64,000 nt of DNA from a virus (Duplodnaviria; Caudoviricetes), in IMG/VR virus record IMGVR_UViG_3300028591_000131, positions 39,185 to 103,184 of that record. One strand, given 5' to 3'. Below, one piece after another: positions 1 to 64,000 of this stretch; position 1 is the stretch's first letter; each line of letters begins with the position of its first letter. Below the pieces are notes generated by a model. That model was not told the DNA's origin and ran no database searches. It saw only the letters and a program-made list of their open reading frames with translations. Position numbers and translations under genes: made by a program.

Positions 1-651
1 CCATTCATCATAATTGTCTTCATTCACTAAAGTCCAAGTATTACTATTTGTACCATCATATTTAAGATCACATTCTTGTGAATTTGTGTGACGTAATGAT
101 GAAAACATTATTGTGTCCAGATCGCCGGCTAAAGATAAATAGAAGTATTGACCAGGAAATACGTTTTTACAAATAACAATTTTGTTGTTGGTGTAGGCTG
201 TTACAATTTCTTGTGCTGTTAAACCAGTTACAGTATATTTACCAGTAGATGAATTGTATTCAGCAGTACAAATTAATACATCGTTGTTTGACACAGCTGA
301 AATAACCTTATCGTTGTTATTTCCATTTGTGATGGTAATATTTGATCCAGCAGTAAGATTTAAAGATATTTTTCCAAGATTTTGCGAAGATTGATCGTTA
401 TTTACTATCACACCCTCTCCAGACCAATAAGGACCCACATGATATAACAATGGGGTCAGTAAAGAAACTGTGTTATCACCAACAATAAATAAATGATTTC
501 GTTTGTTGTGTGATTCTTGGTAATATAATGTACTTGCAAATGTATATGGGGAACCATATGGCAATACTACGGAATTAGCTGTTAAAACATCTTCTGCCGT
601 TTGATTATATAAAGATCTCGCTCTTGGAAATTTTATTAATGTATCGTCCAT
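1..651 (-). CDS. Tail/fibre-associated protein, runs off the left edge (partial)
   Basis: ATG at 651-649 opens a frame (MDDTLIKFPRARSLYNQ...) with no stop down to base 1; Asn/Thr/Ser-rich; tail gene block. Confidence 0.6.
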   Translation of the reverse strand, partial: MDDTLIKFPRARSLYNQTAEDVLTANSVVLPYGSPYTFASTLYYQESHNKRNHLFIVGDNTVSLLTPLLYHVGPYWSGEGVIVNNDQSSQNLGKISLNLTAGSNITITNGNNNDKVISAVSNNDVLICTAEYNSSTGKYTVTGLTAQEIVTAYTNNKIVICKNVFPGQYFYLSLAGDLDTIMFSSLRHTNSQECDLKYDGTNSNTWTLVNEDNYDEW

Positions 652-660
652 AATTGTTTG

Positions 661-1740
661 TTATTGAATTAATCCCCCGTCTATGCAATGTATTTTAATT
701 ATAACCGTATCTTCTGAATTTGAATTGGTAACCGACATTCTAATATCTGTTCCATTATCGTTCCCATCTGATGCAATTCCTTTTAACATAATTGGAGTAT
801 TATCACCAGACAATCTCAACACTGCAAAATGAGATTCTGCAGGATCTGTTCCAACAATTTGCGAACCTAATGTAGCAGTTAATGTTTGATTTACAGCAGT
901 TCCACCGCCATCACTACCCTCTGGAAGAGTATATGTAGTATTCGTATAACCAATAACTCTACCGTAATTATCTACAGATAACGATGTTATGGCATTAAAT
1001 GTACCTTCGTGAACTAACGCTGACGGGGTTGCCGATGAGATGTTTACTGTTACTTGACTTAAATTCAAAGTGTCGGTAGCAGAATCCAAAGTTAAGGTTG
1101 TACCGTAGTTTGGTCTTAGTGTACCAGTAATATCACATAAATGATTTTTATTTAAAGTACTGTTAACCCATAAATAAACATGGTTTGATAATATATCGTT
1201 GGAATTATAATTTTCAAAAACGTTAATGTTGTCACTTAATAAATTCGACCCAGATACAATGTTAATATTGTTAATGTATTCAGAATTAATTAGAGACGAT
1301 TCGTTATTAAAAACCATATGGTTACCTAATACGAGTGCATTTCCAGTCGTAGTAAATGGATTGTAAATTGGATATACTGAAGACTCATACAAAAGTTTAA
1401 ACGGATTTGTATCTGAAGCCAAAGATAAAAGCAAAGTATCATATCTAAAAGTTAGATTAGAGACCATTTCACCATTGACAAATACGTTATCCAATTCAAA
1501 TAAAGATTGACTACCAGAAGGTAGCGTGTTAGTATACAGATGAGGATTTATACAAACGTTATCAATCCACAATTGACGATGATACGTTTGAACCCAAGGC
1601 TCACAAACAATCGTGTTTAAGTTTGTGATATGGTTATTCATATCAGATATAAGTGGATAATCGTTGTTCATTAGAGTATGATCAATCGGATCCTCTGAAT
1701 TTCTTGTACGTTTGAATCTTATTTTTGAATATTCTGCCAT
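661..1740 (-). CDS. Putative tail fibre/structural protein
   Basis: 359 aa, beta-rich composition, fibre-like motif 'LSVDNYGRVIG', C-terminal IDGG. Confidence 0.55.
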   Translation of the reverse strand: MAEYSKIRFKRTRNSEDPIDHTLMNNDYPLISDMNNHITNLNTIVCEPWVQTYHRQLWIDNVCINPHLYTNTLPSGSQSLFELDNVFVNGEMVSNLTFRYDTLLLSLASDTNPFKLLYESSVYPIYNPFTTTGNALVLGNHMVFNNESSLINSEYINNINIVSGSNLLSDNINVFENYNSNDILSNHVYLWVNSTLNKNHLCDITGTLRPNYGTTLTLDSATDTLNLSQVTVNISSATPSALVHEGTFNAITSLSVDNYGRVIGYTNTTYTLPEGSDGGGTAVNQTLTATLGSQIVGTDPAESHFAVLRLSGDNTPIMLKGIASDGNDNGTDIRMSVTNSNSEDTVIIKIHCIDGGLIQ

Positions 1741-1761
1741 TTTTTCTCAATTTTGTGTTAC

Positions 1762-2235
1762 TTAGGGTATTATTGTACCGCCGTTTATCATTTTAATATA
1801 ATATGGGTCAATTTGTGTTCCTGACCCACCAAATTGTCCGGGATGTGTATCTTCATTTTGATCTGAAATATCTAAATATGTTTGTGAACCACCACCGCTA
1901 ATATCTGTTGTATTGTCGTAAATCTTTCGCCAACCGTTTACATGATAATTTGCTGCAGTGTTATCCCACGATTGTTTTTCCCAATAATTTACACCACCAC
2001 TTCTTCGTACCGGCAACCAATAAACTCCATTTTTTGACGAATCGCTATCAGAAACAACAGTACAAATAATTCCTTGATATACTGTATTTTGTTCTTGTAT
2101 TATCCAAGTATCAGATGAAAACAAATCATTTTGAGTTCTGATTACAGCACGATCGTCCCACGGCGCATCTAATAATTGTGTTATATTGGATGTTTGGTTA
2201 AAAGCTCCATCATACCTTCTGTTTGCTATATTCAT
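1762..2235 (-). CDS. Putative tail fibre-associated protein
   Basis: 157 aa; 'PWDDRAV..YQGIICTV..KNGVYWL' N-terminus, GSGTQIDPY motif, C-terminal INGG. Confidence 0.5.
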   Translation of the reverse strand: MNIANRRYDGAFNQTSNITQLLDAPWDDRAVIRTQNDLFSSDTWIIQEQNTVYQGIICTVVSDSDSSKNGVYWLPVRRSGGVNYWEKQSWDNTAANYHVNGWRKIYDNTTDISGGGSQTYLDISDQNEDTHPGQFGGSGTQIDPYYIKMINGGTIIP

Positions 2236-2242
2236 AACTTAG

Positions 2243-2701
2243 TTATATTATGTTAAAGCTTAATTTATAACGGACACTCTTGTATTCATCTTCGTCTGTA
2301 TCGTAAGAATAAAAACGATATACTCTGTATTGGTTCATATCAGCATCAAGAGGTTGAGCACTTTCTACATGAAACCATTGACTTGTTAATTGAAATGGAC
2401 TCCAAGAACTTGCACTTTCATTATATACATAAATATGTCCTTGTTGTAAATCTATCTGATAGTTTATTGGTACAAATATATAATTGTATTGACCTGTAAT
2501 CAAGGTGCCATCACTATTAAAATAATATGGATCTTGTAAGTTATTATTTGAAATTGTACCATTACTTGGAGATGTTGGCAACGGTTGCACGCCCGCCGGT
2601 AACACAGTGCTGTCCGAAGCGAAAGCCGAGTCCCCAAGTATAAACATAGGGACTGGCTCTTGAACTTGCGGTATATACATATTTACATTTATTGAAGGCA
2701 T
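2243..2701 (-). CDS. Hypothetical structural protein
   Basis: 152 aa, tightly packed in the structural operon. Confidence 0.5.
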   Translation of the reverse strand: MPSINVNMYIPQVQEPVPMFILGDSAFASDSTVLPAGVQPLPTSPSNGTISNNNLQDPYYFNSDGTLITGQYNYIFVPINYQIDLQQGHIYVYNESASSWSPFQLTSQWFHVESAQPLDADMNQYRVYRFYSYDTDEDEYKSVRYKLSFNII

Positions 2702-2703
2702 GA

Positions 2704-4473
2704 CTACTGGATATTGCTGTAAAGTTTAAGAGTGTAAACCAACTTACCGGCAGCTGCCGGGTCTTTCACGCTGCAAAACATCAATCGGTTGTTGTAGTAG
2801 ACACCAAAAGTCCCATACAATAGGTTCTTGGCAATATTTGACGGAGTGTCATCAGCGGGGCATACTTCCAACACGTTATGCTCATCAATCGAAGGTTGTT
2901 GGGCAGATTGATAAGCGCTTGTCTGTGGGTCCCATTTCTGCCAGGTTTGTGTGCCGTTAAGATTGTAATAGCTTTGGTCTTGAGACAAGGCAGCTGGGGT
3001 GGATGCAATTGTTATACGATAAAGTTCAAATGTAGTACCATCGGCTCCATCTTGACCATCTTGACCATTTTGCCCAGCAGGACCCGTTGCACCTTGTGCA
3101 CCATCTTGACCATCGTGAATAATTATTGGTTGACTTAGTGCTTGTCCATCAGCTTTAAATGTCAGTTGAGTTTCTCCATTTCCTTGCGGATCAACTACAA
3201 GTGTTATTACAGGACTATGACCATCAGCACCAGCTGCACCAGTAGCGCCAGTTGCACCCTGTGGTCCTTGTGGACCTTGTAAACCTTGTGGACCACGTAT
3301 ATTACCAGCATTATCAAATGTTCCTTGAACCACATCCATCAATACCATTAAATTTCCTTCACTATCGATGTAAGCGTCACCAAGACTTACACAATCTGTA
3401 GAACTTGGTTTTATATTTATTGCAAAGTTATTAGTGGTACCGCCTTCTTGAATGTTAACAAGACCTTTATCTTCCCAGGTTGTCCCATCATAAGATACTT
3501 GAAGTTGATGTGTAGCAGAGTTTATTCTAACTTGCGGAGTTAAACCATTTGTTCCAGGAGCTCCCTGAACGCCGTTAGTCACATCAAAACTACCTATTAC
3601 CTGACCATTTTGATCTATGCAATTATAAATATTTGTAGCCCCGCTTACAGTCGACGGCAATCCGCCTCCGTCTACTTGAATATCTTCAACACTTCTACCA
3701 TCTTGACCGTCCTGACCATCATGTCCGTCTTGTCCCGGTGTACCAGTGACAGCTTGTGGCACCCATTTGTGAGTGCTGTTATCCCAAGTCAACACATAAC
3801 CGTTTGTTATAGTACTAGGAATATTGGTATCTGTCAGTTCCGAAAGTGTTGTTGCACCACCGCTTTGTGGTTTTGGAGCAGGTTTCCAAGTTTGAGTTAT
3901 CGCACTATAGACTAAAATATTTTCATTTTCTACACCATCTGTGTCAACATCTGTTAATTTATTTAACGTTGTTGGAATCGAAGGTTTGTTTAATATAAAT
4001 GCAGGAGATAAAGTGTTTGTTTCGTCCCAATTACTTTGTAATTGGTCTCCAACATTTTGAGCAGCCTCCCAACCATTACCAGTCCAAGTAAGAACATAGC
4101 CTGGTTGTACATTCAGTGGATTTTCACTAACATCACCAATATCAGTCAAATGATCAACAGTTGTGGAAATCTCAATTTCGTGCCAATCATCGTTTGCGTC
4201 TTTATATTCTATCGTGTCATTCTTTTCATTGTATCTGATGTTGCAGATATCCCCGTTCATTATATCTTCCAGCCGAAGTTTTACTTCAGGACAATCTGTA
4301 TTGGAATTATATTGATAACCAACAAGAAACACTTTGTTTACGTCTCCATCTTGATCGTGATTATAATTGTTGTCAATATTGCTGGGAAACGTTTGTGGAG
4401 AACCATTATCTGCTGAATTTTTCAACAGAAATTCCTTAAATCTTTTTACACTTAATTTGCAACCGTTACTCAT
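2704..4473 (-). CDS. Collagen-like repeat tail fibre protein
   Basis: Several Gly-X-Y runs (GQDGHDGQDGQDG, GPQGLQGPQGPQGATGATG); three L-x-x-L-T-D...VLTW/LVY...W repeats. Confidence 0.75.
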   Translation of the reverse strand: MSNGCKLSVKRFKEFLLKNSADNGSPQTFPSNIDNNYNHDQDGDVNKVFLVGYQYNSNTDCPEVKLRLEDIMNGDICNIRYNEKNDTIEYKDANDDWHEIEISTTVDHLTDIGDVSENPLNVQPGYVLTWTGNGWEAAQNVGDQLQSNWDETNTLSPAFILNKPSIPTTLNKLTDVDTDGVENENILVYSAITQTWKPAPKPQSGGATTLSELTDTNIPSTITNGYVLTWDNSTHKWVPQAVTGTPGQDGHDGQDGQDGRSVEDIQVDGGGLPSTVSGATNIYNCIDQNGQVIGSFDVTNGVQGAPGTNGLTPQVRINSATHQLQVSYDGTTWEDKGLVNIQEGGTTNNFAINIKPSSTDCVSLGDAYIDSEGNLMVLMDVVQGTFDNAGNIRGPQGLQGPQGPQGATGATGAAGADGHSPVITLVVDPQGNGETQLTFKADGQALSQPIIIHDGQDGAQGATGPAGQNGQDGQDGADGTTFELYRITIASTPAALSQDQSYYNLNGTQTWQKWDPQTSAYQSAQQPSIDEHNVLEVCPADDTPSNIAKNLLYGTFGVYYNNRLMFCSVKDPAAAGKLVYTLKLYSNIQ

Positions 4474-4994
4474 TATATTACAGGTTTTACGTTATATTCA
4501 AAATAAATATTATCTTCGTCTTCTTTTACGTCATTGTCGATTATCAAACCACTGTTGGTCAACCAAATCTCATTGTCTAATGCTTGTTGTAATGGCATAT
4601 CTTCAATGTCTATACTTCCAATGGGTTCTGTTTCATTCAAAGCTATCAGGTATTTTCTTTCCTCTGGCTGTGACTGAATAAAACCGATGGCTTCCACTAC
4701 AGGTGTACAGTCGCCTTCAAGAAGACGTATATTGCAGGTGTTATCCGTGAGACACGATATATTCTGCATGAACACCCGCTCGATTTCAGCAACAAGCTTG
4801 TTATCAACCTTCCATTCGTCAACATCACTTTCGGTTTCATAATAGTACACAAAGTCGCTGTTATTCCTCAAGTAATCGAAAAACCACAGCAAGAGCAGTT
4901 TCTTTCTCTCTGACAGAGAGGCACCGCCCATCTTACGCAGTGTGTTGAAATAACCGACAAATGCGTGTCCAGTTGTCTTCGCTATACTATCCAT
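4473..4994 (-). CDS. Putative tail hub/fibre attachment protein
   Basis: 173 aa; position after auxiliary capsid and ring genes as in crAss-like gene order. Confidence 0.45.
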   Translation of the reverse strand: MDSIAKTTGHAFVGYFNTLRKMGGASLSERKKLLLLWFFDYLRNNSDFVYYYETESDVDEWKVDNKLVAEIERVFMQNISCLTDNTCNIRLLEGDCTPVVEAIGFIQSQPEERKYLIALNETEPIGSIDIEDMPLQQALDNEIWLTNSGLIIDNDVKEDEDNIYFEYNVKPVI

Positions 4995-5619
4995 TACAGT
5001 TACAGTTTCGTGAAGGTGAGTTCAGAACGTGATAGTATCGCTTTCCACAGGACAGCTTGGAGAATATCATTTCAAGATAAGGACTCTTAGATTCAACAGC
5101 AGCCCTTAATGTGAAAAGTTTAAGTAGTTTATTGAGCAAATCTCTTGGTATTTCGCAGTCATTGCACTTTAACTTTACAGATTCAAGGAGATCACGCTCA
5201 TATTGCGTGAGGTCAGCAGCATATCCCTCCACGACAAAATTGCCGTCAGAGTCCACGTCGGCGCAACATATGTTAATATTGCCTATAGGGTTATTGCTTT
5301 CATCATACAAATAAGGTGGTATCACCAGCACCCATTTCACCAGTCTGTCTTTTTTCGGGGCAAAATGGTAGCGTACAAATATACCGGTGATTATTCCATC
5401 GTCGTTATATACATTACCATGATCGTAATATTCCGGATCGCTTTCAACAAGCTCATATGGATCTGTTGCGTTGTCATAATCAGGCGCGTATTCATATAAC
5501 CTGATATCCTGCACACTGATATGGGCCTCCGCCTCAGTGTAGGTCTCATCAATCGCAACATCAAGCTGGAAAGTGCCGTTACTGAATATTGTCTTTGTTG
5601 TTATAGGATTCGTTACCAC
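4987..5619 (-). CDS. Putative tail hub protein
   Basis: 210 aa with CNDCEIP and C-terminal CNCNG, typical of crAss-like tail hub genes. Confidence 0.5.
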   Translation of the reverse strand: MVTNPITTKTIFSNGTFQLDVAIDETYTEAEAHISVQDIRLYEYAPDYDNATDPYELVESDPEYYDHGNVYNDDGIITGIFVRYHFAPKKDRLVKWVLVIPPYLYDESNNPIGNINICCADVDSDGNFVVEGYAADLTQYERDLLESVKLKCNDCEIPRDLLNKLLKLFTLRAAVESKSPYLEMIFSKLSCGKRYYHVLNSPSRNCNCNG

Positions 5620-5670
5620 AATCTATTAATTTTACTAACCGTTATTTAATTTGTATGTAAATATAGCAAG

Positions 5671-5700
5671 GCTTTCACCGTCTTGTTCAACGGTGAAAGT
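5671..5700 (-). terminator. Intergenic hairpin, possible terminator or processing site after the auxiliary capsid gene
   Basis: gctttcaccgt / acggtgaaagt inverted repeat. Confidence 0.4.
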
Positions 5701-5738
5701 CGTGCTTTTAATATTTATTTGAAATTTATGTTCAACTG

Positions 5739-6845
5739 TTAATTACCACCTTCAGTTTCAGTATTGTCTTGACTTTGTGTATTTTCAGAAGATCCACAAA
5801 TCGTATTATAAAATCCTTCAAGAACGGAGTTCACATTATTTCCACCAGCAGCAGTAGCAACCAGCGTCAACACTTTCTCAGATTTGTCTGAACGAACACC
5901 TTCTCCTTGGAAATAATAATGAATATCGAGATAATCATACTCGTCGGTATCACCAGGGTTGTTAATCATATAAGCAGTATGAATAACGTTCGGCCAACCG
6001 ACATTACGATATTGATCACCACGCTCACCCATGCAGAAATACTCAAGATCTGCAGTGCGTTTACCGTTACCGATATAATCAACACCTGCAGTGCTGCCAG
6101 TACCTGTAGTGTCTTGGGCGGTACCATAAACACCAACACGGCTGTTATTCTCCAACGGAAGTGAAGTCAAATTCGGATCGTGCCAATTTTCCCAAGTAAG
6201 GTTATCAATAACAATTTGAGTAGGTTTATTGTCAGCAACACCAACATACCAAGGGGCACCAGCTTTTCCTTTTATAGTCACAGTGGTATTACTACCAGTA
6301 ACAGACAAAAGGTCGTTATCAAGATTTTTCTTGGCATTGAACGCAAGCTTGATGGCTTCTGCCATTTGTGCACCCCAATCACCATAATTAGTATCGTTGC
6401 TATTCATCGGCTGACCTTTTTCGTTGTAGTTATAACGCATAGCTACAGTCTTGGTTTCAATTTCCTCATCAGTTGCATTCAGGAAACCAGGGAAGCTGAA
6501 ATTCATATAAAACACGTCACCCGTTGCATAATCATTAGCATTTAACGTATTGGTAATCAACCAGGACGGAAGATACATACGAAGCCTGGAAGCGGGAGTT
6601 TTCGTAATTTTACGAATATTTTCACGATGAATAATATCGCTGTGACCGAGTTCACCAAGTGCATTTACATAGAAGAACTCATACGTTTTAGGATCTTCGT
6701 GTTGACCCCAATCGTCAAACTCTTTTAACAAGGTCTTACCGGGATCTTGTAAAGTCGTACCAGCAGCATGTGCTTTAATGTTTGCGTCAGTCATAGTGCC
6801 GGTAACAACATAAAGTTGTCTAACTTGATTTGTACTAAATACCAT
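5739..6845 (-). CDS. Auxiliary capsid protein (crAss-type)
   Basis: N-terminus MVFSTNQVRQLYV and C-terminal 'GNGKRTADLEYFCMGERGDQYRNVGWP' resemble crAss-like auxiliary capsid proteins; downstream of MCP. Confidence 0.75.
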   Translation of the reverse strand: MVFSTNQVRQLYVVTGTMTDANIKAHAAGTTLQDPGKTLLKEFDDWGQHEDPKTYEFFYVNALGELGHSDIIHRENIRKITKTPASRLRMYLPSWLITNTLNANDYATGDVFYMNFSFPGFLNATDEEIETKTVAMRYNYNEKGQPMNSNDTNYGDWGAQMAEAIKLAFNAKKNLDNDLLSVTGSNTTVTIKGKAGAPWYVGVADNKPTQIVIDNLTWENWHDPNLTSLPLENNSRVGVYGTAQDTTGTGSTAGVDYIGNGKRTADLEYFCMGERGDQYRNVGWPNVIHTAYMINNPGDTDEYDYLDIHYYFQGEGVRSDKSEKVLTLVATAAGGNNVNSVLEGFYNTICGSSENTQSQDNTETEGGN

Positions 6846-6876
6846 AATATTATAGTTTTAAATTATTTTATTTGAT

Positions 6877-7614
6877 TTATAAATCTCTTGTATCCACTGC
6901 AAATGTAGTATTCAAATCTCCAACATAAGCAGCTTTTGCCAACTCAACAGCTCTTGCAATTACTTTGTGTTGCAGCACATCGGGTATTTCGGGTTCTGTC
7001 GGATCAGACATATTATCGATTGTGTATTCAGAATTGTTGTTTTCGTCAACGCCAAAAACCTTTAAATCTACAAGAATTATCGGTTTCGGGTTTCTTAAAT
7101 AAGTCACGTTATAACGAGATAATTCATTTTGACTTAATATGTGAAATTCAACATTACCCAAATGACTTTTATCATACCGTATTGCTTTACGCTCATTAGG
7201 ACGTTTAAACGGGTCATTTAAGACGCGATTTATGTCTTCATGTGTAGTTGGTGTAACTTGCATAATTGACCCGTTTAAACAGCCTTCTGAAGCGTTCTGA
7301 GCGGTTTCTCGAACAACATACATTAAATTGTCCGGTTTACCCACAATATAATCTTTGAAAGAACCGTATTGTTGATAATCAGAAAGGTTTTCTTCATACT
7401 CATCAATTAACGTATCAAGATAACGCCGTACTTCTTCGTCCGATTCAAACGAATTATAATTTGAATTTTTACCACTGTAATACATACGGACAAGTTCATT
7501 TTGAGCTTTTGTCAAAAACAAACTTTTTTCGTACTCATTCAGATTCGGAGCAGCACCACTACTGATGTTGTTATATAAAATATCAAACTCGGAGTCAATC
7601 TCTTTTAACGTCAT
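6877..7614 (-). CDS. Tail ring (head-tail connector) protein
   Basis: 'EFDILYNNISSGAAP.LNEYEKSLFLTKAQ' and 'YLRNPKPIILVDL...AVELAK' typical of crAss ring proteins. Confidence 0.7.
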   Translation of the reverse strand: MTLKEIDSEFDILYNNISSGAAPNLNEYEKSLFLTKAQNELVRMYYSGKNSNYNSFESDEEVRRYLDTLIDEYEENLSDYQQYGSFKDYIVGKPDNLMYVVRETAQNASEGCLNGSIMQVTPTTHEDINRVLNDPFKRPNERKAIRYDKSHLGNVEFHILSQNELSRYNVTYLRNPKPIILVDLKVFGVDENNNSEYTIDNMSDPTEPEIPDVLQHKVIARAVELAKAAYVGDLNTTFAVDTRDL

Positions 7615-7616
7615 TG

Positions 7617-8510
7617 TTATGCATTTAATTTACCTTCTAATGTATATTTTAATTCAGATCTTTTAGGATTTGAAAGATAAGCTGCCGCTACATTGATAGT
7701 TGGTTCAGAACCAGAATCACACAGAGGTGAATTATCTGAAGCAAGATAATAATAATCACCACGCTTCAATATCAACTTTTCAGCAACACACTTACGAATC
7801 AATACTTTTGTATGTAACAAAGGATCGTTTGCAAATTTTACAAACATCTTTGAATTGTTTGTAATGTGATCTTGTAACCTCGAAAGAATAGTTTCTTGTT
7901 TGACTTTATCACTTATAGGACGACCATCTAACATTTCCAATATTGTAGCCAAAACATCTCTTTTGTCCATATATTGACCAAGCAACATATAAGCTTCCAT
8001 CGATGTGTTGAGTTTACGCATGTTGGTTTTATCTTCCTCATCGTCCATAATCATTACAAAACGATAAGTCTCACGAGGCTTGTTTTCAAGAGTTTGCAAA
8101 GAATCAGCAATAAAGTTTTTGTTAGCAAGTAAAACTTTATATTTGATATAATCCATAGGTACAGATAAATCCAAAACGGTATCATCTTTACCTAAAGTAA
8201 CTTCAAAATTATCCCAAAAGTTATGCTCTCTATTATAAATAGATAAAGCATTTTTTTCCATTCCCATAACGTATTCCAAATAATCTTTTTCGGCATTAGT
8301 CAACACGTTGTAATATGAGCCGTTTGATTCATAAACGGGTGCTACATATTTAACATGAGATCCTTCTGCAAGACCACCTGCAAGCACGTGTTTGGGATCT
8401 CTTATGAGATTTGATTGTTTTACAATATATCTAACAATAACTTTCTTGTTTGTCAAACAATTTACTAATTCGTTTGTTTTATCTTTCGTTTGTTTATTTT
8501 CTTCAGCCAT
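7617..8510 (-). CDS. Conserved crAss-like protein directly downstream of MCP
   Basis: 297 aa, 'LDLSVPMDYIKYKVL' motif; conserved synteny. Confidence 0.6.
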   Translation of the reverse strand: MAEENKQTKDKTNELVNCLTNKKVIVRYIVKQSNLIRDPKHVLAGGLAEGSHVKYVAPVYESNGSYYNVLTNAEKDYLEYVMGMEKNALSIYNREHNFWDNFEVTLGKDDTVLDLSVPMDYIKYKVLLANKNFIADSLQTLENKPRETYRFVMIMDDEEDKTNMRKLNTSMEAYMLLGQYMDKRDVLATILEMLDGRPISDKVKQETILSRLQDHITNNSKMFVKFANDPLLHTKVLIRKCVAEKLILKRGDYYYLASDNSPLCDSGSEPTINVAAAYLSNPKRSELKYTLEGKLNA

Positions 8511-8528
8511 TTTCCATATATTTAGTTA

Positions 8529-10037
8529 TTATTCGCCTTGCAGAATTGCAGGAATCAAAGAAATAGATCTTGTAGGATCCAAAACAAATACACCACCCCA
8601 CCACATCTTGTGAATCTCCGTGGAGTCTTCATCGGTGGTCATGTAGTTGATATTGGTTTCCCCAGTAAACGGATTACGCAAACCAGGAATCATACCTCTT
8701 ACCTCATCAAGACCTTTGATTTTGGCAAGTTGAATGTTGGGTTGATCCATGGAACCAAGGTAAGTAATGTCGAATCTGTAAGATTCAGCAACACCACCAT
8801 CCGGATGCATAATCTTATTACGTACGGTGTCATCGTACATAGGATCTATTTCCAGTTTGATAACCACACCATTTGCAGAATGGTATTCAGTAAACTGGAA
8901 TCCAGCAGACAGAGCGGTATCATGTAACGGAGAAGAAGTCTTCTTAATCATACCGAGATTATCTGCATTCACCTGGAATGTACGAGTCCAACCGGAAACA
9001 TCATTCAAAACAGCTTTGTGGAACATTGCAGCACCACGCTCACCAGTACGAAGAATAAACGTACGATCATTAAGAGCCAATTTGTTAGCAGAAATAGCAT
9101 ACAAAGCATCCTCTAACAGCTTCAAGGAGAACTTGGTGTAATAAGTCACATTAGCCATCTCGGTTTGTTCACGAATACCGGAACCCATTTGAATGACGTT
9201 ACCAGACTTACCATAGTTCAAATATTCACCATTTGCATTTCTGTTAGAACGACCATACATGAGCAGGTTGTTCTTCTCATCTTGGAATTGTTCCTCAAGT
9301 TCATAATCCACATAGTGCATCCACATATTTTGGACTACAGTCTTGCCAGTCTTGTTGTCAATAAACGGAATACCGACACCCAGTTTCTTATTGATCATAG
9401 AACCGGGAACTTTATGACGAATACGCAGACGAGACCACTCGTTACGCATTTTCACAGGTGCCATAAAGTGAATATCACCAACACCTCTGGACAGTTCTTT
9501 CTCAACAGGAGAATATTCAATACTGAATTTCTCACCGCAAAGCAATCTTTCAGCAGGAACACCAGCAGTAAGACCACCCATGGTTTCAACTTTGTAAACA
9601 GCATTTGTTCCCTCCATACGAGGTTCACCAAGAACTCTCAAAGGATACACTTCATTCAAATTACCGACAATTACATTGCCATCAGCAAACCAATCTTCTG
9701 CAAAAACAAGATAGAAAGGTTCACCGGCAATACCAATATTACCAGACTGTGCAGTAACCACCGTACCAGTAATATCTCTTGCTTCTACCAACGGGATATT
9801 TCTACGAGAAGAAGAAATAACATCCCATGTGTACTCATCGTCAGTATCAAAAACTTTCGTGGGGAACTGACTAAGATAAGTTTCCAGAGTTTTGCCACGT
9901 CTCGTTGCGAGTAATTGAATCATTACATTCGTGGCTTTTTGAGGCTCATTTTGAAAGATAGCACTCAAGTGGTTCTCTTTAGTCAAGCCCTTCCAACTGG
10001 AAAAAGTAATAGTTTGGAATTTTCCTAAACGTGCCAT
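8529..10037 (-). CDS. Major capsid protein
   Basis: 502 aa; 'LGKFQ...WKGLT.ENHL.AIFQ..PQKATN' and 'WDVI.SSRRNIPLVEARD' match the crAss001-type MCP as recalled. Confidence 0.9.
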   Translation of the reverse strand: MARLGKFQTITFSSWKGLTKENHLSAIFQNEPQKATNVMIQLLATRRGKTLETYLSQFPTKVFDTDDEYTWDVISSSRRNIPLVEARDITGTVVTAQSGNIGIAGEPFYLVFAEDWFADGNVIVGNLNEVYPLRVLGEPRMEGTNAVYKVETMGGLTAGVPAERLLCGEKFSIEYSPVEKELSRGVGDIHFMAPVKMRNEWSRLRIRHKVPGSMINKKLGVGIPFIDNKTGKTVVQNMWMHYVDYELEEQFQDEKNNLLMYGRSNRNANGEYLNYGKSGNVIQMGSGIREQTEMANVTYYTKFSLKLLEDALYAISANKLALNDRTFILRTGERGAAMFHKAVLNDVSGWTRTFQVNADNLGMIKKTSSPLHDTALSAGFQFTEYHSANGVVIKLEIDPMYDDTVRNKIMHPDGGVAESYRFDITYLGSMDQPNIQLAKIKGLDEVRGMIPGLRNPFTGETNINYMTTDEDSTEIHKMWWGGVFVLDPTRSISLIPAILQGE

Positions 10038-10057
10038 AAATAATTTTTTTAATTAGA

Positions 10058-11200
10058 TTAAATATTTAAAGTATAACGTGAATTAGGTTTTTGTTGTTCG
10101 CCACGTCCTTTACTGACGTATCTGAAACTAGTACCATAATTCTTTTGGTTTTTCAATTTATTTTCCAAATCCCGTATATTTTCATTATTTTTTGTATTTA
10201 CAACCTTACCAACAAGTTTATCAAAATTTTTAAACCCATCTGTAATTGTGAATATCGTACCAACTTTTTGTAAAAAATCTTCGGGATTTTCCATTTGATA
10301 CATTTGCAATTTACTGTAATAATGCCCGTCTTTACCTAAAACAGAAGGATCGTATACATTGCTTACAATTTTACCTCTTACTCGTTTATCAAGTTTTATA
10401 CCTGAAAAAGGTTCTTCCGTTTCCATAATTGTATCTATAACCTTTTTCTGATGAAGTTGCATTTCTGCTTGTCTTTTTTCCTCTTCTAGCTTTGCAGTAT
10501 TTATCTTGTTGTCATACAACTGTTGATAAAATTGTTTTTGAGTTACCAAAGCGTTTTGTGCATCTTCGATATCTGTTCCAGCATCAAAAGACTTTTTCAC
10601 TTCTCTGTTTACTTGATCTTCATTCATACCAAGGTTTTGGTAATAAGAAGCAATAAGATCCTTGCGTAGTTGTGTAATTTGTTCATTTGAATCGTCTTTC
10701 AAAGATTCAGGATCAATCTTGTTCAAATAGTCTATAGTGTTTTGAATGTAGTTTAATTCTTGTACATCAGCACCATATCCCATTGCATCAAGCAATTCTT
10801 GTTGTTTTGAATCGAAACGGCTTTTTATTTCAGTTTCAATTGCAGATTTAAATGTGTCAGCATCTGTAATGCTTGCCACACTATCATCATCAAGATATTC
10901 GAGAACCCCGTCATTCTTAAGAGCACTGGCTATGGAAGAATAAAAGTCGGCTGAAGAATTACCAGGTTCTTCTTGAACTTCAGGGTTCTTCGTATCTTGT
11001 TTATCTTCATCACCTACGCTCTCTGAATCATCGTCAAACAGACTTTCCGGGTCAATGTCAACGATATTCTCGGTGTTATCATTATCATTATTATTATCTG
11101 TTTCTTCTACAGAAACATCATCTTTTTGTTCATCATCCTCGTTGCCAAAAAAATTAAAACTCAACGAATCATCAATGTTGTTAAAATCTAAATCTTCCAT
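10058..11200 (-). CDS. Putative capsid scaffolding protein
   Basis: Very acidic N-terminus and coiled-coil, immediately upstream of MCP; ATG at 11200 (MEDLDF) preferred. Confidence 0.65.
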   Translation of the reverse strand: MEDLDFNNIDDSLSFNFFGNEDDEQKDDVSVEETDNNNDNDNTENIVDIDPESLFDDDSESVGDEDKQDTKNPEVQEEPGNSSADFYSSIASALKNDGVLEYLDDDSVASITDADTFKSAIETEIKSRFDSKQQELLDAMGYGADVQELNYIQNTIDYLNKIDPESLKDDSNEQITQLRKDLIASYYQNLGMNEDQVNREVKKSFDAGTDIEDAQNALVTQKQFYQQLYDNKINTAKLEEEKRQAEMQLHQKKVIDTIMETEEPFSGIKLDKRVRGKIVSNVYDPSVLGKDGHYYSKLQMYQMENPEDFLQKVGTIFTITDGFKNFDKLVGKVVNTKNNENIRDLENKLKNQKNYGTSFRYVSKGRGEQQKPNSRYTLNI

Positions 11201-11210
11201 ATTTTTATAT

Positions 11211-11690
11211 TTAAAATTTATAAATAACTCCAACCCCAACCGATGGGCCAAAGTCAAACTTTTTACTATTCAATCCGTATATAGCAGAAAATCCTGCATA
11301 TACTCCAAATCCAAAATGTTTTATTTGTTTGTCAACAGTTTTCGTAATAGTAATTGTGTCTTTTATTATTGTATCGTGCGTTATAACACGTATTTCAAGA
11401 TTATCAATCACTATTGTATCTTTTGTGTCACCACTTACTAAAACAGAATCGGTATTGTTAAATACAAATACTGTGTCAATATGTCCTGGTAATTGATAAT
11501 AGTGATCCACAAAGACTGAATCTGTTTTCCTATCCACAATAGTATCTGTGACATGTTTTATTTTTATTGTTGTTTTTTCTTTATCGTTACATTTTACAAA
11601 CAAAATACTTGACAACAAACATATAGTTACAATAAATATTGTGTATATCAATACTATCCACTTAAAAGATTTATTCTTGCTTGTTATCAT
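11211..11690 (-). CDS. Membrane protein, spanin-like lysis accessory
   Basis: N-terminal TM helix, repeated DT(I/V) motifs, C-terminal 'FGFGVYAGF...GPSVGVGVIYKF'. Confidence 0.5.
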   Translation of the reverse strand: MITSKNKSFKWIVLIYTIFIVTICLLSSILFVKCNDKEKTTIKIKHVTDTIVDRKTDSVFVDHYYQLPGHIDTVFVFNNTDSVLVSGDTKDTIVIDNLEIRVITHDTIIKDTITITKTVDKQIKHFGFGVYAGFSAIYGLNSKKFDFGPSVGVGVIYKF

Positions 11691-12039
11691 TATTATTTAA
11701 AGTTTCTTCTGTTTGTTCAGTGTCATCTTCATCAAAGTTATCAAAATCAATAGCTATTATTTCACGTAAAGCACAATTTGTTTTTGCACATGTTTTTGTA
11801 GTAACATCTACTAGATAAGAATATAATCTGCTTATCTTGCGATTAGCCATAATTTGAGCCCTGTTTAAACGGTTTGTTTCTTTTTCGTTATACGTCAATC
11901 GTTCACGTATAGCTTCAAATTCGTCTTTTTGTGTCATAATTGTATCCTGTTTCTTGGAAAATAATTTTGACACAATCAAATGTAAAATTTCTGAAATTCC
12001 CAATGTTCCTGCAATTGCAATTATAATTTCTATTGTCAT
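11671..12039 (-). CDS. Putative holin
   Basis: Single N-terminal TM segment, coiled coil, CxxxxCxxR. Confidence 0.45.
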   Translation of the reverse strand: MTIEIIIAIAGTLGISEILHLIVSKLFSKKQDTIMTQKDEFEAIRERLTYNEKETNRLNRAQIMANRKISRLYSYLVDVTTKTCAKTNCALREIIAIDFDNFDEDDTEQTEETLNNNDNKQE

Positions 12040-14504
12040 GACTGAGAAGGTTTTTTATTAGCTTGTTTTCGTTTTATTTTAACCTCTTCAGCTTTTAATT
12101 TTAATTCACGTTCTTTGAACGATTTGTCTTCTTTATGTTGTTGTTCTTCCAAATTCTGTTTACGTTGTTCAAGTCTTCGTTGCGCAGCTTGTTCTTCTTT
12201 ATCGTGTGCCAATTGTGCATCAAACTGACGAGCATCTTCTTTTATTTTAGCCATCTCCACTTCTTCGTCAATAAGACTGTCACCGTAGATTTGTTCAGCT
12301 TCAATATGGCCTTGAGTCTGAATTTGTGCAATCTGCAAACGTGTTTCATTGTCACGTTGATTCATCATATCTTGTAGCTCAAGCTTTTGTTGTTCAAGTT
12401 GCATACGCATTTCTTGTTCTTGCTTTTGCAGTTCAGCTTGTTGACGCATTTGTTCTGATTGCTGTTGACGCATTTCGTCTTCCTCTGCCTCAATCATACG
12501 CATTGTTTCTGCCAAAGAATTCGATGTATAAATTTTCATTAACGAAGAGAAACTTATCATTTGATTTTGTAATGCAGCTTGACCTAACATTTCAAGTTTA
12601 CTTGTCAGATTCTGCGCATACGGTGAGTTATCAACAACCAAACCATAATCATTCTCACTGAATTCATCACCATCTACATCTAATGTTGCCAAAGAACTAT
12701 CGGATAAAACGTATTGAAATTTCTTATTTTTACCTTTCATGGCAAATTTAAGTACTTCCAAATAACATTCCAACACACGTTTCTTTACATCAGAATGTGT
12801 ATTGAACAACCACTCTGTGATATATGAAGACTGCAATGTTGAACGTTCGATACCACCAACAGTCTCTCTATTTGCAATTTGACCTTCACGTTGTTTGGAA
12901 ATACCACAAGCATCGCTCATTTCATTCTTGATATATTCAAGCATTTGCCAATGCTGTTGTATATAATCTCCGGTGTTAGTACCTATAAGACCACGTGAAT
13001 TTGACGCAAAATTGCCTGCTAACTTTCCAGTAGCAGCACCTATGTTACCTTCTTTAAATGAATCTTTGATTGCCAAATGGTTCTTTTTTGCATAAAACAG
13101 CCATTGTTCAGGTGTCCATTTATCAGGAATACTGGCAATATCAAGTTCAAATAATTGTCCAAAATTTGCTTCCATTGCTTCATTTAAACGTTCGTGTACA
13201 ACGTCATATAAATAAGCAAACGGTTTCAATGTATCCACTAATGAAAATACCTCATCTTCATTGACATTATAATAACTGCCGATAAATCCGAAATGACATT
13301 TGGATGGATTTTCCATTGTATTGAATTGTATCTCGCAAGGACGTATTTGCAAATAAACTTCCTTACCGATTTTGTAACCTTCCCAAGCTTCATTAATCCA
13401 ATAAATTTCTTCTTCTTCACCGAGACTTTCATCTATTTGATAATCTTCGCTATAAAAATGATACTCAGTATCACCTGTTTCGGGATTGTAAGATTTTACC
13501 TTCTTTATTTGACGTCTTGATTTCCAGAACATATGCAATACACGAATGTTACCATCCGAATCGTACACTTCATTTTGTCCGCCATCTGTAAATAAAACAT
13601 AATCACCAACTATAGTGCCTCCCGGAAAATTAAACAGATCGTTAGAATTAATAAAACCTTTGGTTTCATCACGATTCCACATTTCATCAGGATCATCAAG
13701 ATGAGGTAAATCTTCAAGATATTTACGATCTTTTTCTGTAAGAATATCTGCAAAAGTGTCATATATTTTACCAAGAGACCAATAGTCTTCATAAATAATA
13801 ACGTCTGCATCTTCAACTCTAGAAGAATAACCACTACGCCAACTATGAAGTTTCATAGGATTCATTCGTTCTATAACGGGTTCTCCACCAGCCATATGAC
13901 ACCAATATATCTCTTCACCAACGGTAAGTGCATCCATAAATCCATCAGCAAACAAACTTTGTACATTATTTTCTTTAGTATAATGATTTAACAAAGCATT
14001 TGCTCTGATTTCACGTATGTCTTGCCAATGATACTTAAATTCTTTCTCTATATTTTGTAATTTCTGTTTGAACTCTTCTTCAGATTTGGATTCTGACTGT
14101 ATAGCATTTTGTACAGCTTGAAACAATTCTTCTTGTTTCTTGCGTTCAATCTCGCTTATTGCATTTGGATTTGTACATACTACACGATATTCAAAACGTC
14201 TTCCTATCTCTTCACCGCAAAGCACACGTAACTTGGCGTTCATTACAGGATAATGTTGAATTGTATCCGGAATAAACGCAGAATTCAAACCAGTAGGATT
14301 CATAACCAACATTAAGTCATCCATATGAATTTTACCATTAACCAAATCATAGTTAATCTTTTTATTCATAATAGAAGAACGCACCTTCTCATTATAACGT
14401 GAAGATACGTTGTTATCGGCCCAATCCAAATGCTTTTTACGCCATTCGTCGTTCTTTTTCTTGAATGGAATTTGTTGCGGTGGAAATGTTTTTATTCTAC
14501 TCAT
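12036..14504 (-). CDS. Portal protein
   Basis: 822 aa; 'FPPQQIP..KK...W', 'GISKQREGQI.NRETVGG.ER', Gln-rich coiled-coil C-terminus; adjacent to terminase. Confidence 0.9.
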   Translation of the reverse strand: MSRIKTFPPQQIPFKKKNDEWRKKHLDWADNNVSSRYNEKVRSSIMNKKINYDLVNGKIHMDDLMLVMNPTGLNSAFIPDTIQHYPVMNAKLRVLCGEEIGRRFEYRVVCTNPNAISEIERKKQEELFQAVQNAIQSESKSEEEFKQKLQNIEKEFKYHWQDIREIRANALLNHYTKENNVQSLFADGFMDALTVGEEIYWCHMAGGEPVIERMNPMKLHSWRSGYSSRVEDADVIIYEDYWSLGKIYDTFADILTEKDRKYLEDLPHLDDPDEMWNRDETKGFINSNDLFNFPGGTIVGDYVLFTDGGQNEVYDSDGNIRVLHMFWKSRRQIKKVKSYNPETGDTEYHFYSEDYQIDESLGEEEEIYWINEAWEGYKIGKEVYLQIRPCEIQFNTMENPSKCHFGFIGSYYNVNEDEVFSLVDTLKPFAYLYDVVHERLNEAMEANFGQLFELDIASIPDKWTPEQWLFYAKKNHLAIKDSFKEGNIGAATGKLAGNFASNSRGLIGTNTGDYIQQHWQMLEYIKNEMSDACGISKQREGQIANRETVGGIERSTLQSSYITEWLFNTHSDVKKRVLECYLEVLKFAMKGKNKKFQYVLSDSSLATLDVDGDEFSENDYGLVVDNSPYAQNLTSKLEMLGQAALQNQMISFSSLMKIYTSNSLAETMRMIEAEEDEMRQQQSEQMRQQAELQKQEQEMRMQLEQQKLELQDMMNQRDNETRLQIAQIQTQGHIEAEQIYGDSLIDEEVEMAKIKEDARQFDAQLAHDKEEQAAQRRLEQRKQNLEEQQHKEDKSFKERELKLKAEEVKIKRKQANKKPSQS

Positions 14505-14524
14505 GTTAAATTATTATATAAACG

Positions 14525-14534
14525 TGCAAAAATA
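14525..14534 (-). promoter_or_regulatory. Bacteroidota-type -7 promoter box (TAnnTTTG) upstream of portal
   Basis: TATTTTTGCA on the minus strand in the intergenic gap. Confidence 0.55.
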
Positions 14535-14574
14535 ATAAAAAAAATAACACATTAATATACATATTAATTTCAAA

Positions 14575-16890
14575 TTAACCATTTATAAAGATTCCGTCTA
14601 CATTTATATTTGTTTCCGATTTCTTGAAACGGTTTTTCATTTTATTATAAGTATCAAAAAATGAATCAGTTAGAAATTCATTTTTGTATTCTGGACGTTT
14701 GGATGGTTCCCCGGAATTCAATCTATAAACATCTTCCCGATATAACATCAACATTAGCATCGCGTCGTGTCTGTCAAAGTTACCATCCAAATTGTAAAGA
14801 GCCAATTCCTGTAACAAAGCAATATTACGTACATCCATCAATTGCGGATATGTGGTTTCTATTTCGATATCGTCGACTTTTTCAATTTTACTTTTAGGTT
14901 TCAATAACCAATCCCGAAGTAATCCTCGTGCAAAATTTTGTATCGGCACTGTAGCTCTTACACCATAAGAAGTGTTTCCAAACAACTCACCTTTGACCAA
15001 ATCTCTGTCTTTCAAATAAGAAAACGTAGGTGTCAAAAGATATGTGCAATGTGTTCTGCTAAAATATGAATATAAACCCTTCCAGTTATTTTCATAACAA
15101 AGTCTTGCATCATAAAACAAACACAAACGTCTGCATATTTCATAAAAATCCTCTGCGAATTTTGGTCTTCCTGTAAACTCTGCAACAATATTGTCTGTAA
15201 ATACATCGAGTACAAATATCGAACCTAAAGACAATGTGCCAGATACATCATTATCATACACATCCGCTCCTGCAATATAACGATTGCGGAACACTTCGTT
15301 TGTAGTTTTGTTTATTTCGGGCATTTTGAATATTTCTATAGCACCTTCAAGCTTATTGTCTTTGTGTGGAAAATGTCTTATCGGTGTATCTGTTGTTGGT
15401 TGAAATTCAACTTTTCCTCCAACTATATTCAATTTGCCAACATAAACATCATCAAAAGCATGTGGATTTAAGTTTAATTCTGCAATACGCGATTGTATAT
15501 CTGCAACTGGGTATATATTACCACCTACTTTCATTATACAATCTTGTATTGTCAAAGGTAACTCTGCTTTCTTCTGTGTAACAGACAACGGATCACTTGT
15601 AGTTGTTTTTGTCTTGTAACGTTCCATCAAAACTTCAAGTAAAGATCCAGTAACATCAGAATTACCGTCTTCATCGTAAAATCCCTTACGGTTCATATAT
15701 GCTCCTATAAAGAACAAACAAGTACCCTTACCCTGTGTGCTTTTATCAAAAACATTAGGCAATGGATACATATGATAACCTTCCGGATGGTAAATCATCT
15801 CCAATGCACCTGAGAAGTCATTTCCTTTTGTACCACCTGTACCAATAACTCCCAATGTACCAAACGCATAACCGCCTTCTTCGGCATTATAAAGAGCCGT
15901 ATTGTATGTTTCCAAGAAATTAGGGAACATACCAAACTCTTCAAAGTAAGTACGAACAGCACGTTTACCACGAATCTTACCAGGCTTGTCTTTAATAGAC
16001 AAACCCATAACTTCATTCTTGGTACCACGTTCAATCTGTTGGTCTTCTGAATCAAAATAACCCATACGCCAGTGCATATCACCAAGACTGCTTTTAAGAC
16101 GTTTTGACGGGAATTGTGTATTGTCTGCACAAAAGTCTATACAATCCACAAACTTGTTCAAAGTACCATCGTTGATCAAGAATTGTTTATCAGCGGCAAC
16201 AACAACGTTTTTAACAGATTTGTTAACTTCTTGATTTTCACCACATATAAACTGTTTAGCCATCATAGCGGCAATAAATAATGACTTGCCGCAACCTCGT
16301 CTAGCGATAACTCCAAAATGTTCACCACCTTGAAAATTATTGTATTTACCACCGTAAACAGCTTGATGTATATAATGTCCCCATAAATATGTCGAATCCC
16401 ATATTTCAGGAAAATCAATAACACGGTTACCCTTTTTTTTGCCTTTTTCAACTTTGGTTTGTAAGATAGGACTGTAATTCCAATAAAAATACAAATCTCC
16501 CGGTATCCATTCACCGTCTGAAGGTCTTACCATGCCGTTCCAGATACGATCAATTTCAGTACGTAACCACTTTGCAAACTCACTATTGGGGTTTGCATTG
16601 GGTCTCAATGTAGTATAACAACCGTATTTTTTATAATGTAATGCAGCTGGTCTGAAATAATCCATATCCTCAAGTATATGAGGATGAATCAAATCAACAA
16701 TAATCCTACCCTTTTCATCTCTTGGTAAATCTTTTGCACGAAGTCTTTTTGAACTTACCATTGATTCAATAAAAGGAACATTGTTTATTACATCAATAAA
16801 TTCATCCTGTACTTCTTTGGGGTACATTTTTAATTGGTCTGCCAAAATGGCAGTCTGTTTATCATTAAACAGCAAGTTGATCGAGTCCAT
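14575..16890 (-). CDS. terL: Terminase large subunit
   Basis: Walker A 'ARRGCGKS', Walker B 'YFEEFG', RNase H-like 'YIAGADVYD' and 'GNFDRHDA'. Confidence 0.92.
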   Translation of the reverse strand: MDSINLLFNDKQTAILADQLKMYPKEVQDEFIDVINNVPFIESMVSSKRLRAKDLPRDEKGRIIVDLIHPHILEDMDYFRPAALHYKKYGCYTTLRPNANPNSEFAKWLRTEIDRIWNGMVRPSDGEWIPGDLYFYWNYSPILQTKVEKGKKKGNRVIDFPEIWDSTYLWGHYIHQAVYGGKYNNFQGGEHFGVIARRGCGKSLFIAAMMAKQFICGENQEVNKSVKNVVVAADKQFLINDGTLNKFVDCIDFCADNTQFPSKRLKSSLGDMHWRMGYFDSEDQQIERGTKNEVMGLSIKDKPGKIRGKRAVRTYFEEFGMFPNFLETYNTALYNAEEGGYAFGTLGVIGTGGTKGNDFSGALEMIYHPEGYHMYPLPNVFDKSTQGKGTCLFFIGAYMNRKGFYDEDGNSDVTGSLLEVLMERYKTKTTTSDPLSVTQKKAELPLTIQDCIMKVGGNIYPVADIQSRIAELNLNPHAFDDVYVGKLNIVGGKVEFQPTTDTPIRHFPHKDNKLEGAIEIFKMPEINKTTNEVFRNRYIAGADVYDNDVSGTLSLGSIFVLDVFTDNIVAEFTGRPKFAEDFYEICRRLCLFYDARLCYENNWKGLYSYFSRTHCTYLLTPTFSYLKDRDLVKGELFGNTSYGVRATVPIQNFARGLLRDWLLKPKSKIEKVDDIEIETTYPQLMDVRNIALLQELALYNLDGNFDRHDAMLMLMLYREDVYRLNSGEPSKRPEYKNEFLTDSFFDTYNKMKNRFKKSETNINVDGIFING

Positions 16891-17428
16891 CTTCCAATAA
16901 CTTTTTTACACCGTTACCACGCATTTTTGCGTTTTCTTCAATATCTGATACAATAGCTTTCTCCGCTTTATTCAAATCCTCAATAAGGCCTGGAATCTGC
17001 TTTATTGTAGCTGTTATTGTATTTAATGTATAAATGGGTTTGCCTTTGTCATCAACAGCTTTAAGGTCTATTTCCTTTAATTGTACACGTAATTTATTAA
17101 TAAGTTCCCGTGTATCCTGAAGCAATAATGAACTTGGTGAGGTTGTTAAATATTTATACACTTCCATGGCTTTTTCTATTGTTTTATCAGGTTTCCATTT
17201 TTTAGGAAATCCTTCTTGTTCCAATATCTTTTCCATACGTGTTTCTTCATCTATAAGAAACATATAATCACTTCTTGGATCACAAAAGAAATAAATAAAA
17301 CCTAACTCCTGTATGGCTTTTTCTTTAGTGTCGCTTTTATCCCTGTTCCATATATCACGAAAGGCCTTGATTGCCAAGGCCTCCTCAGAGATATTTAATT
17401 TAAATCCTTCAAACTTAAATAATTTCAT
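16865..17428 (-). CDS. Conserved crAss-like protein upstream of terL (possible small terminase)
   Basis: 187 aa helical protein overlapping the terL start. Confidence 0.5.
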   Translation of the reverse strand: MKLFKFEGFKLNISEEALAIKAFRDIWNRDKSDTKEKAIQELGFIYFFCDPRSDYMFLIDEETRMEKILEQEGFPKKWKPDKTIEKAMEVYKYLTTSPSSLLLQDTRELINKLRVQLKEIDLKAVDDKGKPIYTLNTITATIKQIPGLIEDLNKAEKAIVSDIEENAKMRGNGVKKLLEDGLDQLAV

Positions 17429-17436
17429 GTGTTGTA

Positions 17437-17829
17437 TTATGATTTAATCGGTTCCCATTCTTCAATAACAAAATCAATATCACGAATATCCAAATACAAA
17501 TACGGCTTTCCATCAAGCTCTATTTCCGGAAAAGCATATCCTATTACTTGATTTGAATATTCCTCCATATTATCGTGCATATCACCTTTCTTGTATTTCT
17601 TCACAGCATAATTTGTAGGATCGATACAAACCAAATCTCCTACCTTGACATCACGAACAGAATCACCAACGGCAATAACTGTCTGGTATTCCTTTACACC
17701 TTGCTTGATCTTTGTCGAATCGATAATCTGTGTTCCTGGAATATAAGTTATGTCATCATACATATTTTTTGTCACCAACAGTTTGGTGAACATAGGTTTT
17801 ATCTTTTTGATATTTATTGTTTCTTCCAT
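17437..17829 (-). CDS. GroES-like co-chaperonin
   Basis: 'IKPMFTKLLV', 'VIAVGDSVRDVKVGDLV', 'ELDGKPYLYLDIRDIDFVI' follow the GroES pattern. Confidence 0.7.
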   Translation of the reverse strand: MEETINIKKIKPMFTKLLVTKNMYDDITYIPGTQIIDSTKIKQGVKEYQTVIAVGDSVRDVKVGDLVCIDPTNYAVKKYKKGDMHDNMEEYSNQVIGYAFPEIELDGKPYLYLDIRDIDFVIEEWEPIKS

Positions 17830-18062
17830 ATTTCAGCGAATTTTTTAATAGTTTTTCTATCCAAATACAATTTTCCCAATCCGGGAATGTTAAACGATGT
17901 TTTCATCGCATCTAATTCTTCATCTGACATTTCGGTATATTCCAAAGACGATATCGTTTTATAAATAAATTCAAATGTGTCGTAGTATATGTTCCGTATA
18001 TCGCCTTTGGACATACCGTACTTGTCAGCTATCTTTTGAAAATCAATTTCAGTTACGTCCAT
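17814..18062 (-). CDS. HU/IHF-like DNA-binding protein
   Basis: 'IADKYGMSKGDI...FNIPGLGKLY' resembles the HU/IHF fold. Confidence 0.55.
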   Translation of the reverse strand: MDVTEIDFQKIADKYGMSKGDIRNIYYDTFEFIYKTISSLEYTEMSDEELDAMKTSFNIPGLGKLYLDRKTIKKFAEIWKKQ

Positions 18063-18447
18063 TGAAACTAAATTGGACTATTAGTTTATAATCTTCACAA
18101 GTGTCATCCAACCTCGGTATCAATTTTGGGTTTATAGTATCTCCAACAATAGCTTTCTTGTCCCGAAGATGTTTCAACATAACTTGAAAATAGTTCGAAG
18201 TTACATTAAGTTCATTACGTATTTCCTTGCGTATTTTACCACTCATTAGTGTTGTGTTCAATACTTTTTCATCTTGAATCACTTTGGACAACTGATATCT
18301 CTTATAAAGTAACATTGCCATAAGTTCAATATCACGTGGATTTATTTTGTGCAACGGACGTAAGAATTCAACCCAATACTTGAAAAACTGCAAATTCAAG
18401 TTAGTAGGTACAGACACTACGGTTGTATTCTTAAGCATCTTGGACAT
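18049..18447 (-). CDS. Hypothetical protein, possibly winged-helix
   Basis: 'IRKEIRNELNVTSNYFQVMLKHLRDKKAI' HTH-like. Confidence 0.45.
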   Translation of the reverse strand: MSKMLKNTTVVSVPTNLNLQFFKYWVEFLRPLHKINPRDIELMAMLLYKRYQLSKVIQDEKVLNTTLMSGKIRKEIRNELNVTSNYFQVMLKHLRDKKAIVGDTINPKLIPRLDDTCEDYKLIVQFSFNGRN

Positions 18448-18712
18448 CGGTTTGTACTTCTGTTTCAGTTTCGTCATTAGGATTTTCCATTACCAACACA
18501 CGCTGGATGTCTTCAGAACACTTGCCAACGTAATCCTTCGGGAAATACTTTGCCAATTCAAGAACCTTAAACTCAAAATTCAATCTGGCAATCATTTCTG
18601 AAAATTGTGTTTGCTTAAGTCTTTCTGTCATTTCGTTTACTTGAGAACCGAGATAACCACAATATCTTTCAAGTTCTTCGTAAGACATCTTCTTTTCGTT
18701 TTTATTCTCCAT
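18431..18712 (-). CDS. Hypothetical protein
   Basis: 93 aa ORF in operon. Confidence 0.55.
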   Translation of the reverse strand: MENKNEKKMSYEELERYCGYLGSQVNEMTERLKQTQFSEMIARLNFEFKVLELAKYFPKDYVGKCSEDIQRVLVMENPNDETETEVQTDVQDA

Positions 18713-18743
18713 ATTTAAAAATTTAAGTTAAAAAATTTCAGCC

Positions 18744-18753
18744 TGCAAAGATA
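18744..18753 (-). promoter_or_regulatory. Bacteroidota-type -7 promoter box
   Basis: TATCTTTGCA on the minus strand, intergenic. Confidence 0.65.
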
Positions 18754-18773
18754 CAAAAAAAATTAATACGTTG

Positions 18774-18962
18774 TTACTTTTGCAATAATTTTTTTCCATA
18801 TTTTTGCTTATATCGTTTTTCCCAATCGTCAATCATTGTCAATTTGACATTAGTACTACCACAATCTTTGCAATAATTATAATCGTCCATTTTCAATATT
18901 GTTAATGAAAGACAATCTTCACAAAAGAAAACTGGGATATCGTTATACTCTTTTTTTGTCAT
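18774..18962 (-). CDS. Small zinc-ribbon protein
   Basis: CEDC...CKDCGS; ATG at 18962 preferred. Confidence 0.6.
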   Translation of the reverse strand: MTKKEYNDIPVFFCEDCLSLTILKMDDYNYCKDCGSTNVKLTMIDDWEKRYKQKYGKKLLQK

Positions 18963-19022
18963 GTTGTTTAATTTAGGTAAAAAAGACACTCCTCGCATGT
19001 TACAAGGAGTGTCCAAAAACAA

Positions 19023-20291
19023 TTAAATATAAAATATGTTCTGTAAACCTTTATAACCATCCCAAAGAAAGGCACTGAGACGTTTTACAGAATGGTAGCC
19101 CTGTCTTTTTTCAAAAGGAGAAGAACCACATATAGTAGGCAAATGACGTGTAATCACACCATTGTCTTCAATAACTTGTTCAGAATGCAAGTGTCCGCAA
19201 TGTATTTCAATTTGTTTTGCATTGCTGATATATTCTCTTGCATCGTTGTATAACCATTGATTTAACCTTTTAGCATTCATATCACCGTGTATAAACCCAA
19301 CAAGATTTGTGCCATACATTGTGTATTTACGATCAGTTTGTCTCAAATCAAATTCAATATTTTCATCATTATGAAAATAAGCACCCACTACTGTCATCAA
19401 AGTATATCCTAAAACTGTATCGTGGTTTCCTGGAACATAGATTACACGTATTTTAGGGTTATTTGTGACCTCCTTAATATAATCTATCAACATGATTATA
19501 TTTTCAGATGCAGAAGTAAACATCGTTTCAAAACTCACATTTGAACATTGTGGAGTACCTTTTGTTGTGGTTTTCTGTGCATTGTCATAATGCAGTATAT
19601 CTCCAAGAAAAACAAGATCTATATTTGAGGGATCTGTGTTTTTTACAATTTCTCCTATAGCATACACTTTTTCCTCAAACAGATACTCAAAATCTGAAAA
19701 AGACTGCACATCTTCGTTTACTGTAAGTCCGAAATGCAAATCCGGCAAACATATTTCCAAATATTTTTCGTCACGTTTTGACTTTTTGCAACGTTTTTGA
19801 ATGTCTGTAATTCTCTTGTGTGAGTAACTACTATCTTTATCATCAAACAATGTATCTACAGTTTCTTCTATAAGTTTTCTTATATTTTGCTCTTTAGATA
19901 AAGGTTTGACAGTTATCCTTGAAGAATACAATACCTTGTTGTCTTTTGTAGAATTTTGCCAAATTGATGCTGTTGCACTCACTAATTGGAATTCATTTAT
20001 ATCGTAACCGTGAATCTTTAAAAGAAAATTCGGGTCTTTCAACTCTTCTTGAGAGCATTCCAACAGTTTTTCAGAACATTGTTGACCATTACTTGTGATG
20101 GTAACGGTATCTTTGAAATTATTTGCACATACTTCAACAACAGTATTGGAATTCAATTTTTCTTTTAATCTTTCCAAACGGTGTCTTGCTGTGTCTTTTG
20201 ACACGTCTTCACCGTATATTCTGAAATATTTTTGTCTATTTGTTTCGTCGCTATTCAAAATGCGGCGTATTTGTTCATTATTCAATTCCAT
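19023..20291 (-). CDS. Calcineurin-like metallophosphoesterase
   Basis: Motifs DLHFG, GDILH, GNHD, HGD, GHLH. Confidence 0.85.
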   Translation of the reverse strand: MELNNEQIRRILNSDETNRQKYFRIYGEDVSKDTARHRLERLKEKLNSNTVVEVCANNFKDTVTITSNGQQCSEKLLECSQEELKDPNFLLKIHGYDINEFQLVSATASIWQNSTKDNKVLYSSRITVKPLSKEQNIRKLIEETVDTLFDDKDSSYSHKRITDIQKRCKKSKRDEKYLEICLPDLHFGLTVNEDVQSFSDFEYLFEEKVYAIGEIVKNTDPSNIDLVFLGDILHYDNAQKTTTKGTPQCSNVSFETMFTSASENIIMLIDYIKEVTNNPKIRVIYVPGNHDTVLGYTLMTVVGAYFHNDENIEFDLRQTDRKYTMYGTNLVGFIHGDMNAKRLNQWLYNDAREYISNAKQIEIHCGHLHSEQVIEDNGVITRHLPTICGSSPFEKRQGYHSVKRLSAFLWDGYKGLQNIFYI

Positions 20292-20315
20292 ATTTAATTG
20301 TTTATATTAATAATG

Positions 20316-20325
20316 TGCAAAGATA
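20316..20325 (-). promoter_or_regulatory. Bacteroidota-type -7 promoter box
   Basis: TATCTTTGCA on the minus strand, intergenic. Confidence 0.65.
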
Positions 20326-20359
20326 CAAAAAAAATCAATACAAATTACAAAAAAAGTAA

Positions 20360-21703
20360 TTAATGATGAAATTTTTTTGCATTTTTAGCGAAATTAGCCC
20401 TCTTCACAAGTGTAGTTGAATAATGATCTTTGTTTGCAAGTATTTGACTTGCATACGCTTGTACGGATTTACCAGCACGATTGGCAGCTGCTGTGAATTT
20501 GCCGCGATTTTCTGGTTTAATGTGAATTGAACCTCCTTTTGCATAACTACCTGTATATTGTCCAGATTCTATCAAATCCAAGTCATTTAACATTATCTTG
20601 TTTCTACCGAGAGGCTTTCCTCCCACCGTTCTTGCACTTTCTTTTCTTATAGAATCTTTATCGTCGACATATATAGCCTTTACAAGTTTAGGAAATTGTG
20701 TAATACCAGGGTTATAATTATAATCTATAAGCCATGCCTGCATTTCCGGGGACAATCTATCGAAAGCGCCAACATCATTATTTGTAGTGTCATAAAATCT
20801 TCTTGTTGCTTCAATATCTTTACGTATTCTTGCATTTATGAAATCATCGTGCTGTTGTTTTGTAAGGTAACCCTGTCTGTTGTACAGCTTCGTCCACGCC
20901 TCGTTTGGATAAAGCTTCAAACCATCTCCGATGGTCTGCTCTCCGCCTTCCACAGAATCGTAGGCTACATATCTCTGTGTGACAGGATCGTAGCCCACAT
21001 TCGCATTATTTTCAACAAAATGAAGCCTGTTGCGCTGATACGCTACGGGATCACTGCTTTTTGTCATGTTGTTTGTGTTGTTTATGTAACGAAAATAAGA
21101 AGGTACGCCAGTATCTATCACGGGAACATAAGCACCTGTGCTAGCCGCCAACGATGTGTTTAGCTGTTTCATCAGCCCGGACAATGCCACAGGCTGCGAT
21201 TGTCGTACTGCGTACGGGTTTGACATCGTTGTGCCTGCAGGCTGTGCCCTGTTGATGCGGTATGTGCTCATAGGAGGATGCCAAGGACTTCCTTTATCGC
21301 CACCAGTATCATATAAATTAAAACTGTTAGCTCCCCATTGTCCATACTTGAAACCATTGGCAACTTTATTAATTGCAGAGGGCACAAATGTATTATTTTC
21401 CCAACTACCTCCAATTGCTTCTGGTGTACTATAAACACTTTCATTACTGAATGTAGGATGCCACGGTTTCTTCCACTTGTCTATCATATGATAATTTTGG
21501 TCCGGTAAATCACCATTCAACCACGCACCACGCAAATCGTAGTCGTAATCACTACGCAAATTCAACGGCAACGTCTGAACCCACTGCTGGTACTGTTGTT
21601 CTTGTTGAGGTGTCAACTGTGTGTTATAAAACTTATCTCTTTTAGAACCGCCTTTATCGTAATTTCTAGCCCAAGGGTATAATGATTTAATATGTTCGTT
21701 CAT
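20360..21703 (-). CDS. Modular virion cargo-like protein with a GH24/T4-lysozyme-like domain
   Basis: 'AYDSVEGGEQTIGDG...IDYNYNPG..QFPKL' lysozyme-like; C-terminal 'IHIKPENRGKFT...RANFAKNA' module common in crAss-like phages. Confidence 0.65.
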   Translation of the reverse strand: MNEHIKSLYPWARNYDKGGSKRDKFYNTQLTPQQEQQYQQWVQTLPLNLRSDYDYDLRGAWLNGDLPDQNYHMIDKWKKPWHPTFSNESVYSTPEAIGGSWENNTFVPSAINKVANGFKYGQWGANSFNLYDTGGDKGSPWHPPMSTYRINRAQPAGTTMSNPYAVRQSQPVALSGLMKQLNTSLAASTGAYVPVIDTGVPSYFRYINNTNNMTKSSDPVAYQRNRLHFVENNANVGYDPVTQRYVAYDSVEGGEQTIGDGLKLYPNEAWTKLYNRQGYLTKQQHDDFINARIRKDIEATRRFYDTTNNDVGAFDRLSPEMQAWLIDYNYNPGITQFPKLVKAIYVDDKDSIRKESARTVGGKPLGRNKIMLNDLDLIESGQYTGSYAKGGSIHIKPENRGKFTAAANRAGKSVQAYASQILANKDHYSTTLVKRANFAKNAKKFHH

Positions 21704-22034
21704 ATTTCGATTTATTTAATAAATAGTCTTCAAAGTACCAATCTTCAAATTCTTGTTTAGTGCGATTAACTGCAGCGTTTATCACAATTTCATTTGAAGC
21801 GTATAATTGTCTGTTGTATTCAAAATAAAATAACTTGTGATATGGGAAATCATTTGATATATTATCACGTTCTTTGACATAACGTTCAATAAAATTCCCA
21901 TCAGCCGTATTTATTTTATCATATGTACGTTTAGCCACATCATAATAAAACCGTACACGACTGGCTAATACACTTGTTCGCTTGTGTTTGTCCATATCAT
22001 TGCTCACTACATCGAAAACCAGCCGTGCTATCAC
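21687..22034 (-). CDS. Hypothetical protein
   Basis: 115 aa ORF. Confidence 0.45.
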   Translation of the reverse strand: MIARLVFDVVSNDMDKHKRTSVLASRVRFYYDVAKRTYDKINTADGNFIERYVKERDNISNDFPYHKLFYFEYNRQLYASNEIVINAAVNRTKQEFEDWYFEDYLLNKSKYERTY

Positions 22035-22242
22035 ATGTAATTGTAAATGGTCTACCCCAATCTTTAGGACAATTTATACAATCTTTATGTGGGTTTGTAC
22101 AAATACCATTTGGAGCATAACACGGTACATGCCAAGTTTCAGGATATGGACCGAATGCAGCAAGCTGATCTGATAAATCACGTTCTGCAAGCAATTCAGC
22201 AAGACGTTCCTTGCTTAACTTTAAATAATCTTCTTTACGCAT
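21997..22242 (-). CDS. Small Cys-rich hypothetical protein
   Basis: 'KEDYLKLSKERLAELL' followed by C..C.NP..DCINCP. Confidence 0.55.
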   Translation of the reverse strand: MRKEDYLKLSKERLAELLAERDLSDQLAAFGPYPETWHVPCYAPNGICTNPHKDCINCPKDWGRPFTITCDSTAGFRCSEQ

Positions 22243-22266
22243 ATGTTTGAATTTAAATTATCAAGT

Positions 22267-22276
22267 TGCAAAGATA
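22267..22276 (-). promoter_or_regulatory. Bacteroidota-type -7 promoter box
   Basis: TATCTTTGCA on the minus strand. Confidence 0.65.
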
Positions 22277-22288
22277 CTAAAATATTAT

Positions 22289-22483
22289 TTACAACCTACC
22301 AGTCTTTGTACCAATTCTACTTTCATCAAATTTTGTTTTTATAGATCCCAAAAGTCTTTTTACATGCGGTAAATCGTTTTGAGATATATAAAAATCCACC
22401 ACAGTGCGAAATTCTTCGCTGGTTAGTGCATTTGCTGGTTTACAAAGCAAATAATTTAATCTATTCAAATCGTTTTTGTTCAT
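22289..22483 (-). CDS. Hypothetical protein
   Basis: 64 aa, preceded by a promoter box. Confidence 0.5.
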   Translation of the reverse strand: MNKNDLNRLNYLLCKPANALTSEEFRTVVDFYISQNDLPHVKRLLGSIKTKFDESRIGTKTGRL

Positions 22484-22507
22484 AACTTTAGATTTTAATT
22501 ATTGAGT

Positions 22508-22517
22508 TGCAAAGATA
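22508..22517 (-). promoter_or_regulatory. Bacteroidota-type -7 promoter box at the strand switch
   Basis: TATCTTTGCA on the minus strand. Confidence 0.65.
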
Positions 22518-22689
22518 CGAAAAATTTTTTAATTTTTAAAATTTTTTATTTTTTTTTTTGAAAACTTTGTGGTTGTTAGGGAGAAGAGAATAATGTAGCG
22601 ACATCCGGGAGGTGTCTTGGTGTGTGGGTGCTATCCCCATACATTAAGCGTGAAAAAAACATTAGTACAAACCAATTAAATTAACAATT

Positions 22690-23061
22690 ATGAAATTAGT
22701 AGATTTCATTAGCGCAGCAAAAAAATTCAACCATTTCACGGACGTTTGCGATGAGTCGGAAATTGAAAAAATTGTATCTATCATTTCCAGACCTTACGCA
22801 GCGTTTACAACTAAAAACGGGCAAAACGTCCCAGCTGGTATTAGCTATCAATTAGCTACAAAAGAGGGCGCGTTTAAAGTGAAGTGCACCGAAAAAACTT
22901 TCAATGCTTTTGTGTGTTTAGTTAATAGTAATATTCCGAATACGGAGTACAAAAAGTATGTTACATTGACACATTTTGAGGGCAAAAATGCAGACGGTGA
23001 GGAATACGAAGTAAATACATTCACTTGTATTTACAATCCCATTGAGGAGCAGGCTGAATAG
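22690..23061 (+). CDS. First plus-strand (early) hypothetical protein
   Basis: 123 aa, AT-rich leader, own terminator. Confidence 0.7.
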   Translation: MKLVDFISAAKKFNHFTDVCDESEIEKIVSIISRPYAAFTTKNGQNVPAGISYQLATKEGAFKVKCTEKTFNAFVCLVNSNIPNTEYKKYVTLTHFEGKNADGEEYEVNTFTCIYNPIEEQAE

Positions 23062-23077
23062 CCTGTTCCCCTTTTTT
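23046..23077 (+). terminator. Rho-independent terminator
   Basis: ggagcaggct-gaat-agcctgttcc followed by a T run. Confidence 0.75.
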
Positions 23078-23190
23078 GGGTTAACTGCAGAGCTAGATTA
23101 ATTTTTTTAACTTTGTAGTTGACCTAGTTCACGCTTTATTATCCACTTAGATTAAATTAGTCTCGTCTTGGTGGTGTTAACAACAGAGGC

Positions 23191-23319
23191 TAAGCAATTA
23201 TTTATTGTGAGGTGGAATTTGACGTGTCGTATGACCTTTGAGTGCTGGTGAAAACCCAAGCTCGTCAAATTACAGAGGTGGTTTGGGTCGCACCCAAGGT
23301 AACAATAAATAATTGTTTA
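23191..23319 (+). ncRNA. Candidate multibranched structured RNA
   Basis: 18-bp closing stem (23191-23208/23302-23319) enclosing aatttgacg/cgtcaaatt and ttgggt/acccaa helices. Confidence 0.45.
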
Positions 23320-23865
23320 AGTTGTTGAGAATGAGAGAGATGATAATAACTCACCATCTCTCTCACTTCCCAGCAATTATCCCCAATTAAAATTGCTAAC
23401 GTAAAAGTATTAGCAATTTTGGGGATATTAATTTTATTAAAAGGTTGTGGATTGTCCTACAAAATCCTCATTAAGTTACTTTCATTTTGTATTGACCTTG
23501 TGAGCTTGCTCCCATCGTTAACCTGCTCTCATTATTAAGCCGATAATGAATGGAGTCGGTAAAACTCTCTGCAACATCAGGGAATTTGGCAATAATCCAT
23601 CAGTTAGGCTACAGTAGCTGATGCACGTATTGTTTAATTCTCTGATGCCAAGTAATATGATTTTCTAGACATTTAAAATTATCTGTGGCCTATGTACTGG
23701 TATAGAAAATTCCATAATCCTGTGACGACAGGTTACATGCTGATAACACTATTGATTTGCAGCAATAGTTGTGATAAGCATTGTAAGTTATCAATGTTCT
23801 GCAAGCATTGATAACGAAAATTATCCTCTGGGTGAGACAGACGTGTCTTGCATCGCGACCAGAGG

Positions 23866-23930
23866 ATTGTGTAATGTGGCTCGTCATTTGATGAACGGTT
23901 CCAAGCCCGTATAAATACAGAGGACACAAT
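23866..23930 (+). ncRNA. Twister ribozyme (type P1)
   Basis: P1 attgtg/cacaat, U^AA cleavage site (23872/23873), ggct/agcc pseudoknot, P3 tcat/atga, P4 acgg-ttccaagc-ccgt, 3' GAG+GA; matches the twister consensus order. Confidence 0.8.
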
Positions 23931-23933
23931 AAA

Positions 23934-24144
23934 AAACTCAATATAAAATATCCTTGTGGAGTTGTGGGGTAACTGCGTAAAACAGAGGATTTCCAAGATG
24001 TTGAGGACGCCAGTTTCTTATAGAGACTATAACAAATTAAGCTTGTGATCTTATGATAATAAAACATCTTGTTATTATAAACTGAGTGTGGTAAGGTAAA
24101 CAATTGATTTGTTGTACTATAAGTTTTAGGCGTAAAACACAAAA
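23934..24144 (+). ncRNA. Unnamed conserved structured RNA motif, copy 1
   Basis: AAACTCAAYA...CCAAGATGTTGAGG...GTAAAACACAAAA shared with 29304-29455, with covarying stems. Confidence 0.7.
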
Positions 24145-24153
24145 ATTAAAATT

Positions 24154-24651
24154 ATGGATATCTCAAAAATATTAAAAAAATGTCCCGCTGGGACAAAATT
24201 ATATTCTCCTATATTGGGAGATTGTTTCCTAAGAAAGGTATCTGCAAACGGAATTGTAGTAACACATATATTAGATCCATTGCGTGAATATCAATTCACA
24301 ATAGATGGAAAATATACTGTGGTAGGAAATATTCCAACTGCAGAGTGTGTATTATTTCCATCTAAAGAAAATAGTGATTGGTCAACATTCCAACAATCTA
24401 GGTTAGCAGAATACTCTACAGAAGAATTGCGTAAAGAACTTAAAAGACGTAATACTGAAGAAAAGGCATTACGTCAAAAAGAGTTCGATTCTGCACACAG
24501 ATGTAGAAATTGTAAGTTCTTTGAACTAGAACCAAATACAATATTTGGTAGTCATATTTGCGCTGCTCGTACATGGGGTAAAAACATTAAACGACATTAT
24601 GTCGTAAATGGTTCCCACGGTGTGCAATGTAAAGAATTTGTTCATAAATAA
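24154..24651 (+). CDS. Hypothetical protein (Bacteroidota-phage 'GTKLYSP' type)
   Basis: 'ILKKCPAGTKLYSPILG...ECVLFPSKENSDWS' and a Cys-rich C-terminus. Confidence 0.7.
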   Translation: MDISKILKKCPAGTKLYSPILGDCFLRKVSANGIVVTHILDPLREYQFTIDGKYTVVGNIPTAECVLFPSKENSDWSTFQQSRLAEYSTEELRKELKRRNTEEKALRQKEFDSAHRCRNCKFFELEPNTIFGSHICAARTWGKNIKRHYVVNGSHGVQCKEFVHK

Positions 24652-24660
24652 AAAATAGAT

Positions 24661-24840
24661 ATGTATTTCTTAATTGGGATTAAAAGCCTATTTTCAGACA
24701 GCATAGATGTATTGGATCAAGATCCATCATATGATGTATTAGCTAGAATTAAACGTGTAGCTGATATGACATTGAAATCAGATGATCCATATGTTATGAA
24801 ATACAAACGTCTTGAAATTAGAAAAGATATTTTAGAATAA
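24661..24840 (+). CDS. Small hypothetical protein (59 aa)
   Basis: ATG..TAA frame filling the gap between two genes; not in the ORF track. Confidence 0.5.
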   Translation: MYFLIGIKSLFSDSIDVLDQDPSYDVLARIKRVADMTLKSDDPYVMKYKRLEIRKDILE

Positions 24841-24851
24841 AATTAATCAAT

Positions 24852-25427
24852 ATGTGCTTATTTATTGATATAAAAAAACATAAAAATTTAAAACCAAAAA
24901 TAGCAAGACAAGATGTTTTTGGTTATAAAGTATTATTGTATAGTTGTTCACGAAAAGAGTTTTATACTCCATACATGCATATTCCAGTTGATGTAACTAC
25001 GGAGTTAAAATGTAGGCGCTTTCAAAATACTCCTCAAATACTAATAAATAATGAGGTTTATTGTATTAATAAAGCGATACATCTGTTTTCTACTGTAAAA
25101 AACGCAATAGATAACGCTCAATTGTGTATTAGCAAGATATCTAATATGGCTAATACATATACATTTGCTTGTGTATATCGTGTCACAATACCAAAGGGTA
25201 ATAAATATTGGATTGGTATGTACTACGACATATGCACAAAATCTATTTGTTTTAAAGATATTATTCAGGTGTTCTGTGATCCCCCTATAAACACTGGAAG
25301 AAGTTTGAAATTCTTACAAAATAAATGTATTAATCTTTTAAGAGATGGAGTTAACGAAGATATACTTCGTAACTTTTTCTATTCTATTGATGTTGATAAA
25401 ATAATTTGTGAGTATACCGAGGCATAA
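24852..25427 (+). CDS. Hypothetical protein, paralog of 30061-30411
   Basis: MCL...YKVL...TPYM...IPKG.KYWIG. Confidence 0.7.
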   Translation: MCLFIDIKKHKNLKPKIARQDVFGYKVLLYSCSRKEFYTPYMHIPVDVTTELKCRRFQNTPQILINNEVYCINKAIHLFSTVKNAIDNAQLCISKISNMANTYTFACVYRVTIPKGNKYWIGMYYDICTKSICFKDIIQVFCDPPINTGRSLKFLQNKCINLLRDGVNEDILRNFFYSIDVDKIICEYTEA

Positions 25428-25766
25428 CTTGGTATACTCAAACCTACGTATTAATCAAGGATTATCAACTATACAATTTCTTGGACCTGGTTTATTGTAC
25501 TAGTCGATAATCCTTTTATAAAATAGAGAAAATGTATATCAAAATTATTAAAGTTATTAAATGAGACGATAAATAAACATTTTCGATGGTTCATGTGAAA
25601 ATCATCTGCGGTGGTTGCTACACTACCAAGAAGCATAATATATGTTTAGATGAATTAGCTTTATAATGCATTATGTTGTATTGTTGGTCGTACATCGCCA
25701 GGTAGCAACAATATAAACATAATGTATCGATGCCACAGTGTTGGAATTGGTAGACAAGAGGGACTT

Positions 25767-26926
25767 AATTTTAAATTTGAGTGCATAGGCGAGAAATCCC
25801 TATGTAGAATCTCCTAAATTCGGTGGAAATCCTTTGCTCACAAGGCGGCGGATTAGAGCGAAACTTGTATTAGCTCAAAATCTATGGGTCGTCGGATGGA
25901 GTTACAAGGTGCTAAACAATAATGTACAAGGACTATACCGAGCGAAAATAAACAAACTGAAAGTAATATCAGTAAGGATTCAATCACTTAGAGGAATGTT
26001 TATAATCGTGTAGAGACTATAAACGTTTATTTATTAACTGTACTAAAATGTATTAGAAATGACAAAAGAAGAAAAAGCAGCAATTAGAGGTATGATGATT
26101 GGTGATTCATATTTAAGAAGAAAACAAAATTCTTATACAACAGAGTTATCAATTATTCATTCTCAAAAACAAAGAGATTATTTTCACTATAAAAGAAAAT
26201 TTCTTGAAACCGCATTCGGTAATAAAATAAATTTTTCTGAATATCTTAATGAAGGATATCCTTCTATAAGGTTATGTGTAGTACATAAATATTTAAACTT
26301 CTGCTTTAAATGGTTATATAAAAACCATAAAAAGTATATTAGTTTAAGATATTTAAGAAAAATCAATAATCAAGGAATTGCTTTTTGGTATATGGATGAT
26401 GGTAGTTTATATGCTAAGAAAACAAATGGAAAAATCCATGCTTATGAACTTGTAATATCTATGTATTCTTCTAAAGAAGAAGCAATGAATGCTATTAAGT
26501 TTATGAAAGAAAGATTAGATGTTAATTTTACCTTAAAATATAACAAAGGTAAATATTCTATTCGGTGTGGAACTAATATGGCAAAAAAGTTTTTAGAGCA
26601 AATAGATTGTTATATCCCCGAATGTATGTCATATAAAACGTTTAGAAGAACGGGAGATACCTAAGTTGGAATTGGATGATAATAAGCATAAGAAAATCTA
26701 CGATAATTGCATTATTTGATTTAATGTGTATGTCGAGAATAGCTTAGTACTATGTGATATATTATCTTCTCGCGAGAATTTCAATATGGTAAAGAGACAG
26801 TCCAGACCACAAATAAATTAACTGGCAAAAATTGTAAATACCCGTGGAAATCGGGCGTGTGTGGCTTAAAAACCCTCACGGCGTTAGTCAAGGTTAATTT
26901 ATGCTATGGTAACATAGTGTGGCAGG
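25767..26926 (+). mobile_element. Group I intron (IC3-like core) in the tRNA-Leu anticodon after U34
   Basis: 5' exon ends in U pairing with G of the IGS (actt/gagt); P aaattcggtggaaa, Q ataccgagc, R gtgtagagact, S aaagagacagtcc; P3 atctcct/gggagat; terminal G26926. Confidence 0.9.
26059..26664 (+). CDS. LAGLIDADG homing endonuclease (intron-encoded)
   Basis: Two motifs, 'AAIRGMMIGDSYL' and 'GIAFWYMDDGSL'. Confidence 0.9.
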   Translation: MTKEEKAAIRGMMIGDSYLRRKQNSYTTELSIIHSQKQRDYFHYKRKFLETAFGNKINFSEYLNEGYPSIRLCVVHKYLNFCFKWLYKNHKKYISLRYLRKINNQGIAFWYMDDGSLYAKKTNGKIHAYELVISMYSSKEEAMNAIKFMKERLDVNFTLKYNKGKYSIRCGTNMAKKFLEQIDCYIPECMSYKTFRRTGDT

Positions 26927-26981
26927 AAAATCCCTTGCCCGCAAGGGCGTGCGGGTTCAAGTCCCGCCTGTGGTACAAAAA

Positions 26982-27143
26982 ATAAATTAGTTGATCCGAG
27001 GTTCAAGAAGGCCCCCGTAAGATGGCTAATCGTGGGGCAATGCTTGAGATGGACATTGTGAAGGGACAGCCATAAGTCTTGAAGTACAGTTAGATGTGGA
27101 GGTCTGCTGAAAGAAGGTGACCGGGTAGGATCAACTAATTTAT
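26982..27143 (+). ncRNA. Candidate structured RNA between tRNAs
   Basis: Perfect 16-bp closing stem; inner helices ttcaaga/tcttgaa, atggct/agccat, caatg/cattg; GC-rich for this genome. Confidence 0.5.
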
Positions 27144-27150
27144 AGCAAAA

Positions 27151-27249
27151 ATATATTGCTTCATTGGTTTGAGTCCAATACTGTCCACAACCTATATGGT
27201 GACTAATGTGGGCGGTAAACGAGTAGTCGTTGTTGATTAGGCAATATAT
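27151..27249 (+). ncRNA. Candidate circularly permuted tRNA-like RNA (T arm, closed acceptor, D-like arm)
   Basis: attgg-TTTGAGT-ccaat T arm; actgtcc/gggcggt helix; aacga/tcgtt arm; closing atatattgctt/aggcaatatat. Confidence 0.4.
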
Positions 27250-27306
27250 CTTTTAGTTTTGGTTAATAAAAAGTCACAGTATATTTCCCTTCTATACTGT
27301 GACAAT

Positions 27307-27381
27307 GCTATCGTAGCTCAGTTGGTTAGTAGCAGTTGCCTTATAAGCAACAGGTCACTGGTTCAAGTCCAGTCGGTAGCA
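27307..27381 (+). tRNA. tRNA-Ile(UAU)
   Basis: Acceptor GCTATCG/CGGTAGC+A, anticodon arm GTTGC-CTTATAA-GCAAC, T arm ACTGG-TTCAAGT-CCAGT. Confidence 0.88.
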
Positions 27382-27409
27382 CAATTGTCAAATTTTTAAA
27401 TTAAACAAA

Positions 27410-27619
27410 ATGGAAATGGAAAAAGTTATTTTTACACTAACTGTAATTACATTAGGATGTTTCAGTTGTTTTGTTGTTACATATTGTGCAGTCATAACAA
27501 TATGTGAAACTAAGCACTGTCCCGAATTAATAACATTAGGTACAGCATTAGCACTTACAATGGTACTTTATTTCTTAATAGATATCATCAAATTCGTTTG
27601 GAAAGGAGGTCGAGAATGA
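27410..27619 (+). CDS. Small two-TM membrane protein
   Basis: Two hydrophobic stretches. Confidence 0.6.
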   Translation: MEMEKVIFTLTVITLGCFSCFVVTYCAVITICETKHCPELITLGTALALTMVLYFLIDIIKFVWKGGRE

Positions 27620-27945
27620 CATCTAATATGAATAAAAATCTTTGGGACGCACTCGCTTTGTTGTTTCAATGGATTTTATTAGCAATTATATTTACAGCAA
27701 CATTTGCATTTGCTGTAGCTATGTGTTCGTGCTCTACTCAGAAAAATATTTCTTCAGAAGAATACTATGAGGAATATTTTTACTACGACGAAATGTTATA
27801 TTATGATGCAGATCGTAATATAATTCTATACTATTGGGATGATCCATACGAGATATCTCTTGAGGGTGTAACGGTCGAAGATATTATGGATTCTGATTTT
27901 GTAATAACAAATGATAATAAATTGGAATATGTACAAGAAAGATGA
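27616..27945 (+). CDS. Putative lipoprotein/membrane protein
   Basis: Hydrophobic N-terminus ending ...AMCSC, acidic Tyr-rich remainder; ATGA overlap with the upstream gene. Confidence 0.55.
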   Translation: MTSNMNKNLWDALALLFQWILLAIIFTATFAFAVAMCSCSTQKNISSEEYYEEYFYYDEMLYYDADRNIILYYWDDPYEISLEGVTVEDIMDSDFVITNDNKLEYVQER

Positions 27946-28984
27946 CAAAGTTGTATTTAAAGTTGGAAAAGAATCTTTTGAATATACTGTTGTAAAAGTT
28001 TTTGATAATCGTTGGTATTTATCGATAGTAACGGCTAGTAATTCAATTATTTTCTACAAACTTAATATTGTTGACAAATTTAAGTTTGTTAAAGATATTT
28101 CAAAATATGCAACGGATGATAAAAGTGTATCTTTTCCAGAAATAGTATATCCAGATGAAACAGAAATAAATAAAGTTATAGACGCTTTATTGGAAAAATG
28201 TGACGAATACAATAAACTCAACGGTACAACAATGTGCTATAATCATGGAGATAAAATTGCATTTAAATTACCAGGTAAAAATTATAATTATCGTGTTGTA
28301 AAAGATGATATATCGACAGTGATTCGTTGGTATTTGACAAACGATGCTTGGATAGGCCATAATGATCAAATTCTTAATGATTTAAATATTAAGGATAAAA
28401 TACAATTTTGTAGAGATGTTTCAGGATGTGATATATCATCCGGAATATTTCCAGCAATATATTGTCCAGATTCTACTGGCATTTCTAAAATAATAAATAA
28501 ACTTATGGAAATGTGTGAAGAACAAATGAAGGAGTCATTAAAAACTGAAGGAAAAATTTCTACAGAAACAACTTCACAAAAACCAATTTTTAAAGTAGGT
28601 GACTATGTCAGAGTTATATTTAGAGAAAACGTTAAAGACTCCAATTGTTACAGATTTGGATTTGTAAAAGAGATGTTACCGTATTGTGGTAATACATACA
28701 TTGTCCATTACGTTTTTGATAGCCATTCAGAAGCAGGGAGTGAACCCGACGATGGTATGCTGTATAATTTAAAGACAGCCAGTGGAAATATATTACCTTA
28801 CAATTTTGCATCAAGTATGTTGATGCCTGCACGTAATATAATACCTCCACAATCACCTTTTCTGGAAGGAATCAAACTAGTTGATCCATTTATAGACGAT
28901 TGTATACAAACAAAAGTTGATTCTGAAACAAAAATGGTGTCGAAGAAATCGACACCAGAATATAAATTAAAATTCACAAATTAA
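27911..28984 (+). CDS. Hypothetical protein with an internal tandem domain duplication
   Basis: Two ~100 aa repeats (DK..FK....Y.VVK...RWYL...LNI.DK..F..D.S...FP.I..PD...I.K.I..L.E.C.E), then an FKVGD.V module. Confidence 0.75.
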   Translation: MIINWNMYKKDDKVVFKVGKESFEYTVVKVFDNRWYLSIVTASNSIIFYKLNIVDKFKFVKDISKYATDDKSVSFPEIVYPDETEINKVIDALLEKCDEYNKLNGTTMCYNHGDKIAFKLPGKNYNYRVVKDDISTVIRWYLTNDAWIGHNDQILNDLNIKDKIQFCRDVSGCDISSGIFPAIYCPDSTGISKIINKLMEMCEEQMKESLKTEGKISTETTSQKPIFKVGDYVRVIFRENVKDSNCYRFGFVKEMLPYCGNTYIVHYVFDSHSEAGSEPDDGMLYNLKTASGNILPYNFASSMLMPARNIIPPQSPFLEGIKLVDPFIDDCIQTKVDSETKMVSKKSTPEYKLKFTN

Positions 28985-28997
28985 AAAAATTAAAATT

Positions 28998-29291
28998 ATG
29001 ATTAGAATTATTGCAATTCTCAGCGAGAAAATTGAAGAACAAAAGATGAAAAACAAAGTCAATCGTGTTAAAAACAGTATCCAGGCTGCAAGATTGAATG
29101 CTGAAACTGACATGATGCAAATCGCAGACAAGCGTATTGCCATCATTGAGTCACTTAAAGAAAAGGAAACTCCTGATGTCTTGGAAGCTCTTGTAGGCTG
29201 TGAGGCTGAACTTGATGCTGTTCAGAAGAATCTTCAGTATCTCGATAATGTCGAAAAGTTCTTATTTGAAGAAATTCAAAATAAGAAGTAG
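28998..29291 (+). CDS. Coiled-coil hypothetical protein
   Basis: 97 aa helical. Confidence 0.7.
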   Translation: MIRIIAILSEKIEEQKMKNKVNRVKNSIQAARLNAETDMMQIADKRIAIIESLKEKETPDVLEALVGCEAELDAVQKNLQYLDNVEKFLFEEIQNKK

Positions 29292-29303
29292 TGAAATTTA
29301 AAT

Positions 29304-29455
29304 AAACTCAACAATAATCCCAAGATGTTGAGGGCACGGGAGTTTTACTCTACAATTGACCGGTCTGGCAAATTGAACATCCGGTTTGCCATAAAGAGGT
29401 GCATGAGATAATGCCGCTCGCACTCAGTAGAGATTTTTCCGTGTAAAACACAAAA
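29304..29455 (+). ncRNA. Unnamed conserved structured RNA motif, copy 2
   Basis: Same conserved blocks as 23934-24144; stem gcacgg/ccgtgt replaces acgcc/ggcgt. Confidence 0.7.
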
Positions 29456-29479
29456 TAGAACAATTAAAATTCAATAAAT

Positions 29480-29644
29480 ATGGAAGAAATTATAAAGAAA
29501 TTAAGAGACTTAGCTGACAGCAGAGATATTGAGGAAGCTCATATCGAAGCTGATGAAATTCTTTGTGACCTTGTGGCCGATTACGTGCCACGTGGTGCCG
29601 AAATCGTAAAACTATTTAACAAAATTGAGAAATGGTATGCGTGA
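29480..29644 (+). CDS. Small phage protein (54 aa)
   Basis: MEEIIKKL...DIEEAHIEADEILC...KWYA; not in the ORF track. Confidence 0.65.
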   Translation: MEEIIKKLRDLADSRDIEEAHIEADEILCDLVADYVPRGAEIVKLFNKIEKWYA

Positions 29645-29831
29645 GTGGTGTCTCATACGTACTGAAAAACAGTTTGTCATTGCTACATCATATGAGATAA
29701 TTGCCAAGGGCACTTATGAACGTATGAAAAAGTTGTATGACAAATTGAACAAATGTAATGAAGGATTGGTTAATCCAAGTTACTATTATGTAATACGCGA
29801 GATTGCGTTTAAACCGGTCAAATTCAAGTGA
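29625..29831 (+). CDS. Hypothetical protein
   Basis: Short ORF overlapping the previous stop. Confidence 0.5.
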   Translation: MRNGMREWCLIRTEKQFVIATSYEIIAKGTYERMKKLYDKLNKCNEGLVNPSYYYVIREIAFKPVKFK

Positions 29832-30060
29832 TAATTTAGTTTGAATATAATTTATCATCTACACGATAGATCGCTTGAAATAGGCCCGTTTAAACGATTT
29901 TTATGAAGAAAGAAATAAAGAAAAGAACCAAAAGAAACAAAGAAAGAAGTCTTCTTTTTTTATTATTATTTTCATTATATCTTTCTTATAATAATATTAA
30001 ATATACTACTTTTATATATTCATATATATATTATATTATTAAATCGAAATTACAAAAATT

Positions 30061-30411
30061 ATGTGTTTAACAGTAAAACGTATCAGACATTTAAACGGGA
30101 AAGCAAAAGTTGCTAAACGTAATATACCGTGTTTGAAAGTATTATATATGTGTAGTAATGGTAAGTTAGTAACACCCTATATGTGGAAATCGATTGAACA
30201 AAATGAAATTGTTCATGGATTGTTTGCAGATAAGTTTGTTGATCAAACAAGGTTTGCACTTATAAAAAATGGAATTTATTCTTATAAACCCACACGTCGT
30301 GTTTTAGCTAATCTTGGTGAAATAGCAATCGCAGCATATATTCCAAAAGGAACCAAATATTGGATTGGTAAAGACGGCGAATACGTATCTGAATGTATTA
30401 AATTTAATTAA
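30061..30411 (+). CDS. Hypothetical protein, paralog of 24852-25427
   Basis: MCL...LKVL...TPYM...IPKGTKYWIG. Confidence 0.7.
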   Translation: MCLTVKRIRHLNGKAKVAKRNIPCLKVLYMCSNGKLVTPYMWKSIEQNEIVHGLFADKFVDQTRFALIKNGIYSYKPTRRVLANLGEIAIAAYIPKGTKYWIGKDGEYVSECIKFN

Positions 30412-30637
30412 AAAAATATGAAAAATACAATTTTAGAAATTTAGTTATGTCAAAAGTATTTTTATTAGTCAGACCAAATGAAAAAGAAAAGAAACTTGAA
30501 GTAAAAAAAACAAGTACTAACTCCACTGAACTTTACAAAGAAATGAATTTCTTTGAGGGTGAACGAGTTATAAAAAGAGATGATTATATCTCTGAGAATG
30601 AAGAATTTAAACAGTTAAACAATTAAATATTAAAATT

Positions 30638-30871
30638 ATGAAAGGCACACCAAAAGCAAGAATTACATTGAACAGATTAAATAAGACTGTGAGGTATAAA
30701 TCCTTAGATGAAAAATTGAATGTAGATTTGATTTTTCAAAAGAAGAACAAGTGTTTTGTTCTTGTTGAAGAAAGAATCAATTGTTCTGGTTACACGAGTG
30801 ATGAACTGGAGCATAAAAAGCAAAGAGTGTTGCAGTACATCACTAAACAATATAATAAAGTATTGTTATAA
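30638..30871 (+). CDS. Hypothetical protein
   Basis: 77 aa, AAAATTATG leader. Confidence 0.55.
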   Translation: MKGTPKARITLNRLNKTVRYKSLDEKLNVDLIFQKKNKCFVLVEERINCSGYTSDELEHKKQRVLQYITKQYNKVLL

Positions 30872-31362
30872 TGGTGGTATCGTATGTTAACAAAAATATA
30901 ATTGACTCTTCAGAAGAGTTAATTATACACCAAGTTAATTGCATGGGAGTTATGGGATCAGGTGTTGCGAAAACAATTCGCGACACCTATCCCAAAGTAT
31001 ATGAAGAATATTCTAGAATGTGTAATGCAGCAAATCGTAAGACATTGTTGGGTACATTTCAAATAGTACGTATTGGCGGAATTAAGAACCGTTATGTATG
31101 TAATTTATTTGGACAATACACATTCGGATATAACGCAAGTAAGCGTTATACTTCATACGATGCATTTGATTTGGCTATAAATAGATTAGTATTATGGTGT
31201 ATAGCTAATGACATTACAAGTGTAGCAATACCCTATGAAATAGGATGTGGTCAAGCTCATGCTAATTGGAGTATAATATACGCCATGATATGCACAGCAT
31301 TTAGTAACACTGATATAAAAATAACTTTTTACAAATTTAAAGAAGAAGATCATGTTTATTAG
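30871..31362 (+). CDS. Macro domain (ADP-ribose binding/hydrolase) protein
   Basis: 'IIHQVNCMGVMGSGVAKTI', 'NLFGQ', 'AIPYEIGCG.A..NW'. Confidence 0.85.
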   Translation: MVVSYVNKNIIDSSEELIIHQVNCMGVMGSGVAKTIRDTYPKVYEEYSRMCNAANRKTLLGTFQIVRIGGIKNRYVCNLFGQYTFGYNASKRYTSYDAFDLAINRLVLWCIANDITSVAIPYEIGCGQAHANWSIIYAMICTAFSNTDIKITFYKFKEEDHVY

Positions 31363-32497
31363 AATAAGAAGCAGAAATAGATCTGCAAGGCAGTTATATC
31401 GTCGAATAACATCGAGAAAACGTGGAGTTTATCGTGCTGGTAGTTATACTCCAACTACGCAAATATTTACCTCACGTGAATTAGCTGCGGGAATCATTGA
31501 AATAAATAAAGAAGAAGCTTGTCGCAAATCTGGCGACAAGATTGTTATGAAAAAGTGTTTTAATGAATGGAATGTTCCAACTGCACCGTGGTGTCAATTA
31601 AAGCAGTATGATACCATAGAAGAAATGACGGAAGATCTTACTGTAGAATATGGAATTGGAAGCCCATATATCGTAAAACACAAAAATTCTTCACGTGGTA
31701 ATGGTATATTTTTCTGGGAACACGATGAAGATCTTTTTGATTTCTGTAATAGAGATGATATAAATATAAATAATTATATCGTTGAACATTGGTTCTCATA
31801 CGTTCGTGAATACAGGTTACATGTGGATAAATTTGGTTGTTTCCTTGCTCATCGTAAAATGTTACGAAATGATGCACAAGTGAGATGGCATAGACATCAT
31901 GAAAATTCAGTATGGATAAACGAAGACAATGAAGATTTTGCCAGACCTGATAATTGGGAAACAATTGTTGAAGCTGCACAGAAGGCAAGAAGATCTGTCG
32001 GTTTAGACATTTGTTCTGTGGATGTAAAAGTTGCAGGAAGAAGAAACAATCCAGATTTCATTATATTGGAAACTAATTCAGGATCTGCTTTAGGTGAAGA
32101 TTCTGCTGAAAAATATGTTGTAGAATTACAAAAAATTGCAGATGATATGAATGCTAACATTTATGAAAGTTTTGAACGTATACAAGATGTTGAATTTGAA
32201 ACTGAAACAGAATCTGAAATAGAGTTATCTGAAGAAGAAACTAATGCCATAAATCTTGTGAAAAATACACAGGAATCTGAATTGAAAACTATAACTCAAA
32301 CGGAAAAAAGTAAACAATCTTGTTGCAAACAATTTATGCAATGTCCATTTGGAAATAAATCCGGATTAAGTTATGGTCAATGCAGCATTAAAAATTCAAT
32401 TTGTGAATTTATAAAATTTGATTCGTCATTTTATAGAAATGATGATGAAGATGATGATGAAAATTATGATGATGATTGGAATGAAGAAGATTTTTAA
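31352..32497 (+). CDS. ATP-grasp ligase (RimK/YheCD-like) with acidic tail
   Basis: 'IVKHKNSSRGNGI', 'EYRLHV', 'VGLDICSVDV...FIILETNS'. Confidence 0.8.
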   Translation: MFIRIRSRNRSARQLYRRITSRKRGVYRAGSYTPTTQIFTSRELAAGIIEINKEEACRKSGDKIVMKKCFNEWNVPTAPWCQLKQYDTIEEMTEDLTVEYGIGSPYIVKHKNSSRGNGIFFWEHDEDLFDFCNRDDININNYIVEHWFSYVREYRLHVDKFGCFLAHRKMLRNDAQVRWHRHHENSVWINEDNEDFARPDNWETIVEAAQKARRSVGLDICSVDVKVAGRRNNPDFIILETNSGSALGEDSAEKYVVELQKIADDMNANIYESFERIQDVEFETETESEIELSEEETNAINLVKNTQESELKTITQTEKSKQSCCKQFMQCPFGNKSGLSYGQCSIKNSICEFIKFDSSFYRNDDEDDDENYDDDWNEEDF

Positions 32498-32514
32498 TAT
32501 TAAATTAAATTAGA

Positions 32515-33324
32515 ATGATAGAATTGCCCACCGAACGAAGAAAAGTTCAAAACTACAACCCCAAGTTAATGATCTTGTTTGGTCAACCTAAATCTGGTAA
32601 AAGCACTTTAATGGCAGCCCTAGATGACAATTTGATTATTGATTTGGAAGATGGTTATCGAGCATTAGAAGTAATGTCTGTTCAAGCACGCAATATTGAA
32701 ACGCTGTTTGATATATGGAATGCTTTGTACAAAAAGGCAGCTGAACTCAAAAAGTTTCCATATAAGTATATTACAATTGATAATGCTACAAGACTTGAAG
32801 AAATGTGTTTGAGTTATGCTGCACAATTGTATCGTAAAACGCCTATGGGTGCAAATTTCGGTTATTTAAGAGATCCAAACAATAATTTTGTTTTGGATGC
32901 AAAAGGTAACCGTATAATTGATCCAAAAGCTGATGTAAGAACACTTCCATCAGGAAGTGGCTATTTATATTTGCGCAATGCAGTTAAAAGTTCCATAGAC
33001 ATGTTTAAACGTGTCTGTGAAACTCTCATATTGGTTGCTCATGTAAAAGACAGACAAATACAGAAAAACGGTAAGGAAATGTCTGAAATGTCAGTTGATT
33101 TGGCTGGTAAATTAGGAGATATTATTTGTGGTGAAGCGGATGCGATAGGTTATATCTATCGTGAAGGAAACAAAACATTTATGTCATTTGAAGGTGGTGA
33201 TTCAACAATTCGTGAAGCACGACCGTTACACTTAAGGGGTAAGTGTTTTAAAGTGGCCGAAAGCGATGAAAACAACAATGTGACAGTAGATTTGTCACAA
33301 ATATTTTTAGAAAATATTAATTAA
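32515..33324 (+). CDS. AAA ATPase (AAA_24/Sak4-like)
   Basis: Walker A GQPKSGKS, 'IIDLEDG', 'ITIDN'. Confidence 0.8.
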   Translation: MIELPTERRKVQNYNPKLMILFGQPKSGKSTLMAALDDNLIIDLEDGYRALEVMSVQARNIETLFDIWNALYKKAAELKKFPYKYITIDNATRLEEMCLSYAAQLYRKTPMGANFGYLRDPNNNFVLDAKGNRIIDPKADVRTLPSGSGYLYLRNAVKSSIDMFKRVCETLILVAHVKDRQIQKNGKEMSEMSVDLAGKLGDIICGEADAIGYIYREGNKTFMSFEGGDSTIREARPLHLRGKCFKVAESDENNNVTVDLSQIFLENIN

Positions 33325-33337
33325 AAACAATTAAATT

Positions 33338-34264
33338 ATGGCAAAAAAAGTAAACAAGTTATTTTTGACACTGAACGTAGGTGAAAAACCCGAAGAAAGT
33401 ATTGCATCTTTTAAAAGATATATTGGCATAGCAGCTGTGACGGTAACTGCGTTGAATCCAACCAAAAAAGAATTGGAAGCTTTGTATGAAAGAGAATATC
33501 AAGAACCCGAATATAATGTTGAAACTCCAAAAGGTAGAGCATACCGATTGGAATTTCATGTAAAGACCGATCCGCAATGGGCTAATTTGAATATTGATAC
33601 CACCGGTAGAATCAGATTTCTTATTTCCGAAAAACCTCGTAAGAGTAAAGATGAAACTAAAGTCCAAGTAATTGATGATTATGGTGAAACCGCTTGGGTG
33701 ACAAAAGCACAATTTGAAAGTGGTGAAAAACCGGAAGGATGCCGCGTTATTGGTAAATATCGTGTGTGTCATGAAGGTGAAGCTGATTTGGTTGCTTTCT
33801 TGAAAGAATGGCTTAACATTCCGTTGTCTACTTCTTGGAATAATGAAATGCATTCCTGGGTTCCTAAAAATCAAGATGAACTTGAAAAGTGCAAGATTAT
33901 TCTTGACTGGAAAGAACTTGTTAATGGAAATCTTAAAGAATTACAAGATCTCATAAAGCAATGCGCTGAATATCGTGTAAAAGTATTGTTTGGAATACGT
34001 ACTACAGAAGATAATCGTCATTACAGTGATATTTGTAACAGAATATTCCTGCGTCATTCAAATGGTAATCTTAGCAGATTTGACAAAGAGTTGAATCGTC
34101 TGAAAGAAAGTGGTATGTATGCCAATACACAATTTTCAACAGACGTTTTACATGAATGGACTGTTAATAAAACCACTTTTACACCAGAGACTGGTCCAAT
34201 GCCAACTACTGAAGAAATTCCTATTCCTTCAGAATTTACAGGACAAGATGATATGCCTTTCTAA
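33338..34264 (+). CDS. Putative single-stranded DNA-binding protein
   Basis: Lies between the AAA ATPase and primase; acidic C-terminus ending DDMPF. Confidence 0.6.
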   Translation: MAKKVNKLFLTLNVGEKPEESIASFKRYIGIAAVTVTALNPTKKELEALYEREYQEPEYNVETPKGRAYRLEFHVKTDPQWANLNIDTTGRIRFLISEKPRKSKDETKVQVIDDYGETAWVTKAQFESGEKPEGCRVIGKYRVCHEGEADLVAFLKEWLNIPLSTSWNNEMHSWVPKNQDELEKCKIILDWKELVNGNLKELQDLIKQCAEYRVKVLFGIRTTEDNRHYSDICNRIFLRHSNGNLSRFDKELNRLKESGMYANTQFSTDVLHEWTVNKTTFTPETGPMPTTEEIPIPSEFTGQDDMPF

Positions 34265-35252
34265 TATTTCCATCGGTAAAGTTCCAATAGAACTTTCTGA
34301 TATACTTAAAATAGTAAGCGAGGAGGATATCCTTGCTTACTATTTTAATATTTATAAATTACCTACACTAATCTCAAGTCCATTAAGAGAAGATAAAAAT
34401 CCATCGTTTTCAATCTATGTAAACAAACATAATCACGTACGATGTTATGATTTTGGTACACAACAACGGTATGGCATATTTGATTTGTTAATGGAATATT
34501 TTCATTTAAATTTTTCACAAGTATTGGAACGTATTTGGTATGATATGTGTCATATTTATATTCATACTCCGAAAAAAGCAATCAAAAAACAAACTTACAA
34601 ACGTTCACCTTTGAAATTAGAGGTGAAAACACGTAGTTTTAAAGATTATGATTTGCAGTTTTGGAATGAATATGGTATATCACAAGAATGGTTAAGATTC
34701 GGAAGAATTTTTGCCATATCTGATATCATATTGAACAAAAATGGATTGAAGAATTGTATTCCAGCAGACAAATACGCATATGTATATGTAGAATTTAAGG
34801 ATAATATACAGTCGTTGAAAATTTATCAACCTTATAATAAAACATATAAATGGATGTCTGATGGTAACAGTTCTGTGTGGAATTTATGGACGCAACTTCC
34901 AGAAAAGGGAGAAAAGCTGATAATAACTTCATCTTTAAAAGATGCTTTATGTTTATGGTCTAATTTAGGTATACCAAGTTGTTGTTTACAATCTGAAATC
35001 GCAATACCAAAAAGGCAAGTTATAAATCAGCTCAAATTGAGATTTGACAACATATATATATTATACGATAATGATTATGATAAACCTGTAAATACAGGTC
35101 AAAACAGAGCAAATATGCTATGTGACAAATATCAGTTGTATAATATATGTATAAATAAAGAATATGAAGTAAAAGATCCTTCTGATTTCTACAAAAAATA
35201 TGGTAGAAAATTATTTGTTAGATATTTTTATAAATTACTAAACAACAAATGA
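34248..35252 (+). CDS. DNA primase
   Basis: Zn-finger-like 'SPLREDKNPSF...DFG', TOPRIM 'ITSSLKDA...YDND...KDPSD'; start trimmed to ATG 34248. Confidence 0.8.
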   Translation: MICLSNISIGKVPIELSDILKIVSEEDILAYYFNIYKLPTLISSPLREDKNPSFSIYVNKHNHVRCYDFGTQQRYGIFDLLMEYFHLNFSQVLERIWYDMCHIYIHTPKKAIKKQTYKRSPLKLEVKTRSFKDYDLQFWNEYGISQEWLRFGRIFAISDIILNKNGLKNCIPADKYAYVYVEFKDNIQSLKIYQPYNKTYKWMSDGNSSVWNLWTQLPEKGEKLIITSSLKDALCLWSNLGIPSCCLQSEIAIPKRQVINQLKLRFDNIYILYDNDYDKPVNTGQNRANMLCDKYQLYNICINKEYEVKDPSDFYKKYGRKLFVRYFYKLLNNK

Positions 35253-36193
35253 AAAAAATTTATAAATCCCAAATCATATATGGCGAAATGTTCAAAGCAT
35301 ATGCAATCGTAAAAAACGAAAAAGTTTTTTATAATACTGGTTATATGGATATATGTTTTGGAAATTTTACACAAAATTTACAGCTTAAATATGATAAAAT
35401 GGAGAAAGCTGTAGTCACTTTGTTTTTTAATCACGACCCTGAAATACTAACCACATTGGGTGGTAAAAAACTCTTAAATTATACTGTATTTGAATCAGAA
35501 AGTCAGTGCAAAAGAGAATTTTCTTATATTTACAAACATGTAAAACCGTATATTGATTTTAAATATACAATTCGTATTAACGAATGTGACAGAACATTTC
35601 GAAACCGATATAGTGACACAATTTATCACTGTAACAGTTGTATAGAATTTGAATTTGAAAATTGTTATATGTACGAAATATTTCTGGTTTTACAAATGTA
35701 TCGTAGATTTTTACAATTAACTAGTAAACGTGAGTACTGGTTAAGTAAAGAATTAACACGTAAAAAATGGCACGGTTTATCATTTGTAAATATTGCTATG
35801 TTTTGTGATTCTTTTCCAAATTTATTACCATTTGATCAAAAGATATTGAGAAATGGATATATTGGTAAATCATATTTGACGAAATTTACAAACAAAACTG
35901 TTTTCAAAAACAATAAACAATATTTGAAAGAATCTAAGTTGTGCAATTTATCTGCAATGTGTGTTATAGATTTGAAACATTATGTAAATTGTAAAAACAA
36001 GATTATAAATACAAATGAAATAAATAGATATCCTAATACTAGCACTTGGCAATGTTTTGACCAACCTTTGTTTACAACCAAAAATATTATAGATAGGAAA
36101 AATGTTAACTATACAATATTGGAAACAGCTTATAATAATGTTATAACTAATTATTTTAAACCCACTAAAAAGTTTCTAAAATGTATGAAATAA
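35249..36193 (+). CDS. Hypothetical protein of the amidoligase cluster (paralog A)
   Basis: 'ICFGNF' and 'EIFLVLQMYRRFL' shared with the next ORF. Confidence 0.65.
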   Translation: MKKIYKSQIIYGEMFKAYAIVKNEKVFYNTGYMDICFGNFTQNLQLKYDKMEKAVVTLFFNHDPEILTTLGGKKLLNYTVFESESQCKREFSYIYKHVKPYIDFKYTIRINECDRTFRNRYSDTIYHCNSCIEFEFENCYMYEIFLVLQMYRRFLQLTSKREYWLSKELTRKKWHGLSFVNIAMFCDSFPNLLPFDQKILRNGYIGKSYLTKFTNKTVFKNNKQYLKESKLCNLSAMCVIDLKHYVNCKNKIINTNEINRYPNTSTWQCFDQPLFTTKNIIDRKNVNYTILETAYNNVITNYFKPTKKFLKCMK

Positions 36194-37212
36194 ATTATCA
36201 AAACAACGAACGTGTTGTAATTTCAATGGGTCAATTTCACAATTGGAATTTATATTTTAAAGAGAATAACAACAATACGTTAGTTAGAGAAATTGTTGAG
36301 AGATTAGGTGCACAGTCGTGTTATGGTGATATTACACATCATTTTCATTCACAATTAAACATACCAATAAGATCAGTGCGTATCGCAACGTTCTTTGATT
36401 GTGAAACGAATCCTGCTACAGATGCAGAAGGTTGGTTCGATCGACTTCGAAGTTATGATTTTGATTCTGTATGGTCAATGTATACATGCAATCAAATTAC
36501 AACGTTGGTTCGTAATATACGAAATATTTTGCGAACTCAATACCATATTGAACATTCGGTTATGCTTTATCCACGTCGTAAATCTTTTTTAAAGAATCAG
36601 AATGAGTATGGACAATTAAATTACGAATTAGACATTGAAAGTTCTGATATTTTACCGCATGAATTGTTTTTCATATTGAATATTTATAGACGTTTGTTTA
36701 CATTATCAAACAAAATAACAAACGATATTGTATTTCAATTAACACGAACTGCTACCGATACGTGGTGTGATTTAGACGCAGTTGCATTATTGGTTTTGTT
36801 TGATTATTTTAATACATATAGTCCAACTGATTCTCTAATTGGATATGTTTATTTAAATAATTTACATAGTTTAAAAAGTTTTTTGAACGCAGATTCATTT
36901 TCTGATTTTTCTCGTTCTGTTAGATCTGAAAATGAACTTATCGGCCCAGGAACATTTCGATACAATGATTTATTTTCAGCAATTATTAATAAAACCAATG
37001 TGAGTGTAATATCTAGATCTGCTAATATAACTGAGTATAACGAAATTGCATTGAATTATGGATTACCATCTCCTTTTATGTTTTATGACGATCAGTATAA
37101 TATAAGTTTGGAAAAACTTTTAAAACCTACGGTATGTACTGACGAAACAGCAAAACAAATAGAAACTTATATTGGTTTTTTAAAGACAGTTATATATAAT
37201 AATAACAAATAG
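36181..37212 (+). CDS. Hypothetical protein of the amidoligase cluster (paralog B)
   Basis: 'SCYGDI' and 'ELFFILNIYRRLF'. Confidence 0.65.
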   Translation: MYEINYQNNERVVISMGQFHNWNLYFKENNNNTLVREIVERLGAQSCYGDITHHFHSQLNIPIRSVRIATFFDCETNPATDAEGWFDRLRSYDFDSVWSMYTCNQITTLVRNIRNILRTQYHIEHSVMLYPRRKSFLKNQNEYGQLNYELDIESSDILPHELFFILNIYRRLFTLSNKITNDIVFQLTRTATDTWCDLDAVALLVLFDYFNTYSPTDSLIGYVYLNNLHSLKSFLNADSFSDFSRSVRSENELIGPGTFRYNDLFSAIINKTNVSVISRSANITEYNEIALNYGLPSPFMFYDDQYNISLEKLLKPTVCTDETAKQIETYIGFLKTVIYNNNK

Positions 37213-37228
37213 TTTAAATTAAATTTAT

Positions 37229-38035
37229 ATGAAACTTAAACATATCACCATAGGTTCAGATCCAGAAATGTTTTTGTTTGATACTGAAACGAAACAGTTT
37301 AAATCTGCAATTGGTATTATACCTGGATCAAAAGAAGATCCGTTTCATCCATCTGATTTACCAGATGGATTTGCACTTCAAACGGATAATGTACTTGTAG
37401 AATTCAACATTCCAGCTGTAAGTTTTGAAAAAGAACATGAATTTATAGACAATTTATTGTCAATGCGTAAATATATTGACGATTTGGTCAAATCAACAAA
37501 CGTTAATTTAAAAACAAAATGTCAAGCTTCAGCACATCTTCCAGTTGAAGAGTTGAGTCACCCGCAAGCTATGTTGTTTGGATGTGATCCGGATTATAAT
37601 TGTTACACTAAACAACAAAATGTAAAACCGGAAATTAAGGATGTTACTTTACGAAGTGCTGGATTTCATTGGCATGTTGGTTTTGACAATCCTTCATTAG
37701 AAGATTGTATAAAACTTATACGCTATATGGATTTGTATATGGGTATTCCTTCTGTATTATTAGACAGAGATATCAGACGTAGAAAGTTATATGGAAAAGC
37801 CGGAGCTTTCAGATTACAACCTTATGGTGTAGAATGGAGAGTTCTTTCGAGTTATTTTCTTAACGGTCCAGATCTTATAGCTTTAATGTACAGACAATTA
37901 GAAAGAGCCATAAAAGCATTTGAAGACAATGCTCCGCTCCCAGAACCAATTGAGGTAATGTCTACTATTAATAAAAGCAATACGGATAAAGCAAAACAAT
38001 TAATTGAAACATTTAAAATCACAAATTTATTATAA
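37229..38035 (+). CDS. phiEco32-like COOH-NH2 ligase (glutamine synthetase/GCS-like fold)
   Basis: 'IGSDPEMF', 'QTDNVLVEFNIP', 'FGCDPDYN', 'RSAGFHWHVG', 'RRKLYGKAGAFR..PYGVEWRVLS'. Confidence 0.88.
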   Translation: MKLKHITIGSDPEMFLFDTETKQFKSAIGIIPGSKEDPFHPSDLPDGFALQTDNVLVEFNIPAVSFEKEHEFIDNLLSMRKYIDDLVKSTNVNLKTKCQASAHLPVEELSHPQAMLFGCDPDYNCYTKQQNVKPEIKDVTLRSAGFHWHVGFDNPSLEDCIKLIRYMDLYMGIPSVLLDRDIRRRKLYGKAGAFRLQPYGVEWRVLSSYFLNGPDLIALMYRQLERAIKAFEDNAPLPEPIEVMSTINKSNTDKAKQLIETFKITNLL

Positions 38036-38036
38036 T

Positions 38037-39506
38037 ATGTGTGGATTATTTGGATTTATAGCTTATAAAAAAAGACAAATTGACTTACAGACTTTTTTAG
38101 GACTTGGTGTCGAAAATGATTCCAGAGGTGGTCACGGCTGTGGTATTTTTATTGATGGAGAAGTAGAATATGGTGCAGCAAAAGATAAATATTTTGAGTC
38201 TTTCTATAAAGAATCAAAATTGTTGAAAAAATATCATGAAGCTGAAATATTAATTGGTCATGATAGAAAAGCTTCTGTAGGAGGAATTTCAGATGAAAAA
38301 CTACAACCTGTTGTAATAAAAAACGAGAATGGAGAGGTAGATTTTGTATTGATGCATAATGGAACCATTGTGAATCATGAAGAACTTGCTACTAAATATC
38401 TCAGCATGGCTCCCGAAAAAAGCAAAGAGTTTACTGATAGTCAGTTAATGGCACAAATCATATATATTCATGGTTTTGATGTGTTTGCCGAGTATATTGG
38501 TACCGGTGCTTTTATGATGGTAGACTATAGAACACCAAAACGCAAACCTGCAGTTTATGTATTCAAAGGTAAATCAAAATCAACTGTTTATTCCAAAGAA
38601 GCAGAAGAAGAAAGACCTTTGTATTATGTAAGAGAAGATGATGGTTTATGGTTTAGTTCTACAACTTCAAACTTATCTATTTTGGCTTATGTAAACAAAA
38701 CACCAGTATACACGTTTCCAACAAATATTGTAACGCTAATTAACGAAAACGATACATTAATCAAAGTTCAAGAAGTTGATAGAACTAATTGTACACAAAA
38801 AGAAACTACAGTTTCAATTACTCCGCAAAGTTTATATCATTATTATGGAGAACAAAGAATGTATCCATATGGGGATTATGATGATTATTATTTTGATGAT
38901 TGTTATGATTATTATGGTGGTTCTATAAATTCAAAAGCAGATGATGATAAGAAACAAACACAATTGTTACTTCCTAATGTAACTCGTAAAGGTGATTTAT
39001 ATTGTAAATCTTTAAAGTATTTTAGCGATGATTCTGATGTACCTTTGACTGGTATATACTATGTAAATGATAAAGGTCAATTTTCAGATACATCTTTAGT
39101 TGGATATAATTACAAATTGTATTTATTCAACGGTATTCCAGTATTTGGTGAACCTGCTTTACGGACTATCATTGATTTTTGCAATGAAAATACAGAATGT
39201 ATGGATTTTGGAGAAATGGCACAATATTTTCCAGAAATTGTATATGCGTTTTCAGATTGGCCATATAACGATGAGACAAACAATTTATATGTCAGATATT
39301 ATGGTGCAGGTTTGAATATGTTATATAGTGGTAAATTATTAGTTCCTTTTTGTGAAAATACAAATCAAATACTGACTTTCAAAGATGGTCATCTCATCAG
39401 TCGAATGGATACAAATGGCAGTATAAATAAATTTTATAGTGCATACTCAAAGAAATGTAATAAAAATCATTCTAAACTTATTAATCTTTTGAAATCATGG
39501 AGTTAG
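38037..39506 (+). CDS. Class II (Ntn) glutamine amidotransferase
   Basis: True start MCGLFG (Cys2 nucleophile), 'SRGGHGCG', 'GHDRKAS', 'HNGTI.N', 'TDSQ'. Confidence 0.88.
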   Translation: MCGLFGFIAYKKRQIDLQTFLGLGVENDSRGGHGCGIFIDGEVEYGAAKDKYFESFYKESKLLKKYHEAEILIGHDRKASVGGISDEKLQPVVIKNENGEVDFVLMHNGTIVNHEELATKYLSMAPEKSKEFTDSQLMAQIIYIHGFDVFAEYIGTGAFMMVDYRTPKRKPAVYVFKGKSKSTVYSKEAEEERPLYYVREDDGLWFSSTTSNLSILAYVNKTPVYTFPTNIVTLINENDTLIKVQEVDRTNCTQKETTVSITPQSLYHYYGEQRMYPYGDYDDYYFDDCYDYYGGSINSKADDDKKQTQLLLPNVTRKGDLYCKSLKYFSDDSDVPLTGIYYVNDKGQFSDTSLVGYNYKLYLFNGIPVFGEPALRTIIDFCNENTECMDFGEMAQYFPEIVYAFSDWPYNDETNNLYVRYYGAGLNMLYSGKLLVPFCENTNQILTFKDGHLISRMDTNGSINKFYSAYSKKCNKNHSKLINLLKSWS

Positions 39507-40834
39507 AAGTTCTTGTATCTTTTAAGCAAACAGATCAAAATTTGCGAGATTTTCAATTTGAAAGAATTGTTTTTAGAACAACTGAAGAATTGAAACACGT
39601 AATATATGTAAATATAAAATATGTAAAAAGAGGAATATCAACTTCCGTATATAGAGGATACGCTTTAAAAGAAATTTTTGATACAAATTATTTGTATTAT
39701 TTGAATTTTGGTATAAACAGTACATATTATTATCTTCTGGGTGATGATACAAAGTTTGATATATTTGAAGCAACGGATGCCAAAGTACCAGTGTCGAGGT
39801 TTCCGTATCGTTTGATTACAGAAACATATAATGTATCTACACAAAAAATAAAATTTACACCACCTGTACCAGATGAAGAATCCAGTAGAATAGCAAAACA
39901 ACTTAAATACACATTTGGAATTGAATTTGAAACGTGTTGTGGTGTAATACCAGAAGATATGTGTCTTGATTTAAGATTAGTTCCGTTAAGAGACGGTTCA
40001 ATAGGTGGTGTAGAATATGCTACTGTACCGTTGAATAATAAAAACATAGGTTTATTGAAAAAGCAAGTAGAATGTCTTAAAACATATACAACTTTTGATA
40101 AAACCTGTTCAATGCATATACATTTTGGAAGATTACCTCACGATATCAAATATTATTATTTGGTATATAAGGTATTTTATAATGTACAAAATGAATTAAT
40201 GGAATTATTACCGAAATATACATTTCATACCGATTTTTACAAAGATAACGGTAAAAATTATTGTAATCCTCTAATTGCATACGAAAGTATTGCAGATTGG
40301 TATTTTGACATTTCAAACGGACTTACTTTAGATAAAACGCAAAAGGATGTTAATTTGACACAACCTCATCCAAATGATCTGGAAGGACGTCAAAAGTGGC
40401 ATATTAATTCTAGATATAGTGCTGTAAACTTCGTTAACGCTTTATTCTATAATCGAAACAAAACAATTGAATTCCGATTTTTAAAACCAAGTTATAACAT
40501 TCATTATATTATCAACTGGTTATATTTATTAACAGCTATATTAAAAACCGCAGAATTAATATTCAACGCAAATAATATAAAGGATAAGAATCTATTTGAA
40601 ACTGATTTGTTTTGCAAAGATTTCTTTGGAAGATCAGATGTTGAACAATGTATCAATTTGTATTCTTGTATTACAACTGCTTTTGACAGTTCTGTAATAC
40701 ATAGACAACTTTCAATGTTTCTCAACAATATACGTACTATTACTAAATTACAAAGTTGTGTTAAAGACTTTATAGGTCTTAAAACACAATTTCACGATCT
40801 TTACATTAAAACTAATCCAATTGACCAACAATAA
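39497..40834 (+). CDS. Amidoligase enzyme (Amidoligase_2-type)
   Basis: 'TFGIEFET', 'DGSI.GVEYAT', 'CSMHIHFG', 'RYSAVN', 'TIEFR'. Confidence 0.85.
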   Translation: MELEVLVSFKQTDQNLRDFQFERIVFRTTEELKHVIYVNIKYVKRGISTSVYRGYALKEIFDTNYLYYLNFGINSTYYYLLGDDTKFDIFEATDAKVPVSRFPYRLITETYNVSTQKIKFTPPVPDEESSRIAKQLKYTFGIEFETCCGVIPEDMCLDLRLVPLRDGSIGGVEYATVPLNNKNIGLLKKQVECLKTYTTFDKTCSMHIHFGRLPHDIKYYYLVYKVFYNVQNELMELLPKYTFHTDFYKDNGKNYCNPLIAYESIADWYFDISNGLTLDKTQKDVNLTQPHPNDLEGRQKWHINSRYSAVNFVNALFYNRNKTIEFRFLKPSYNIHYIINWLYLLTAILKTAELIFNANNIKDKNLFETDLFCKDFFGRSDVEQCINLYSCITTAFDSSVIHRQLSMFLNNIRTITKLQSCVKDFIGLKTQFHDLYIKTNPIDQQ

Positions 40835-41282
40835 AAAAGTTAAAAACGCAAAACCTTGTTTTTATGATAATATACAATTCAAATCTCGTTTGGAGATGTA
40901 TTGTTATAAATATTTTTTAAACAAGGGTGTCAAATTACAATATGAGCCTATTAAATACACAATAGTTGACGGATTTAAACCAAATACCAAAATCTATACT
41001 CCATCAAGCAGGAAAGGAAAAAAAGTTTTAAAATTAAACACTTCTAAAATTCGTCCTATTACGTATACTCCAGACTTTGTACTTGAAACACCAAGTACTT
41101 TGGTTTTTATTGAAACAAAGGGTAGACCGAATGATGTCTACCCTTTGAAGAAAAAATTGTTTCTTCGTATTATAGATACAATGCCGATGAAAATGAAAAA
41201 ACAATGTTGGTTTTTTGAACCACATAATCAATCACAAATTGAAGAAACATACAATATTATTAAATTTGAAATTTTAAAATAA
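40821..41282 (+). CDS. PD-(D/E)XK endonuclease (DUF1064-like)
   Basis: 'FKSRLE', 'YTPDF', 'IETKG'. Confidence 0.75.
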   Translation: MTNNKKVKNAKPCFYDNIQFKSRLEMYCYKYFLNKGVKLQYEPIKYTIVDGFKPNTKIYTPSSRKGKKVLKLNTSKIRPITYTPDFVLETPSTLVFIETKGRPNDVYPLKKKLFLRIIDTMPMKMKKQCWFFEPHNQSQIEETYNIIKFEILK

Positions 41283-42574
41283 TGAATATTTTCGAATTCT
41301 TTAGAAAACAACAATTAACTGATACATTTGCAATTGAAGATTATCATAAATCTAAATTGATAGGTCATACAAAAATTGTAAATTTCGAAACCAATGGCCC
41401 AAGTACATTAAGACCAGAATATCAAATTTCACAAACAGAAGCAATGCTTTTTGGAAGTATTGTGGACACTTTATTAACAGAGAGTAGTTCTTTCTTGAAT
41501 AAATATTATATAGTTGAAGATGAAAAAACTCTAACTCCATCGGAATTGAAATTAGTCAATTTTTGTGTTGATAATATAATAAGAGTAGATGATCTTAGTG
41601 ACGAATCTTTGCTTATTATTTTAGACAAGTGTGGATTTTGTTCAAATATGACCAAGAACGTTTCTGGACGATTGGATAAAGCAAAAGAATTGTTTCCTGT
41701 AATAGAAGAAAGACTTGCTAATTATGGAAAAACATTCATTACTTCAAAACAGTTTGAAGAAGCTACAAATTGTATTGAAGTGTTAAAAACATCTGAAATC
41801 ACAAGAGATATATTTGCAAATAACAAAACTGTATTTTATCAAGTATATCTTAATGACCATGTTACCAAATGTTTGTTTGATATAATTTATGTTGATCCGA
41901 TAAAGCATGAAATACATCCTTTTGATTTAAAGTGTGTTTCGTATCCAGAACATGAGTTTATAAAAAATTCATTTTATAAGTTTAAATATTATAGACAAGC
42001 TGAACTATATACTGATCTTTTGAGATACGCTTTACAAAATGTAGATTTTTATGAATCTGATTCAGACGAAGAAAAAGATGTTGAATGGAAAATCAAACCG
42101 TTTAAGTTCCTGGTTATAAATAAAGATACTTTGTCTCCAACATTATTTTCATTTCCAGTAATTTACAATGAAGCTGGTCAATTACAAATTAGTAATGAAA
42201 AATTTGTTTGCAATTATAAAGATATTGTACAACAAATGCAGTGGCATATTCGTAATGGGCAGTTTACGTATAGCAGAGATATTTATTTACAACTTATGCA
42301 GAATAAGAAAAATAAGGAGAAAAACTTTATATCCGTACCGATTTTTTCAAATTCAAATGAAGATATAATTATTCAAACAATAGCAACGTCAAAACCAAAA
42401 TTAAAATATAAAATACCAGATTTTATACCTTCTTATTTTAATGAAATGTTAGCAAGTATTGGTGATGACTTTGTGAATTATGATCTTATACCGACTGGTG
42501 TTATAACAACTTCAGATTCAAGCGCAACAGTTTCAACATCAGCAAGTAGTGGCACAGAACAGGTACCATATTAA
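41282..42574 (+). CDS. PD-(D/E)XK exonuclease-like protein
   Basis: 'FGSIVDTLLT', 'KCLFDII...DLK', 'YYRQAELY'. Confidence 0.7.
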   Translation: MNIFEFFRKQQLTDTFAIEDYHKSKLIGHTKIVNFETNGPSTLRPEYQISQTEAMLFGSIVDTLLTESSSFLNKYYIVEDEKTLTPSELKLVNFCVDNIIRVDDLSDESLLIILDKCGFCSNMTKNVSGRLDKAKELFPVIEERLANYGKTFITSKQFEEATNCIEVLKTSEITRDIFANNKTVFYQVYLNDHVTKCLFDIIYVDPIKHEIHPFDLKCVSYPEHEFIKNSFYKFKYYRQAELYTDLLRYALQNVDFYESDSDEEKDVEWKIKPFKFLVINKDTLSPTLFSFPVIYNEAGQLQISNEKFVCNYKDIVQQMQWHIRNGQFTYSRDIYLQLMQNKKNKEKNFISVPIFSNSNEDIIIQTIATSKPKLKYKIPDFIPSYFNEMLASIGDDFVNYDLIPTGVITTSDSSATVSTSASSGTEQVPY

Positions 42575-42590
42575 TTTAAATACTTAATAT

Positions 42591-45500
42591 ATGAAAGAAA
42601 GCGAATTTTTCAAAACGGAATTATCAAAAACAATTTATGAACGTAAATATAAAAATAACGATGAAACGTTCGACGAATGGCTTAACCGAATATCTGGAAA
42701 TGATAAATATATACGTAGATTAATTGAACAAAAGAAATTTATTTTTGGCGGTAGAACATTGTCAAATCGAGGTTTAACTGGTAGTTTGAGTAATTGTTAT
42801 ACATCAGGTAGAGTTAAAGATTCTTTAAATGATATCATGGATACAGCTAAAAACATTGCTTTAACTTTTAAAGCACAAGGTGGACAAGGTGTATCTTTAA
42901 CTCTAATACGACCAAAAGGTACTGTTGTTAGTAATCGTTATCAATCTGACGGTATTGTGCCGTTTATGGAAATTTTCGACAATGTGGCTGCCAATATTTC
43001 ACAAGGTGGAGCAAGACGTGGTGCGTTGTTAATGTCTTTAGATATTTGTCACGCTGAAGCTGAAACTTTCATTAAAATCAAATCCGATTTACATAAAATC
43101 AATAATGCTAATTTATCATTGGAAATTGACGATAAATTTATGCAAATGGTTGAAGAATCTTACAAAACCGATAAAGAACTTGTCTTGCATATTAAACAAC
43201 AATATGGTACTGATGATCAATATGAAATTGAATATAATGTAGTTCCAATTAAACTTTTTAAGTTGCTTTGTGAATATGCTCATAAATATGCAGAACCTGG
43301 TGTATTGTTTATGGATCGTATTAACAAGTATAATTTGAATGAATTTGATCCGAATTATGTGATTGAATGTACAAATCCGTGTAACCTTCTTTGCACGGCT
43401 TAGGAGTAATCCTATGAAAATAATTTACTGTGAATTGCTGGAAAGTTATTAAACCAATCAGCAGCCAAGCTGTCGATAGACAGAAGGTTCAACGACTAAT
43501 TTAAATATTATAATTATGCAAAGTTTAGAAAATTTTAAACGCATTAATGCCTCAGAGTTAAGAAGTTTTTTAACGGGGCTTATCTTAGGTGATGGTACAA
43601 TTGATAAAGGTACGAACAAACGTTCATTTAGAATCAAATCTATTAATCACGATTTTATTAACTATATTGAATATGTCATTAAAAACAATACGTGTTTTCG
43701 ATATTACATTAATGAATTTCCAGAAATGATAGATAGATATAACGTTCGACATCAAAAGTGTTGGCAATTTGTTATTATTTCTCATCCTTATTTTAATAAA
43801 TTGTATCATTATTTTTATGACGATTATAGACATCGAACTATTTACACTAAAATGCTCAATTGGTTAACTCCAATTGGATTAGCAAATTGGTATATGTCTG
43901 ATGGTTACATTTGTTTGGTTGGTAAAAATAAAGGTAACGTTTATAATCGTCGTTTAGATATTTGCACCGATAGATATAAACTTGAAGATATTCAAAAAAT
44001 ACAAAACTTTCTACAGAATAGATTTAATATTAAAACATCTGTTAACAAACGTAGTGAATGTTATAGAATTCGTATTTGTACAGAAAGTTATGAAACTTTT
44101 ATTACGTTAATACAACCATATATTGTTCCATCCATGTTGTACAAATTATATTTAGGATATAACAACAAACAAAAGTGGATGAGTGATGATTTTTGGAATT
44201 TTCAAGAATATTTAAAAAGCGCAGTAACCCCACCAAGTAATGTTGAGGGATAAGATATAGTCTAACTGATTGATAATCAGTAGGGAGAACAACCGCTGAT
44301 CAAAGGAGGAGCTTGTAATTTATCTGCTATTAATTTAGCTAAATATGTAATTGATCCATTTACAGCAAATACCAAGTTTGATTATACATCTTTGCAAAGG
44401 GATTTGCCACATATTTATAAAGCAATGAACGATATTGTTGACGAAGGTATTGACAAACATGCATTACCAGAACAACGTGAAGCAGCTAAAAATTGGAGAA
44501 ATATTGGCATTGGTATTACGGGTTTGGCAGAATTGTTTATTATGTTTCAAACTCCTTATGGTAGCGAACATTCTTTGGATTTGACAAATGATATAATGAA
44601 ATTTCTGTTCCAAGAATGTTTTAAATTAAATCAGGAATTTGGCAAAAGATATGGCAGTTTTCCAATGTTTAATGAGAAAAATGTCTATGGTAGTACAGCT
44701 ATTGTGCAAAATGCTTTTGGAACGAATGAATTACAACCTGTTGTAAAACATTTACGTAACTGCTCTATGTTAACAGTTGCACCAACTGGCTCCATAAGTA
44801 ATTTAATTGGTGCATCATCCATGGGTATTGAACCGGTGTTTGCTTTTGAATATAAAAGAAGAACAGTTTCATTAAACGGCGAAGAAACAGTATATACAGT
44901 ATATCCAGAAATTGTGGAATTATATTTGAAATTACACCCAAAAGATGCAGTTGATAATTTGCCATATTATTTTGTTTCCGCACAAGATATTGATTATAAA
45001 GCCAGAATTGATGTACAAGCCGTTGCCCAAAGATATGTCGATAGCGCCATAAGCGCAACTGTGAATTTGCCTAAAGAAACCACTGTTGAAGAAATTGAGC
45101 AATTGTATTTGTATGCATGGAAATCTGGTTTGAAAGGTGTAACTATTTATCGTGATGGTAGTAGAGATCCTATATTATTTACAGAAAATCAAAATCCAAT
45201 ACAAAATTTGTCAACAAACGATGCTCCTAAAAGACCAAAATCTTTAAAAGCAAAGCTTACTGTTAATAAAGCTAAAGGATTAAGTTATGCTGTTATTGTA
45301 GGATTTTTACAAAACAAACCTTATGAAATCTTTGCTTTTGAAATGCCAAAAGATTCACAAATCAAAACTTGTGATGGTGAAATTATTAAAGTTAAAAAAG
45401 GACAATATTCATTTAGAAGTGAATTCTTTACAATCGCTAACTTACAATTGGCAGCCGACAAACTTGAAGAACGCGCATTGACCATTTTGTGCTCAATGAT

Positions 45501-45741
45501 GTTAAGACATAACGTACCTATTAAGTATATTATAAAAACTGCAAAGAAAGTGAATCCGATAGTATCTTCATTTTCTTCCACCGTGTGTCGTGTTTTAGGA
45601 TCTTATATGGAACCTGAAGTGGATAAATCAAAAGTTTGTCCTGAATGCGGCGCACCTTTGATTAATGAAGGTGGGTGTGAGCATTGTAGTGAATGTCATT
45701 ATTCTAAATGTAATTTACTAATTTTAAAACGTTATGAATGA
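42591..45741 (+). CDS. nrdJ: Class II (B12-dependent) ribonucleotide reductase, exons 42591-43382 and 44284-45741 (749 aa)
   Basis: Splicing restores the catalytic TNPC|GEQPL; also 'SNC', 'GGARRGA', 'CNL', 'VAPTGSIS', 'GLKGVTIYRDGSR' and a C-terminal Zn ribbon; no beta subunit gene in the window. Confidence 0.88.
43383..44283 (+). mobile_element. Group I intron in nrdJ
   Basis: P1 ccgtgt/gcacgg with U.G at the splice site; P gaattgctggaaa, Q aatcagcagcc, R ggttcaacgacta, S taagatatagtc; P3 ttactgtg/cgcagtaa; terminal G. Confidence 0.92.
43516..44253 (+). CDS. LAGLIDADG homing endonuclease (intron-encoded)
   Basis: 'FLTGLILGDGTI' and 'GLANWYMSDGYI'. Confidence 0.9.
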   Translation: MQSLENFKRINASELRSFLTGLILGDGTIDKGTNKRSFRIKSINHDFINYIEYVIKNNTCFRYYINEFPEMIDRYNVRHQKCWQFVIISHPYFNKLYHYFYDDYRHRTIYTKMLNWLTPIGLANWYMSDGYICLVGKNKGNVYNRRLDICTDRYKLEDIQKIQNFLQNRFNIKTSVNKRSECYRIRICTESYETFITLIQPYIVPSMLYKLYLGYNNKQKWMSDDFWNFQEYLKSAVTPPSNVEG

Positions 45742-46250
45742 TAAGTTTACCCGCAATAATATGTTGCGTTATAATAGTTGTTGTTTGCAGCTATTTGTTA
45801 TACTTAAATTATAGAAATAATATATCAAACACAAAATATTTGAATCAAAATACACGACATCTGTTTAAAGAAACAGATATGATTTATGTTCAATGTAACC
45901 GTGTATTTGGTCAATATTTTGATAAACCAGTTCTATTGTTGGTAGATACTGGTGCAAATGCGAACTTCATTAGTGAAAAATTCATTGAATCTGTATATCC
46001 ACAATACAATCAACATGTTTTATTTGGTGATGATGTTATGTCTGTAAACGGAACTATGACTTTGAACAAAGTTCTGGATATACCGTTACATATACAACCG
46101 GATGGCAGTTTGAATGAACAATTCACACTCTTACAAGATACAGATACATTCAATTATTTAAGTTCTGAAACAGATCAGCAAGTTGTTGGTATAATTGGCA
46201 CTGGTCTGTTAAAAAAATTAAATATATGTATAGATTTTAAAAGATTATGA
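45738..46250 (+). CDS. Membrane-anchored retropepsin-like aspartyl protease
   Basis: N-terminal TM, 'LLVDTGANANFIS', 'GIIGTGLL...IDF'. Confidence 0.75.
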   Translation: MISLPAIICCVIIVVVCSYLLYLNYRNNISNTKYLNQNTRHLFKETDMIYVQCNRVFGQYFDKPVLLLVDTGANANFISEKFIESVYPQYNQHVLFGDDVMSVNGTMTLNKVLDIPLHIQPDGSLNEQFTLLQDTDTFNYLSSETDQQVVGIIGTGLLKKLNICIDFKRL

Positions 46251-48148
46251 TTGTAAAAGAAAAACCAGTTTACGTATATGATATAGAAGTATTTCCAAAT
46301 GTTTTACATATAGTTGTAAAAAATACTGAAACAAAAGAATACATTAAATTGGAAATATCGGAACGTAGAAATGATCTTTTAAGTATCTGTAAGCTATTTC
46401 ATTTAAAGGATGCTGACTATGAAATTAGTCAGCTCCTTTTTGATGATAAAATCTTTTGTGGATATAACAACAAGCATTATGATGATGTAATCATTAATTA
46501 TATAATAGATTACAGATACGTAATGATAAGAAAAACCTGGAAGGAAATAACGCGAAGTATATATAATCTTAGTCATTGTATTGTAAGTGAAGATAATATG
46601 GAAAAATGGAAAAAATGGAAATATAAAAACTATTTTTATTCCATAGATCTTCTTACAATGAGATTTTCATCAAAACTAAGGGTTGGGTTAAAGGAAACTC
46701 AAGTAACAATGGAATATCCAAATGTAGAGGAGTATAACGGAGATTTTGATAAACCATTACCTTTGGATAAATTTGATGAAATGATTTCATACAATATCAA
46801 TGATGTTGACAGTACTGAAGAATTGTTGAATCGTTCAAGAGATTTAATTGATTTGAGATTAGGTATTGAAAAAGAATATAGTGTAGATGTATTGTCAAAA
46901 GATGGTATGACGATTGGTATGGAAATTCTTAAAGTAAAATATCTTGAAAAAACAGGTAAAACTTGGCAAGATATTAAAGATTTAAGAAGTCCGTGTGACT
47001 ATATTGCTTTGAAAGATGTGATTTTGCCATTTGTGGAATTTCAACACCCAGTTTTAAAGGAAATGTTGGAAGAATTAAAACAACAAATTGTATCTCCAGG
47101 TAGAAAAGGTTATGAAAAACATTTTTTATTGAATGATATGGAAATATCTGTTGGTGTTGGTGGTATTCATAGTCGAAATGATCCTGAAATTATCATTCCA
47201 CACGAAGACGAAGTATGTCTAGATTCAGATGTGGCTTCACTATATCCTTCATTAATAATAAGTTATAAATTTATTCCGCCACATTTAGGAAATGAATTTC
47301 TTGAAACATATTCTAATATTCGTACTGAAAGACTTGAAGCAAAGCGAAATAAACAGAAAATCAAGAATGAAACATTAAAATTAGCACTTAATGGTGTTTC
47401 AGGTAATTTGCAACAACAATTCAGTTGGATATATTCTCCGTTTACAGTTATGCAAATTCGTATGAATGGTCAAATGTTATTATTAATGTTATGTGAACGC
47501 TTATTAAAATTAGGTGCTAGATTAAAACAACTTAATACAGATGGTGTATTATATGTTATTAAGAAAGATAAACTCGATGCTTTAAATGATGAATTAAAAG
47601 CATGGGAAAAACAGACCAAATTAGAGCTGGAAACGGACGAATTTGAGGCGTTTTATCAATATGCGATAAATGATTACTTTGGTACTGCAAAAGGTTATTC
47701 TGAGTCAAAAAATCCAGATTTAATCAAAAAGAAAGGTATGTTCTTAACCGATATTACAATTGGTAAAGGTATGCCTCCACGTATAATACCAGAAGCTATA
47801 ATGTCTTATTTTCTTGAAAATGTTTCGCCAAGAGAATATTTGAAATCATGTACCGATTTAAGAAAATTTTTAACTTATCAAAAAGTAGGAAAACAATTTG
47901 ATGTGTACCATGGCAATAAAAAGTTAGTACATATAAATAGATTTTATTATTCAACTACAGAACCATACTTACTTAAGTGGGATAGTGTTGAAAAACGTTT
48001 AATCAACATGAACACTAAAAGTGGAGTACATATTTTAAATAAACTTGTCGAGACAAATATCCCAAAAGATTTGAACTATGATTATTACTTATATGAAATC
48101 AACAAAATAATTGGTGATTTTGTATATAAACAATTAACTTTATTTTAA
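46247..48148 (+). CDS. DNA polymerase family B
   Basis: Exo 'YDIE', 'GYNN.HYD', 'YNINDV'; polymerase 'DVASLYPS', 'KLALNGVSG', 'NTDG'. Confidence 0.92.
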   Translation: MIVKEKPVYVYDIEVFPNVLHIVVKNTETKEYIKLEISERRNDLLSICKLFHLKDADYEISQLLFDDKIFCGYNNKHYDDVIINYIIDYRYVMIRKTWKEITRSIYNLSHCIVSEDNMEKWKKWKYKNYFYSIDLLTMRFSSKLRVGLKETQVTMEYPNVEEYNGDFDKPLPLDKFDEMISYNINDVDSTEELLNRSRDLIDLRLGIEKEYSVDVLSKDGMTIGMEILKVKYLEKTGKTWQDIKDLRSPCDYIALKDVILPFVEFQHPVLKEMLEELKQQIVSPGRKGYEKHFLLNDMEISVGVGGIHSRNDPEIIIPHEDEVCLDSDVASLYPSLIISYKFIPPHLGNEFLETYSNIRTERLEAKRNKQKIKNETLKLALNGVSGNLQQQFSWIYSPFTVMQIRMNGQMLLLMLCERLLKLGARLKQLNTDGVLYVIKKDKLDALNDELKAWEKQTKLELETDEFEAFYQYAINDYFGTAKGYSESKNPDLIKKKGMFLTDITIGKGMPPRIIPEAIMSYFLENVSPREYLKSCTDLRKFLTYQKVGKQFDVYHGNKKLVHINRFYYSTTEPYLLKWDSVEKRLINMNTKSGVHILNKLVETNIPKDLNYDYYLYEINKIIGDFVYKQLTLF

Positions 48149-48154
48149 ACGTTA

Positions 48155-48499
48155 ATGACAATAGATGAATTATTTGATAGATATATTACACCAAAGCTAA
48201 AAAACGTTAAAAATTTTGATCCTACAGATAAACGTCTGAATGAACTTGCAGATTATCTGAATGAACAATATCAACCAGATTTAATGTGGGGTACAAAATT
48301 GATAGCTGGAAAGTTATGTGAACTTGAAGAACTTACTGGAGTTACTGTTACAAAAGAATTGATTGATGCCAGTATTCGTAATTATTTTAAAAGTCACATA
48401 CCTTATCAAAAAGATTTGGAGTATTTTATTATATCTAGAAAAACTATAGATGATGTTGAAGAGTTTAGTTCAGACTTACTTACATTTAGTCAAATGTAA
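48155..48499 (+). CDS. Hypothetical protein
   Basis: 114 aa. Confidence 0.6.
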   Translation: MTIDELFDRYITPKLKNVKNFDPTDKRLNELADYLNEQYQPDLMWGTKLIAGKLCELEELTGVTVTKELIDASIRNYFKSHIPYQKDLEYFIISRKTIDDVEEFSSDLLTFSQM

Positions 48500-48517
48500 T
48501 AACTTAAAATTATAAAA

Positions 48518-48940
48518 ATGAATTCGGAGCTTACACAAACCGAAGTAGTAGCACAAGAGCTTAAACGCTCAGATTTAAAATCAGATCCGTTATATCCATT
48601 TTATATACAATTACGTGAGATATTTCCAAAGGGATTAAAGCCTGGAACAAATAATCCTTGGAGAGATCATCCTTCTATAATCAAAGATAGATTCAAATTA
48701 TTAAAGAAACACTTTGGGTATGAGATTGATCAAGAAGAGGTATTAGAAGCTACAAAAAAATATGTTGAATCTTTTGCAGGAGACTATGATTTCATGCGAA
48801 CTTTGAAATATTTCATTATTAAACGTACAGTATTAGATGGTGCAACGGAATATGTTTCTGATTTGCTGTCATATATTCAAATGTTAAGTGACGGTGAAGA
48901 AATAAACAACAATAATAATTGGGTAGCCGATTTAAAATAG
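48518..48940 (+). CDS. Conserved crAss-like replication-region protein
   Basis: 'LREIFPKG', 'EATKKYV...MRTLKYFI'. Confidence 0.6.
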   Translation: MNSELTQTEVVAQELKRSDLKSDPLYPFYIQLREIFPKGLKPGTNNPWRDHPSIIKDRFKLLKKHFGYEIDQEEVLEATKKYVESFAGDYDFMRTLKYFIIKRTVLDGATEYVSDLLSYIQMLSDGEEINNNNNWVADLK

Positions 48941-48962
48941 TTATAAACCAACAATTAAAATT

Positions 48963-49361
48963 ATGAAAAAGATTGGAGTTTATGGTTCCTTGAGAAAAGG
49001 TATGTATAACCATATTTTATTAGATAATGATGAATCACATTATCTTCGTACAGAACAATTGGAAATACCGTTTAAAATGATACCTTATTCGAGTTTTCCA
49101 GCATTGATTTCTGATGATAAAATTAACAAGATTGAAATGGAAATTTATGAAGTTTCTGATCTCGTTTATCAAAATGTTGAAAGACTTGAGGGTTATCCTT
49201 CATTTTATGATAAAGAATCTATTATTGATAAAGACAGTGGGGATCCGATTGAATTTTATGTTATTAGGGATTCTTCAAATAGATATCGTGAAATGTTTGC
49301 AGAACAAGAATCTATTGTAGATTGGGTTTCTTATTATAATCAAAATCATCCAAGATACTAA
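48963..49361 (+). CDS. Gamma-glutamyl cyclotransferase (AIG2-like)
   Basis: 'VYGSLRKG..NH', 'ERLEGYP'. Confidence 0.85.
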   Translation: MKKIGVYGSLRKGMYNHILLDNDESHYLRTEQLEIPFKMIPYSSFPALISDDKINKIEMEIYEVSDLVYQNVERLEGYPSFYDKESIIDKDSGDPIEFYVIRDSSNRYREMFAEQESIVDWVSYYNQNHPRY

Positions 49362-49373
49362 TACTTATATAAT

Positions 49374-50159
49374 ATGGAATTTATCGATAATGAAGTAATT
49401 GAAATAAAACAGAAACCTGGTTTTGATGGAATGCTTGAACAAATTGATTTGTGTACTGGTATATGTTATGGCAGAACACAAGCACATTCCATAGAAAAAC
49501 AAAGAGAATTTGTTGATAAACTGATAAAAGCAAACCACATGCGTGGTCTTGAATTCGGCACAGTATATTTGACATTCAAGGATGAAAGTATTATAGACGA
49601 AGTTTCGATTTTTGATTTTTTAAATTCATATTGTATGTTTACACAAATTGATGACACTGTCTATTTAACCACTAATTACAGATATATTGTTGAAAATAAT
49701 ATGGAATATCTCCTTAATTATATTTCAGAACCTACAGAACATCACATAAAACGTAGAACATTTAAGATAATATGTGGTAGAGCTATTGCAGATGAATTAA
49801 GAACTCATACTACATTAAGTGGCTTGATGCAATCTACAAGATTTTGCAATATGTCCGATATGAAAGTTGTGTTTCCAAAATGGATAACTCGTGCAACTAA
49901 ACAACAAATTGATAATTATACAAAAGCTTTGAATAATGCGCAAAATGCGTATTGTGAGTTAGTAAGTAGTGGTGTATCAAAACAATATGCTCGTGGTGTA
50001 TTACCATTAGATGTTGCAACTACGGTAATACTTTGTGGTTTTGAAGGTGTTGACAATACTGGTTGGGATCGTTTTATTAAATTAAGAACTGCAAGTTCTG
50101 CGCATGAAGATGCAATTGTTATAGCTAACCAAATTGAATCAATACTAAATGAAGGATAA
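49374..50159 (+). CDS. thyX: Flavin-dependent thymidylate synthase
   Basis: 'RAIADELRTH...QSTRFC', 'ARGVLP', 'FIKLR..SSAH'. Confidence 0.8.
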   Translation: MEFIDNEVIEIKQKPGFDGMLEQIDLCTGICYGRTQAHSIEKQREFVDKLIKANHMRGLEFGTVYLTFKDESIIDEVSIFDFLNSYCMFTQIDDTVYLTTNYRYIVENNMEYLLNYISEPTEHHIKRRTFKIICGRAIADELRTHTTLSGLMQSTRFCNMSDMKVVFPKWITRATKQQIDNYTKALNNAQNAYCELVSSGVSKQYARGVLPLDVATTVILCGFEGVDNTGWDRFIKLRTASSAHEDAIVIANQIESILNEG

Positions 50160-50358
50160 AAATTTTATATTATGGTTAAAACATAACTTGTTTTGGACAT
50201 GGCATAAAAAATATCAAAAAGAAGAATTGTTTCAAAATTTTATAAACAATATGACAGAAGAACAAAAACAAGGGTATTATAAACAATATTTGTCTGATAA
50301 ACTTAAACAAAATGAAAAAGATAATACTGAAAATCAAGAAAATCTTGAATCCAAATGA
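50149..50358 (+). CDS. Hypothetical protein
   Basis: 69 aa. Confidence 0.5.
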   Translation: MKDKNFILWLKHNLFWTWHKKYQKEELFQNFINNMTEEQKQGYYKQYLSDKLKQNEKDNTENQENLESK

Positions 50359-50701
50359 GTTTGTTGCTATAAATAGATCTGAACGTTATGTTATAATGAC
50401 AATGTTAAAGCTACTTAAAAACAAAGATGTTGAGTTGCTTTTACACCCTAAACGTGAAGAATACTATATTAACGCAAAACCGTTCAATATGTTGATTATA
50501 GGTAATGTTGAAAATCCAAGTCAAGTTACTGTAGTAAATCATAAATATCATTATATTTTACCATTTAGTTGTAGAGCAATAAATATATTTAAGGAACATT
50601 TTATACAAGAAACAGTAAGACGTAGAGAAGAATTATTAATCCAATATATCAACAATACAGAAAATGCGTTAAAAACAGTACATGATTCAATACATATATA
50701 A
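50312..50701 (+). CDS. Hypothetical protein
   Basis: 129 aa. Confidence 0.55.
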   Translation: MKKIILKIKKILNPNEFVAINRSERYVIMTMLKLLKNKDVELLLHPKREEYYINAKPFNMLIIGNVENPSQVTVVNHKYHYILPFSCRAINIFKEHFIQETVRRREELLIQYINNTENALKTVHDSIHI

Positions 50702-50721
50702 ATTAACTTAAAGAATTAAAA

Positions 50722-51441
50722 ATGTCAAAAAAACGATTAAAAGAAAAAGAAGTTGTTGTTGAGACAACAGAACCGTTATTTACATCCAATAAAAAAGTTC
50801 CAGTTCCAAAGAAAGTACCTACAAAGTATGATGAGTTACAATCTGAATTAGATCTCTTAAAGCTTACAGTTGTTACTTTAAAAGCACAGTTAAACGGTCT
50901 TATAAAATTCACTACACCCAAATTAGATCTTAACTTTAAGAAATTGAATGAACGTGCTGTAATACCTACATATATTACAGAACATTCTGCTGGAATGGAT
51001 TTAACAGCAATAAATGTAGAATATGATGAAGAAACTGACACTTATTGTTATCATACAGGATTAGCTGTAGAAATTCCAGTAGGTTGTGTTGGTTTGTTAT
51101 TTCCAAAGAGTGGTATATACAAAAAAACATTATCACTTAAAAATTGCGTAGGTGTAGTTGATTCAGATTATCGTGGTGAAATTATGTTACGATTCAAAGG
51201 AGATGGAGAACATTACGATATATTACAAAGAAATCGTAGTATATTTTCATTTTTGTTCAAAAACTTAAAACCAAGACCATACGATGTAAGTGATAAAGTG
51301 GCACAAATGATTGTTGTAAAATTACCAGATGTATATATTCACGAAGTAGAAAATTTATCAGAAACAGAAAGAGGTACAAAAGGTTTTGGTAAAATGGATG
51401 AGCAAACATTAACTGAAACTAAAACCGTAAATGAACAATAA
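50722..51441 (+). CDS. dut: Trimeric dUTPase with N-terminal extension
   Basis: 'SAGMDL', 'PKSG', 'GVVDSDYRGEI', 'AQM', 'ERGTKGFG'. Confidence 0.88.
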   Translation: MSKKRLKEKEVVVETTEPLFTSNKKVPVPKKVPTKYDELQSELDLLKLTVVTLKAQLNGLIKFTTPKLDLNFKKLNERAVIPTYITEHSAGMDLTAINVEYDEETDTYCYHTGLAVEIPVGCVGLLFPKSGIYKKTLSLKNCVGVVDSDYRGEIMLRFKGDGEHYDILQRNRSIFSFLFKNLKPRPYDVSDKVAQMIVVKLPDVYIHEVENLSETERGTKGFGKMDEQTLTETKTVNEQ

Positions 51442-52633
51442 ATATCGTTCGTTACTTGATAAATTAGCCACGTTACAAAACAATGTGTTATCGGGGAAGG
51501 TTAATTGTATACCTTCCCCGTTTCCACGGTTTAATGAAGACTTTGTTGGTATTGAACATGGAAAAAACATAATTGTGACGGCAAATACTAAAATTGGAAA
51601 AACTCAATTGACCAATTTTATATTTATATATCATGCATTATTTTATGCTTATACACACCAAGATCAAATTCGTTTGAAAATTATGTATTTTCCTTTAGAA
51701 GAAACTGAAGAAAATATAACTTTAAGGTTTATATCTCATTTATTGTATAAGTATTCATATAATGCTGAACATCCTGAACAAAGAATAAGAATCGGTACAA
51801 AAGATTTGAAATCTACAAAACCGGATAAACCATTGAATGAAAATATACTTAAATTATTAGAACAAGATCCATATAAATCAATAATGGATTTTTATTATGA
51901 AGCTGTTGAATTTAGAACTGAACGTAATCCAACTGGTATTAACAAAGCAGTCGAAAGTTTTTGTTTGGAAAATGGAAAAGTATTTAAAAAGAAAATCACA
52001 ATTCTCGATAAAGCAACCGGTCAAATGGAAACTTTAGATGCTTTTGACAGATATGAACCAAATGATCCGGATTTATATTTTATACCGATTGTTGATCATA
52101 TGGGTTTGTTAAACAGTGAATCAGGATTGTCTCTAAAAGCAACTATGGATTTAATGTCTGCATATTTTGTAAAATTAAGAAATAGATATAATATTACAAC
52201 AGTGGAAGTTGTTCAACAAGCAGCTGATGTAGAATCAACAGAGAACTTTAAAATGAAGAAACTCAGACCTACCGCAAACGGATTAGGTGATTCAAAAACA
52301 ATCAGTAGAGATTGCGATTTAATGCTTGGTTTATTCAGTCCATTTAGACATGAAATCCCAAATTATCTTGGATATGATATAACAAAATTCAGAAATCACA
52401 TTCGTTTTATGGAAGTAATCATCAATCGTGAAGGAGAGCAGAATGGTATTTGTCCATTGTATTTTGATGGTCTTACCAATACATTCGAAGAACTTCCAAA
52501 ACCCACAGATTCTCAAATAGAAAAATATTATTCCAAGGTGAGACAATTAAATCTGTTGATAACTAAAATCAGAAAACAAAATAAACAAATAAAACATTCA
52601 AAAATTATCAAAATATGGAAAAATATACTATAA
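51431..52633 (+). CDS. DnaB-like replicative helicase
   Basis: 'ANTKIGKT', 'PLEE', 'IVDH', 'VVQQ', 'LGDSK...RDCD'. Confidence 0.82.
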   Translation: MNNKYRSLLDKLATLQNNVLSGKVNCIPSPFPRFNEDFVGIEHGKNIIVTANTKIGKTQLTNFIFIYHALFYAYTHQDQIRLKIMYFPLEETEENITLRFISHLLYKYSYNAEHPEQRIRIGTKDLKSTKPDKPLNENILKLLEQDPYKSIMDFYYEAVEFRTERNPTGINKAVESFCLENGKVFKKKITILDKATGQMETLDAFDRYEPNDPDLYFIPIVDHMGLLNSESGLSLKATMDLMSAYFVKLRNRYNITTVEVVQQAADVESTENFKMKKLRPTANGLGDSKTISRDCDLMLGLFSPFRHEIPNYLGYDITKFRNHIRFMEVIINREGEQNGICPLYFDGLTNTFEELPKPTDSQIEKYYSKVRQLNLLITKIRKQNKQIKHSKIIKIWKNIL

Positions 52634-52932
52634 AAATAAATGATGTGGAAGTTGAAGTATTGACAGATAGTGTATTTCCACGAATACTTGGTAAATTTGA
52701 TAAAATTACCAAGAAGGTTATTCCTCAACAACCAAATATTTATAGAGCGTACGGTTTGCATAAATTTGACAATAAAGATGAATATTTGGAAAATCAAATT
52801 ATTATAGCTTATGGTTATCCCAATACAAAATTTGCTGAAAAGGGATATGCTTATTCTACTCCAAATAATAAAATTGGTGCATTAGATGATTTACCGAACT
52901 TATTGCATCAAAAATTAACAAAATATCTATAA
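52615..52932 (+). CDS. Hypothetical protein
   Basis: 105 aa. Confidence 0.55.
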   Translation: MEKYTIKINDVEVEVLTDSVFPRILGKFDKITKKVIPQQPNIYRAYGLHKFDNKDEYLENQIIIAYGYPNTKFAEKGYAYSTPNNKIGALDDLPNLLHQKLTKYL

Positions 52933-52933
52933 A

Positions 52934-53137
52934 ATGTGGGACTTTAGTGTACATGATTATACACATTGTAAACAATCAGAATGTCCCAAAAAAGACGAAT
53001 GTTACCGTTATTGGTTATATGAACAAGATTTAAAAATTGAAAAAGAAACACACGAAGATACATATTGTTGTTACTTTGAAATAAGTCCTGAACAAGCGTT
53101 AACGTGTTCGTCTTTTTTATCTAAAAAATTAGTATAA
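52934..53137 (+). CDS. Small Cys-rich protein
   Basis: 'DYTHC...CPKKDECYRY'. Confidence 0.6.
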   Translation: MWDFSVHDYTHCKQSECPKKDECYRYWLYEQDLKIEKETHEDTYCCYFEISPEQALTCSSFLSKKLV

Positions 53138-53499
53138 TGGAAAGTTTACATTTTGCAACAGAATTTCGCAATGTTACGTATTCGGATATCGAATATTTTC
53201 GTAGCTGTAAATCAGAAGTAAATAAATTTTTGAATGATTTATTTAATAAAACTTGTCATAACAAAGAAGATGATATTTATTTTGATGGTTATCCAATAGA
53301 AAATTCAAATTATATTGAGATCGACAAAGGTAGTTTTAATAAAATGTTGAATTACGTTAGACGATTAGATAAAGACGATATAATTTTGGATTGTAAAGAT
53401 GTCAATTATACAGCAGGAGAAATTCAATCGATAATGCAATATATGCAACAAAATTCACCAGAAAACACTACTGATATAATGTTAATTTGGTATGAGTAA
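53137..53499 (+). CDS. Hypothetical protein
   Basis: 120 aa. Confidence 0.55.
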   Translation: MESLHFATEFRNVTYSDIEYFRSCKSEVNKFLNDLFNKTCHNKEDDIYFDGYPIENSNYIEIDKGSFNKMLNYVRRLDKDDIILDCKDVNYTAGEIQSIMQYMQQNSPENTTDIMLIWYE

Positions 53500-53758
53500 T
53501 AAACATAAAATAAAGAATGTTTTGAATGATAACGTAAATCATCCATCACATTATACAAGTCATCCGTCCGGAATAGAATGTATTGAAGTTACAAGACATT
53601 ATAATTTTGATATCGGCAATGCTATTAAATATTTATGGAGAAATGGACTGAAAAATGACTGTGGAAGAAATCCGATAGATAAACAAATTGAGGATTTGAA
53701 AAAGGCTATCTGGTATATTAATGATCAAATAAAATTATTGGAAAAAATGAGAAAGTAA
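53492..53758 (+). CDS. DUF3310-type (T7 gp1.7-like nucleotide kinase family) protein
   Basis: 'DNVNHPSHY...IECIE...GNAIKYLWR...EDLKKAIWY'. Confidence 0.8.
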   Translation: MSNKHKIKNVLNDNVNHPSHYTSHPSGIECIEVTRHYNFDIGNAIKYLWRNGLKNDCGRNPIDKQIEDLKKAIWYINDQIKLLEKMRK

Positions 53759-53810
53759 TAAAAAAAATAAAAAAAATCACATTTTTGACCGAACGTATTA
53801 AAAATTTTTG

Positions 53811-53820
53811 TATCTTTGCA
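53811..53820 (+). promoter_or_regulatory. Bacteroidota-type -7 promoter box
   Basis: TATCTTTGCA with an upstream TTTG, intergenic. Confidence 0.65.
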
Positions 53821-53853
53821 TACAAATAAATTTATTAATTTAATACGTTTTAT

Positions 53854-54300
53854 ATGGAAGAATTTAACAACAAAAGACAAGAAAAAATTAACTTTGAGGA
53901 GGCAATGGAAAAGCTTTCCGATATTATTAATGAAATGTTTGCCGATACAGATATGACAGTTCATATTACAATTGGACAAGACAAAGAACAAAAAGAAGAA
54001 TGTAAATGCAAACCTAAAAGAAAAATAAAAAAACCTGAAGAATTGACAATAGGTGAACAATATGTTTTATATTTGTTAAAACAAAACAAGTTTTCACCGT
54101 GTGAAATGAATTTTGATAAGCTGTTATCTACTATTATAGATACACCTATTGTACAATTTATTGCGGAAACTCGTTTGAATAATGTAGATGAAAGAGTACA
54201 ATCTCAAACAAGAGATTTGATTTCAGATATTATAAGTTCCATTATGTTAGTTGATTTTTCAAAGTTAATTGAAATTTTGCCGGAAGATAAGCGTTGTTAA
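53854..54300 (+). CDS. Hypothetical protein
   Basis: 148 aa. Confidence 0.6.
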   Translation: MEEFNNKRQEKINFEEAMEKLSDIINEMFADTDMTVHITIGQDKEQKEECKCKPKRKIKKPEELTIGEQYVLYLLKQNKFSPCEMNFDKLLSTIIDTPIVQFIAETRLNNVDERVQSQTRDLISDIISSIMLVDFSKLIEILPEDKRC

Positions 54301-54332
54301 TTTTTAGGGGGAATTATATATTCCCCCAATTT

Positions 54333-54403
54333 TGAGCTATCGTCTAATGGCAAGACACCAGATTTTGGTTCTGGGAATCGAAGTTCGAATCTTCGTAGCT
54401 CAA
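54333..54403 (+). tRNA. tRNA-Gln(UUG)
   Basis: Acceptor TGAGCTA/TAGCTCA, anticodon arm CCAGA-TTTTGGT-TCTGG, T arm CGAAG-TTCGAAT-CTTCG. Confidence 0.9.
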
Positions 54404-54587
54404 CATAAAAGTCCAATGAAGTGCTAGCTAGTAGTTGGGAACGTACCTAGAATCCGACGCCAAGTAATTGGTAGGTATAAGGCAAATATGCTGATTGAGA
54501 GGATACTGAATCGTATGTGTCAGTGGATGTTGGGGAGGTCATCGGTAATTTAACTCCTATAGATACCTTGCTTTTTTGCAAGGACGT

Positions 54588-54615
54588 GGGGATTGTGTTT
54601 ACAATCCCCTTTTTT
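54588..54615 (+). terminator. Rho-independent terminator
   Basis: ggggattgt-gttt-acaatcccc followed by T6. Confidence 0.75.
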
Positions 54616-54641
54616 ATGAACGTTCATTTAAATCTAAAAAT

Positions 54642-54905
54642 ATGACAAATGAAGAATTGCAATGGAATATCCGGGTGTACTCTAATTTGTATCCAAAAAA
54701 TTCTAATCCAAAACCTATTGCAAAAAACGATTTGATTGTGGGTAAATCATATACAGGTATTTGTAGAAACGCTAATGTTGCAAAATGGAATGGTGAAAAA
54801 TTTGAATATCAAAGAACAAAATTTGGATCTACATTTACGGAAACAATTAATCATTTTGAAGATGATAACGGTTACGATGTTTTTGTACCGTTTGAAATAG
54901 TTTAA
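54642..54905 (+). CDS. Hypothetical protein
   Basis: Start trimmed to ATG 54642; 'Y.GICRNA.VAKWNG..F.Y.R.KFG'. Confidence 0.65.
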   Translation: MTNEELQWNIRVYSNLYPKNSNPKPIAKNDLIVGKSYTGICRNANVAKWNGEKFEYQRTKFGSTFTETINHFEDDNGYDVFVPFEIV

Positions 54906-54924
54906 ACTTTTAAATATTAAAATT

Positions 54925-56136
54925 ATGAATAAACAAAGAGCTTTGGCGCATATTGAAAAAATTGCGTGGATTAAACCTATTGAAGGTGCAGATAATATTG
55001 AACTTGTTGGAGTTTTAGGCTGGCAATGTATTGCCAAAAAAGGTGAATTTCAAGTAAATGATTTGTGCGTTTACATTGAAATCGATTCCAAAGTACCGGA
55101 AAAGGAAGAATTTGAGTTTCTTAGAAAGAAAGACTTTAAAATTAAAACTATGAAACTTAATAAATTCAAAGATGAATATGGCAATAGTATTGTATCACAA
55201 GGTATTGCTATGCCAATAAGTAATTTTGGTAATCTTTCTGTAGTGGATAATTTTTATGAAGGTGGCGATGTAACTTCACAACTTGGTGTGACATATTCAG
55301 ATCCGGAAGATCAAAAGCGCAAGACAACTAATCCATATACCAAATATGATAATATGAAACGAAGACATAAGAAAGTTTTCTCAAATAAATTTGTTAAACG
55401 TCTTATGCGATATGCATGGTTTCGCAAACTTATGTTTGCTATATTTGGTAAAAAATCAGATAAACCTTTACAATTTCCCAGTTGGATTCAAAAAACAGAC
55501 GAAGAACGTATTGAAAATCTTCCTCAATATCTTGAAGATTACGATACTGTATGGGAAATGACCGAAAAAGTCGATGGTACTTCTACTACATTTGCTATGG
55601 AAAAAACAAAAGAAAGAATATTTGACAAGCCTAAATATGAATTAATTGTATGTTCTAGAAACGTAAGGCAACATACTCCGGAACAGAAAAGTTTCTTTGA
55701 TGTGAATGTGTATTGGGAAATTGCAATGAAATATAATATTCAACACGCTTTACAAAGAATTATTGAACTTTACGATTGTGATAAAGTAATATTGCAAGGC
55801 GAAACATATGGAGAAAACATTCAGAAAAATCCATATAAAAAACAAGGTATAGACTTTGCAGCATTTAACTTAATTACGATTAAAAACGGAAAATGTGATA
55901 AACGCACTTGGGTTAACATGAACACTATTTGTAGTATGTTTCATATTCCATGTGTACCATATCTTGGTATTTTTCAATTTACAAAAGAAATAGATATGCA
56001 TAAATTCAAAGAAATGGCAGACGGTCAAAGTAAATTAAATAACGTTAAACGTGAAGGTATTGTTTATCGTAATAGAAATAATCCATATATAAGTTTTAAA
56101 AATGTATCTAATCAATATTTATTGAAACAAAAATAA
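54925..56136 (+). CDS. RNA ligase (Rnl2/DRB0094-type)
   Basis: N-terminal 'IKPIEGADNIE' OB-like domain; 'TEKVDGTS', 'LQGE', 'REGIV', 'SFKNVSNQYLLK'. Confidence 0.85.
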   Translation: MNKQRALAHIEKIAWIKPIEGADNIELVGVLGWQCIAKKGEFQVNDLCVYIEIDSKVPEKEEFEFLRKKDFKIKTMKLNKFKDEYGNSIVSQGIAMPISNFGNLSVVDNFYEGGDVTSQLGVTYSDPEDQKRKTTNPYTKYDNMKRRHKKVFSNKFVKRLMRYAWFRKLMFAIFGKKSDKPLQFPSWIQKTDEERIENLPQYLEDYDTVWEMTEKVDGTSTTFAMEKTKERIFDKPKYELIVCSRNVRQHTPEQKSFFDVNVYWEIAMKYNIQHALQRIIELYDCDKVILQGETYGENIQKNPYKKQGIDFAAFNLITIKNGKCDKRTWVNMNTICSMFHIPCVPYLGIFQFTKEIDMHKFKEMADGQSKLNNVKREGIVYRNRNNPYISFKNVSNQYLLKQK

Positions 56137-56145
56137 AATTAGTTT

Positions 56146-56562
56146 ATGGAAAGAGAAATTTTAGTAAATAAATGGCAAACCCCAGATGGTACTATACTAC
56201 ATAGTAAACACGTACATGATTTTGTAGGACATCGTGATAAAATTACAAAAGAAGAATATTTTATTGACGGAGGAAACGAATATGTAAGAATGTCGATAAA
56301 CAAAACTCCGATGAAAAGTTTATGCTTGTACACAGATAGTCCATTTGAAGAAATTCGAAAAGGATACGGGAGGATAGCGTTTAATGAAGAAACAAAAAAA
56401 CATTATTACATATTGTTAAAAGATATGTCAGATGAACATCTAATCAACGCTATTAATTATAATTATGAACGTGGATACGGATTTTTATGCAAAACAAATG
56501 TACAATATTTGAGAGAATTAATGTATCGCAAAGGTCTGAATGTAGATGACATATATAAATAA
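56146..56562 (+). CDS. Hypothetical protein
   Basis: 'TPDGTILHSKHVHDF...FIDGG.EY'. Confidence 0.65.
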   Translation: MEREILVNKWQTPDGTILHSKHVHDFVGHRDKITKEEYFIDGGNEYVRMSINKTPMKSLCLYTDSPFEEIRKGYGRIAFNEETKKHYYILLKDMSDEHLINAINYNYERGYGFLCKTNVQYLRELMYRKGLNVDDIYK

Positions 56563-56570
56563 ACAAAAAT

Positions 56571-57167
56571 ATGATAAACAACTTTGATGTTATAAAACCT
56601 TTACTTGATTTTCAAACTGAAGATGATTTTTATTTTTTGCAAATCATCAGACGTAAAAAAGAAAATGAAGACTTGGGTAGAAACAATGAAGTTGTACAAA
56701 GTTTTTATATACACTCAATAGAACAATTAGAACGTCTTAAACCACATATAATTCATTTTTGTGAATATTATAACGCCAGAGCTTACATCAACCTGAATGT
56801 TAGAAGTTTTAAGAAAGTTACTTGTCAGTGTGTAAGAGAATTTGCACAACGTGTATGTGATGATAACTATAATAAGCCGCAGGCAATATTCAATACTGTC
56901 TGCGGCCAAATGGGTGCAACACGCAATAAAACGTGGGTTATTGATATAGATGACAATCAAGGATATGATAAATCAGCAATCAAAGGAATAATCGATTTTA
57001 TAAATGAAGAATGTGAACCTTTGAATGTAGAAAAATTTGTAGCTTGGATTCCTACTAAAAACGGTCAACATGTTATTACAACACCGTTTAACTTACAACG
57101 ATTTAAAACTTTATGTCCGAACATTGAAGTACATAAAAATAATCCAACAATACTTTATGCAATATAA
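56571..57167 (+). CDS. Possible AEP/prim-pol superfamily protein
   Basis: DxD ('VIDID') and 'TKNGQH' motifs. Confidence 0.5.
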   Translation: MINNFDVIKPLLDFQTEDDFYFLQIIRRKKENEDLGRNNEVVQSFYIHSIEQLERLKPHIIHFCEYYNARAYINLNVRSFKKVTCQCVREFAQRVCDDNYNKPQAIFNTVCGQMGATRNKTWVIDIDDNQGYDKSAIKGIIDFINEECEPLNVEKFVAWIPTKNGQHVITTPFNLQRFKTLCPNIEVHKNNPTILYAI

Positions 57168-57190
57168 TTAAATAGTTTTAACAAATTAGA

Positions 57191-57715
57191 TTGAAAATGG
57201 ATAATTTAAATGATATATTAAAAGATCGTATAATCAGTGAAATAAATACAGGTGAAAACACAGTTGTTATTCACTTAAAACCAAAAGAAAAACTTCTCCC
57301 GAAATCGTGGGAGGAGTTCTGCGAAAATTACCCAAGAAAAGAAAAAGAAGCGTTTATTACAAGTGATTCTTGCATAGAAGTTTCCGGTATCGAAAGAAAA
57401 TTTAAGTTAGTAAATCAAGACAAAAATTTACTCCCTGACCGAGCTACCGCCGAGGCTGTCCTCGCGCTGTGCCAGCTTATCCAGCTGCGAAACGCATACA
57501 ACGGCAACTGGGTGCCGAATTGGTTTGATTATCATCAAACTAAATATATTATAAATCTTGACGAAAAAGATATTGTCATGGGAGACAGGACGACTGTTGG
57601 TGAAATTTTGTATTTCAAAACCGCAGAGCTGCGTGACGAGTTCCTGCGCAACTTCCGCCCTCTGATTGAAAAATTGAAGCCGTTGTACGGCATTAAGGAA
57701 GGAGGCAAGGAATGA
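57191..57715 (+). CDS. Hypothetical protein
   Basis: 174 aa with GC-rich patches; ends EGGKE. Confidence 0.7.
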   Translation: MKMDNLNDILKDRIISEINTGENTVVIHLKPKEKLLPKSWEEFCENYPRKEKEAFITSDSCIEVSGIERKFKLVNQDKNLLPDRATAEAVLALCQLIQLRNAYNGNWVPNWFDYHQTKYIINLDEKDIVMGDRTTVGEILYFKTAELRDEFLRNFRPLIEKLKPLYGIKEGGKE

Positions 57716-57879
57716 CAAAACAGATGATTGACAAGGCGTGTGAATGGCTAAAAGACAATCTTATAACGGTAGTTACTGATGCTTACATCTATACAGCTTC
57801 GGTTCACAATATCGACAGAGAAGAATTTATCGAACAGTTCAAAAATATATATAAACATGAGAAAGGAGGCGAGGAATGA
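57712..57879 (+). CDS. Small hypothetical protein (55 aa)
   Basis: MTKQMIDKACEWL...KGGEE, ATGA overlaps at both ends; not in the ORF track. Confidence 0.6.
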   Translation: MTKQMIDKACEWLKDNLITVVTDAYIYTASVHNIDREEFIEQFKNIYKHEKGGEE

Positions 57880-58160
57880 CAAACGAAGAAAAAGCAAATG
57901 AGATTAGTGAGCAGTATTCGACAAGCCGTTATTTCCCGAATGACGAAGAATTAGCAGCTTATAGCGCCGCGATGCAAATGGCAGAATGGAAAGATAAACA
58001 GCATAGCGTTGCTTACGTTGTAACAAGTTGTGAGGAACATGATGACTACGTGGAAGAGGTATTCTTTGATATTGAAAAAGCCGAACAATATTGCGCAAAG
58101 TATAATAACAATGAAGATAGTTATCGCAGACATATAACAAAAGTAAATGTTATGTTATGA
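57876..58160 (+). CDS. Hypothetical protein
   Basis: 'MTNEEKA.EI...AAMQMAEWKD'. Confidence 0.65.
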   Translation: MTNEEKANEISEQYSTSRYFPNDEELAAYSAAMQMAEWKDKQHSVAYVVTSCEEHDDYVEEVFFDIEKAEQYCAKYNNNEDSYRRHITKVNVML

Positions 58161-58504
58161 CAAGAGAAGAACAAATAAAAGAAGCAGCTTACAAAAGATA
58201 TTGCAACGATTCGTCAGTAACTTTCGGTTTACAATGTAATTGTTTTGAGGAAGGTGCTAAATGGGCAGCAAAAGAGTTTGCTGATAAAGTAAAAAAAGTT
58301 TCAATTCGGTATAAATACAATCCAAACGTAACATTTAAGGAAATAAAAGAAATGATATATGATGCATTGTTTATGCAGCTTATTGAAATAATGAAACGTG
58401 ACGGATTTATTGAAATAAAAGAAACTCAGGAAGACAATATATCTACAATATTTATGTGTATAAACGTACTAAAAAACGATTTCAAAAAAGTAACGGAAGA
58501 ATAG
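58157..58504 (+). CDS. Hypothetical protein
   Basis: 'MTREEQIKEAA...FEEGAKWA'. Confidence 0.65.
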   Translation: MTREEQIKEAAYKRYCNDSSVTFGLQCNCFEEGAKWAAKEFADKVKKVSIRYKYNPNVTFKEIKEMIYDALFMQLIEIMKRDGFIEIKETQEDNISTIFMCINVLKNDFKKVTEE

Positions 58505-58506
58505 TT

Positions 58507-58893
58507 ATGACACAAGAAGAAAAACAATTATTGTTAAAAGACCTTTGTGCAAAGTTGCCGTATGGTGTAAAAGTAAAAATTGGATATCAATCACCCATTG
58601 TTCAGATAGTAGAGACAATTGGTAAGAATATAAGTGGTAAAGATTCTGTGAACGGATGGGATTTTGATAAAGTTGAAATTAAACCCTATCTCCGTCCAAT
58701 GTCCAGTATGACGGAGAAAGAAAAATGTGAATATTGTGATTTACAATATAAATTTCTTTGTAGTTCACAGTATCCAGTAACGGATGCTTATGATTTATTT
58801 GATTGGCTAAATGCCCACCACTTCGACTACCGTGGTCTGATTGAAAAAGGACTTGCTTTGGAAGCACCTGAAGGTATGTATGAAGTAAATTAG
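58507..58893 (+). CDS. Hypothetical protein (Bacteroidota phage family)
   Basis: 'MTQEEKQLLLKDLCAKLPYGVK...KPYLRPMSSMT...HHFDYRGLIEKGLALEAPEGMY'. Confidence 0.7.
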   Translation: MTQEEKQLLLKDLCAKLPYGVKVKIGYQSPIVQIVETIGKNISGKDSVNGWDFDKVEIKPYLRPMSSMTEKEKCEYCDLQYKFLCSSQYPVTDAYDLFDWLNAHHFDYRGLIEKGLALEAPEGMYEVN

Positions 58894-58918
58894 TATATCC
58901 ACGAATACACAAACTGGT

Positions 58919-59137
58919 ATGAACATAGTTAAGGAATACATACCTTCAATAGGTAATTGTAAGGTCTATGGTGATAAGATAGTCATACATAAGAGTGACC
59001 TTGAAAAGGCAGTCAAGATACTTAAAAGTGATCCAGATCCTTTTGACAGAGAGTATTTTATAGTGGGTAAGATAAGTTTGATTGAAGATATAATCTATGC
59101 TATAAAGAGGGGTATGAAAAATATAAGAGAGAAATAA
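58919..59137 (+). CDS. Hypothetical protein
   Basis: 72 aa. Confidence 0.5.
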   Translation: MNIVKEYIPSIGNCKVYGDKIVIHKSDLEKAVKILKSDPDPFDREYFIVGKISLIEDIIYAIKRGMKNIREK

Positions 59138-59178
59138 TCGTAAGTATATCTAATAATTAAAAAAGTTAATAAGAGAAT

Positions 59179-59940
59179 ATGAATGATATTATAGATTGGA
59201 CAACTAAATACCCCATTCTTAATTGGATGGGGTATAATTGGTGTCAGGATATGCCTGGTGGAGATAAAATGCATCCTGATATACCATATAGATATTATGG
59301 TAAAGATTCAGTATTAAAAACAGGAGATGATGTTTTACTTACTGTATTTAAATCTCCTTGTAATGTAAAAAGATGGGATAATAAAACGTATAATTGTAAA
59401 TATGCTTGTGGCCTAATTCGTTCTGAAGAGCCGTTTACATATGGTATATATACGTTAGATTGTATTTTGCCAAAAGGAAGAAATTTATTTTCATCTTTTT
59501 GGTTAACTAACGAAAAAACATGGCCACCTGAAATTGATATATTTGAAGGTTATCCGAATATTTTTGGTGGATATAAAACATTAAATGTACAACCTCATCG
59601 ATTTCCACCAAGAGCGGGTTATGCCATAGAAACAAATGTTCATTATGGAACAAATGATCATCTTCAAATAGGTCCGTGTGGATGTTCTACTGATATTCTT
59701 ATAAATCCAACAAGTGAAATAAATCGTTATACATTAATGTGGACACCGGAATATATACATATTAGCTATAATAATACTTTGGTTCGTTATATTGACGATA
59801 GAAGCAATTGTAAATTATTTCAACAATTAAATGAACACCCGTGGATGTATGTAATTATTAATAACGTCATTAATAAAAATAAAGACGTCGGATTACAAAT
59901 TCCATTTACATTAAAACATTTTAATTATACAAAATTATGA
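59179..59940 (+). CDS. Glycoside hydrolase family 16
   Basis: 'FTYG', 'SSFWL', 'WPPEIDIFEG' (E-x-D-x-x-E), 'YTLMWTPE.I'. Confidence 0.8.
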   Translation: MNDIIDWTTKYPILNWMGYNWCQDMPGGDKMHPDIPYRYYGKDSVLKTGDDVLLTVFKSPCNVKRWDNKTYNCKYACGLIRSEEPFTYGIYTLDCILPKGRNLFSSFWLTNEKTWPPEIDIFEGYPNIFGGYKTLNVQPHRFPPRAGYAIETNVHYGTNDHLQIGPCGCSTDILINPTSEINRYTLMWTPEYIHISYNNTLVRYIDDRSNCKLFQQLNEHPWMYVIINNVINKNKDVGLQIPFTLKHFNYTKL

Positions 59941-60149
59941 CAGTAGAAGAATTTTTAAAGGAAGTACCATATTCTGTAGGAATATCGAAATTAATTCCAA
60001 AAGACAAAATGATAGATGTCGTAGACGATTATCAAATTCAATTGATGCGATATTCTGGTGGACATTGGATAGAGATCAAAGATTTTTATGGTAATAATCT
60101 TCCAGAATTACTGGAAACGACTTTACAGTGGTGTAACGAAAATAAATAA
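59937..60149 (+). CDS. Hypothetical protein
   Basis: 70 aa. Confidence 0.5.
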   Translation: MTVEEFLKEVPYSVGISKLIPKDKMIDVVDDYQIQLMRYSGGHWIEIKDFYGNNLPELLETTLQWCNENK

Positions 60150-60153
60150 AAAT

Positions 60154-60657
60154 ATGCATATATGGGGAGACGAGTGGTTCAAAAAATATGGGAACCAATT
60201 TTACAAAGCAATTGAAGTATTTGAATACCGTATTCGGAAATGGGCTAAATGTGGTGTTTGTGGTAAAGAAAAGTTTGGTACTTACAGAGATGATTTCTTT
60301 CAAATGTGGGATGGTAGTTTATTGCAAATTTTATTTGGTTATAAAGCAGTATATCCTACAAAATTTGAATCTTTTATTTGGCACATAGATCATCATTTAA
60401 TACCTGGTAAAAAGAGCAAATTTGGCTGTATTTGGCACGGTTTAGCTGATTTAAATAAATGTATAGGGTTGACAAAATTAGTTCAAAAATGGCAAGCTAA
60501 ACGCTTAAATAAGGCAACTCAAATTACATGTAAAGAATATCCAGATGTGATTGATGAACTCTTAATGAACGTTTGCTTTTATAAATGTATTAAACCATGT
60601 AAATGGGGAGATGTTGACGGAGAAGTTATACACAAAAAGTATTGGAAAGCATTGTAG
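60154..60657 (+). CDS. Hypothetical protein
   Basis: Start trimmed to MHIWGD; 'KEKFG..R' motif. Confidence 0.6.
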   Translation: MHIWGDEWFKKYGNQFYKAIEVFEYRIRKWAKCGVCGKEKFGTYRDDFFQMWDGSLLQILFGYKAVYPTKFESFIWHIDHHLIPGKKSKFGCIWHGLADLNKCIGLTKLVQKWQAKRLNKATQITCKEYPDVIDELLMNVCFYKCIKPCKWGDVDGEVIHKKYWKAL

Positions 60658-60673
60658 TTAAAACTAAAAAGTT

Positions 60674-60949
60674 ATGGAAGAATTTAATATTAAAAAAGCA
60701 AAGAAGGGTTTTCCTGTATGTACTCGTGATGGTAGGAAAGTGCGCATTCTGTGTTTTGACCGAAAAACCTGTGAACCACAAGATAATGATCCGATTTTCC
60801 AGTTCAATGACGGGCATTGCATTGTTGCACTTGTGAGCGGTCACACCGGAAAATACGAAGAGGTTGAAACATATTTCCCGAATGGAATGAGATATAAACA
60901 TACAACCAGTTCGGACCTTATTATGAGCGAAAATTCATTTAATAAATAA
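60674..60949 (+). CDS. Hypothetical protein ('TRDGRKVRI' family)
   Basis: 'F....AKKG.PVCTRDGRKVRILCFDRK'. Confidence 0.65.
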   Translation: MEEFNIKKAKKGFPVCTRDGRKVRILCFDRKTCEPQDNDPIFQFNDGHCIVALVSGHTGKYEEVETYFPNGMRYKHTTSSDLIMSENSFNK

Positions 60950-60971
60950 AATTTTATATATAAATATAATT

Positions 60972-61006
60972 AAAAAGGGGAGCACTTCGGTGTTCCCCTT
61001 TTTTTT
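60972..61006. terminator. Bidirectional rho-independent terminator between convergent blocks
   Basis: A5-ggggagcac-TTCG-gtgttcccc-T8. Confidence 0.85.
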
Positions 61007-64000
61007 ATTCTTCGTTATCTTCCTCAAGTTTTTCTATTAAATTTTCCACCATACTTTTTTGGAAGAAATTGAACCTGTGATTATCCTGATCAATTTGCAC
61101 GAAATCTTTAATTTGTGAATATACAGGCAACATTCTCATTGTTGCAGCATATAGTCGACTATGTCCCTTGTATGGACCAGATTTAAGTATTTGATCATAG
61201 TTAGGAATGTTTCTAAAGAAATCTCCAAAATGTTGTAATGGTGATAATACAGCGGTTGGTGAAATAAGTATTTGCATACCATTTGATACTGGTCGAATAT
61301 ATGTAAACGCCTCAAGTTGTAATCTGCGCATTTGATAATATGCATGACGCATTGCCCATTCGTCGTTATCATCATCATCAAATCCACCAAATACAAAAAT
61401 AGAAAGTAACGTTATTGCAGCCATTAATCCAGCCTCCATACGTGTACGTCTTAAATTGGCTCTTTGATGTGGTGTTAAAGCTTTGTATGCAAGTGTCATA
61501 GCCGTACTCCAATCATTGAAACTTAATAACGCTGTAAGTAAATTTTGTTCTTTAGATTGACTAATTGCGTGTTTATTACAAATAATAGAAAATGCAGTTC
61601 TTAACGATGTAACATAATATCCTTCTTCTTGTTGATGTGTTACAAAACTGTATTTGCCATAACCTTTTCCTAAAGTTTTCCAACGTTTTTGGAATTGAGG
61701 AACAATATGTTTACGATATACTAACGCCAATCTACCAATTGAATACATTTGAGCTTCCGGTGAATTTTCAATGTTAAAAATACCGTGCATTTCATCATTT
61801 AACTTACCAATTAACCAACTAATATTCATCATTGTACCAGACCCAATAGATAAATCAAATTTATCTCCTTGTTCGGTAAACCAGCCCTGATATTCGGATT
61901 TTAACTCTAAGTGAGCGTCCACTTCAACACCATTTACAATTGTTGGAACACGTTTTACAGCATCTTTTAATGTAACAAACTCAGTGTTTATTATTTTTCC
62001 ATTATTATCGTATTGAACTGGGTTTTTATATAATTTATAATGATTTATAAACGATAACATTGTAACAGCTTGCATATTTGTTTCACCCATTTCCAACATA
62101 AATCCAGAATCAAATTCTCCAGCTAATTGACGTAATTTACCTTTATTTGATTGCTGTTCGCGAATTTTATTTTTCCAATTTTGTCCAGTATTTGTCAATT
62201 CAAACCACAAAGCAAGTTCTGAATTATTATATGGGGTATGATATTGAGCAATAAATTTAGGTAATAATTCTGTCCAATATTGTTTTGCAGCTTTTAAATA
62301 ATCTTTCCAGTTAAAGTATTCACCAGACGTCGTTTCAATAAACATCTGGTATTTACCATTAAAAAAGTTATTTAATGCTGAAAATCCATTGTAACCCAAA
62401 ATACTGAAAGATGTATATTTAATTAAATCGTCACACAACTTAGCAGTTGTTAAACTATCAGTCAAGTGTACACCTTGGTTTTTCAATATACTGTAAAACT
62501 GCATATCAATTAATGCTTCAACACGTTTGAATATGTTTGTGGCTTGTGTATAATATTCTTGAGGCATAGCACTTTCGTAATTTTTACGTTTAATGATTTC
62601 ATTAACACGTTTTTTCAAAGAACCTTTATAAATTTTACGAGCTTTATTTTGTTCTTTGATTAAATCAATAACATCAACCATTCGATGCATACCGCTATAG
62701 TTTTGAGCCATAATGTTAAATTCTCGTAAAGCCGTTGTTGAATCAATTGACAAATCTTCCATATCTTTATCAGCAAGTTTTTTTACAAAATACATAGGAA
62801 TGCGTTTATACGGCGTTTTATCAAAAGTATTAACACTGACTGCGGATTCTTCACGACTGTTTAGTTTGGTTTGTATACGCTCCCATAAAGGTTTATTAGT
62901 AGTGTTACCATATTCGTCATAATCTAATGCGTTACTAAAGTAACGACTACCAATTGTTTTAAAACCATGTAACAAACCATTCATAAGACCCGTTTGACTT
63001 GTAACAACAGCTTCACCGATACTACGCATGCGCATTTGAATGGCTAAATGTGGTTCTGTAGCGCCTTGTGGTAATAACCAACACAATTCTTCACGCAAAG
63101 CCATAAATTCATCATAATACATTTTTTGTGCAGCATTCAAATTGTTTATAGCGTTGGAAGAATAAAGATCTTTTCGTGGAACACGATATATTCTTTTGGG
63201 AGGTTCAGTTTGATTTTTTTTAGATTTATTCGTTAATTTGCGTACAATAACAAAATCTTCTGTATTTTCGGCTTCCCATTGTTTTATACCTTCTTCAATT
63301 AGTTCTTTAGCGTTTGGTTTGTCTTTATGTAAATCTTGTAAACGTGTATATTCACGATTATATGCAGCGTTATATGCAACATAATCCCTGTCACTGATAT
63401 AATAACCAGTTTTTTTACCATTTGGTGAAAACACATGCATAAAAGAAGTATCACTACTACCTGTCATAGCACGATATTTTTTATCTAGTGCTACAATACG
63501 ATGGTCAAATTCAATGGCTTTGCCACGAATGAATTCTTTTTGTTTTTGAATAAAGCGATCAACAACTTGAATGAATAAATCATTGGTTTCCTGTGCAGAA
63601 TTTAGCATACGATCAAACCAACTGATGTCACCCATTGATTCTTCAAGAATTTCAGTAAGAGTTACAATACGTTTTTCATTACCAACAATAGTTAATTCAA
63701 TTGTTTCATTTTCGTTGAAAAATGGTGCAAATGCTTGACGTAATAATGTTAATCGAATATCATCAATATCTTTTTTTGTTTCAAAAATAATCCTTTGAAC
63801 TTGTTCAACAACAGCAGCTGTTTCATTAGCTAATTTGTATACTTCATTCTCCGGATTATCTTTATGCGCATTCATTAAATCACGACACAACACTGCAATT
63901 TGATCAATTGGTTCTGAATAACACATAATTACATTCTTAACTTGTGTGACAGCATTGGCATTTTTGCACAGTTTACCAAATCCTACATATTGTGGACTTA
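61005..64000 (-). CDS. C-terminal part of a giant virion (ejection/cargo) protein, partial
   Basis: Frame stays open from 63926 to the window end; helical, late TM-like segment; size and position typical of crAss-like large virion proteins. Confidence 0.7.
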   Translation of the reverse strand, partial: SPQYVGFGKLCKNANAVTQVKNVIMCYSEPIDQIAVLCRDLMNAHKDNPENEVYKLANETAAVVEQVQRIIFETKKDIDDIRLTLLRQAFAPFFNENETIELTIVGNEKRIVTLTEILEESMGDISWFDRMLNSAQETNDLFIQVVDRFIQKQKEFIRGKAIEFDHRIVALDKKYRAMTGSSDTSFMHVFSPNGKKTGYYISDRDYVAYNAAYNREYTRLQDLHKDKPNAKELIEEGIKQWEAENTEDFVIVRKLTNKSKKNQTEPPKRIYRVPRKDLYSSNAINNLNAAQKMYYDEFMALREELCWLLPQGATEPHLAIQMRMRSIGEAVVTSQTGLMNGLLHGFKTIGSRYFSNALDYDEYGNTTNKPLWERIQTKLNSREESAVSVNTFDKTPYKRIPMYFVKKLADKDMEDLSIDSTTALREFNIMAQNYSGMHRMVDVIDLIKEQNKARKIYKGSLKKRVNEIIKRKNYESAMPQEYYTQATNIFKRVEALIDMQFYSILKNQGVHLTDSLTTAKLCDDLIKYTSFSILGYNGFSALNNFFNGKYQMFIETTSGEYFNWKDYLKAAKQYWTELLPKFIAQYHTPYNNSELALWFELTNTGQNWKNKIREQQSNKGKLRQLAGEFDSGFMLEMGETNMQAVTMLSFINHYKLYKNPVQYDNNGKIINTEFVTLKDAVKRVPTIVNGVEVDAHLELKSEYQGWFTEQGDKFDLSIGSGTMMNISWLIGKLNDEMHGIFNIENSPEAQMYSIGRLALVYRKHIVPQFQKRWKTLGKGYGKYSFVTHQQEEGYYVTSLRTAFSIICNKHAISQSKEQNLLTALLSFNDWSTAMTLAYKALTPHQRANLRRTRMEAGLMAAITLLSIFVFGGFDDDDNDEWAMRHAYYQMRRLQLEAFTYIRPVSNGMQILISPTAVLSPLQHFGDFFRNIPNYDQILKSGPYKGHSRLYAATMRMLPVYSQIKDFVQIDQDNHRFNFFQKSMVENLIEKLEEDNEE

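Follow-up and report, generated by a model that had tools for sequence, protein, structure and literature searches.

Two copies of one element in the window

The stretch of DNA analysed here (the window, 64 kb) carries on its plus strand two copies of a noncoding element, each followed by an open reading frame (Table 1). The 5' block AAACTCAAYA begins at 23934 in copy 1 and at 29304 in copy 2, and a 14-mer (23993-24006 and 29320-29333) is identical in both; it has no other exact match in the window, nor anywhere else in the complete 103-kb record. At the 3' end both copies contain GTAAAACACAAAA (24132-24144 and 29443-29455), 9 nt upstream of the ATG at 24154 and 24 nt upstream of the ATG at 29480, respectively. 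A third exact GTAAAACACAAAA at 31673 is located within an open reading frame and is not accompanied by other features of the motif. The closing stems (ACGCC/GGCGT in copy 1 versus GCACGG/CCGTGT in copy 2) are present, as are the inner hairpins with the loops AAACATCT and GAACATCC. Sequence blocks, coordinates and pairings were found in both copies as a preliminary description of this DNA had given them.

Copy 1 belongs to a type whose P1 loop accommodates a hairpin insert of 46 nt (23944-23989). Its first base according to the covariance model used below, 23928, is also the last base of a twister-like element and lies six bases before the start assigned in the preliminary description (23934). 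The alignment of this element to the Rfam model RF03160 is full length and keeps the conserved core bases; its score is below the gathering score. In copy 1 the GTTT strand of the pseudoknot PKa directly follows the 5' strand of P2 on its 3' side. Copy 2 starts 7 nt past the stop codon of the open reading frame 28998-29291, so that the motif RNA would be internal to longer transcripts. Compared with the family consensus, P2 of copy 2 has G-C in place of C-G as its fourth pair and is longer by one G-C pair; the P3 domain of this copy is closed by CTCTAC (29348-29353) with GTAGAG (29427-29432). Both copies have the complementary bases for every pair of PKa, P1.1, the tail helix, P2 and P3.

Table 1. 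Features of the two loci (positions in the window; limits of the two copies according to model R1)
Feature	Position	Strand	Remarks
Twister-P1-like candidate ribozyme	23868-23928	+	Rfam RF03160, 56.4 bits (gathering score 67.2), E 4e-12
Motif copy 1	23928-24144	+	model R1, 56.5 bits, E 1.8e-10
Copy 1, PKa 5' A-tract strand AAAC	23934-23937	+	pairs with GTTT 24013-24016
Copy 1, P1 hairpin 5' strand TCAATA	23938-23943	+	pairs with TGTTGA 23999-24004; competes with tail helix
Copy 1, P1.1 5' strand TCC (3-bp pseudoknot)	23992-23994	+	pairs with GGA 24005-24007
Copy 1, TGTT of conserved block	23999-24002	+	tail helix with AACA 24136-24139
Copy 1, P2 5' strand CGCC	24008-24011	+	pairs with GGCG 24129-24132
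Copy 1, variable P3 domain	24018-24122	+	includes hairpin 24053-24078, loop AAACATCT 24062-24069
Copy 1, conserved 3' tail	24132-24144	+	9 nt upstream of ATG, ORF 24154-24651
First ORF behind copy 1	24154-24651	+	165 aa, no family match
Motif copy 2, short P1 loop	29298-29455	+	model R1, 51.6 bits, E 2.4e-9
Copy 2, TGTT	29326-29329	+	pairs with 5' strand 29308-29313 or tail AACA 29447-29450
Copy 2, P2 5' strand CACGG	29335-29339	+	pairs with CCGTG 29439-29443
Copy 2, variable P3 domain	29347-29433	+	includes hairpin 29367-29390, loop GAACATCC 29375-29382
First ORF behind copy 2	29480-29644	+	54 aa, no family match

A phage-borne RNA family

A covariance-model check, as proposed in the preliminary description, was carried out with model R1, which was built from the copies of other phages only, the window copies being left out. 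Both window copies were recovered at full length (model positions 1-116 of 116). Their scores of 56.5 and 51.6 bits, given by a model from other phages, compare with 13 bits for the runner-up among all sites of the 64 kb, so the copies exceed chance; the model finds no further copy in the window. A 19-mer of the 3' part of the motif matched at least 119 IMG/VR contigs, and a second IMG/VR scan, in which the consensus G at block position 29 was barred, yielded at least 115 more. The carriers are Crassvirales, including gut Crassvirales in GenBank, and other phage-like viral contigs (30-185 kb). In 49 of 50 records the search, which scored part of its candidates, detected one to three matches to the motif. 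Sequence identity across phages is very high, and the homology among relatives starts sharply at the A-tract. Some copies are situated near contig ends. Judged by sequence comparison, both elements are copies of one large, previously unnamed, phage-borne family of structured RNAs.

The preliminary description could not assign the element to a nameable family, and Rfam 15 (4227 models) indeed gave no match on either window copy at E up to 10, nor on family members at seven other loci (E up to 0.1) or at locus L353 (E up to 10). The best RAGATH model, RAGATH-22, reached 12.5 bits at a cut-off of 120, which is not a match. Neither window segment had a BLAST match among 50,697 phage records, the open reading frame behind copy 1 led to no relatives in a protein-anchored search, and literature searches found no description of the motif. 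The bare 14-mer returned mostly chance matches (about 13 of about 119 loci were real). crAss001 contains no convincing copy, its best site (23.5 bits, E 0.01) lying in coding-like sequence, and in prokaryote genome records the matches were small MAG contigs or chance, with no sign of a chromosomal home. Many relatives are represented by their conserved core in contigs from the RNA libraries of four rumen and gut metatranscriptomes. Breaks of such contigs at 24013-24021 fall where conserved sequence gives way to variable sequence and probably reflect branch points of the assembly.

Two mutually exclusive folds

Two folds are predicted. In fold A, which would form first during transcription, CUCAAUA and UGUUGAG are paired in the 5' hairpin P1. 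Fold B is a compact multi-pseudoknot, in which the 5' A-tract pairs with GUUU beside P2 (PKa), the loop triplet YCC with GGR (P1.1) and UGUU with AACA of the tail, completed by P2 and the variable P3 domain.

In an alignment of 100 sequences 98.5% of the cells of fold B were paired, compared to 35-50% with the partners slid, and the observed covariation score was reached by none of 500 shuffles. For PKa, about 95-96% of the cells are paired across the family. The earlier proposal that AAACT pairs with AGTTT is supported by a correlated variant, AACTAA with TTAGTT, in L123/L132, L178 and L197:6728. P1.1 occurs in the compensatory types UCC/GGA, CCC/GGG, UGC/GCA, UCU/AGA, CAC/GUG and CCA/UGG, and P2 as CACC/GGUG, CGCC/GGCG, CACU/AGUG, CAGC/GCUG and CGGC/GCCG. 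The base pairs of P3 covary as well, in a domain of 10-250 nt across the family. The covarying stems of a sense-strand structured RNA, seen earlier in the two copies, are borne out by compensatory changes of P2 and P3 in the family, and its pseudoknotted nature by the covariation of PKa and P1.1.

The tail helix, in which UGUU of the block pairs with AACA of the 3' tail AAAACAC, was absent from the preliminary description. About half of the sequences have UG/CA and the other half CA/UG, with UA 52 and CG 47 at pair 28-79, GC 50 and AU 49 at pair 29-78 and 99.5% of the cells paired; these counts come from two scans, each selected on one side of a pair, and it may be that few evolutionary events gave rise to the main tail classes. 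Upon selection on a CAC tail the block has UG, and upon selection on a non-G block base the tails are UGC or UAC. Both P1.1 variants are present in both tail classes. About 50 positions of the motif are near-invariant. Its core contains many invariant unpaired bases and has two tolerated insertion sites, large insertions being tolerated at helix tips only; the minimal size of the motif is about 80 nt.

The lower 6 bp of P1 are kept in 92-100% of the sequences. At two P1 pairs U-G occurs in 33 and 37 of 100 sequences, respectively (pair 15-29: UA 49, UG 37, CG 12), and such common G-U pairs fit an RNA of this strand and not duplex DNA. Most changes in P1 affect one side only, and about half of the sequences have lost its upper pairs; fold A could be an intermediate of folding that has no function itself. 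P1 is incompatible with PKa, P1.1 and the tail helix, although all these pairings are conserved. Comparative analysis of the sequences shows two predicted folds that are mutually exclusive and evolutionarily maintained. As fold B excludes the also conserved 5' hairpin P1, the RNA is probably bistable. The rough energies of both folds are similar. The tail complements UGUU better than the 5' strand does in every sequence class; therefore fold A should give way to fold B.

It had been suggested that pairings compete at the GATGTT block and that the loop RAACATCY is the competitor of CTCAAYA. Competing pairings are supported, but the reciprocal covariation shows AACA of the invariant 3' tail as the competitor in place of the loop. 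The supposedly conserved kissing loop is common to the two window copies and is neither conserved nor enriched in the family, where loop complementarity is no more frequent than in shuffled domains (mean longest complement 3.20 versus 3.39 nt).

Genomic context and possible functions

The motif had been described as heading gene blocks, and in about two thirds of 99 distinct instances an open reading frame does start within 150 nt of the tail. Most of these start codons follow the tail by 12-53 nt (median about 26 nt). A simple occlusion of the ribosome site is unlikely since the distance between tail and start codon is usually too large. Genes behind the motif are unrelated and have no coherent function or family: the largest cluster comprises 19-20 of 210 instances, and the clusters are all small hypothetical proteins. 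At L135 and L168 a terminator-like hairpin follows the motif instead of an open reading frame, and at L189 a tRNA follows directly; a tRNA is close behind the motif in only 3 of 204 cases. The -7 promoter box of Bacteroidetes sigma-A is not enriched upstream of the motif, and no fixed promoter distance was found.

Our best explanation, for and against which we consider the chances evenly balanced, is that the motif is a new cis-acting two-state 5' leader RNA. It would be transcribed in the same direction as the genes that follow it and act in cis as the last noncoding element before the open reading frame. The fold, or the switch between folds, would then set the fate of the downstream message, i.e., its stability, 5' processing or access for translation. 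Such an RNA would be a generic module like the interspersed self-cleaving ribozymes and not the sensor of a single pathway.

Fold B could also be the active structure of a new class of self-cleaving ribozyme, which we regard as possible but rather unlikely. As hatchet and HDV-like ribozymes do, it would perhaps cleave at its 5' edge, close to the A-tract, cutting the downstream message from a polycistronic transcript and leaving the folded RNA as the 5' end of that message. This is suggested by the neighbourhood: besides the twister-like element adjoining copy 1, a hatchet lies 1-2 kb from the motif on the same strand in all four genomes having both, four of five genomes have a twister on the same strand no farther than 2 kb away, and at L161 the order is twister, two copies of a second unnamed motif, the present motif and an open reading frame. 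The complex pseudoknotted core with invariant unpaired bases and two insertion sites, the sharp onset of homology at the A-tract and the missing tie to any downstream gene family would also fit a ribozyme. Hatchet, pistol and twister-sister were reportedly discovered by searching the neighbourhoods of ribozymes. Earlier searches used such neighbourhoods to target ribozyme-rich intergenic regions, but many of the conserved RNAs near ribozymes failed to cleave in tests (PMC5737381). In addition, no known ribozyme model matches the motif, and RNA-library contigs of relatives cross the 5' edge, a weak argument given that these are contigs and that DNA carry-over may contribute. The about 50 near-invariant positions also far exceed the 10-13 highly conserved nucleotides that pistol and hatchet are reported to have.

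A put-like processive antiterminator, whose nascent RNA would bind the transcribing RNA polymerase and let it read through terminators of the early block, is improbable. The orientation-specific occurrence of one to three detected matches per genome at the heads of gene blocks, the strong terminator upstream of copy 1 (23046-23079) and a high conservation across unrelated phages, which would fit a conserved host partner, agree with it. However, no strong terminators were found on the plus strand behind either copy (24144-31000), the architecture is a multi-pseudoknot and not two stem-loops, the promoter distance is not fixed, and copy 2 is inside an operon. Moreover, the early genes of Crassvirales are probably transcribed by a phage-encoded polymerase. 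The context favours a role in processing, as a leader or as a ribozyme over antitermination.

We likewise assign a low probability to a riboswitch-like sensor, in which fold B would be the aptamer for a small molecule or ion reporting the state of the host. The conserved complex core with variable peripheral stems, the two competing folds with mutually exclusive conserved pairings and the 5' UTR position near a start codon resemble a riboswitch, but the downstream genes lack a common function or family, no obvious expression platform covers a ribosome site or terminator, and there is no clue to a ligand. It is highly improbable that the motif is a chance repeat or acts at the DNA level as a promoter, origin or packaging site. 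Very high identity across phages and the copies near contig ends would suit such a reading, but compensatory changes preserve four or five helices, pseudoknots among them, G-U pairs occur often and are strand-specific, large insertions are confined to helix tips, and the scores of model R1 rule out chance.

Relation to known RNAs

In its setting the motif resembles the RAGATH-type orphan RNAs of the Weinberg/Breaker screens, which are also intergenic, sense-strand, conserved, phage-borne and of unassigned function and likewise have ribozyme neighbours, the motif lying within about 2 kb of twister and hatchet. However, no Rfam model of this type fits, and the motif exceeds most such candidates in conservation and in the number of its pseudoknots. 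Hatchet and twister ribozymes occupy the same niche in the same orientation, between a stop codon and the next open reading frame, and also combine a conserved core with a variable peripheral stem, whereas sequence and helix order are unrelated and no covariance model matches. An HDV-like fold was rejected by eye, as the strand order differs and the HDV models gave no match.

The putL and putR RNAs of HK022 likewise act in cis, occur once or twice in a phage genome and head early blocks; they consist of two stem-loops just past promoters, whereas the multi-pseudoknot motif is not anchored to a promoter and has no downstream terminators in view. The T4 gene 32 leader also has a pseudoknot followed by an unstructured A/U-rich stretch up to the start codon, but it autoregulates one gene by its own product, in contrast to the unrelated genes behind the motif. 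Triple-helix pseudoknots and A-tract clamps are represented by the telomerase RNA pseudoknot, SAM-II and viral ENE elements. In the motif the U-tracts AGUUUC and AGUUUUA would lie on opposite strands between P2 and P3, and the conserved A6 tract is predicted to pair with one of them in a polarity that would allow U.A-U triples. Here the A-tract is 5' and transcript-internal, in contrast to a 3' poly(A) tail, and the Rfam ENE models gave no match to the motif.

Crassvirales rank with the most abundant gut viruses of humans and ruminants, and the control of their early genes is poorly understood. In hundreds of phage genomes they and related contigs carry a very conserved multi-pseudoknot RNA that is missing from Rfam, and in the GenBank gut crAss-like genomes the region is simply unannotated. 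The motif is physically interleaved with self-cleaving ribozymes and is a small candidate for a new ribozyme or switch class, with UG/CA and CA/UG as natural compensatory mutants that make the structure directly testable. Tentatively, and with more doubt than confidence, it may represent a new catalytic or ligand- or factor-responsive RNA class (a self-cleaving ribozyme or a true conformational switch), which crAss-like phages of the human gut and rumen would use together with hatchet, twister and the second unnamed motif to build and control early messages from long noncoding arrays. The motif is a marker of the noncoding arrays that head early gene blocks in crAss-like phages.

The RNA family and its distribution

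The two window copies agree with the preliminary description: the conserved blocks, the tail, the stems and the hairpins are all present in the sequence, as is the compensatory difference between the closing stems of copies 1 and 2. Two exact copies of the common 14-mer were found in the window, and the whole 103-kb virus record has no others. The common 13-mer tail is followed by an ATG 9 nt (copy 1) and 24 nt (copy 2) downstream, and the inner hairpin loops are AAACATCT and GAACATCC. A third exact copy of the tail at 31673-31685 (+), within ORF 31352-32497, is surrounded by no other motif features and is probably a coincidence. Neither copy matched any Rfam model, even at E = 10.

Scanning IMG/VR with the bare 14-mer mainly yielded noise and about 13 genuine relatives; a 19-mer from the 3' part of the motif retrieved at least 119 viral contigs. 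A covariance model (R1) was built from a seed alignment of 25 short members from other phages. In the 64-kb window it found copy 1 (56.5 bits), copy 2 (51.6 bits) and no further site. On the first locus set it gave 124 matches, some being additional copies picked by no pattern. Of 50 whole virus records (31-183 kb), many of which have terminal repeats, 49 had one to three detected matches.

The window phage comes from sheep gut and, judged by its major capsid protein, which is 64% identical to the crAss001 counterpart, is a crAss-like phage. No convincing motif copy was found in crAss001, and a search among isolates brought up no cultivable phage-host pair with the motif. The gut Crassvirales in GenBank that carry the motif include cr60_1, cr6_1, cr53_1 and cr109_1. 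In cr60_1 and cr6_1 it is situated inside an unannotated gap 1-1.5 kb long, immediately past the divergent gene-block switch, the same placement as in the window. Among prokaryote genome records the motif occurs solely on small MAG contigs and one 186-kb contig, and therefore looks phage-borne. Many relatives are represented by their conserved core among contigs of rumen metatranscriptomes; such contigs cannot show RNA ends. There is good support for the family as such, for the strand and for the fold of the motif.

Two mutually exclusive folds

The minimal, 84-nt member L068:864-947 served as numbering reference. Insertions are tolerated at two sites, the loop of P1 (3-90 nt; 46 nt in copy 1) and P3 (10-250 nt). 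The covarying stems proposed from the two copies are borne out by the family: covariation backs P2 (five pair combinations between 37-40 and 69-72), the base of P3, the 3-bp pseudoknot P1.1 (six or more combinations between 21-23 and 34-36) and a tail helix that the preliminary description did not contain. In addition, the 5' A-tract (7-10) has its pairing partner in GUUU (42-45), which adjoins P2. Four sequences carry a correlated variant of this pairing, PKa, with AACUAA in the 5' strand and UUAGUU as partner. PKa and P2 together make up a classical H-type pseudoknot. The internal loop that separates P2 from P3 is rich in U and faces the A-tract; it might, speculatively, contribute base triples.

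In the tail helix UGUU of the conserved block (28-31) pairs with AACA of the tail (76-79). It was first spotted in cr60_1 and cr6_1, where UG in the block is changed to CA and CA in the tail to UG. A reciprocal scan requiring a non-G at block position 29, with the tail left unconstrained, retrieved at least 115 contigs more; in nearly all of these CA is matched by the tail UGC, or UA by the tail UAC. In a mixed alignment of 100 sequences the variable pairs are UA 52 / CG 47 and GC 50 / AU 49, with one exception. Both P1.1 variants are present in each of the two tail classes; therefore the changes are not one inherited block.

The alternative fold consists of the 5' hairpin P1 (10-20 with 24-34), which cannot coexist with the tail helix, PKa or P1.1 because it uses the same UGUU as well as C10 and G34. 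Its lower six pairs are retained in 92-100% of the sequences. At pair 15-29 UA, UG and CG are found and C15 and A29 never occur together; pairs 16-28 and 17-27 are disrupted in about half of the sequences. In every class the tail is a better complement to UGUU than the 5' strand, and a rough nearest-neighbour estimate gives the two folds similar energies. We read the motif as a bistable RNA: P1 would be made first, and the pseudoknotted fold would form once the tail has been transcribed. We infer that both folds are functional.

Competing pairings at the conserved block had been suggested before, and they stand in the form of the conserved P1 versus the covarying tail helix. The part assigned to a conserved kissing loop, the RAACATCY hairpin loop in P3, does not: family members show no enrichment of complementarity between P3 and the block (mean longest complement 3.20 nt versus 3.39 nt in shuffles; 6 nt or more in 13 of 176 members). 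Its presence in hairpin loops of both window copies may be a lineage feature.

Ribozymes, a second motif and the neighbouring genes

Features accompanying the motif (positions refer to the window unless a locus or a virus genome record is named)
Feature	Position	Strand	Remark
Intrinsic-terminator-like hairpin, strong	23046-23079	+	10 bp, T-run; end of ORF 22690-23061, before non-coding array
Non-coding gap, ~0.8 kb	23080-23868	+	upstream of twister
Twister-P1-like ribozyme	23868-23928	+	Rfam match below cut-off; ends where copy 1 starts
Motif copy 1	23928-24144	+	
phrog_13450 paralogues (small proteins)	24852-25427; 30061-30411	+	behind copies 1 and 2
LAGLIDADG homing-endonuclease-like ORF	26059-26664	+	between copies 1 and 2
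tRNA-Ile(UAU)	27307-27382	+	between copies 1 and 2
Motif copy 2	29298-29455	+	
tRNA-Gln(UUG)	54333-54404	+	beyond both copies
Hatchet	L161:3088-3239	-	above Rfam cut-off, motif's gene block
Hatchet	L228:5253-5416	+	above Rfam cut-off, motif's gene block
Hatchet	G004, G005, G023, G028		above Rfam cut-off, motif's gene blocks
Second unnamed conserved RNA motif	L161:1690-1802; L161:1951-2092; L142:2109-2191; L353:2808-2897	-	~34 more

The twister-P1-like match in the window scores 56.4 bits (E 4e-12; gathering score 67.2). Comparable sub-threshold twisters were found in five other motif-bearing genomes. Twister-like elements are on the strand of the motif and at most 2 kb away in 4 of 5 genomes. 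Hatchet ribozymes occur in 5 of 50 genomes, and in all four genomes with both elements the hatchet is 1-2 kb from the motif on the same strand; the tabulated hatchets score 64-92 bits.

The second motif, which has no match in Rfam, consists of a 5' block, UCCCAAGGGUGAG then CAGUUGUAAU, and a 3' block, AUUACAACUG then AGUGCAGAGGG, which pair with each other over an intervening variable domain; it shows the co-occurring internal-loop variants GGAC.. and GAAUACAG. Up to two are present per locus, often ending 2-9 nt ahead of the main motif. At locus L161 a 777-nt non-coding stretch contains, in this order, a twister, two second motifs and the main motif, and an ORF comes next. The gap upstream of the window twister may contain further RNAs. 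CAGAGG is repeated in it, a CCCAAGG...AAGTTGTTGAG stretch is reminiscent of both motifs, and positions 23600-23868 recur with at least 95% identity in contigs from several rumen RNA libraries, the summed depth reaching 196.

No Bacteroidetes promoter box was found upstream of the motif, and copy 2 starts 7 nt past a stop codon; the motif RNA therefore lies inside longer transcripts. An ORF starts within 150 nt past the tail in roughly two thirds of the instances (99 distinct ones), its ATG mostly 12-53 nt from the tail; a terminator-like hairpin stands behind a few instances. The proteins encoded downstream are small hypotheticals without mutual relationship. The phrog_13450 paralogues (28% identity, E 9e-11) lie 600-700 nt behind each window copy, an arrangement suggesting that the whole module was duplicated long ago.

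A tRNA is close behind the motif in 3 of 204 cases. At L189 a tRNA-Leu(UAA) begins 2 nt past the tail; at L317 (-) a tRNA with a CUA anticodon, called tRNA-Pyl by ARAGORN and likely an amber suppressor, follows after about 74 nt. The copies L156:1561-1705(-) and L206:13494-13638(+) have a replaced 5' part, and the sequence directly upstream resembles, by eye, the C-terminus of an HNH-type endonuclease, a hint that a homing endonuclease may have inserted at the motif.

Function of the motif

A new class of self-cleaving ribozyme is the main rival to a role as leader and is a real, if clearly less probable, possibility. We doubt that the motif acts as a put-like antiterminator, and a riboswitch appears just as improbable; a signal at the DNA level is hardly credible. 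The reading we favour, to which we would give about an even chance, is a cis-acting leader module that sets how the downstream message is processed, how stable it is or how it is translated, because the gene context is generic, the motif is the last element before the ORF and it keeps company with ribozymes.
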